Source of the DNA: a virus
Virus record (IMG/VR): IMGVR_UViG_3300045988_104973
Length of the DNA: 13,203 nt
Reading direction: 5' to 3' (one strand)
Of this stretch, positions 1-13,203 are shown piece after piece. The notes below the pieces were generated by a model. That model was not told the origin of the DNA, searched no databases, and saw only the letters and a list, made by a program, of their open reading frames with translations. Both the position numbers and the translations under genes were made by a program. Position 1 is the first letter of the stretch, and the number at the start of each line of letters is the position of its first letter.

Positions 1-179
1 TGATAGAACTATAGCACATTAAAGTGGTAAAGCATTAACGCGTTACTGCACTAAAGTTCCCACATGCGCTTGTCTATGCACTAGAATTGTTAACAGCACA
101 AGTTTTAGTTAATATAAAATAGTAGTTGACAAATTATTAGTAAAGTGCTATAATCTTCTTAGAAACAAGATAACAGGTT
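1..179 (+). repeat. Left inverted terminal repeat (ITR), 179 bp
   Basis: Bases 1-179 are the exact reverse complement of 13025-13203, compared block by block. Identity breaks at 180/13024. This is the expected origin region for protein-primed replication. Confidence 0.95.
126..154 (+). promoter_or_regulatory. Sigma-A/sigma-70 consensus promoter inside the left ITR, firing inward
   Basis: TTGACA (126-131), a 17-nt spacer, then TATAAT (149-154), a perfect consensus. An AT-rich UP-like tract lies at 103-125. The first RBS/ATG is about 40 nt downstream. Confidence 0.8.
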
Positions 180-199
180 AATAAGAAAGGATAAATAAT

Positions 200-382
200 A
201 TGACGTTTAGAGAGCTATGTTTTAGTTGCACAAATCTTGTGAGTTGTGCGGATGTTCGCGTTTTTGATGGCGGAAAAGCTACTTGCAATGTAAAAATGCA
301 GAGTTTGGCGAGAGAGGTTGATTGGTTTACTGTCACAGGTTTGAACAGTGTTGATGTCGAGTTATATAGCGAGGATGAATAA
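200..382 (+). CDS. Small early protein (60 aa), unknown function; paralog of the right-end gene 12784-12987
   Basis: It is the first ORF downstream of the ITR promoter, with RBS AAAGGA at 186-191. The N-terminus MTFRELCFSCTNL and an internal EVDWF align with MTLRDLLLACGNL and EVDYF of the right-end protein. The C-terminus is acidic (YSEDE). Confidence 0.65.
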   Translation: MTFRELCFSCTNLVSCADVRVFDGGKATCNVKMQSLAREVDWFTVTGLNSVDVELYSEDE

Positions 383-471
383 TGAAAGAAACAATGCAGA
401 TTATATTTATATCGCTTTTGGCACTGCTATCAATTTTAGCATTTCCTACACTTTATTTATTCGGTTTTTGA
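382..471 (+). CDS. 29-aa hydrophobic micro-protein (MKETMQIIFISLLALLSILAFPTLYLFGF), putative single-pass membrane peptide
   Basis: Hand-translated; it is below the ORF-track size cutoff. Its ATG overlaps the upstream stop (TAATG at 380-384) and GAGGA lies 6 nt upstream. About 23 contiguous hydrophobic residues are present. Confidence 0.4.
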   Translation: MKETMQIIFISLLALLSILAFPTLYLFGF

Positions 472-488
472 TGTTTCACGTGAAACAT
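471..488. repeat. 18-bp perfect palindrome ATGTTTCACGTGAAACAT, copy 1, directly upstream of the RBS of the gene at 506
   Basis: The sequence is self-complementary over all 18 nt. An identical 18-mer occurs at 11122-11139 and a 16/18 variant at 13003-13020. Confidence 0.85.
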
Positions 489-505
489 AGAAAGGAGATC
501 GGACA

Positions 506-1099
506 ATGGCAAAATTCAAACCCTCAGCCAAACTCAGTTTTGGTGCACTTGAACATTATAACCCTCAGTACCTCGCAAATAACTACACACCGTCTGAAAT
601 AAGAAAAGAATATTCTAGAGTCCGTGCAATAGCAGTCAAACGTTTAACCAGACTCGCAAAAGGCGGTTTCAGTGAAACATCCGTATACAAGTACAATGTG
701 TTCAACACAAAGAAGTTATCAGAACTTACAGAAAAGCAGATTCCGTTAGCCCTCTCTCAACTAGCACGGTTCTTAGACAATCCTCTATCAACCGTCACAG
801 GGCAGAAAGCACAGCGAAAGCAGAAAATAGAAAAGTTGCAATCATATGGTTATGATGTCAACGAAAAGAACTTCCAAAGCTTTGTGGATTTCATGGAACT
901 TCTTTCGCAACAGGCGATTGACCTTCAATACGACTCAGAAGCAGTCGTGGAATTGTGGGAAGCAACGAGAGATAAAGTTTCACCCGCTACTATAGCAAAA
1001 GATTTAGATTCGTGGTTAGAGAATCGTTTTTCGATTAGTAAGTTGCCGCACATTGCATCAAAAAATGCAGATGAGATTCTGCGACTATTGAAGGAGTAA
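506..1099 (+). CDS. Candidate terminal (priming) protein, 197 aa
   Basis: It has a strong RBS (AAAGGAG, 491-497). It lies immediately upstream of, and is co-oriented with, the protein-primed DNA polymerase, as in phi29 and Cp-1. It is basic and helix-rich with many Ser/Thr/Tyr. I recognised no sequence motif, so the call rests on synteny only. Confidence 0.45.
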   Translation: MAKFKPSAKLSFGALEHYNPQYLANNYTPSEIRKEYSRVRAIAVKRLTRLAKGGFSETSVYKYNVFNTKKLSELTEKQIPLALSQLARFLDNPLSTVTGQKAQRKQKIEKLQSYGYDVNEKNFQSFVDFMELLSQQAIDLQYDSEAVVELWEATRDKVSPATIAKDLDSWLENRFSISKLPHIASKNADEILRLLKE

Positions 1100-1102
1100 A
1101 AT

Positions 1103-3136
1103 ATGATAACAGATGTATATGATTTTGACTATTCGATTTTTAAAAAAGTAGGAAATGTGAAAAGAAAAAAAGGTTCAAGAAATAAGAAAAACTATAAAAA
1201 TCTGGTTTGCGCTTTTGATATCGAGACGAGCCGTATCAAAGAAATTGAACAGTCGGTCATGTACATCTGGCAGTTTCAAGTTGACGAAAAAGTTACTGTG
1301 ATAGGGAGAACATGGAGAGAGTTTGACTACTTCATGAGAGCGATAGCAGATGATCTGGAAGACATGGATTACATCGTAGTATATGTCCATAACCTTTCCT
1401 TCGAGTTCCAGTTTCTTTCGGGAATCTATCCTTTTTCAAAGGAAGAGGTTTTTGCTTTGGACGAACGAAAAGTTTGCAAGTGTGAGATGTTTGAGCATTT
1501 TGAGTTTAGATGCTCCTATATTCAAACAAATATGTCCTTAGAAACATTTACAGATAAAATGAATGTCAAGCATAAGAAGCTTTCTGGTGACTTGGACTAT
1601 AATGTGGAGCGTTATTCATACACGCCGTTATCTGATGAAGAGTTGGCTTATTGTATTAACGATGTACAAGGTTTGGTAGAAGCGATTAAGACAGAAATGA
1701 AAAACGATGGTGACACCCTCTATACAATTCCGCTGACCTCAACCGGTTATGTTCGTCGTGATGTAAAAAGCGCACTTGAGGGCAACCGCTGGATTATGGG
1801 AATCCAGCCGGATTTCGATGTCTATCAAGTAGCAAGAGAGGCGTTCCGTGGCGGCAACACCCACGCAAATCGTTTCTATGCCGGATGGATTCTTGAGGGT
1901 GTCCATTCCGCCGACCGTTCATCAAGTTATCCGGGTGTTCAGTGCAACAGAGCTTATCCGGTCACCCGATTTCACAAGATTTCAAAACCCGTTCCCGATG
2001 CAGGTCAGATCATTGATCTAATGAAAAGAAGAGAAAAAGCAATTCTGATGCGTGTATCATTCGAGGGGGTTTACTTAAATGATTACTCATGGGGATGCCC
2101 GTATCTGGCAAAAGACAAGTGCAGAAGTGTAGTAAAAGGAGTGTATGACAACGGTAGGATATTAAGCGCAGAATATTTGGAGACATCTATCACGGATGTT
2201 GATTTAAGAATCATAGTCGAAGAGTATCACATTGATAAGATCATACCGATTGAAGTTTACACAGCTCGTTATGGAAAACTCCCTGCCGCCATGATTGAAA
2301 CCATCTGTCTCTATTACAAAAAGAAAACAGAGTTGAAGGACGTAGAAGGGCAGGAATATTTTTATATGAAAAGTAAAAATAAGCTTAACTCTATCTACGG
2401 TATGACAGCGCAAGACCCTGTCAAAGAGGCAATATTGTATAAAGATGAAAAATTTACAATTGATAGATCAAAGACGAAAAAAGAACTATTGGAAAAGTTC
2501 ATGAAAAGGGCGTTCATTCCATATACATGGGGTGTATGGTGTACCGCATGGGCACGGTATGAATTGGAACGGGGTATGCGTACGGTGACAGATCAAGGCG
2601 GTACGTTTATCTACTGTGACACCGATTCGATTAAGTACCTAGGAGATGTGGATTTTTCAGAATATAATAACGAAAAAATAAAGTTGTCGAAAGAGAACGG
2701 TGCGTGGGCTACTGACCCGCAAGGCAACAATCATTACATGGAAGTGTATGAACAGGAGAAAGACGCTGATCGTTTCATTACATGGGGAGCGAAAAAGTAC
2801 GCATACGAAGCTGACGGGAAATTAAAGATCACGATTGCAGGAGTACCGAAAAAAGCTGGTGCAGAAGAGTTAAAGAAGAAAGGCGGCCTGGTTGCATTAA
2901 AGCCCGGGTTTGTATTCAGCGATTGCGGAAAACTGGAAACGGTTTACAATGACAAGCCGGAGATAACAAAATATAAAAACAAAGACGGAAAAATAATTGA
3001 AATAACTAAAAACGTGGTGTTGCGTCCTACCACTTATGCAGTGGGCATTACAAAAGAATATGATGAAATTTTACTAGACGCTTTGCTGTACAATATATTA
3101 ATCAATATTTTAAAAGGAACAAAATTATTAGGTTGA
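1103..3136 (+). CDS. Family-B protein-primed DNA polymerase (phi29-type), 677 aa
   Basis: Exo I is FDIETS, Exo II is HNLSFEF and Exo III is YCINDVQG. Motif A is DRSSSYPG (DxxSxYP) and motif B is KNKLNSIYG (Kx3NSxYG). CTAWARY matches phi29 ITAWARY. Motif C is IYCDTDSI and KxY is KKY. Confidence 0.95.
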   Translation: MITDVYDFDYSIFKKVGNVKRKKGSRNKKNYKNLVCAFDIETSRIKEIEQSVMYIWQFQVDEKVTVIGRTWREFDYFMRAIADDLEDMDYIVVYVHNLSFEFQFLSGIYPFSKEEVFALDERKVCKCEMFEHFEFRCSYIQTNMSLETFTDKMNVKHKKLSGDLDYNVERYSYTPLSDEELAYCINDVQGLVEAIKTEMKNDGDTLYTIPLTSTGYVRRDVKSALEGNRWIMGIQPDFDVYQVAREAFRGGNTHANRFYAGWILEGVHSADRSSSYPGVQCNRAYPVTRFHKISKPVPDAGQIIDLMKRREKAILMRVSFEGVYLNDYSWGCPYLAKDKCRSVVKGVYDNGRILSAEYLETSITDVDLRIIVEEYHIDKIIPIEVYTARYGKLPAAMIETICLYYKKKTELKDVEGQEYFYMKSKNKLNSIYGMTAQDPVKEAILYKDEKFTIDRSKTKKELLEKFMKRAFIPYTWGVWCTAWARYELERGMRTVTDQGGTFIYCDTDSIKYLGDVDFSEYNNEKIKLSKENGAWATDPQGNNHYMEVYEQEKDADRFITWGAKKYAYEADGKLKITIAGVPKKAGAEELKKKGGLVALKPGFVFSDCGKLETVYNDKPEITKYKNKDGKIIEITKNVVLRPTTYAVGITKEYDEILLDALLYNILINILKGTKLLG

Positions 3137-3161
3137 CAAAAATAATAAAAAGGTTTATAAT
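3133..3161 (+). promoter_or_regulatory. Perfect consensus sigma-A promoter overlapping the polymerase stop codon
   Basis: TTGACA (3133-3138), a 17-nt spacer, then TATAAT (3156-3161), with AT-rich sequence upstream. It precedes the strong RBS of the gene at 3212. Confidence 0.75.
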
Positions 3162-3211
3162 GTATTATGTAATACAGATAAAGATAAAGATGAAAAGAAA
3201 GGAGTAGGAAA

Positions 3212-3466
3212 ATGAAAGGAAACATTTCTAAAAGCGTTGTAACAACAACCATTCGTGTTTGTCGTTATAACGAAGAAACGAAAACAGAAGAGATTGTAAT
3301 TAGAAAAATGAAGTCTCTGAGAACGCCGTCCAGTGAGCGAATTGAAAACTGGATTATGGAAGAAGACAGGGGATATTTGAGCTTCGAGGTTCTCAACACT
3401 ACATCTGAGGTCTATACAATGACCGCTGATGATTTTATCAACTACGCAACCAGAAGGGAGAAATAA
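3212..3466 (+). CDS. Hypothetical small protein, 84 aa
   Basis: RBS AAAGGAG lies 8 nt upstream of the ATG. It is the first gene of a two-gene cassette bounded by promoter 3133-3161 and terminator 3868-3897. No motif was recognised. Confidence 0.7.
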   Translation: MKGNISKSVVTTTIRVCRYNEETKTEEIVIRKMKSLRTPSSERIENWIMEEDRGYLSFEVLNTTSEVYTMTADDFINYATRREK

Positions 3467-3468
3467 CA

Positions 3469-3816
3469 ATGAAAATTATCAGAAGTAAAAATGAAAAGAT
3501 TACCGTAAAAGAGAAATATCTTATGTCAATGAATCCCGAGATTCGTAGAATGAGAGATGCCGAGGGGATGAATGTTCCGGTGATTAACTGGATGCTTTAT
3601 TCCGACACAGACAAAGATGGAAATGAACAGACCCTTCTTTCTATCCTGTCTGAGGAGAATGTTGCATACGCAACAAACAGCCGGACTTTCATCGAAGCAT
3701 TTTCCGTACTCTGTGACATGTTCGCAGACAGCGGGGAAGAGATTACCGCCATTAAGGTAATCAGTGGACAGTCAAAAGCAGGACGGCACTTTATCACTTG
3801 CGCCTATGCTGAGTAA
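3469..3816 (+). CDS. Hypothetical protein, 115 aa; candidate abundant replication accessory (SSB/DBP-like) protein by position only
   Basis: RBS GGGAG is present and the start lies 2 nt after the upstream stop. It sits in the replication module and is followed by an intrinsic terminator. The functional guess is positional inference from phi29 p5/p6, not sequence homology. Confidence 0.7.
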   Translation: MKIIRSKNEKITVKEKYLMSMNPEIRRMRDAEGMNVPVINWMLYSDTDKDGNEQTLLSILSEENVAYATNSRTFIEAFSVLCDMFADSGEEITAIKVISGQSKAGRHFITCAYAE

Positions 3817-3867
3817 CTAATAAACAATTAACAAATTATAAACTATATCTCATTTGTGTATTTAAGC

Positions 3868-3897
3868 AAAGCCCCGTTCCGTTATCGGGGCTTTTTT
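3868..3897 (+). terminator. Rho-independent terminator ending the early/replication transcription unit
   Basis: AAAGCCCCG (3868-3876), a 9-nt loop, then CGGGGCTTT with a 6-T run (3892-3897). The core stem has six G:C pairs. Confidence 0.8.
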
Positions 3898-3912
3898 CAT
3901 AGAGGTGATATC

Positions 3913-4953
3913 ATGAAGGAAAAGAACATTTATGACCGTAATGGCTTTATCAATATACCGGCTATTTACAACATACAAGTACCGTTCATTTTTATTGTAG
4001 GTGGTCGAGGAACTGGAAAAACGTATGGAGTGTGTAAATTTGCGATTGAGAAAAAGATCAAGTTCGCTCTGATGAGACGAACACAAACACAAGCTGATCT
4101 GATTTCCAAACCGGAATTTTCACCGCTCAAACCTGTGCTTGGAGATATGAACCGGATGTTTAAGGCGGTTTCTTTGACAAAACAGAACAGTGCTTTTTAT
4201 GAAACAGACATGGAAGGAACGATTATTTCACCCGAACCGTTCTGTTATTCACTCGCACTGTCAACCATTTCAAACATGCGTGGTTTTGATGCTAGTGATA
4301 TCTCCCTCATCTTCTATGATGAGTTTATCGCAGAAGCGCACGAACGACCACTGAAAAATGAAGCAGAAGCTTTCTTTAACTGTTATGAAACAATTAACCG
4401 TAACCGTGAATTGAAAGGGATTCCACCTGTCAAAGTGATCTGTGCCGCTAATAGCAATAATATGGCGAATGAGTTGTTCATATCACTGGGACTGGTGCTG
4501 AGAGCGGAAAAAATGTATCAGAACGGTTCATCTATCTGGATTGACAAAGAAAGGGGTCTGGCACTAATCATCTGTCAAGACAGTCCTGTTTCCGAAGCAA
4601 AGGAAAAAACAGCACTTTACAATCTGGTGCCAAGGGATTCTGACTTTTATCAGATGTCATTAAAGAACGTATTCACGAAAGACAGAGCGGATAACATCGG
4701 TGCCAGAAACATCAAGGAATTCAAGCCGTTAGTCCATGCCGGCGAAATGTATATCTATCGGCATAAATCACGTCAGGAGTACTATGCGACCCCCTTCAAG
4801 TCAGGCGTATTTAAAGATAACTATACGATGAGCGAAAATGATAAAGTACGCTTTCGCTTAAAATATCGCTATCTATGGATCGCATTTCTATCACGTTCGC
4901 TATTTTTTGAAAATTATATCATACAGGTTCTTTTTACAAAATGTTTTACTTAA
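3913..4953 (+). CDS. DNA encapsidation (packaging) ATPase, phi29 gp16-like, 346 aa
   Basis: Walker A is GGRGTGKTYG and Walker B-like is LIFYDEF. The size matches gp16-type packaging ATPases. The start is moved to ATG 3913 (RBS AGAGGTGA, 3901-3908) because the ORF-track start at 3856 would run through the terminator hairpin. Confidence 0.88.
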   Translation: MKEKNIYDRNGFINIPAIYNIQVPFIFIVGGRGTGKTYGVCKFAIEKKIKFALMRRTQTQADLISKPEFSPLKPVLGDMNRMFKAVSLTKQNSAFYETDMEGTIISPEPFCYSLALSTISNMRGFDASDISLIFYDEFIAEAHERPLKNEAEAFFNCYETINRNRELKGIPPVKVICAANSNNMANELFISLGLVLRAEKMYQNGSSIWIDKERGLALIICQDSPVSEAKEKTALYNLVPRDSDFYQMSLKNVFTKDRADNIGARNIKEFKPLVHAGEMYIYRHKSRQEYYATPFKSGVFKDNYTMSENDKVRFRLKYRYLWIAFLSRSLFFENYIIQVLFTKCFT

Positions 4954-4956
4954 CTA

Positions 4957-4985
4957 TTGTCTAAAAACGGGATGTGTGTTATAAT
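4957..4985 (+). promoter_or_regulatory. Strong sigma-A promoter with extended -10, directly after the ATPase stop
   Basis: TTGTCT (4957-4962), a 17-nt spacer, then TATAAT (4980-4985), with TG at 4977-4978 giving TGnTATAAT. Confidence 0.75.
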
Positions 4986-4991
4986 CAGAAG

Positions 4992-5095
4992 TGAAAAGGA
5001 TGCGTAGAAACCAATCCCGGAAGGATGCGCACGTTCTAGGTTTCAGGACGGGAATCCTTTTTCAACAGGCGGTATATACAACCGCCTGTTTTATT
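4992..5095 (+). ncRNA. Candidate ~100-nt structured non-coding RNA or late-operon leader
   Basis: It is bounded by promoter 4957-4985 and a terminator hairpin at 5064-5095, and no ORF with a usable RBS is present. Complementary segments visible by eye are 4993-5001 with 5054-5063, 5007-5012 with 5039-5044, and 5015-5019 with 5049-5053. A 9-nt direct repeat AAGGATGCG occurs at 4996 and 5021. Confidence 0.45.
5064..5095 (+). terminator. Rho-independent terminator between the late promoter and the late genes
   Basis: AACAGGCGG (5064-5072), an 8-9-nt loop, then CCGCCTGTT (5082-5090), running into TTTTATT (5089-5095). Confidence 0.75.
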
Positions 5096-5123
5096 AAACA
5101 AACCGGGAAAGAAAGAGGTGGCT

Positions 5124-5321
5124 ATGGACGCAAACGCAATCATGACTATGGTGCAGACGTTAGGATTTCCAATCGTTTGCTGTGGGGCACTCTTTTGGAG
5201 AATGATGAAAGAGTCCGACAATCACAAAGTGGAAATGGAAAAAGTCACGGATGCGCTGAACAACAACACACAGGCACTCATCCGATTGGAAGAATCATTG
5301 AAAGGAGAAAAAGAAAAATGA
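5124..5321 (+). CDS. Small membrane protein, YvrJ-like (65 aa); possible holin-type or lysis-timing protein
   Basis: RBS AAGAGG is at 5113-5118. There is one hydrophobic segment (TLGFPIVCCGALFW) followed by a charged helical tail. The GFPI motif and overall layout recall the YvrJ family. Its stop overlaps the next start (ATGA at 5318-5321). Confidence 0.7.
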   Translation: MDANAIMTMVQTLGFPIVCCGALFWRMMKESDNHKVEMEKVTDALNNNTQALIRLEESLKGEKEK

Positions 5322-5698
5322 AACAGGAAGACATTGTAGCATTAGCAAGAGCCGGATTCACAAGGGAGCAGATTGTTGCGCTTGCAGGTTTACAGCAGAC
5401 AGCACCGATTCAGCAGAGCGTTCCGGTTCAGCAGACACCGCCGGTTCAGCAGACCGTTCCGGTTCAGCAGACCGCCCAGGGTCAGCAGACAGCACCGGTT
5501 CAGCAGACAGCACCGGTTCAGCAGACCGTTCCGGTTCAGCAGAGCGAATCATCCGGTGATCCGGTTCTGGATGCCCTTCTGGGACTGCGAGATGACATGA
5601 AAAAACAGGCGTTGCTGTTTTCCTCACAGCCTGCAAACCAGACAGAAACCACGAATGACATTTTAGCATCCATTATCAACCCGAAAGGAGAAAAATAA
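5318..5698 (+). CDS. Putative scaffolding protein with QQTxPV hexapeptide repeats, 126 aa
   Basis: It is translationally coupled on both sides (ATGA upstream, TAATG downstream) and lies immediately upstream of the capsid gene. It is small and acidic/Gln-rich with a helical N-terminus (DIVALARAGFTREQIVAL). The ORF-track version starting at 4991 is rejected. Confidence 0.55.
   Translation: MKQEDIVALARAGFTREQIVALAGLQQTAPIQQSVPVQQTPPVQQTVPVQQTAQGQQTAPVQQTAPVQQTVPVQQSESSGDPVLDALLGLRDDMKKQALLFSSQPANQTETTNDILASIINPKGEK
5393..5536 (+). repeat. In-frame tandem repeat, 8 x 18 bp plus a partial ninth unit
   Basis: Units begin every 18 nt from 5393 (CAGCAGACAGCACCGGTT-like) and encode QQT(A/V/P)P(V/I). 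Units 6 and 7 are identical, as are units 4 and 8. Confidence 0.95.
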
Positions 5699-6903
5699 TG
5701 CCGAGTGATTTAACTTTTAATCAGCTTTCTACCGTGTTGACAGACATTGTAGCACAGGCTACTGGGCAGAAAGCATTAGCACCGCTTAACACTGCATCCT
5801 TTATTACTGTCGCGAAAAAAGGATTAGAAGCTGGATATGATCCTCTATCCACAGCAATTTCACAGGTACTATCCAGAACACTCTTTTCTGTAAGACCCTA
5901 TAGCAGAAAGTTCAAAGGTTTGAACGTGTCAAACCAGCGCTACGGAAGCCACGTTCGTAAACTGCTGACTATTGACAAACCGTTCGAGGATGATGACCGG
6001 TTAAAGCTGGTAGACGGGGAGTCTATTGATCAGTACCAAGTGAACAAACCGAAAGTTTTACAGACAAACTTCTACGGGGCAAACGTCTATCAGAAGTCAG
6101 TGACGATCTACAAAGATCAGTTAGACTGTGCTTTCTCCTCACCGGATGAGTTTGCATCATTCATTTCTATGATTCTGCAGAACTCATCTGATATGATCGA
6201 GCAGGCACACGAGGAAACAGCCCGTGCAACAATCGGGAATTTGATCGCTGGTATTTACGCCATAGAAACAGATAATAGCAAAACAGGCACGGCAAAAGCA
6301 ACAGGACAGAAACGCGCGGTTAATCTCCTCGCACTTTACAATCAGGAAAGTGGAAAATCTCTGACCGTTGCTGATGTGTTCAAACCAGAAAATTTTGAAA
6401 GTTTCATTAAGTTTACATTTTCGTCAATCAATACAATTGCTGATTTAATGACAGACAGAAATAGCCTGTTTTGTTCACAGCTCACAGACTATACGATTCT
6501 GCGCCACACACCGAAAAACCGAATGAAGTTCTATCTCAACTCAAATCTGGTGAACAAAATCAACTCCGAAGTCTATTCTAGTGTGTTCAATCCGGATTTT
6601 CTGAAACTGGTTGACTTTGAAACTGTTAATTACTGGCAGTCTCCACTCTCGTCAGCCGCAGTGAAAGCTAACGTCAGTGTTTTGAAAAATGATGGTACGT
6701 TAGTTGATATGCCCGATATTTCCATGGCAAGTGTGCTTGGCGTTTTGTTTGACGAAGAAGCCGCTGGCTACACAACCATGAATCAGTGGTCAAAACCTAG
6801 CCCTTTTAACGCGCGTGGCGGATATTACAATCAGTTCTGGCACTTTACGGATCGCTACTGGAACGACTTTACAGAAAATGCGGTTGTCTTCTATCTCGAA
6901 TAA
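5698..6903 (+). CDS. Putative major capsid protein, 401 aa
   Basis: It sits directly after the scaffold gene and before the tail/portal genes, and its size is typical of small-podovirus capsid proteins. The call rests on synteny; no diagnostic motif was read. Confidence 0.6.
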   Translation: MPSDLTFNQLSTVLTDIVAQATGQKALAPLNTASFITVAKKGLEAGYDPLSTAISQVLSRTLFSVRPYSRKFKGLNVSNQRYGSHVRKLLTIDKPFEDDDRLKLVDGESIDQYQVNKPKVLQTNFYGANVYQKSVTIYKDQLDCAFSSPDEFASFISMILQNSSDMIEQAHEETARATIGNLIAGIYAIETDNSKTGTAKATGQKRAVNLLALYNQESGKSLTVADVFKPENFESFIKFTFSSINTIADLMTDRNSLFCSQLTDYTILRHTPKNRMKFYLNSNLVNKINSEVYSSVFNPDFLKLVDFETVNYWQSPLSSAAVKANVSVLKNDGTLVDMPDISMASVLGVLFDEEAAGYTTMNQWSKPSPFNARGGYYNQFWHFTDRYWNDFTENAVVFYLE

Positions 6904-6936
6904 TGTTCCGCATGGACATAACAGAAAGGAGTGAAC

Positions 6937-8337
6937 ATGGCATTATCAGTTACTCTTTACACATTCTCCAAACGGCTCAACAGTACAAAAAATCCCCCCG
7001 CTGAGGGGGGATTCACTGTACAAGCCGTGCTAAAAGACAACACCTCTATCATCAGACCGGAACTGGAAGTGGTTGAAAATGTGACTGCTTATAACTATGC
7101 CTTTATCCCCGCTTTCTCCCGGTATTATTTCGTTCAAGATGTGACATGGGAAAAAGGTATATGGCGTGTTGTACTCTCAGAGGACGTTCTAGCAACCTAC
7201 AAAACGGTGATAGGTGACACAACCGCCTATATCCTGCGGTGCGCGACGTTCCAAGACCCTACTATTACAGATTTACTCTATCCGGCAACTACCGAAATTG
7301 ACACGCAAAAAACAGAATTTACCCTAGAGGATGGATGGATTGAGAATCCGACCGTGGCAAACGGCTATTATGTGGTGGGCATTGTGAATAATCTGGACAC
7401 TGCCTATGGAGCAGTTGCCTACTATGTTATGACCGGAAAAGAAATGGCAGATTTCCGTGCATACATGTTAGGAGATATCCAATCATGGGATCAGATCACT
7501 GACTTTTCCGGTGACGTTGCGAAAGCATTCATTGACCCATTTCAATATGTGGTTTCATGTATGTGGTTTCCAACGGGCGTTCCGGTTGATCCAGTCAAAA
7601 AGACAATTGCCTTTGGTTACTGGAAATCAAACCTTGAAGCGTCCGTATTATCACAGACCACACGGAACTATCCGTTTTCTTTAGCTAGACCAGACCGAAC
7701 CAACAACAAAGATATTACTTATCTCTACCGGACACCGTGGGCAAACTACTATCTGTACTTGCAACCGTGGGGTGCAGTTCAATTGGATGCATCAAAAATC
7801 GGGAAAACCGGAGTTAGTTGTAACATCACCTACGATTTTGTGAGCGGAAAAGCAATCTTAACTGTTACATCGAAATTAACAAATGATGTGCTGTACAATG
7901 GTGAAGCACAGGTAGGTGTGCAGATGCAGTTATCGAACGTAGGTTTGAATCTGAAAAGCGCTACGGGTAGTGTAAGCGGGTTGATCGAAGCGGCGAAAAA
8001 CTCCCTCGGCGGTGTAATCGGTAGCATCGGTCAGAAGTTCAGCGCAAGTAGCATCGCATCCAGCGTGTTTGCTAGTAATGCGTCCGTACAAAGCACAGGC
8101 ACGAATAGCGGCATGGCGGCAGATTCGCTCGGCGGAAAAGCCGCTCTCTTCGCAAACTACTATGAATCAGTTATGTTTGACGTAGCAGATAACGGAAAAC
8201 CGCTCTGCCAGAACCGGAAAATATCGGATTGCTCGGGCTATGTAAAAGTGGAAAACGGAGCAATCAATTTTTCCGCTACAGAACCGGAAAAGCAAATAGT
8301 AAAAGAAAATTTAGAAGGAGGATTTTATTATGAGTGA
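6937..8337 (+). CDS. Tail knob / distal tail tube protein (phi29 gp9-like), 466 aa
   Basis: RBS AAAGGAG is at 6925-6931 and the start is taken as ATG 6937. The N-terminal block (YNYAFIPAFSRYYFVQDV...LSEDVLATY) resembles my recollection of the gp9 N-domain. A Gly/Ser/Ala-rich hydrophobic loop (SGLIEAAKNSLGGVIGSIG...SSVFAS) parallels the gp9 membrane-active loop. The C-terminal tail is of the EGGFYYE type. Confidence 0.6.
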   Translation: MALSVTLYTFSKRLNSTKNPPAEGGFTVQAVLKDNTSIIRPELEVVENVTAYNYAFIPAFSRYYFVQDVTWEKGIWRVVLSEDVLATYKTVIGDTTAYILRCATFQDPTITDLLYPATTEIDTQKTEFTLEDGWIENPTVANGYYVVGIVNNLDTAYGAVAYYVMTGKEMADFRAYMLGDIQSWDQITDFSGDVAKAFIDPFQYVVSCMWFPTGVPVDPVKKTIAFGYWKSNLEASVLSQTTRNYPFSLARPDRTNNKDITYLYRTPWANYYLYLQPWGAVQLDASKIGKTGVSCNITYDFVSGKAILTVTSKLTNDVLYNGEAQVGVQMQLSNVGLNLKSATGSVSGLIEAAKNSLGGVIGSIGQKFSASSIASSVFASNASVQSTGTNSGMAADSLGGKAALFANYYESVMFDVADNGKPLCQNRKISDCSGYVKVENGAINFSATEPEKQIVKENLEGGFYYE

Positions 8338-8509
8338 GATTAAAATGTATTCACTGCCGACAACCGTGGCAGTAGCTATTCTTGTAATCGGTGGCAACTA
8401 TGGGAACGGGTCAGACCGCATCAAGCGGTTAAAAGAAGATGGCTTCGACCCGGTCAAAGTGCAGAAATGTGTAAATGACATTCTTCCTATAATCAAGAGG
8501 TATCGTTAA
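8330..8509 (+). CDS. 59-aa stand-alone CW_7 (Cpl-7-type) cell-wall-binding repeat protein
   Basis: Hand-translated as MSEIKMYSLPTTVAVAILVIGGNYGNGSDRIKRLKEDGFDPVKVQKCVNDILPIIKRYR; it is absent from the ORF track. RBS AAGGAGG at 8315-8321 lies 8 nt upstream. The pattern VIxGxYGNGxxRxxxLxxxGxDxxxVQxxVNxIL matches the CW_7 repeat as I recall it. The stop overlaps the lysin start (TAATG). Confidence 0.6.
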   Translation: MSEIKMYSLPTTVAVAILVIGGNYGNGSDRIKRLKEDGFDPVKVQKCVNDILPIIKRYR

Positions 8510-9591
8510 TGGCGGGGAATATTCAGGTGTCTTACCAGTGGGCAATTGACACCTGCAACCGAAAAAATGTAGGCTATTCACAAACTTATCGAAATCAGCA
8601 AACAGTGAACGGGATAACTTATTATGATTGCAGTTCTTTTATCTGGTATGCGCTTCTAGCATCCGGTTTTGATGTAGTAGCCGCCCATGGTGGGCAAAGC
8701 TGGCCTTTTACCACCTATGACATGGTTGGTGTGTTGGATGCTTTAGGTTTCAACCGTGTCCCGGTTGGCGATCCATGGAAACCCGGTGACATTCTGTTGC
8801 GTAACAACCAGTACGGTAACCATACGGAAATGGTCTATGATGGGCGGCGGACGATGGGTGCGCACAGTTCTACCTATCCCCCGGGGGAACAGGTGTCAAT
8901 TAACACCGGAGACAGCAATCCGGCTACCTGGGACACTTGCCACCGTTTTGGCGGTGGTGCAAGTGGGGCAAAAGGAAGCAGTGCTTATGTAGTAGCCTCT
9001 ATTTGCGGTAATTTCTGGCAGGAATCCGGCATCAATCCCGGCATCTGGCAGGACTTGCGCGAATCCACGTTTACAGATCTGTTAGTCGGATTCGGTCTTG
9101 GTCAGTGGACAAATACGGAAGGTGATACGCATGGACGTCTTTACAAATTACATGAATGGTTGATGAACAACGGCTATGCGGATGATGATGGTGTCGGACA
9201 GCTGAACTATCTGATTCACGAAAATGTGTGGTATAGCACGGAAGAAGCATCCGCCTATAAGAATCTGACTGAATTTTTGACCAGTGACAGTACAGATATT
9301 GCGGCGTTAACCCACGCATGGAACATCGGCTGGGAAGGGATTCATGACAGCTCGTGGGATGCCCGTGTGCAGTATGCACAGAACTGTTATGACTATATCA
9401 TCGCTCATGCGAATGATACATCTATCACGACCTGGGCAAAAGGTAACCGTTACCTTAGCGAATCGGAGCGTTATAACAACGCAGTGTTAATTTATCGTTT
9501 CCTCAGCACGGGGGCAACACCCGGAACAGGCACGACATTTCTGATTGCGGTTCTCAGTAAAAAGAAACGGAGGGACAGAAAGAATGTATAA
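8509..9591 (+). CDS. Two-domain peptidoglycan hydrolase: N-terminal NlpC/P60-type cysteine peptidase plus C-terminal phage tail lysozyme-like domain, 360 aa
   Basis: The N-domain has YDCSSFIWYAL (catalytic Cys), WKPGDILL and GNHTEMVY (His). The C-domain has ICGNFWQESGINP and GFGLGQWT, typical of the Phage_lysozyme2-type fold with a catalytic Glu. No wall-binding domain is visible in this polypeptide. Confidence 0.85.
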   Translation: MAGNIQVSYQWAIDTCNRKNVGYSQTYRNQQTVNGITYYDCSSFIWYALLASGFDVVAAHGGQSWPFTTYDMVGVLDALGFNRVPVGDPWKPGDILLRNNQYGNHTEMVYDGRRTMGAHSSTYPPGEQVSINTGDSNPATWDTCHRFGGGASGAKGSSAYVVASICGNFWQESGINPGIWQDLRESTFTDLLVGFGLGQWTNTEGDTHGRLYKLHEWLMNNGYADDDGVGQLNYLIHENVWYSTEEASAYKNLTEFLTSDSTDIAALTHAWNIGWEGIHDSSWDARVQYAQNCYDYIIAHANDTSITTWAKGNRYLSESERYNNAVLIYRFLSTGATPGTGTTFLIAVLSKKKRRDRKNV

Positions 9592-10498
9592 TGGCATACC
9601 CTTTTCAGCGGACTACATCAACGCGGCAAACTCGGTGATTTCACCGAGTACCGTGCATTGCCGGAATACCAGCTTATCTCTTTATTTTCAGCGGTATCTC
9701 TTACAGAAAGCGATGAGCGTATTCAAATGGGAGATGCCGCCGGAATGGTCGAAGAACTACACCCTTTATACGCTGTATTGTTGGGGCTTTTTCGCTGTAG
9801 TCAACACAGACAGGTACGGAGTGATCCCACAGGCCTGCGGACTGCGCGGATATGATGTATTCTATCAGCCAACTAACGCAATCATCACGAACCCACTCCT
9901 ATCCGGGACACTGGAACCAAGAATTGGTTTGCAGTGCGAACTGGTTCGGTTACAGCCGGATTACGGCGGCATCATGGATATTGTTACCTATTATGCGGAT
10001 ATGCTGGCTCTCTGCGCTGAATCCGTAGGAATGAATCTGGTCAACAGTAAACTTGCTTATGTCTTTGCCGCCGAGAACAAAGCTATGGCGGAAACATTCA
10101 AAAAGCTGTATGATCAGATTGCGGCGGGAAATGCAGCTGCTATCATTGACAAACAGTTATTCCGGGAAGACGGAAAGGCGAGCTGGCAGATGTTCAACCA
10201 GAACGTTGGTCAGAACTACATTGCAGATCAAGTGCTTTCGGATATGCGGAAAATCGAAGCTATGTTCTGCACGGATGTGGGCATCCCGAACGCCAACACG
10301 GACAAAAAGGAACGGTTAATCACAGATGAGGTGAACGCTAATAAGGTGGAGACACGTTCAAAGTGTGACCTCTGGTTGGAAGAATTAAAAGAATCCTGCA
10401 AGAAAGTGCGAGAGATGTTCGACATCAAACTGGATGTGGACTGGCGTTACAAAGGAGGTGTAGAAGATGGCAACGTTGAGCCTGTTAGGACTGTATAA
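9584..10498 (+). CDS. Portal / upper collar connector (phi29 gp10-like), 304 aa
   Basis: FKWEMPPEW, GIPNANTDKKERLITDEVNAN and the C-terminal DVDWRY align with the phi29 connector segments FEWENLPP, GIKNANLEKKERMVTDEV and VKFRY. The start is taken as ATG 9584 (RBS GGAGGGA, 9570-9576). Confidence 0.9.
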   Translation: MYNGIPFSADYINAANSVISPSTVHCRNTSLSLYFQRYLLQKAMSVFKWEMPPEWSKNYTLYTLYCWGFFAVVNTDRYGVIPQACGLRGYDVFYQPTNAIITNPLLSGTLEPRIGLQCELVRLQPDYGGIMDIVTYYADMLALCAESVGMNLVNSKLAYVFAAENKAMAETFKKLYDQIAAGNAAAIIDKQLFREDGKASWQMFNQNVGQNYIADQVLSDMRKIEAMFCTDVGIPNANTDKKERLITDEVNANKVETRSKCDLWLEELKESCKKVREMFDIKLDVDWRYKGGVEDGNVEPVRTV

Positions 10499-11306
10499 TT
10501 ATGATGAATCCCTTTTGGATGGACTGATCGAAAGTTTACCAAACAGATATGGGATCCCATCTGGCTATGCAGATTCCTACTACACGGATGTTATCATTGA
10601 TCCTCAGACCGTAGTGGAAAATCTGTTGGTGGAATGCGCCGAGTTTGAAATCTTGTATTCAGACTTTAACGCATTAAAGCGCATCATCAAAATTTGGTCT
10701 GCAAAAGAGAAACTGATGTGGCAGAAAATGTATAACACCATCTGCTATAAATACAACCCCATTTGGAACAAAGACGGAAAATCTGTCTGGACGGAACGGC
10801 AGAGCGCAACCGGAAAGAAGACAGAAACGGAAAAAGGATCAAAAACCACCAACGCCAATGGAACAACCAATGATGAATATACATCAACTAGCAACACAAC
10901 AAATAAAACAACCGGAACGGGTACAAATACCCGTACAGGAAGTGATGAGACAACCGGAAAAGTCAGTGCCTATGACAGCACAGATTTTCAGAACCGGGAG
11001 AAAACAAACAGCACAGCAAGCGAAAACAACAGCACCGAAAGCACAGAAGATTTCACTGGCAACGGAAAAGTAACAAATTCCGGAACGAAAACGATTGTGA
11101 ATACAGGTGATGAAACGAATAATGTTTCACGTGAAACATCTGACAACAACACGGGTGAAACAACGCATGAACAGACAGAAACCGGAAACATCGGAATCAC
11201 GTTAACTCAGAATATGATTACTGCGGAACGTGAAATCGCCATGTTCAATATCATTGATTTTATTATCAATGATTTCAAAGAACGTTTCTGTTTACTGATT
11301 TATTGA
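10467..11306 (+). CDS. Putative lower collar protein (gp11 position), 279 aa, with a Thr/Asn/Gly/Glu-rich central region
   Basis: It lies immediately after the portal as in phi29, with RBS AAAGGAGG at 10451-10458 and a 32-nt overlap with the portal gene. The N- and C-terminal regions are ordered-looking and flank a low-complexity core (aa 111-240). The call rests on synteny. Confidence 0.5.
   Translation: MATLSLLGLYNYDESLLDGLIESLPNRYGIPSGYADSYYTDVIIDPQTVVENLLVECAEFEILYSDFNALKRIIKIWSAKEKLMWQKMYNTICYKYNPIWNKDGKSVWTERQSATGKKTETEKGSKTTNANGTTNDEYTSTSNTTNKTTGTGTNTRTGSDETTGKVSAYDSTDFQNREKTNSTASENNSTESTEDFTGNGKVTNSGTKTIVNTGDETNNVSRETSDNNTGETTHEQTETGNIGITLTQNMITAEREIAMFNIIDFIINDFKERFCLLIY
11122..11139. 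repeat. 18-bp perfect palindrome ATGTTTCACGTGAAACAT, copy 2, inside the lower collar gene
   Basis: It is identical to 471-488 and lies within codons for NVSRETS. Confidence 0.85.
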
Positions 11307-11320
11307 AAGGAGAATGTGAA

Positions 11321-12760
11321 ATGGGATTATTTGATCAGTTTCCGTATACTAATTTTCACGAATTAAACCTTGACTGGCTTATTGAACGTATGAAACACTG
11401 TCTGTCTGTAGTCGATGGTGTCAATGCAAACATTGATGCCACTGTTGAACGCGAAATTGAAAAACTGGTAGAAACTGGTGAATTTGATCAGTTTCTGTAT
11501 AACATGTTCAAAGAACACACGGATAACGCAGTGTTATGGGGCGCAGACCCCACTGGAGTTGACGATTCTTCTGTAGTCATCAATAAAATGTTAAGCACCA
11601 TAGGTAGTTGCTATCTGCCGAATGGTATTTATCGCATTGACGAATCAATCGTTATTCCATCAGATGCTCGGCTGTATGGACAGAGTACGGACGGCGTGAT
11701 CTTAAAAGCATATCGAAATGGGCCCGTGGCTGTTATTAAGTCCGCAACTTATGACTTGTATCACAACACTGACACGATCAACGGCGACACCTCTTTTGAA
11801 ATTAAGGACTTGACCGTTGACGGAAACGGCCGTGGTATGATCGGTATCGCGCTTTACGGATATAAATATCACATTGCAAATGTTGACATTCGCAAATGTA
11901 CCGACGGGTTCTACAGCGAATGGGGTAGTTCGAACGGGTTCGCGGAGAACGGTAATGTTATGCACTCAGTAATCGAAAATGTAACGATCGGGAACTGTAC
12001 GTCACATGTTGCACAGTTTTTTGGACCCCATGACAGCTATATTGACAAACTAGTCGGGCATAACTGTGACTCAGGTCTGTACATTGTAAAAAAAGCAAGT
12101 AACGCGAACAGAGCGAACGGAACGGTTCTTTCCAACAGTCATATTTTCTCCATTCAGAAAACGGGAATTTATATCACAGATTACTGCTATTTAGATAATG
12201 TTGTGTCTGAATCCAACGGCGGTGACGGAATCTATGCGGAGTCTGAGTGTAAAATGTATAATTGCACGATATTTAACAACGGCGGAAACGGTCTGACTAT
12301 TGCCGCCAACATATCACAGGCGATTGTTGAAAACGCTTCTTGTTATCAGAACAAGGGAAAAGATATTGTTATCGGAGCGAATGTGAAAAACAGTATCATC
12401 AACGCTCAGACATTCAGCGCGGATTCTGGAAAAATTGCTGTGAATAGCGGTTTGCTCACAAAAGAAGCTAACAGTTATAACAATCACATCCACATCGTTA
12501 GTGCCAGTCCGTTTCATGGAATTGATTATGCACCGATGACACTTAGTACGGTGGAAATACCGGAAACTAGTCCTTATGTGAACACCACGGGGCGGTCTGC
12601 AAATGTAATTGTATACGGTTCGAATGACTGTAAACTTTTGTTTACTGGCTCGACTGTTAACATGAAAGCGGAGCAGTGTTATCCATTACCATGCGGGGCA
12701 TCAATTACGTGGACTACTAAACCTTCTAGCATATTATTGATGTATAATCCTATTAACTAG
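11321..12760 (+). CDS. Tail spike / pre-neck appendage-like receptor-binding protein with right-handed beta-helix (pectate-lyase-like) domain, 479 aa
   Basis: The N-terminal FPYTNFHELNLDWLI motif is common to Firmicute phage appendage/fiber N-termini. WGADPTGVDDSSVVINKML is the typical start of a Pectate_lyase_3-type beta-helix. Repetitive (N/D)G..I.. turns follow. The start is taken as ATG 11321 (RBS AAAGGAGA). Confidence 0.75.
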   Translation: MGLFDQFPYTNFHELNLDWLIERMKHCLSVVDGVNANIDATVEREIEKLVETGEFDQFLYNMFKEHTDNAVLWGADPTGVDDSSVVINKMLSTIGSCYLPNGIYRIDESIVIPSDARLYGQSTDGVILKAYRNGPVAVIKSATYDLYHNTDTINGDTSFEIKDLTVDGNGRGMIGIALYGYKYHIANVDIRKCTDGFYSEWGSSNGFAENGNVMHSVIENVTIGNCTSHVAQFFGPHDSYIDKLVGHNCDSGLYIVKKASNANRANGTVLSNSHIFSIQKTGIYITDYCYLDNVVSESNGGDGIYAESECKMYNCTIFNNGGNGLTIAANISQAIVENASCYQNKGKDIVIGANVKNSIINAQTFSADSGKIAVNSGLLTKEANSYNNHIHIVSASPFHGIDYAPMTLSTVEIPETSPYVNTTGRSANVIVYGSNDCKLLFTGSTVNMKAEQCYPLPCGASITWTTKPSSILLMYNPIN

Positions 12761-12761
12761 T

Positions 12762-12785
12762 AAGAGGGGCATAAGCCCCTCTTTT
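12762..12785. terminator. Bidirectional intrinsic terminator between the convergent late operon and the right-end gene
   Basis: AAGAGGGGC (12762-12770), loop ATAA, then GCCCCTCTT (12775-12783), a 9-bp stem. T residues follow on the + strand and the A-rich 5' flank supplies Us for the - strand transcript. Confidence 0.75.
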
Positions 12786-12987
12786 AAATTAAGCAGATGA
12801 TTTTATCGCTGTTTTTGTGGAAGAAGATTTTGAAATAATCTACTTCCATTTTCATATATGCGGGATTTTTTTCAAAACACCCACTCACTGTATCTTGATA
12901 GATACTCTTATTATTCATGTCTGTTATTACAACTAGCGAACCGTTTTTCAGATTGCCACATGCTAATAATAAGTCCCGTAATGTCAT
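12784..12987 (-). CDS. Small right-end early protein (67 aa), paralog of 200-382
   Basis: The start is taken at MTLRDLL (ATG 12987-12985), with RBS AAAGGAGA 5 nt upstream. It is the only leftward gene and is driven by the right ITR promoter. It shares the N-terminal and EVD(W/Y)F blocks with the left-end protein. Confidence 0.7.
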   Translation of the reverse strand: MTLRDLLLACGNLKNGSLVVITDMNNKSIYQDTVSGCFEKNPAYMKMEVDYFKIFFHKNSDKIICLI

Positions 12988-13002
12988 AATATTCTCCTTT
13001 CT

Positions 13003-13020
13003 GTGTTTCATGTGAAACAT
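13003..13020. repeat. Variant copy (16/18) of the 18-bp palindrome, between the right ITR promoter and the RBS of the right-end gene
   Basis: Read on the - strand it is ATGTTTCACATGAAACAC followed by AGAAAGGAGA. The 28-nt module 12993-13020 matches 471-498 at 26/28 positions in inverted orientation. Confidence 0.8.
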
Positions 13021-13024
13021 TTAA

Positions 13025-13203
13025 AACCTGTTATCTTGTTTCTAAGAAGATTATAGCACTTTACTAATAATTTGTCAACTACTATTTTATATTAACTAAA
13101 ACTTGTGCTGTTAACAATTCTAGTGCATAGACAAGCGCATGTGGGAACTTTAGTGCAGTAACGCGTTAATGCTTTACCACTTTAATGTGCTATAGTTCTA
13201 TCA
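13025..13203 (-). repeat. Right inverted terminal repeat (ITR), 179 bp
   Basis: It is the exact reverse complement of 1-179. Confidence 0.95.
13050..13078 (-). promoter_or_regulatory. Sigma-A consensus promoter inside the right ITR, firing inward (leftward)
   Basis: It is the mirror image of 126-154. On the - strand, TTGACA is at 13078-13073 and TATAAT at 13055-13050. Confidence 0.8.

Follow-up and report, generated by a model that had tools for sequence, protein, structure and literature searches.

Chromosomal parS sequences in a small phi29-like gut phage and their probable use by host ParB

Introduction

What is the role of a short palindrome that stands directly ahead of the ribosome-binding site near both ends of a small linear phage genome? 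The question arises from a stretch of viral DNA of 13,203 nucleotides, analysed here in full and called the window. An earlier note had described a 28-nt module consisting of a palindrome and a Shine-Dalgarno sequence (SD). The module reads ATGTTTCACGTGAAACAT-AGAAAGGAGA at 471-498 and recurs in inverted orientation as ATGTTTCACATGAAACAC-AGAAAGGAGA at 13020-12993 on the minus strand. This description holds: the two copies match at 26 of 28 positions, and each is followed by a start codon, the ATGs at 506 and 12987 lying 7 and 5 nt downstream. For the function of the palindrome, the note had offered an operator or roadblock bound by a dimeric protein, or an RNA hairpin acting on the adjoining SD. 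The analysis below leads to a different reading. The 16-bp core of the palindrome is, by its sequence, the canonical chromosomal parS, i.e., a site for the host protein ParB (Spo0J), and it is probably used to couple the phage genome to segregation of the host chromosome.

The genome and its relatives

The window is a complete, linear phage genome that ends in inverted terminal repeats (ITRs) of 179 bp with 100% identity. The sigma-70 promoter carried by each ITR matches the consensus at 12 of 12 positions, a third perfect promoter is located at 3133-3161, and almost all genes of the phage point one way. The window proteins have matches to the Pfam families Phi29_Phage_SSB, DNA_pol_B_2, Podovirus_Gp16, Phi29_MCP, and Phage_connector. 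The replication genes encode a family-B protein-primed DNA polymerase (PolB) and a phi29-type SSB, and the morphogenesis genes encode the Gp16 packaging ATPase, the Phi29 major capsid protein, and the GP10 connector. Further products are a lysozyme/amidase, a CW_7 protein, and a pectate-lyase-like tail protein. With an SSB, a PolB, a Gp16, a capsid protein, and a connector all of the phi29 type, the virus is therefore a phi29-like podophage.

The only close match in the GenBank phage records is a 4.6-kb human-faecal fragment. As judged by PolB, Amedibacillus phage AD70P2 (Guelinviridae) and Clostridium phage HM2 come nearest among cultured phages, with about 35% identity, and identity to the polymerases in Bacillus phage records is below 60%. 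An exact-protein look-up returned no exact match on record for the capsid protein. Homologues of this protein were found in metagenome assemblies only, on contigs of at most 20 kb, and an integrated state was never seen. A scan of GTDB with PolB located distant relatives (45-50% identity) in MAG bins, mostly of Clostridia (e.g., Butyricicoccus, Oscillospiraceae, Scatosoma), although two of the bins are implausible and such binning is unreliable. The comparisons described below are based on 62 IMG/VR contigs that were obtained in a PolB scan and show 38-96% PolB identity to the window.

Copies of the palindrome in the window

A search of the window for the 18-mer with up to three mismatches returned 3 matches as against 0.03 expected, and none of 200 shuffles reached three. 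The positions of these sites and of the associated features are collected in Table 1. The picture of an inverted pair at the genome ends is correct for the two terminal copies, which are real, and incomplete in that a third, exact copy had been missed. The left-hand copy (site 1) is flanked on one side by the TGA stop codon (469-471) of a 29-aa gene and on the other by the SD that serves the candidate terminal-protein gene. The newly recognized copy (site 2) is intragenic: it belongs to ORF 10467-11306, a tail-region gene, and is read there as N-V-S-R-E-T. The right-hand copy (site 3) occupies the leader of a 67-aa minus-strand gene. As the earlier note had it, this copy begins 4 nt inside the right ITR boundary, and it extends from about +24 to +41 relative to the ITR promoter. 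Read on the minus strand (13020-13003), it differs from the 18-mer of site 1 by two changes.

Table 1. Positions of the parS sites, their relics, and neighbouring features in the window
Feature	Position	Strand	Sequence or core	Remarks
Left ITR	1-179	+		Carries consensus promoter TTGACA-17-TATAAT at 126-154
parS site 1	471-488		ATGTTTCACGTGAAACAT; core 472-487, TGTTTCACGTGAAACA	0 mismatches to parS consensus
SD of gene at 506	489-498	+	AGAAAGGAGA	Generic SD outside the protein-binding site
Decayed parS relic	4942-4957		TGTTTTACTTAACTAT	9/16 matches; adjoins a 3-nt deletion; positional homology in alignment
Probable decayed parS relic	6904-6919		TGTTCCGCATGGACAT	9/16 matches
parS site 2	11122-11139		Exact copy; core 11123-11138	0 mismatches to parS consensus; within ORF 10467-11306
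SD of 67-aa right-end gene (ATG 12987)	12993-13002	-
parS site 3	13003-13020		Core 13004-13019, TGTTTCATGTGAAACA	1 mismatch to parS consensus (central C to T, giving TG)
Right ITR	13025-13203	-		Carries the same promoter at 13078-13050

The ribosome-binding half does not belong to the conserved unit. The sequence AGAAAGGAG is the standard SD of this genome and is found at 3196, 6923, and 13002 (minus strand), each time ahead of a start codon; the genes at 3212 and 6937, which have no part in the supposed module, are among those it precedes. The SD adjoins the palindrome because the genome is compact, with intergenic spacers of only about 35 nt.

Two further places appear to hold remains of the palindrome. 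At the position of the first relic, most relatives possess an intact site, with 2 nt between its end and the -35 box of the conserved promoter at 4957-4985. The second, probable relic sits between the stop codon of the capsid gene and the SD of the gene at 6937, where relatives have from zero to three intact tandem copies. A candidate for a fourth copy, TGTATTAtgTAATACA at 3161-3176, was rejected on account of 4 mismatches among the 14 half-site positions (6 of 18 when the whole 18-mer is counted). This sequence adjoins the -10 box of the internal promoter and is lost beyond the closest subclade while the promoter itself is kept.

Identity with chromosomal parS

The chromosomal parS consensus was reported as TGTTNCACGTGAAACA for B. 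subtilis, Corynebacterium, and others, and as TGTTTCACGTGAAACA for Hyphomonas (PMC7022226). The latter form was also applied as a consensus to twelve mouse-gut bacteria, including Clostridia, which have 1-10 sites each (PMC10197239). As compared to TGTTNCACGTGAAACA, which is a consensus from other bacteria and may not be that of the host, the three window cores show 0, 0, and 1 mismatches. The DNA present in the co-crystal with ParB was GATGTTTCACGTGAAACATC (bioRxiv 10.1101/724823), and window positions 470-488 and 11122-11140 are each identical to it at 19 of 20 bases. Noc, a paralogue of ParB, has its own site, NBS (TATTTCCCGGGAAATA), with two differences from parS per half-site (bioRxiv 10.1101/724823). 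At the positions that discriminate between parS and NBS the sites of the relatives are of the parS type, with G2 in 110 and A7 in 109 of 115 site contexts. In line with this, the literature matches to TTTCACGTGAAA, among the matches listed, are nearly all on ParB-parS or on Noc. The 16-bp core TGTTTCACGTGAAACA is thus the canonical chromosomal parS as far as its sequence is concerned.

Conservation and turnover among relatives

The core TGTTTCA-NN-TGAAACA, with at most one mismatch allowed, is present in 2-5 copies in 31 of the 62 PolB relatives and absent from the other 31. About 0.002 such cores per 13-kb genome are expected by chance, assuming equal base frequencies. The site-bearing relatives make up three clades, at PolB identities of at least 87%, about 53%, and 45%. 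Five parS sites are found in a common lineage, the capsid protein of which is indexed in 53 assembly-collection blocks. Positions 2-7 and 10-15 of the 16-mer are at least 95% invariant over 115 contexts. Variation is limited to the two outermost positions and to the centre, where TG or CA often replaces CG. Similarly, in an alignment of 17 sequences the intragenic 16-mer is nearly invariant and the flanking codons are variable. The palindrome is therefore conserved independently of the ribosome-binding site, as the earlier note had proposed to check in related genomes.

The mode of this conservation tells what is being kept. The 30 core variants comprise 28 pair-breaking and 14 wobble one-sided changes and 0 compensatory double changes. 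It is the sequence rather than the pairing that is retained, and the palindrome therefore bears the marks of a site that a protein recognizes in double-stranded DNA, not those of an RNA stem. In this general form, a binding site for a dimeric DNA-binding protein, the reading made in the earlier note was right.

In relatives, the usual context is a stop codon, the palindrome, 1-5 nt, the SD, and the ATG. Overall, the sites of the clade are mostly found in stop-codon/SD spacers, just past the ITR promoter, or ahead of a conserved -35 box at a distance of 2 nt. Such an intergenic bias may follow from the coding constraint on a fixed 16-mer. Intragenic copies are nevertheless present in the tail-region gene across the clade of at least 87% identity and in the polymerase gene of the 53% clade and of the relative L045, the two polymerase-gene copies being at different codons. 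Tandem arrays of 2-3 copies with a period of 26-27 nt are seen in three genomes (L019, L031, and L014).

Within the clade of at least 87% identity, two positions are stable. The copy upstream of the terminal-protein gene (0-3 mismatches) is found in every relative with the left end available, and the intragenic copy (0-2 mismatches) in every member with that region available. The copies by the ITR and ahead of genes 4991 and 6937, in contrast, are variably present. L005 and L019 have the ITR-adjacent site at their right end, whereas L012, L013, L016, and L223-L227 have it at their left end. The sites are gained, lost, and tandemly amplified, yet their number stays at 2-5 per genome, and the window itself retains two relics of this turnover. 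Half of the relatives and phage GA-1 are without sites; therefore, the parS function is dispensable.

The proposal that the left-end genes (200-471) are an insertion that separated the module from an ancestral ITR gains little from the relatives. In most of those with the left end available, the parS upstream of the terminal-protein gene follows a conserved 29-aa gene, and the end cassettes shuffle between the genome ends, with or without an ITR-adjacent parS.

Search for a phage-encoded binder

No ParB was identified among the window proteins in searches against Pfam, PHROGs, and NCBIfam, nor did these searches give any match to an HTH or RHH family. Pfam likewise found neither a ParB nor a DNA-binding fold in eight ORFs of one member of the 53% clade. 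In a co-occurrence analysis across the 62 relatives, no window protein tracks the palindrome. Given the parS identity of the site and the lack of both a phage ParB and a co-occurring protein in these searches, host ParB is the simplest candidate for the binder.

Occurrence in other viral genomes and comparison with known systems

The exact parS 16-mer occurs on at least 120 IMG/VR stretches, many of them multi-copy. A composition-matched control palindrome occurs on 22, all single copy. About one quarter of the matches listed are small PolB-type phages, and several of these have 3-6 sites each and a polymerase that is 23-37% identical to that of the window. In such divergent PolB phages the sites are often situated by an SD or in tandem pairs, and in L177 they lie within both ITRs. 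The other contigs with several copies resemble clustered arrays.

Among cultured phages, phi29 carries four exact TGTTTCACGTGGAACA sites, at 10445, 15903, 17243, and 18760, three of the four being intragenic, and Nf has two within its first 18 kb. An exact parS and a second one with 1 mismatch are present in Clostridium phage HM2, and Amedibacillus phage AD70P2 has one site with 1 mismatch. A genome scan of GA-1 revealed no parS sites. PMC2731898, citing Meijer et al. 2005, counts five parS sites in phi29 and mentions evidence that Spo0J takes part in the segregation of the phi29 genome into the prespore. In this known system of phi29 and Nf, the sites are bound by host Spo0J/ParB and serve to trap the phage genome in spores. 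Limited-scope literature searches found no paper on parS in gut phi29-like phages, and the word parS is absent from a 2024 review of phi29-like phages. The spread of parS among uncultivated gut protein-primed podophages thus appears to be unreported, whereas the carriage of host parS as such is known from phi29.

The phage under study and phi29 have much in common. Both are small protein-primed podophages with a phi29-type SSB, PolB, Gp16, capsid protein, and connector, and both have non-integrating linear genomes with several copies of chromosomal parS and no ParB of their own. Their PolB proteins, however, are only distantly related. Unlike phi29, the window phage has a genome of 13.2 kb, promoter-bearing ITRs of 179 bp, and nearly unidirectional genes. 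The form of the site also differs, being fully symmetric TGTTTCACGTGAAACA in the window phage and TGTTTCACGTGGAACA in phi29, as does its placement: the window clade has its sites mostly in stop-codon/SD spacers, at the ITR, or at a promoter, whereas those of phi29 are largely within genes. Finally, the phi29-type scheme includes Spo0A boxes, located at early and late promoters, through which the lytic cycle is held back, and the window phage shows no enrichment of them. The box TGTCGAA is found twice in the window (2.5 expected), at 2685 and 10418, in neither case near a promoter. The fact that Spo0A boxes are neither enriched nor promoter-linked counts against the full phi29-type scheme.

Chromosomal ParABS centromeres, which lie near oriC in Firmicutes and most other bacteria, have the identical 16-bp sequence and likewise provide several ParB nucleation sites per replicon. 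In contrast to chromosomes, the window is a viral genome without parA and parB, and it has about one site per 3-4 kb as compared to a handful per megabase-scale chromosome. The plasmid-prophages P1 and N15 and some actinophages also stabilise extrachromosomal DNA via parS-ParB. P1 and N15, however, encode their own ParAB and use a private parS, whereas the window phage has the chromosomal consensus and is of the phi29 type, which is normally regarded as virulent. A closer parallel in one respect is SGI1, which, as described in a passage of PMC10954446, relies on the ParAB of helper IncC plasmids and, like the window phage, bears sites for a ParB that is encoded elsewhere.

Proposed mechanism

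Taken together, these comparisons make it probable that host ParB loads on the parS sites and couples the non-integrating linear phage genome to host chromosome segregation. We infer both the binding of ParB at the phage sites and the segregation role. Dimers of host ParB/Spo0J would nucleate at the three cores listed in Table 1. As CTP-dependent clamps, they would then spread over the 13-kb terminal-protein-capped linear genome, and the resulting partition complex would link the phage DNA to the host origin-segregation machinery (ParA/Soj, SMC). If lytic growth is delayed, the phage DNA could in this way pass to daughter cells, or to forespores if the host sporulates, a role that the literature has proposed for the parS sites of phi29. 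Several observations fit an episomal inheritance of this kind: no integrated genome has been seen, the copy number of the sites is kept despite their turnover, and the tandem amplification resembles centromere arrays.

Alternative explanations

One alternative is that host ParB bound to parS acts on transcription, as a silencer or roadblock, and represses or times the expression of phage genes so that the genome stays quiescent. ParB clamps would load past the ITR promoter, by the -35 box of the 4957 promoter in relatives, and between cistrons. The location of site 3 just downstream of a perfect promoter agrees with this proposal, as do the site that ends immediately ahead of a conserved -35 box in most relatives and the strong bias to stop-codon/SD spacers. 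Moreover, silencing of neighbouring genes is known from ParB-family proteins of plasmids, e.g., KorB, P1 ParB, and SopB, whereas the spreading of chromosomal Spo0J has little effect on expression in B. subtilis, which counts against silencing. The two sites most widely kept in the clade of at least 87% identity, the one upstream of the terminal-protein gene and the intragenic one at 11123, are away from promoters, and it is the promoter-adjacent sites that are lost most often. The intergenic bias, in turn, can be given by coding constraint on a fixed 16-mer alone. The stereotyped placement in the clade, so unlike that of the largely intragenic sites of phi29, nevertheless leaves room for an added or different role in gene expression. 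We consider a silencing or roadblock role unlikely, and it could coexist with a role in segregation.

Another possibility is that the sites serve as a sponge. Replicating genomes, present in hundreds and bearing 3-5 parS each, would titrate host ParB from the origin region, and the phage would benefit from the resulting disturbance of host chromosome segregation, SMC loading, or sporulation checkpoints. Each genome does carry several sites of consensus strength, the sites are tandemly amplified in some genomes, and host chromosomes have merely 1-10 sites (PMC10197239). This proposal is, however, conjectural, and the precedent of phi29 described above concerns segregation of the phage genome. 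In addition, titration is a side effect of any carriage of parS, so that selection for it need not be invoked. A sponge seems quite unlikely.

The operator for a phage-specific regulator that the earlier note favoured fares worse. According to this proposal, the palindrome is bound at early promoters by a small phage-encoded dimeric protein, e.g., one of the early proteins of 60, 67, or 84 aa. A palindrome with a YR centre, one copy of it just past the ITR promoter, and small early proteins with no assigned function are what such a regulator would require. Against it, the 16-mer is present in the 45-53% PolB clades, where tblastn finds no homologue of the small proteins, and also in phi29, Nf, Clostridium phage HM2, Amedibacillus phage AD70P2, and unrelated viral contigs. 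It is identical to the chromosomal parS consensus, and the database searches gave no HTH or RHH match and no phage DNA-binding protein that co-occurs with it. We therefore regard a phage-specific operator as very improbable.

Equally hard to sustain is a function as RNA, i.e., a hairpin by the SD that would control translation, stabilise the 5' end, or be processed at an RNase III-type site. Most copies do precede an SD by 1-5 nt and belong to the coding strand of a polycistronic unit, and the isolated 18-mer folds better than shuffles (z = -3.3). The stem of 6-7 bp predicted in the earlier note can indeed be folded, but its energy is only -4.5 to -5.7 kcal/mol and its z score in context is -0.5 to -1.7. 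Stems of 6-7 bp are too short for RNase III. This short, weak stem and the lack of compensatory changes in the 30 core variants, against 28 pair-breaking one-sided ones, make processing by RNase III or a purely structural role unlikely. Translational control is contradicted by copies that lie within genes and by tandem arrays, in which only the last copy abuts the SD. The chance that the palindrome works primarily as RNA is very small; a secondary effect of the weak hairpin on the neighbouring SD is likewise of low probability.

Other roles were rejected: an intrinsic terminator (no U-tract, AGAAAGG or TCTGAC following instead, and no call in a terminator scan), part of a special promoter (no consistent -35 box, and a -10-like hexamer whose last T is often also the first T of the site, which the stop codon upstream, TAA or TGA, and the A/T flank of the palindrome together explain), and the -35 box of an ECF sigma factor (TGAAAC, with no conserved -10 box seen downstream by eye).

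Implications

The assignment to parS turns an anonymous palindrome into a named host-factor site and thereby into a specific, testable biological claim. If host ParB acts as proposed, a small gut phage that has neither an integrase nor a repressor may be inherited via the centromere machinery of its host. The sites are found in clades down to 45% PolB identity, in metagenomic PolB phages, and in cultured phages of Clostridium and Amedibacillus; the strategy known from phi29 may thus be widespread and extend beyond Bacillus. Two or more consensus parS sites together with the lack of parB could serve as a sequence marker for such phages.

A bolder version combines tethering with silencing. In many gut protein-primed podophages that are taken for 'virulent', ParB-CTP clamps loaded at parS just past promoters and between cistrons may keep the genome silent and at the same time hold it at the host origin region, so that it persists as a segregating episome or is borne by spores of gut Clostridia with no need of lysogeny genes. 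Although we assume this version to be rather unlikely, it would, if true, represent a general and previously unrecognised route to long-term persistence and transmission of phages in the gut. In general, the finding of chromosomal parS in these genomes bears on the stable persistence of apparently lytic phages in the gut and, possibly, on their spread with spores.

Palindromes and Promoters

The 7-2-7 palindrome that overlaps the perfect internal promoter of the phage is restricted to its closest subclade. It is not a parS, the 16-bp chromosomal ParB/Spo0J site, and could be a local operator. Another palindrome, located in the gene for the single-stranded DNA-binding protein (SSB), is parS-like with 3–4 mismatches and is retained by part of the clade; in the related phage contig L007 it takes the perfect form TGTTGCATATGCAACA.

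The fourth promoter is kept throughout the clade of 87% or more DNA polymerase (PolB) identity. In most relatives its -35 box is preceded by a parS ending 2 nt before it, and this site is gone from the window subclade through a 3-nt deletion and substitutions. The 18-nt repeats in the gene downstream encode a QQT.PV-like repeat, and its product is possibly a scaffold or head-decoration protein.

Features of the window and polymerase-gene sites of otherwise parS-less clades
Feature	Genome	Position	Sequence	Location
7-2-7 palindrome	window	3161-3176	TGTATTAtgTAATACA	first base is last base of -10 box, perfect internal promoter 3133-3161
Palindrome	window	3660-3675	TGTTGCATACGCAACA	within SSB gene
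Fourth promoter	window	4957-4985	TTGTCT-17-TATAAT, extended TG	upstream of gene starting at 4991
Tandem 18-nt repeats, ~10 copies	window	5375-5572	CAGCAGACNGYNCCGGTT	within gene 4991-5698
G+C-rich hairpin	window	12763-12782	AGAGGGGC-TTAT-GCCCCTCT	between convergent gene ends 12760 (+) and 12784 (-)
Single site	L066	2298		polymerase gene
Single site	L067	2676		polymerase gene
Single site	L054-L056			polymerase gene
Single site	L068			polymerase gene
Single site	L198 (Amedibacillus phage AD70P2)	8620		polymerase gene

A Probable Terminator and Terminal Genes

The G+C-rich hairpin is likely a bidirectional terminator, in which respect it resembles TD1 of phi29. The small genes flanking the inverted terminal repeats (ITRs), 200-382 (+) and 12784-12987 (-), represent paralogous cassettes, MTFRELCFSC... 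and MTLRDLLLAC..., which swap between genome ends among relatives (L072-L077). In L073, for instance, the window's left-end gene is found at the right end, along with its leader without parS. At some genome ends, 2–3 such cassette genes are present.

parS Surroundings and Distant Phages

The intragenic parS of the window is embedded in low-complexity sequence abundant in E-T codons (region 11095-11170), and conserved additional GTGAAACA half-sites flank it about 24 nt downstream (GGTGAAACAAC) and upstream (GATGAAAC). As with the downstream half-site, the parS of phi29 at 10445 and that of Nf at 10042 are each followed by GGTGAAAC.

In several otherwise parS-less clades, one AGTTTCACGTGAAACA or AATTTCACGTGAAACA lies within the polymerase gene, at non-homologous codons. 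In L021 (4257-4304), from the clade at about 53% PolB identity, a parS lies after the SSB gene; next come a Shine-Dalgarno-like GGAAAGGAGG and, beyond it, a hairpin resembling a terminator (GGGGAGC-ATTTA-GCTCCCC), and a promoter-like site is located downstream of this hairpin. Shine-Dalgarno-like sequences adjoining a parS need not all be ribosome-binding sites. The distant PolB phage L177 (33% identity) has an exact parS in each ITR (132-147 and 11579-11594), and the location within these repeats places the site at both genome ends by construction.

Follow-up and report, generated by a model that had tools for sequence, protein, structure and literature searches.

The window, that is, the whole stretch of 13,203 nucleotides analysed here (IMG/VR record IMGVR_UViG_3300045988_104973), holds the genome of a phi29-like gut phage of ~13 kb. 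Inverted terminal repeats of 179 bp bound the window, which is thus most likely a complete linear genome. The phage has genes for a Gp16-type ATPase and a phi29-type connector (GP10), and a Pfam/PHROGs scan of its open reading frames also found a phi29-type capsid protein, an SSB and a DNA_pol_B_2-family polymerase; the Pfam matches are PF05894, PF05352, PF25622, PF17427 and PF03175. DNA_pol_B_2 is the organellar/viral type B polymerase family, and protein-primed polymerases are included in it. From the polymerase family and the terminal repeats, we infer that the phage probably replicates by protein priming; no terminal protein was identified in the phage. The packaging ATPase gene (positions 3913–4953, + strand) encodes 346 residues from the ATG at 3913 and matches PF05894 (E = 4e-15). 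Its homologues are 340–347 residues long, and the Gp16-type ATPase family has more than 2700 members. On the same strand, the first late gene (5124–5321) encodes a holin-like protein (phrog_4898 holin, E = 8e-9), and its SD sequence GAGGUG (5115–5120) and ATG (5124) together span 5115–5126. The products of the late mRNA are holin, scaffold, capsid, tail and connector. Between the ATPase and holin genes lies a gap of 170 nt (4954–5123), the sole internal non-coding stretch big enough for an RNA such as that described below. We interpret the gap as a small-RNA gene with a structured product, located at the start of the late transcription unit.

A sigma-70-type extended −10 promoter is located at 4957–4985 (+ strand), with the −35 element TTGTCT at 4957–4962, TG at 4977–4978 and the −10 element TATAAT at 4980–4985. 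This promoter, already recognised in a preliminary description of the locus, scores 10/12 (TTGTCT-17-TATAAT with the upstream TG) and ranks fourth among the sites in the window. Its −10 and TG are unchanged in an alignment of 20 close relatives, and a −10-like hexamer is found 0–7 nt upstream of the first RNA helix (P1) in most members of the RNA family. Judging from the sequence, transcription would start near 4991–4993. A degenerate remnant of an operator palindrome lies at 4941–4955 (+ strand), where most close relatives have ATGTTTCACGTGAAACAT abutting the −35 element. Elsewhere in the window, the palindrome is intact at 471–488 and 11122–11139, and a one-mismatch copy is present at 13003–13020. 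The transcript had been described as lacking any open reading frame with a usable ribosome-binding site (RBS). An open frame does exist at 4991–5698, as the upstream extension of the frame of the 5318–5698 gene, but relatives differ there by one-base indels, so that it is unlikely to be coding; a coding role was dismissed on these indels and on the overlap with the holin gene.

The RNA is followed by a strong intrinsic terminator (5064–5095, + strand), resembling a 'domain II' hairpin, with a 10-bp stem (5064–5073/5081–5090), a loop (5074–5080) and the U tract UUUUAUU. The hairpin, also reported before, appears in the MFE fold and in an RNAalifold prediction based on an unbiased MAFFT alignment of 15 clade members. 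Among these members the stem is kept, with A-U to G·U changes, and the loop is variable. A simple terminator scanner did not list it, probably because A-U pairs counted as stem cut the T tail below the threshold. Transcripts arriving from the ATPase gene are also stopped by this terminator. A second, equally good terminator is found at 3869–3897, directly upstream of the ATPase RBS, which suggests constitutive leaky attenuation; leaky terminators thus seem to serve this genome as a general means of setting dosage. In the window clade, the late genes must be reached by reading through the terminator at 5064–5095. A promoter scan of 5100–12760 found no further strong + strand promoter, in agreement with the earlier statement that the late operon has no other recognisable one.

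This arrangement had also been read as a device of the lambda PR'-6S RNA-tR' type, in which a constitutive promoter yields a short RNA that ends at a terminator, and expression of the late operon needs a factor that makes RNA polymerase terminator-resistant. Such a factor would be a Q- or N-like phage protein, perhaps binding a conserved pentaloop (CNGAA) hairpin of the RNA as N binds boxB. The window clade shares with the lambda PR'-6S RNA-tR'/Q system the order of promoter, short terminated transcript and late genes expressed by read-through; the lack of another strong promoter for these genes agrees with this reading, and the pentaloop hairpin could bind a protein. However, a dedicated hairpin terminator after the RNA, although present in the window clade, is absent from many clades, an equally good terminator precedes the ATPase RBS, and neither Pfam nor PHROGs revealed a Q- or N-like protein among the open reading frames scanned. 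Inspection of the sequence found no complementary segment that could act as an antiterminator. Moreover, lambda 6S RNA has no conserved functional fold, and a terminated leader needs no covarying three-way junction with a bulge-loop pairing, as described in the next paragraphs. We consider this device improbable; what stands of it is the weak form, a late unit reached by read-through in this clade.

The RNA from 4992 to 5098 folds with −36.3 kcal/mol (z = −3.58), and only one of 200 shuffled sequences is as stable. A structured RNA of ~70 nt (4993–5062, + strand) forms a three-way junction composed of P1, P2, a 5' bulge (J2/3), P3 and P4. P1 (4993–5001 paired with 5054–5062), the equivalent of the A helix of the phi29 packaging RNA (pRNA), is seen in the MFE fold, in RNAalifold and in the structural alignment, where 100% of its cells are paired and all eight scored pairs have double changes. 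G-C to G·U changes occur among relatives as well, and the closing helix that had been proposed from the window alone is real. P2 (C helix equivalent) pairs GCGU (5002–5005) with GCGC (5027–5030), shows compensatory C-G to U-A changes within the clade, and resumes directly after P3, with 0 nt between them on the 3' side. On the 5' side, the bulge J2/3, AGAAACCA (5006–5013), corresponds to the CE loop. P3 (5014–5026; E hairpin equivalent) reads AUCC[CGGAA]GGAU, with the stem at 5014–5017/5023–5026 and the loop at 5018–5022. A compensatory change (AUCU/AGAU) is found in the relative L039, and the CNGAA pentaloop is the most strongly conserved sequence in the RNA family. P4 (5032–5050; D hairpin equivalent) reads CGUUCU[AGGUUUC]AGGACG, and its stem (5032–5037/5045–5050) has C-G, U-A and U·G variants. 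RNAalifold of the unbiased window-clade alignment gives the same P1–P4 and terminator. Across the family the RNA is 67–81 nt long, P1 has 9–16 bp without a conserved bulge, and the junction nucleotides are poorly conserved. Helices P2 (5002–5005/5027–5030), P3 (5014–5017/5023–5026) and P4 (5032–5037/5045–5050) were missing from the preliminary description. Its pseudoknot-like pairing of TCCCG (5015–5019) with CGGGA (5049–5053) has to be abandoned: most close relatives have a C·A mismatch, distant ones have no equivalent, and the bases are part of P3 and P4/J4-1. The window does contain the 9-nt direct repeat AAGGATGCG; in relatives, however, the sequences are AAGGAAGTG versus AAGGATGCA, and the two-state fold built on the repeat is not conserved.

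The pairing of GAAACC (5007–5012) with GGUUUC (5039–5044) was correctly noticed as complementary but is not an ordinary helix; it joins the bulge J2/3 to the P4 loop. It covaries, with GAAACA/UGUUUC in relatives. Since a 5' bulge here meets a hairpin loop, the pairing is either a pseudoknot or an intermolecular contact. At least four contiguous base pairs can form between bulge and P4 loop in 39/39 unique combinations, and none of 20000 permutations reached the observed mean. There are 22 distinct bulge-loop duplexes in the first set and many more in those found afterwards. Covariation has no power to separate a cis from a trans bulge-loop pairing. P2 and P4 are both 4–6 bp long, and a cis contact, as in some riboswitch folds, therefore looks sterically possible. 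The length relations of P2 and P4 were tried as a criterion for cis versus trans and were rejected, as they vary too little to be informative.

The RNA recurs in well over 100 related contigs of 8–16 kb, with ATPase identity down to about 30%. A covariance model built from 32 sequences gives 73 matches among 79 sources (77 distinct stretches, as the window and L040 are each listed twice), and it finds the RNA in 18/38 pattern-derived loci and 33/79 MAG-derived loci. A hand-written descriptor matches 42/84 sources and nothing in 469 kb of shuffled sequence. In the structural alignment, 96.1% of cells are paired and 23/25 pairs have double changes. Every helix shows heavy covariation, with a score of 1.06 against 0.21 in shuffles (0/500 reach the observed value) and 0.09–0.17 with the partners slid. 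As G·U pairs are common and A·C pairs absent, the RNA is read from the + strand. Rfam searches of the window and five related genomes at permissive thresholds found no relevant match, including none to riboswitch or self-cleaving ribozyme classes. Two weak minus-strand matches at 5056–5219 (STnc50, E = 3.8; BASRCI337, E = 5.9) are far under the gathering scores and were discarded; the STnc50 alignment is anchored on the terminator hairpin. This RNA family is thus absent from Rfam, and it runs through a large clade of phages whose packaging ATPases are of the Gp16 type. A cultured member is Amedibacillus phage AD70P3, in which the RNA is located at about 6296–6367 on the minus strand of OP172639.

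In every relative examined, the RNA lies inside the late transcription unit, and in nearly all it comes first. L217 differs: its promoter is followed by the holin gene, then the RNA and then the next gene, so the RNA's position is not rigidly bound to the transcription start or the holin gene. The structural module is inverted in the L106 clade and in L217, where the RNA moves with the late genes and not with the ATPase gene. To look for free-standing copies, with their own promoter and terminator and no downstream gene, we scanned viral contigs for a 16-nt pattern and applied the covariance model to the matches. No such copy was found; all true matches are in phi29-like contigs of 8–16 kb, with a gene downstream. 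Pattern matches in larger contigs were treated as chance, since they have no covariance-model match at E ≤ 0.01. These data also bear on another account, in which the locus comprises a late promoter, a 5' structure that stabilises the mRNA and the terminator ending the ATPase operon upstream, the RNA itself having no dedicated function. Structured 5' ends can protect mRNAs, and the terminator does end transcripts from the ATPase gene. However, it is located downstream of the promoter and not upstream of it, and a stabiliser needs neither four covarying helices nor a covarying tertiary pairing and an invariant loop across phages whose ATPases are ~30% identical. We regard this account as very improbable.

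A further, long-range pairing (P5) connects the RNA with the late leader. In the window, CCGGGA at 5103–5108 (+ strand), 6 nt upstream of the SD sequence, is complementary to U5015–G5020 in the P3 5' strand and loop. Several other clades share with the window clade a site 0–15 nt upstream of the SD sequence that is complementary to the P3 5' strand/loop, for example CGGACGGAA/UUCCGUCCG, GUCCGGAA/UUCCGGAC, UCUCGGA/UCCGAGA and CCUCGGA/UCCGAGG. P5 covaries in several clades, with many G·U and no A·C pairs; at least 5 bp form in 65% of members compared with 13% of shuffles, and 0/5000 permutations reach the observed mean. This points to a cis relationship of the RNA with the late mRNA in some clades. 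Roughly one third of the first set lack P5, and among the more distant members it is not significant, with a self mean of 3.85 and a non-self mean of 3.83. As it is absent from the more distant clades, P5 was rejected as a universal feature. Clades without it still have the fold, the CNGAA loop and the pairing of bulge and P4 loop; thus, P5 is not the core function.

P5 is one reason to consider that the RNA is a cis-acting (or cis-encoded, trans-acting) regulator of the late operon, a compact pseudoknotted three-way junction with its bulge-loop helix formed in cis. The CNGAA hairpin would then bind a phage or host factor or pair with the leader upstream of the first late RBS, controlling the translation, stability or read-through of the late mRNA. 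The logic would be like that of the P1/P7 C4 RNA and the P4 CI RNA, which are excised from the leader of the very operon under their control and, as with P5, are leader-encoded small RNAs with a loop complementary to a site near a downstream RBS on the same transcript. The location of the RNA within the late transcription unit in all contexts seen is consistent with this, and operator-like palindromes flank the unit in different clades, which makes it a regulatory hotspot. Candidate structured RNAs upstream of Podovirus_gp16 genes have also been listed as possibly cis-regulatory (Fremin et al. 2023, PMC10690425). On the other hand, the target pairing is absent from many clades, including about a third of the first set, and the holin gene is upstream of the RNA in L217. 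The poorly conserved junctions are unlike those of ligand-binding riboswitches, P1 is long and GC-rich in most clades and thus not a switchable helix, and the sequence offers no antiterminator alternative. There is no match to C4 or to any other Rfam family, the core fold is unrelated to those of the C4 and CI RNAs, and, unlike in the C4/CI systems, the phages here are lytic and have no immunity function. A regulator of this kind is possible, and we would not call it probable.

We prefer the explanation that the late promoter gives rise to a miniature packaging RNA and that read-through of the terminator yields the late mRNA, and we see about an even chance that it is correct. Host RNA polymerase would initiate at about 4991–4993 from the extended −10 promoter and produce the ~70-nt three-way-junction RNA and then the hairpin terminator. 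A fraction of the transcripts, expected to be large, would stop at 5064–5095 to yield a discrete ~100-nt species, and the polymerases that read through would make the late mRNA (holin, scaffold, capsid, tail and connector). The released RNA would act as a miniature prohead (packaging) RNA. Its bulge-loop pairing may be intermolecular and build up a connector-bound ring, the CNGAA loop, which is conserved, may touch the prohead, and P1, with or without the 3' hairpin, may dock the ATPase. More speculatively, in the window clade and several others, the P5 site (5103–5108) in the read-through mRNA could mask the RNA module or tune the translation of the first late gene. A fuller version, put forward only tentatively, is a ~70-nt minimal pRNA that is ancestral or widespread in phi29-like phages beyond Bacillus and forms its ring by bulge-loop kissing. 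It would also head the late operon and be set free by termination or by processing, with P5 as an off-switch or translational regulator that unfolds the prohead-binding hairpin.

The pRNA-analogue reading, which had been suggested from the neighbourhood of the gp16-like gene, has become much more credible, because the conserved three-way junction, helix order, bulge and loop positions match those of the Rfam pRNA family (RF00044) and because phi29-type genes accompany them. What does not match is RF00044 homology, size and the basic connector N-terminus. The RF00044 covariance model has no match in the window at E ≤ 10 and none in five related loci at E ≤ 1, and the same model recovers the Nf pRNA with 47 bits (E = 4.9e-9) as a positive control. 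A generic descriptor also covering the Bacillus pRNAs was dropped, as their interrupted C and A helices need a looser, less specific grammar. The candidate lacks sequence and covariance-model homology to pRNA, is half the size, and occurs with a connector that has no basic N-terminus.

To our knowledge, pRNA is the sole RNA component recognised in any viral DNA-packaging motor, and it is a workhorse of RNA nanotechnology. Packaging RNA has so far been established only in Bacillus phi29-like phages, and the architecture of the present family mirrors pRNA at half size. If this is a half-size pRNA, an RNA-dependent motor would be a general feature of the phi29-like lineage, given a family conserved in very many gut and rumen phages. 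It would also define a minimal architecture for such an RNA and offer a new scaffold, a three-way junction that assembles itself and comes with dozens of naturally orthogonal loop pairs. The cultured phage AD70P3 makes the question directly testable. If the RNA is a cis-regulator instead, it would still be a new, very widespread class of structured RNA controlling the late genes of gut phages. In current reviews, pRNA is a peculiarity of phi29 and its relatives among the Bacillus phages (PMC11476376, PMC5066667), and the one proposal outside Bacillus that we found mentioned concerns Streptococcus phage Cp-1 (PMC6266182). We inspected the Cp-1 non-coding regions for a similar RNA and found no obvious member.

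The phage of the window and phi29 have in common a small genome, inverted terminal repeats, a DNA_pol_B_2-family polymerase, the Gp16 ATPase and the GP10 connector. The RF00044 consensus comprises the A helix, the C helix, a 9-nt 5' bulge, the E hairpin, the C 3' strand with no 3' bulge, the D hairpin and the A 3' strand. Thus, phi29 pRNA and the window RNA agree in the order of helices, in the side of the bulge and in the positions of the two complementary segments, and in both the 5' and 3' ends form a closing helix, which is P1 here. In both families, the bulge covaries with the D (P4) loop, to which it is complementary; the bases that pair are at the 3' ends of bulge and loop, and structure is kept far more than sequence. 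The window pair includes AACC/GGUU, which is the CE/D loop pair of phi29. A 3' hairpin follows domain I in phi29 (domain II; Hill 2016, PMC5066667) and likewise in the window clade. The differences are also clear. The RNA is shorter, as had been pointed out, at about 70 nt compared with about 117 nt for domain I of phi29 pRNA, whose prohead-binding region is only bases 22–84 or 40–91 (Hill 2016, PMC5066667). The C helix has about 10 bp in phi29 and 4–5 bp here, and the phi29 A helix has ~25 bp with a gp16-docking region, whereas P1 has 9–16 bp. Unpaired junction bases are located between P4 and P1 here and between C and D in phi29, and the invariant CNGAA pentaloop sets the present family apart from phi29 pRNA. 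While phi29 pRNA is a separate early gene at the genome end, the window RNA is embedded in the late operon, and its hairpin also pairs, in some clades, with the mRNA leader that follows it. As previously noticed, the connector N-terminus, MYNGIPFSADYINAANS (MYNGIPFSADY...), lacks the basic patch, which is RNA-binding in phi29.

We found a comparable RNA in cultured Clostridium innocuum phages (CI55P1 group), an RNA of ~110 nt before the ATPase gene that is un-annotated in the GenBank record. It has a long A helix, a C helix, the bulge AUACCA, an E hairpin and the D loop CUGGUAA, with compensatory changes among 11 relatives. The helix order and the bulge-loop complementarity (UACCA/UGGUA) are as in the window RNA, and so are a promoter directly upstream, a U-rich tail and then the RBS of the gene that opens the morphogenesis cluster. 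In contrast to the window RNA, it is larger: its A helix is long, its C helix has 9 bp, and its E loop has 6 nt and no CNGAA. It is found upstream rather than downstream of the ATPase gene. The CI55P1 RNA is intermediate in size between phi29 pRNA and the window RNA.

We found a real, strongly conserved structured RNA, absent from Rfam, between the packaging ATPase gene and the late genes of the window. The 107 nucleotides from 4992 fold at -36.3 kcal/mol (z = -3.6), and a ~70-nt RNA of one shared architecture lies directly 3' of a TATAAT box in relatives at only 45-50% ATPase identity. A closing helix, P1 (4993-5001/5054-5062), encloses P2 (5002-5005/5027-5030), the 5'-side bulge J2/3 (5006-5013), P3 (5014-5017/5023-5026) with the loop CGGAA (5018-5022), P4 (5032-5037/5045-5050) with the loop AGGUUUC (5038-5044), and J4/1 (5051-5053). 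P1 is the closing helix of the preliminary description. The GAAACC/GGUUUC pairing noted there is also real, but it connects the J2/3 bulge with the P4 loop instead of forming an ordinary helix. Two further proposals, a third helix (TCCCG/CGGGA) and a direct-repeat switch, lack conservation among relatives and were dropped.

The expected covariation across related phages is present. When 49 distinct sequences are aligned by structure, pairing holds in 96.1% of cells and 23 of the 25 pairs have changes on both sides, counts that are biased towards the structure because the alignment was fitted to it. The covariation score is 1.06, compared with 0.21 in shuffles (0/500 reach 1.06) and 0.09-0.17 with slid partners. 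The same helices were obtained from an independent RNAalifold run and from single-sequence MFE folds. In an alignment-free test, each of the 39 unique bulge/hairpin combinations contains four or more contiguous complementary bases, with 22 different duplexes among them, and the observed mean was reached by none of 20000 partner permutations. G.U pairs are frequent in the helices and A.C pairs are absent; therefore, the functional strand is the + strand RNA.

A covariance model made from 32 sequences gave 73 matches in 79 sources (77 distinct DNA stretches, the window and the related locus L040 each being entered twice), and matched 18 of the 38 loci of a pattern scan and 33 of 79 loci from gut and rumen MAG bins. 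Our own structure descriptor matched 42/84 sources and had no hit across 469 kb of shuffled sequence. Its matches extend to ATPases of ~30% identity and include the cultured Amedibacillus phage AD70P3, which may thus offer an experimental system. In AD70P3 (OP172639), the RNA lies at about 6296-6367 on the minus strand, in the 123-nt gap after the packaging ATPase gene, with the P3 loop CCGAA and the bulge-loop pair UAUCC/GGAUA. In L244 (about 3550-3700), a distant relative from a Methanobrevibacter MAG bin, two hairpins with CGGAA loops follow the ATPase gene, and the RNA region is organised differently.

Nearly all genomes keep the order ATPase gene, promoter, RNA and first late gene, sometimes with a small ORF between the ATPase gene and the promoter. 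In one clade (L106), the structural module is inverted and the RNA lies on the opposite strand to the ATPase gene, 8.4 kb away, still in the order promoter, RNA, holin. The rearranged locus L217 (1862-2340, minus strand) has the order promoter, holin, RNA and next gene, with the late module divergent from the ATPase gene; no promoter-like site is found immediately 5' of this RNA, and promoter-like hexamers overlap its 3' part. These layouts indicate that the RNA travels with the late transcription unit, and L217 that it need be neither at the 5' extreme of that unit nor upstream of the holin gene. Neither the pattern scan nor the covariance model found free-standing copies.

The extended -10 promoter assigned to the RNA (TTGTCT-17-TATAAT with an upstream TG, 4957-4985) stands up well: it ranks fourth among the promoter sites of the window, and its -10 and TG are identical in 20 close relatives. 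An 18-bp perfect palindrome, ATGTTTCACGTGAAACAT, adjoins its -35 in most close relatives, overlaps the promoter in six distant ones (L041, L059, L063, L065, L066 and L081) and occurs 3' of the ATPase gene in a 26%-identity relative (L264). In the window, it occupies regulatory positions, being found 5' of the RBS of ORF 506-1099 (471-488), beside a weak promoter within the tail region (11122-11139) and mirrored near the right end (13003-13020), with a degenerate copy at 4941-4955. This palindrome is probably the operator of a phage regulator, and the copy at the RNA promoter has been lost in the window phage. In one clade (L079, L082, L084, L090 and L062), a second, different 16-bp palindrome, TGTATAC-AA-GTATACA (with variants), separates the RNA from the SD, and may be an operator or roadblock uncoupling RNA synthesis from late-gene expression.

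The intrinsic terminator (5064-5095) is likewise confirmed, as a 10-bp GC-rich hairpin (5064-5073/5081-5090) followed by UUUUAUU; the hairpin also appears when RNAalifold is run on 15 clade members in an unbiased alignment. The window clade has an AU-rich P1 and then a dedicated terminator, whereas many other clades have a GC-rich P1 with a U-rich stretch directly 3'; a separate hairpin after the RNA reappears in a few unrelated clades. An equally strong terminator at 3869-3897 (AAAGCCCCG-loop-CGGGGCUUUUUU) lies immediately 5' of the ATPase RBS and ATG (3913), so that expression of the ATPase must depend on read-through, a layout shared with the late operon. With terminators in front of both, this genome seems to use them as a general means of setting dosage. 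The preliminary description also proposed a lambda-type leader whose late genes depend on suppressed termination; we found no Q- or N-like protein by Pfam or PHROGs among the ORFs scanned and, on inspecting the sequence, no antiterminator structure, and partial, factor-independent read-through is the simplest route to the late genes. An inverted repeat (AAGAGGGGC/GCCCCTCTT, 12762-12783) between the convergent tail gene (end 12760) and right-end gene (12784-13020, minus strand) probably serves as a bidirectional terminator at the end of the late operon.

The window clade, along with several further clades, shows complementarity between the P3 5' strand plus CNGAA loop and a site 0-15 nt 5' of the first late SD. 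In the window, this pairing, P5, joins U5015-G5020 with CCGGGA (5103-5108, + strand) 3' of the terminator, so that in the window clade it is possible solely in read-through transcripts; it excludes the P3 hairpin. P5 is also found at L049, L070, L077, L085, L104 and L106-L115, and it covaries (CGGACGGAA/UUCCGUCCG, GUCCGGAA/UUCCGGAC, UCUCGGA/UCCGAGA, CCUCGGA/UCCGAGG, GCCGGAA/UUCCGGC), using G.U and never A.C. The self mean is 5.5, which 0/5000 permutations reach, versus 4.6 for non-self, and at least 5 bp form in 65% of members versus 13% of shuffles. Roughly one third of the first set lacks P5, and in the more distant MAG set it fails to reach significance; this clade restriction makes it an accessory feature rather than the core function. 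Within mRNAs, P5 could mask the RNA module; alternatively, it could adjust how the first late gene is translated. For the RNA as a whole, cis-regulation of late expression is a possible, if rather doubtful, account, second to a packaging role; the two are not mutually exclusive.

A miniature packaging RNA is the most likely function, to which the comparisons below give roughly an even chance. The window, most likely a complete linear genome judging from perfect 179-bp inverted terminal repeats at both ends (each with an inward-reading consensus promoter), belongs to a phi29-like podophage of very small size, sampled from the gut; among deposited phages, only a human faecal contig matches it at the nucleotide level. 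Among its products are a DNA_pol_B_2-family polymerase (1103-3136; this organellar/viral type B family also covers protein-primed polymerases), a phi29-type SSB (3469-3816), a Gp16-type packaging ATPase (3913-4953), holin-like (5124-5321) and repeat-rich, scaffold-like (5318-5698) proteins, a major capsid protein of phi29 type (5698-6903), a connector of GP10 type (9584-10498), a lysin and a beta-helix tail protein. The scaffold-like gene carries eight tandem 18-nt repeats (5375-5572) encoding a Q/T/P/V-rich hexapeptide array.

The packaging RNA is favoured by the architecture, by the phage type, by the existence of an RNA of intermediate size and by the fact that the 13-kb genome offers such an RNA no other place. 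The Rfam search, which detected the annotated Bacillus phage Nf pRNA (E = 4.9e-9), gave nothing for the element up to E = 10, and the connector N-terminus, as first noted, has no basic residues, unlike that of phi29. The RNA is half the size of phi29 pRNA, lacks the conserved A-helix bulge, has its junction bases elsewhere and carries an invariant CNGAA pentaloop. The RF00044 consensus runs A helix, C helix, 9-nt 5'-only bulge, E hairpin, C 3' strand, three junction bases, D hairpin and A 3' strand; the new RNA shares the element order, the side of the bulge, the 0-1 nt from the E-like hairpin to the C-like 3' strand, and pairing bases at the 3' ends of the bulge and of the D-like loop. In phi29, this bulge-loop pairing is intermolecular and forms a ring on the prohead. 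The prohead-binding region of phi29 pRNA, in which domain I precedes a 3' domain II hairpin, comprises only bases 22-84 or 40-91 (PMC5066667), and the window RNA, with its short closing helix and 3' hairpin, is about the size of this core.

The cultured C. innocuum phage CI55P1 (NC_073482) and ten relatives have a ~110-nt pRNA-like RNA 5' of the ATPase gene, following the polymerase gene (4762-4870 in CI55P1; also L116-L128), which is intermediate in size between the window RNA and pRNA. It has a long A helix and a bulge AUACCA complementary to the D loop CUGGUAA, and its A, C and D helices show compensatory changes among relatives; it is unannotated in the record and had no match in Rfam. For Cp-1, a putative pRNA is mentioned that covariance models miss (PMC6266182). 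A large-scale survey lists unnamed, possibly cis-regulatory candidate RNAs near Podovirus_gp16 genes (PMC10690425), and the new family may be among them, though without a packaging-RNA interpretation there. In the reviews consulted, pRNA is presented as peculiar to the phi29-like phages of Bacillus (PMC11476376; PMC5066667).

Follow-up and report, generated by a model that had tools for sequence, protein, structure and literature searches.

A stand-alone CW_7 gene and the peptidoglycan hydrolase gene directly downstream of it form a conserved pair that probably stands in for the usual one-piece lysis enzyme of a small phi29-like phage. The window (the whole 13,203-nt stretch of DNA analysed) is a complete genome of 13.2 kb whose inverted terminal repeats are perfect over 179 bp. 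A functional partnership of the two genes is strongly supported because synteny, joint relocation, purifying selection on the small ORF, a natural fusion, occupation of the endolysin slot, the lack of a conventional endolysin and a parallel case involving PG_binding_1 all speak for it. We see about an even chance that the pair constitutes a two-gene split lysin with CW_7 as a trans-acting targeting subunit, analogous but not homologous to PlyC, which the literature consulted describes as the characterised lysin with two separately encoded subunits (for example PMC13722301).

Gene pair and encoded proteins

The CW_7 ORF (8330–8509, +) runs from an ATG start through 59 codons to a TAA stop and encodes P0001, a stand-alone CW_7 protein. 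The initial annotation had described a strong ribosome-binding site and overlaps with both neighboring genes, and all of these are present in the sequence. A Shine-Dalgarno motif, AGGAGG (8316–8321, +), lies 8 nt 5' of the ATG, and 48 of 57 distinct related junctions likewise have an SD-like motif ahead of the start of CW_7. The 5' end of the ORF overlaps the stop of the 468-aa ORF (6931–8337) by 8 nt, and its 3' end forms a TAATG stop/start overlap (8507–8511, +) with the 360-aa hydrolase ORF (8509–9591), the A at 8509 being common to the TAA and the ATG. The hydrolase has its own Shine-Dalgarno motif, AAGAGG (8495–8500, +), inside the last codons of the CW_7 gene; in CS229P2-type relatives, the codons of the C-terminal YGG of CW_7 (TACGGAGGT) act in this way. 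The gap from CW_7 stop to hydrolase start stays between -11 and +7 nt in 57/57 distinct related junctions (values of -11, -1, 0, +1, +3, and +7 nt). The TAATG overlap is predicted to couple translation of CW_7 and the hydrolase.

The claim that the ORF encodes one CW_7-type repeat held in the Pfam check. CW_7 (PF08230) matched residues 14–52 (E 3.3e-14, 52.8 bits, cutoff 25) over profile positions 2–40 of 40, and thus as a whole repeat above the curated threshold. A PDB profile search retrieved the Cpl-7 CW_7 module 5I8L (E 1e-27) and also 4CVD, and the Pfam and PDB alignments place the repeat core (residues 14–52) at 8369–8485 (+). The AF2 model (pLDDT 92.5) contains three helices (residues 11–20, 27–36, and 41–58) in a bundle superposable on the Cpl-7 repeat, with 4CVD as the best Foldseek match (TMt 0.81, rmsd 0.7 Å, 46% identity). 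Mapping onto the contacts given for Cpl-7 repeat R2 (PMC5705596) showed that P0001 retains the muropeptide-contact residues V19, I20, G25, N26, R30, Q45, V48, and L52, such that 8/10 Cpl-7 GMDP-contact positions are kept, among them the Arg, Gln, and Ile for which there is experimental evidence. These three (R30, Q45, and I20, equivalent to Cpl-7 Arg271, Gln286, and Ile261) are invariant in 24 diverse stand-alone CW_7 members. The predicted fold and the retained site residues mark P0001 as a putative peptidoglycan-binding module. In Cpl-7, the catalytic module is 780-fold more active with one such repeat than when bare (PMC5705596). P0001 also carries a subfamily-specific hydrophobic pair (I17-L18) plus C47, and is predicted to be basic (pI 9.5; hydrolase body, pI 4.9).

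Across 19 distinct relatives, the CW_7 ORF has a pN/pS of 0.08 with synonymous sites near saturation, and a dN/dS of 0.056 in unsaturated pairs; the hydrolase gene has a comparable pN/pS of 0.06. These values mark the ORF as a real gene under strong purifying selection. Each of its 53 close protein clusters has a length of 59 aa, and length remains constant at 57–61 aa across lineages that are just 45–55% identical. A length-restricted profile search yielded 898 clusters of short CW_7 proteins overall. The best 150 matches of the stand-alone CW_7 profile among 1.84 billion representatives were all long multi-repeat proteins, so that search says nothing about stand-alone members.

The hydrolase P0002 (8509–9591, +; 360 aa, 1641 family matches, AF2 pLDDT 90) has two catalytic domains, and Pfam found no wall-binding domain in it, in agreement with the initial annotation. 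The N-terminal domain (8536–8949, +) is an NlpC/P60 (Amidase_5-like) cysteine peptidase, scoring 24.5 bits with Amidase_5 (cutoff 21) and 17.3 bits with NLPC_P60, under that profile's cutoff of 23. Its Foldseek matches are CwlO, MepS/Spr, and RipA, and its catalytic candidates C41 (8629–8631) and H105 (8821–8823) are invariant in alignments. The lysozyme-like domain (8968–9396, +) is homologous to the N-terminal domain of phi29 gp13 (Phage_lysozyme2, PF18013, E 1.8e-19; PDB 3CSR/3CSQ, E 2.7e-22; Foldseek TMt 0.70, rmsd 2.2 Å), with an invariant catalytic candidate, E172 (9022–9024), within an ES motif. A C-terminal tail (residues 338–360; 9520–9588, +), disordered by AF2 (pLDDT <50) and delimited with alignments, terminates in the hydrophobic-then-basic peptide FLIAVLSKKKRRDRKNV; relatives have K-x-MP-[VIL]-W-M-x-[IL]-[KR] after a Gly-rich linker.

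This conserved tail occurs with or without a stand-alone CW_7 gene, and its conservation irrespective of partner is an observation against a split lysin. The same holds for the lack of a hydrolase residue signature specific to CW_7-partnered enzymes: eight candidate positions, clustered at 55–65, were rejected as specific because hydrolases P0072 and P0074 have them despite full endolysins upstream.

The pair sits amid tail and connector genes inside the late operon of the window, where it has no promoter or terminator of its own. The 468-aa late protein upstream (6931–8337, +) had been called a tail knob. Its position in the gene order fits that name, but the ORF is without a Pfam, PHROG or PDB match, and BLASTP detects no similarity to the protein annotated as gp9 in CS229P2; it is therefore a tail-knob candidate by position only. 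Downstream, the phi29 gp10-like connector gene (9584–10498, +; Pfam Phage_connector E 8e-19, phrog_2038) overlaps the end of the hydrolase gene by 8 nt. This arrangement (MCP, 470-aa ORF, CW_7, hydrolase, connector) recurs in L178, which is more distantly related. A holin-like one-TM protein (phrog_4898, E 8.8e-9) is encoded further upstream in the window (5118–5321, +), and its homologues lie directly 5' of CW_7 in CS229P2, CH17P1, and three other contigs (L104, L105, and L124). No further peptidoglycan hydrolase was found by Pfam or PHROGs among window ORFs of at least 60 aa, which bears out the earlier observation that P0002 is the only one.

Linkage and the endolysin slot in related phages

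A gp13-like hydrolase follows a 52–61-aa CW_7 ORF directly in 65 of 66 IMG/VR viral contigs, and the remaining contig ends before the hydrolase position. The hydrolase partners comprise 360-aa, 336–343-aa, and lysozyme-only 203-aa forms. In CS229P2, whose pair has the accessions WAX12030 and WAX12031, and in CH17P1 the pair lies between holin and scaffold, and in the window and L178 between the 468-aa-type ORF and the connector; these gene orders indicate that the two genes relocated as a unit. Covalent linkage also occurs naturally: P0164, found in two samples directly after a holin, consists of CW_7, a linker, and then a hydrolase of the P0002 type.

Among 80 hydrolase-seeded loci, a conventional endolysin (P60+CW_7, P60+SH3, amidase, or GH25 in sister phages) was encoded immediately upstream in 63, a stand-alone CW_7 in 4, a stand-alone PG_binding_1 in 4, and a holin alone in 7. 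Stand-alone modules and conventional endolysins excluded one another. Genomes and contigs that encode a stand-alone module, namely the window, 9 other contigs, and two cultured phages that form plaques, contained no conventional endolysin, and a stand-alone binding module was present in 0/63 loci combining the hydrolase with a normal endolysin. In L164, a complete contig with inverted terminal repeats, the holin is followed by the hydrolase, with neither endolysin nor binding module, and the hydrolase may thus be able to lyse without a partner. Matches of ~1580 nt in tblastn, at first sight hydrolase-gene insertions, represent the paralogous P60 domain of an upstream endolysin together with the hydrolase.

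In an unrooted domain tree, a branch with SH-aLRT 95 set all stand-alone CW_7 proteins apart, as expected of a monophyletic subfamily, and a single origin would also fit their partner hydrolases. In helix 1, 50/52 stand-alone proteins have the dipeptide LL, IL or FL, and 46/49 embedded repeats a polar or charged one (DM in the fused P0164), hinting that the hydrophobic helix-1 patch could be a docking surface. Two other candidate features of P0001 were set aside. Its basic charge is no docking clue, as CW_7 repeats embedded in sister endolysins are no less basic, and conservation of its C-terminal tail as an interface is confounded because the same codons form the hydrolase ribosome-binding site.

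The P0001 repeat shares 38–61% identity with the CW_7 repeats found in P60+CW_7 endolysins of sister phages. Given this identity and the slot position, the stand-alone protein may have originated as the C-terminal repeat of an ordinary endolysin of that kind, a direction that the unrooted tree does not itself convey. The earlier suggestion of an independent invention is thereby qualified: the binding fold does differ from that of PlyC, but the module may have descended from an existing endolysin.

Proposed mechanism and rival explanations

We hypothesize that a one-piece endolysin was lost from, or never present in, small phi29-like phages infecting gut Lachnospiraceae, and that the endolysin slot of these phages holds the binding module alone. 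Late in infection, the late operon would yield CW_7 and hydrolase in coupled amounts, and the holin-like protein would let both out to the wall. There, the CW_7 subunit would bind the GlcNAc-MurNAc-peptide unit via its conserved Arg/Gln/Ile groove, while the helix-1 hydrophobic patch, away from the groove, would keep the hydrolase attached there. This tail-type enzyme, a D,L-endopeptidase plus lysozyme, would then serve as the phage's endolysin. Within this proposal, we infer the physical association of the two proteins, its docking surface and stoichiometry, and the role in lysis from within. The structural relationship of PlyCA to picovirus tail lysins (bioRxiv 10.64898/2026.03.11.711020) provides a precedent. 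A more elaborate version, which we regard as unlikely, has CW_7 self-assembling via the helix-1 patch into a multivalent PlyCB-like platform that docks the hydrolase, the same complex acting in tail-tip wall penetration and as the only endolysin.

The split-lysin reading has to be weighed first against a role confined to the virion, in which CW_7 assembles with the gp13-like tail-tip hydrolase or the tail knob and anchors the tail tip to peptidoglycan, lysis from within being a by-product or achieved otherwise. The homology of the P0002 lysozyme domain to phi29 gp13, together with gp13-like virion proteins in clostridial picoviruses, makes a purely entry-related role possible. Purified PhiCP7R virions contained a gp13-like lysozyme-peptidase (PMC3362512), by analogy with which P0002 may sit at the virion tail tip, and the placement of the window pair among tail and connector genes, lacking its own promoter and terminator, is in keeping with this. 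However, the absence of stand-alone modules from the 63 endolysin-bearing loci implies that the tail enzyme does not generally need one, in most lineages the pair comes straight after the holin, where a lysis cassette would sit, and release still requires some lysin, for which the hydrolase of the pair is the sole candidate in these phages. We therefore consider a virion accessory alone improbable.

Somewhat more doubtful is a CW_7 protein that binds peptidoglycan without associating with the hydrolase, a kept endolysin remnant with another role such as modulating lysis timing, masking wall sites or limiting enzyme diffusion to neighboring cells. The position in the endolysin slot and the 38–61% identity to sister repeats would suit such a factor, as would the lack of a partner-specific signature in the hydrolase. 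If the ORF were the remainder of a truncated endolysin, its mutual exclusivity with endolysins would also follow trivially. Against this stand the stop/start coupling to the hydrolase, which is strict over deep divergence, the joint movement of the two genes, the natural covalent fusion, and a new hydrophobic surface found only in the stand-alone clade.

Recoding, in which programmed frameshifting or readthrough joins CW_7 to the 468-aa protein or to the hydrolase, is very improbable. The ORF does overlap both neighbors, and a -1 slip before the TAA would enter the hydrolase frame; but it has its own strong Shine-Dalgarno motif and ATG, a stop codon in its frame at 8312–8314 (15 nt 5' of the ATG), and no slippery heptamer, and among relatives the frame relation and gap to the hydrolase differ and a holin takes the place of the upstream neighbor in other lineages. 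A decaying remnant or chance ORF without function, conceivable for a short ORF at the endolysin position of relatives, appears effectively refuted by the pN/pS of 0.08 at near-saturated synonymous sites, constant length, invariant binding residues, and 898 clusters, and has next to no probability left.

Relation to known lysins and significance

Among known systems, the closest parallel is PlyC of phage C1 (PlyCB octamer plus PlyCA). PlyC is among the most active lysins known. Each system comprises two neighboring genes of a single operon in a phi29-like podophage, with the small binding subunit encoded first and followed by a catalytic subunit that has no binding domain and combines a glycosidase-type with a cysteine-peptidase domain; the pair is the only lysin of its phage. 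PlyCA is structurally akin to picovirus tail lysins, as P0002 is akin to phi29 gp13. The PlyC-like lysin of the initial annotation thus survives as a functional pair, but not as a homologue of PlyCA or PlyCB, as no 4F88 chain appeared in the PDB sequence search or the best 50 Foldseek matches of either protein. Here, the binding fold is a CW_7 three-helix bundle for muropeptide and not the PlyCB fold, the peptidase domain comes before the lysozyme domain, opposite to the PlyCA order, and there is neither a helical docking domain nor an intervening endonuclease gene.

Endolysins of the Cpl-7/lambdaSA2 type share the binding module and its Arg/Gln/Ile muropeptide site. There, CW_7 is covalently attached, whereas here it is a single, basic repeat (pI 9.5) with its own gene, an extended helix 3, and a helix-1 surface dipeptide that is hydrophobic rather than polar. 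Phi29 gp13 (morphogenesis protein 1) and the picovirus tail lysins share the homologous lysozyme domain (E 2.7e-22; TMt 0.70), two catalytic domains without a binding domain, and a gene adjoining lysis and tail genes. The second domain differs, being an N-terminal NlpC/P60 in P0002 and a C-terminal M23 metallopeptidase in gp13, and phi29 has a separate endolysin, gp15, unlike this phage. Free binding-domain subunits also work with a catalytic chain in Lys170, CTP1L, CD27L, and LysIME-EF1. In those enzymes, however, the free domain arises from an internal start in the endolysin gene and pairs with an identical domain on the full-length chain; here it comes from a separate gene that is served by a ribosome-binding site of its own, and the hydrolase lacks CW_7. 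Surveys of C. difficile and S. thermophilus phages reported catalytic and binding domains in consecutive genes (PMC12671070; bioRxiv 10.1101/2024.10.31.621281). Those cases, which are not biochemically characterised, place LysM or ZoocinA_TRD beside conventional endolysin catalytic genes in larger phages, whereas the partner here is a tail-lysin homologue and a conventional endolysin is absent.

If true, the split-lysin reading would add a second large, evolutionarily independent two-gene lysin family, with hundreds of protein clusters in human-gut viromes, and a third family would be added should the PG_binding_1 case prove correct. Members of the group have been cultured on Clostridium symbiosum and Hungatella, making the idea directly testable. 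For annotation, 'morphogenesis protein 1' in these phages may be a functional lysin, to which the 59-aa 'hypothetical' or 'CW7 repeat' ORFs would belong. Were the self-assembled, dual-use complex to exist, a whole radiation of gut picovirus-like phages would do without a dedicated endolysin, and stand-alone PG_binding_1 proteins would represent another such solution, reached independently. The pair bears on binding modules acting in trans, on lysin design against gut Lachnospiraceae, and on gene economy in very small phages, in which a tail lysin may double as the endolysin.

The small gene and its partner hydrolase

The window is a complete, linear, phi29-like phage genome, whose 13,203 bp include perfect inverted terminal repeats of 179 bp. 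Its leftmost genes are those for a candidate terminal protein, type-B DNA polymerase, phi29-type SSB, and gp16 packaging ATPase. A holin-like protein with one TM segment (phrog_4898, 5118–5321) comes next, then a scaffold-like ORF, the major capsid protein (phi29 type), a late protein of 468 aa (6931–8337), the 59-aa CW_7 ORF (8330–8509), the 360-aa hydrolase (8509–9591), a gp10-type connector, a 279-aa protein, and, rightmost, a beta-helix tail spike. A single promoter-like site near 4957 precedes all late genes, and no promoter or terminator dividing them around the pair was found in the window. The "tail knob" label given to the 468-aa protein in the initial annotation was based on position and could not be verified: Pfam, PHROG, and PDB searches gave no match for the protein, and BLASTP showed no similarity to gp9 as annotated in Clostridium phage CS229P2. 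It may be a very divergent or a different tail protein.

The 59-aa ORF (product P0001) exists as earlier claimed, with its own Shine-Dalgarno sequence (AGGAGG, 8316–8321, 8 nt 5' of the ATG) and overlaps on both sides. It shares 8 nt with the end of the 468-aa ORF and meets the hydrolase gene at a TAATG junction, with AAGAGG 8 nt 5' of the hydrolase ATG. Its proposed CW_7-type repeat was borne out by Pfam (CW_7, residues 14–52, E 3.3e-14, 52.8 bits, cutoff 25). A PDB profile search with P0001 and its relatives matched the Cpl-7 wall-binding module (5I8L, E 1e-27), and the AlphaFold2 (AF2) model (pLDDT 92.5; helices 11–20, 27–36, and 41–58) superimposed on Cpl-7 repeat 4CVD at 0.7 Å (TMt 0.81). 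Ten Cpl-7 residues are reported to contact the muropeptide GMDP, among them an Arg, a Gln, and an Ile tested by mutation (PMC5705596); eight of the ten are kept in P0001, including the equivalents of the three tested residues (R30, Q45, and I20), which are invariant in 24 diverse relatives. Close protein clusters (53, 74–97% identity) were without exception 59 aa long. Across 19 distinct contigs from the same clade as the window, the CW_7 ORF combined near-saturated synonymous sites (pS 0.54) with a pN/pS of 0.08 and, in unsaturated pairs, a dN/dS of 0.056, comparable to the hydrolase in the same test (0.06 and 0.033). Conservation of the last CW_7 codons is confounded because they also encode the hydrolase ribosome-binding site. 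The small ORF is a real gene. A length-restricted profile search recovered 898 clusters of short CW_7 proteins, a few bearing the nr name "MAG TPA: CW7 repeat protein"; the best 120 were nearly all exactly 59 aa, on contigs of 12–17.5 kb.

The hydrolase (P0002) was confirmed to carry two catalytic domains and no binding domain, as initially described. At the N-terminus, a cysteine peptidase of the NlpC/P60-Amidase_5 type (C41 and H105 invariant; Foldseek matches CwlO, MepS, and RipA) is followed by a lysozyme-like domain (E172 invariant) homologous to the N-terminal domain of the phi29 tail lysin gp13 (Pfam E 1.8e-19; 3CSR E 2.7e-22; TMt 0.70). Likewise, no other ORF in the window carried a peptidoglycan-hydrolase signature in Pfam or PHROGs. 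The C-terminal tail (9520–9588) is disordered in the AF2 model. Nearly all hydrolases of the family end in a Gly-rich linker and a short peptide that is first hydrophobic and then basic, K-x-MP-[VIL]-W-M-x-[IL]-[KR], of which the window variant is FLIAVLSKKKRRDRKNV. It was seen in the window and at related loci L020, L027, L035–L037, L062, L070, and L073, and occurs with an endolysin, with a stand-alone binding module, or with neither; it could be tail-docking or membrane-active. One hydrolase homologue (P0065) lies on a 20-kb ENA scaffold (L177) beside bacterial genes for an MFS transporter and a galactokinase, with a 5' 317-aa ORF whose C-terminus resembles a PG_binding_1 motif; the scaffold could be an assembly chimera or represent an integrated element.

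Gene linkage and the upstream slot

Seeding IMG/VR with P0001 yielded 66 stand-alone CW_7 ORFs (52–61 aa) on contigs of 12–17 kb. A gp13-like hydrolase was the next gene in 65 of the 66, the remaining one ending at a contig edge, and the gap ranged from −11 to +7 nt among 57 distinct junction sequences. Partner hydrolases take three forms: the 360-aa type, a 336–343-aa type (about 42% identical), and a 203-aa lysozyme-only type (L105:3167–3778 and L108:3167–3781). Given the last form, what every partner shares is the lysozyme domain and the C-terminal tail. The 203-aa proteins have no P60 domain, end in the same C-terminal peptide, and still have a holin and a stand-alone CW_7 gene upstream. 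The cultured relatives CS229P2 and CH17P1 (a Hungatella phage) encode a holin-like gene, a 59–60-aa CW_7 gene, and a hydrolase annotated "morphogenesis protein 1" in that order, ahead of the genes for scaffold and capsid. In the window, the pair lies between the 468-aa ORF and the connector, and the holin-like gene heads the late operon; a more distant relative (L178, hydrolase 60% identical) shares this pair position. The window's holin-like gene is 3 kb from the pair, whereas it lies directly upstream in most relatives. The pair has relocated without the holin in the window lineage.

We classed the gene immediately upstream at 80 IMG/VR loci seeded with the hydrolase. It encoded an endolysin of the NlpC/P60 plus SH3_3 (35/80), NlpC/P60 plus 2x CW_7 (17/80; 240 aa), Amidase_3 (9/80), Amidase_2 (1/80), or GH25 type (1/80); a stand-alone CW_7 (4/80); a stand-alone PG_binding_1 protein of 84–94 aa preceded by a holin (4/80); or only a holin (7/80), with 2/80 unresolved. 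Shorter endolysins were also found (228 aa; 189 aa with one CW_7). The stand-alone CW_7 is 38–61% identical to the repeats of sister endolysins, whose P60 domain is a paralogue of that in the hydrolase. Stand-alone PG_binding_1 genes (L020:1666–1923, L021, L027:2709–2993, and L037:2745–2999) lie between a holin and a same-family hydrolase. The split arrangement recurs here with a second binding fold that is unrelated to CW_7.

Stand-alone modules are absent from sister phages that encode a separate endolysin, whereas phages without an endolysin keep one, in two unrelated folds. No conventional endolysin was found in the window, CS229P2, CH17P1, L166, or L169–L173, all with a stand-alone CW_7, nor in L174–L176, the whole contigs that carry the stand-alone PG_binding_1 genes. 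Three holin-only contigs were examined in full. L163 carries an Amidase_2 endolysin elsewhere, and L165 encodes a possible endolysin, a 266-aa protein with a C-terminal SH3_3 domain in which no catalytic domain was recognised. L164 (G003) is a complete contig bounded by inverted terminal repeats and has only the hydrolase, with no endolysin or binding module; its hydrolase gene (7826–8998, minus strand) begins right after a Phage_holin_4_1 gene and encodes a 38-aa N-terminal extension (MSEEFKDELHNLNTHADGKQLSDKLFSMREAVQNNSSST...).

In a CW_7 domain tree built after removing the two diagnostic helix-1 columns described below, a branch with SH-aLRT 95 separated all 45 distinct podophage stand-alone sequences from embedded repeats, the fused form, and the stand-alone CW_7 of unrelated larger phages. 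In the hydrolase tree, enzymes beside a stand-alone CW_7 formed two clades that a single origin could explain (one change, support 72); both trees rest on short or fast methods. A small number of gut-virome studies supplied most contigs, and CheckV rates several contigs as incomplete (71–87%). Taken together, the CW_7 and hydrolase genes are very probably functionally linked.

A natural fusion and a split-specific surface

A 404-aa protein (P0164), encoded directly after a holin and found in two samples, joins a CW_7 through a short linker to the same hydrolase. The two parts can therefore function as one chain, arranged as in the split genes. Two neighbouring helix-1 positions (equivalent to Cpl-7 N258 and E259) set the split form apart from embedded repeats: of 52 stand-alone sequences, 50 have LL, IL, or FL there, whereas 46 of the 49 embedded repeats have a polar or charged pair and the fusion has DM. 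Both exceptions among the stand-alone sequences come from unrelated larger phages and have no linked hydrolase. Helix 1 of Cpl-7 sits behind the muropeptide groove, which runs between helices 2 and 3 (PMC5705596), so the hydrophobic patch could bind a protein partner while leaving wall binding unblocked. A near-invariant Cys in VQxCVN and a helix 3 longer by about six residues are also subfamily-specific. Stand-alone CW_7 ORFs of 65–67 aa also exist in unrelated larger phages (L157:108–311 and L162:2941–3138), one preceding a small TM protein and the other between HNH-like and head genes, both with an ordinary polar helix-1 dipeptide.

A putative two-gene lysin

Free Gram-positive endolysins normally carry a targeting module, whereas lysins mounted on a virion are placed by it and, in general, have no binding domain. 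We propose, at about even confidence, that the pair forms a two-gene lysin in which CW_7 acts as a targeting module in trans and may associate with the hydrolase. The tail-type hydrolase (D,L-endopeptidase and lysozyme domains) would be the sole enzyme degrading the wall, the coupled CW_7 protein would supply its targeting module, and the holin-like protein would give access to the wall. Retention of the module only in phages without an endolysin would be explained by this difference between virion-mounted and free lysins. A single CW_7 repeat suffices for a large activity gain (780-fold in Cpl-7; PMC5705596). Three points weigh against the two-gene lysin: L164 suggests that the hydrolase can work unpartnered, the hydrolase showed no signature specific to CW_7-partnered enzymes, and simple descent of CW_7 from a truncated endolysin would equally account for the exclusivity with endolysins. 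The chief alternative, that CW_7 is a purely virion-associated anchor, is favored by homology of the hydrolase to gp13 and by proteomics of clostridial picoviruses (PMC3362512), yet we consider it unlikely; the two readings are not mutually exclusive.

The closest analogue is PlyC, the lysin of streptococcal phage C1, in which a small binding-subunit gene (PlyCB) likewise precedes a catalytic subunit (PlyCA) with two active sites and no binding domain, as the only lysin of a phi29-like phage. Because PlyCA is structurally related to picovirus tail lysins (bioRxiv 10.64898/2026.03.11.711020), the logic of a tail lysin plus a separately encoded binding subunit is shared. However, binding fold, ligand, and domain order differ, and no homology to PlyCA or PlyCB was detected by PDB sequence search or among the top 50 Foldseek matches. 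The pair differs from the single-gene, two-component endolysins Lys170 and CTP1L in the origin and pairing of the free binding domain. Adjacent catalytic-only and binding-only genes were noted, without experiments, in surveys of C. difficile and S. thermophilus phages (PMC12671070; bioRxiv 10.1101/2024.10.31.621281), and stand-alone CW_7 goes unmentioned in a 2026 survey of endolysins from gut phages. Rather than a new principle, the pair represents a large, conserved family that is directly testable in cultured phages.
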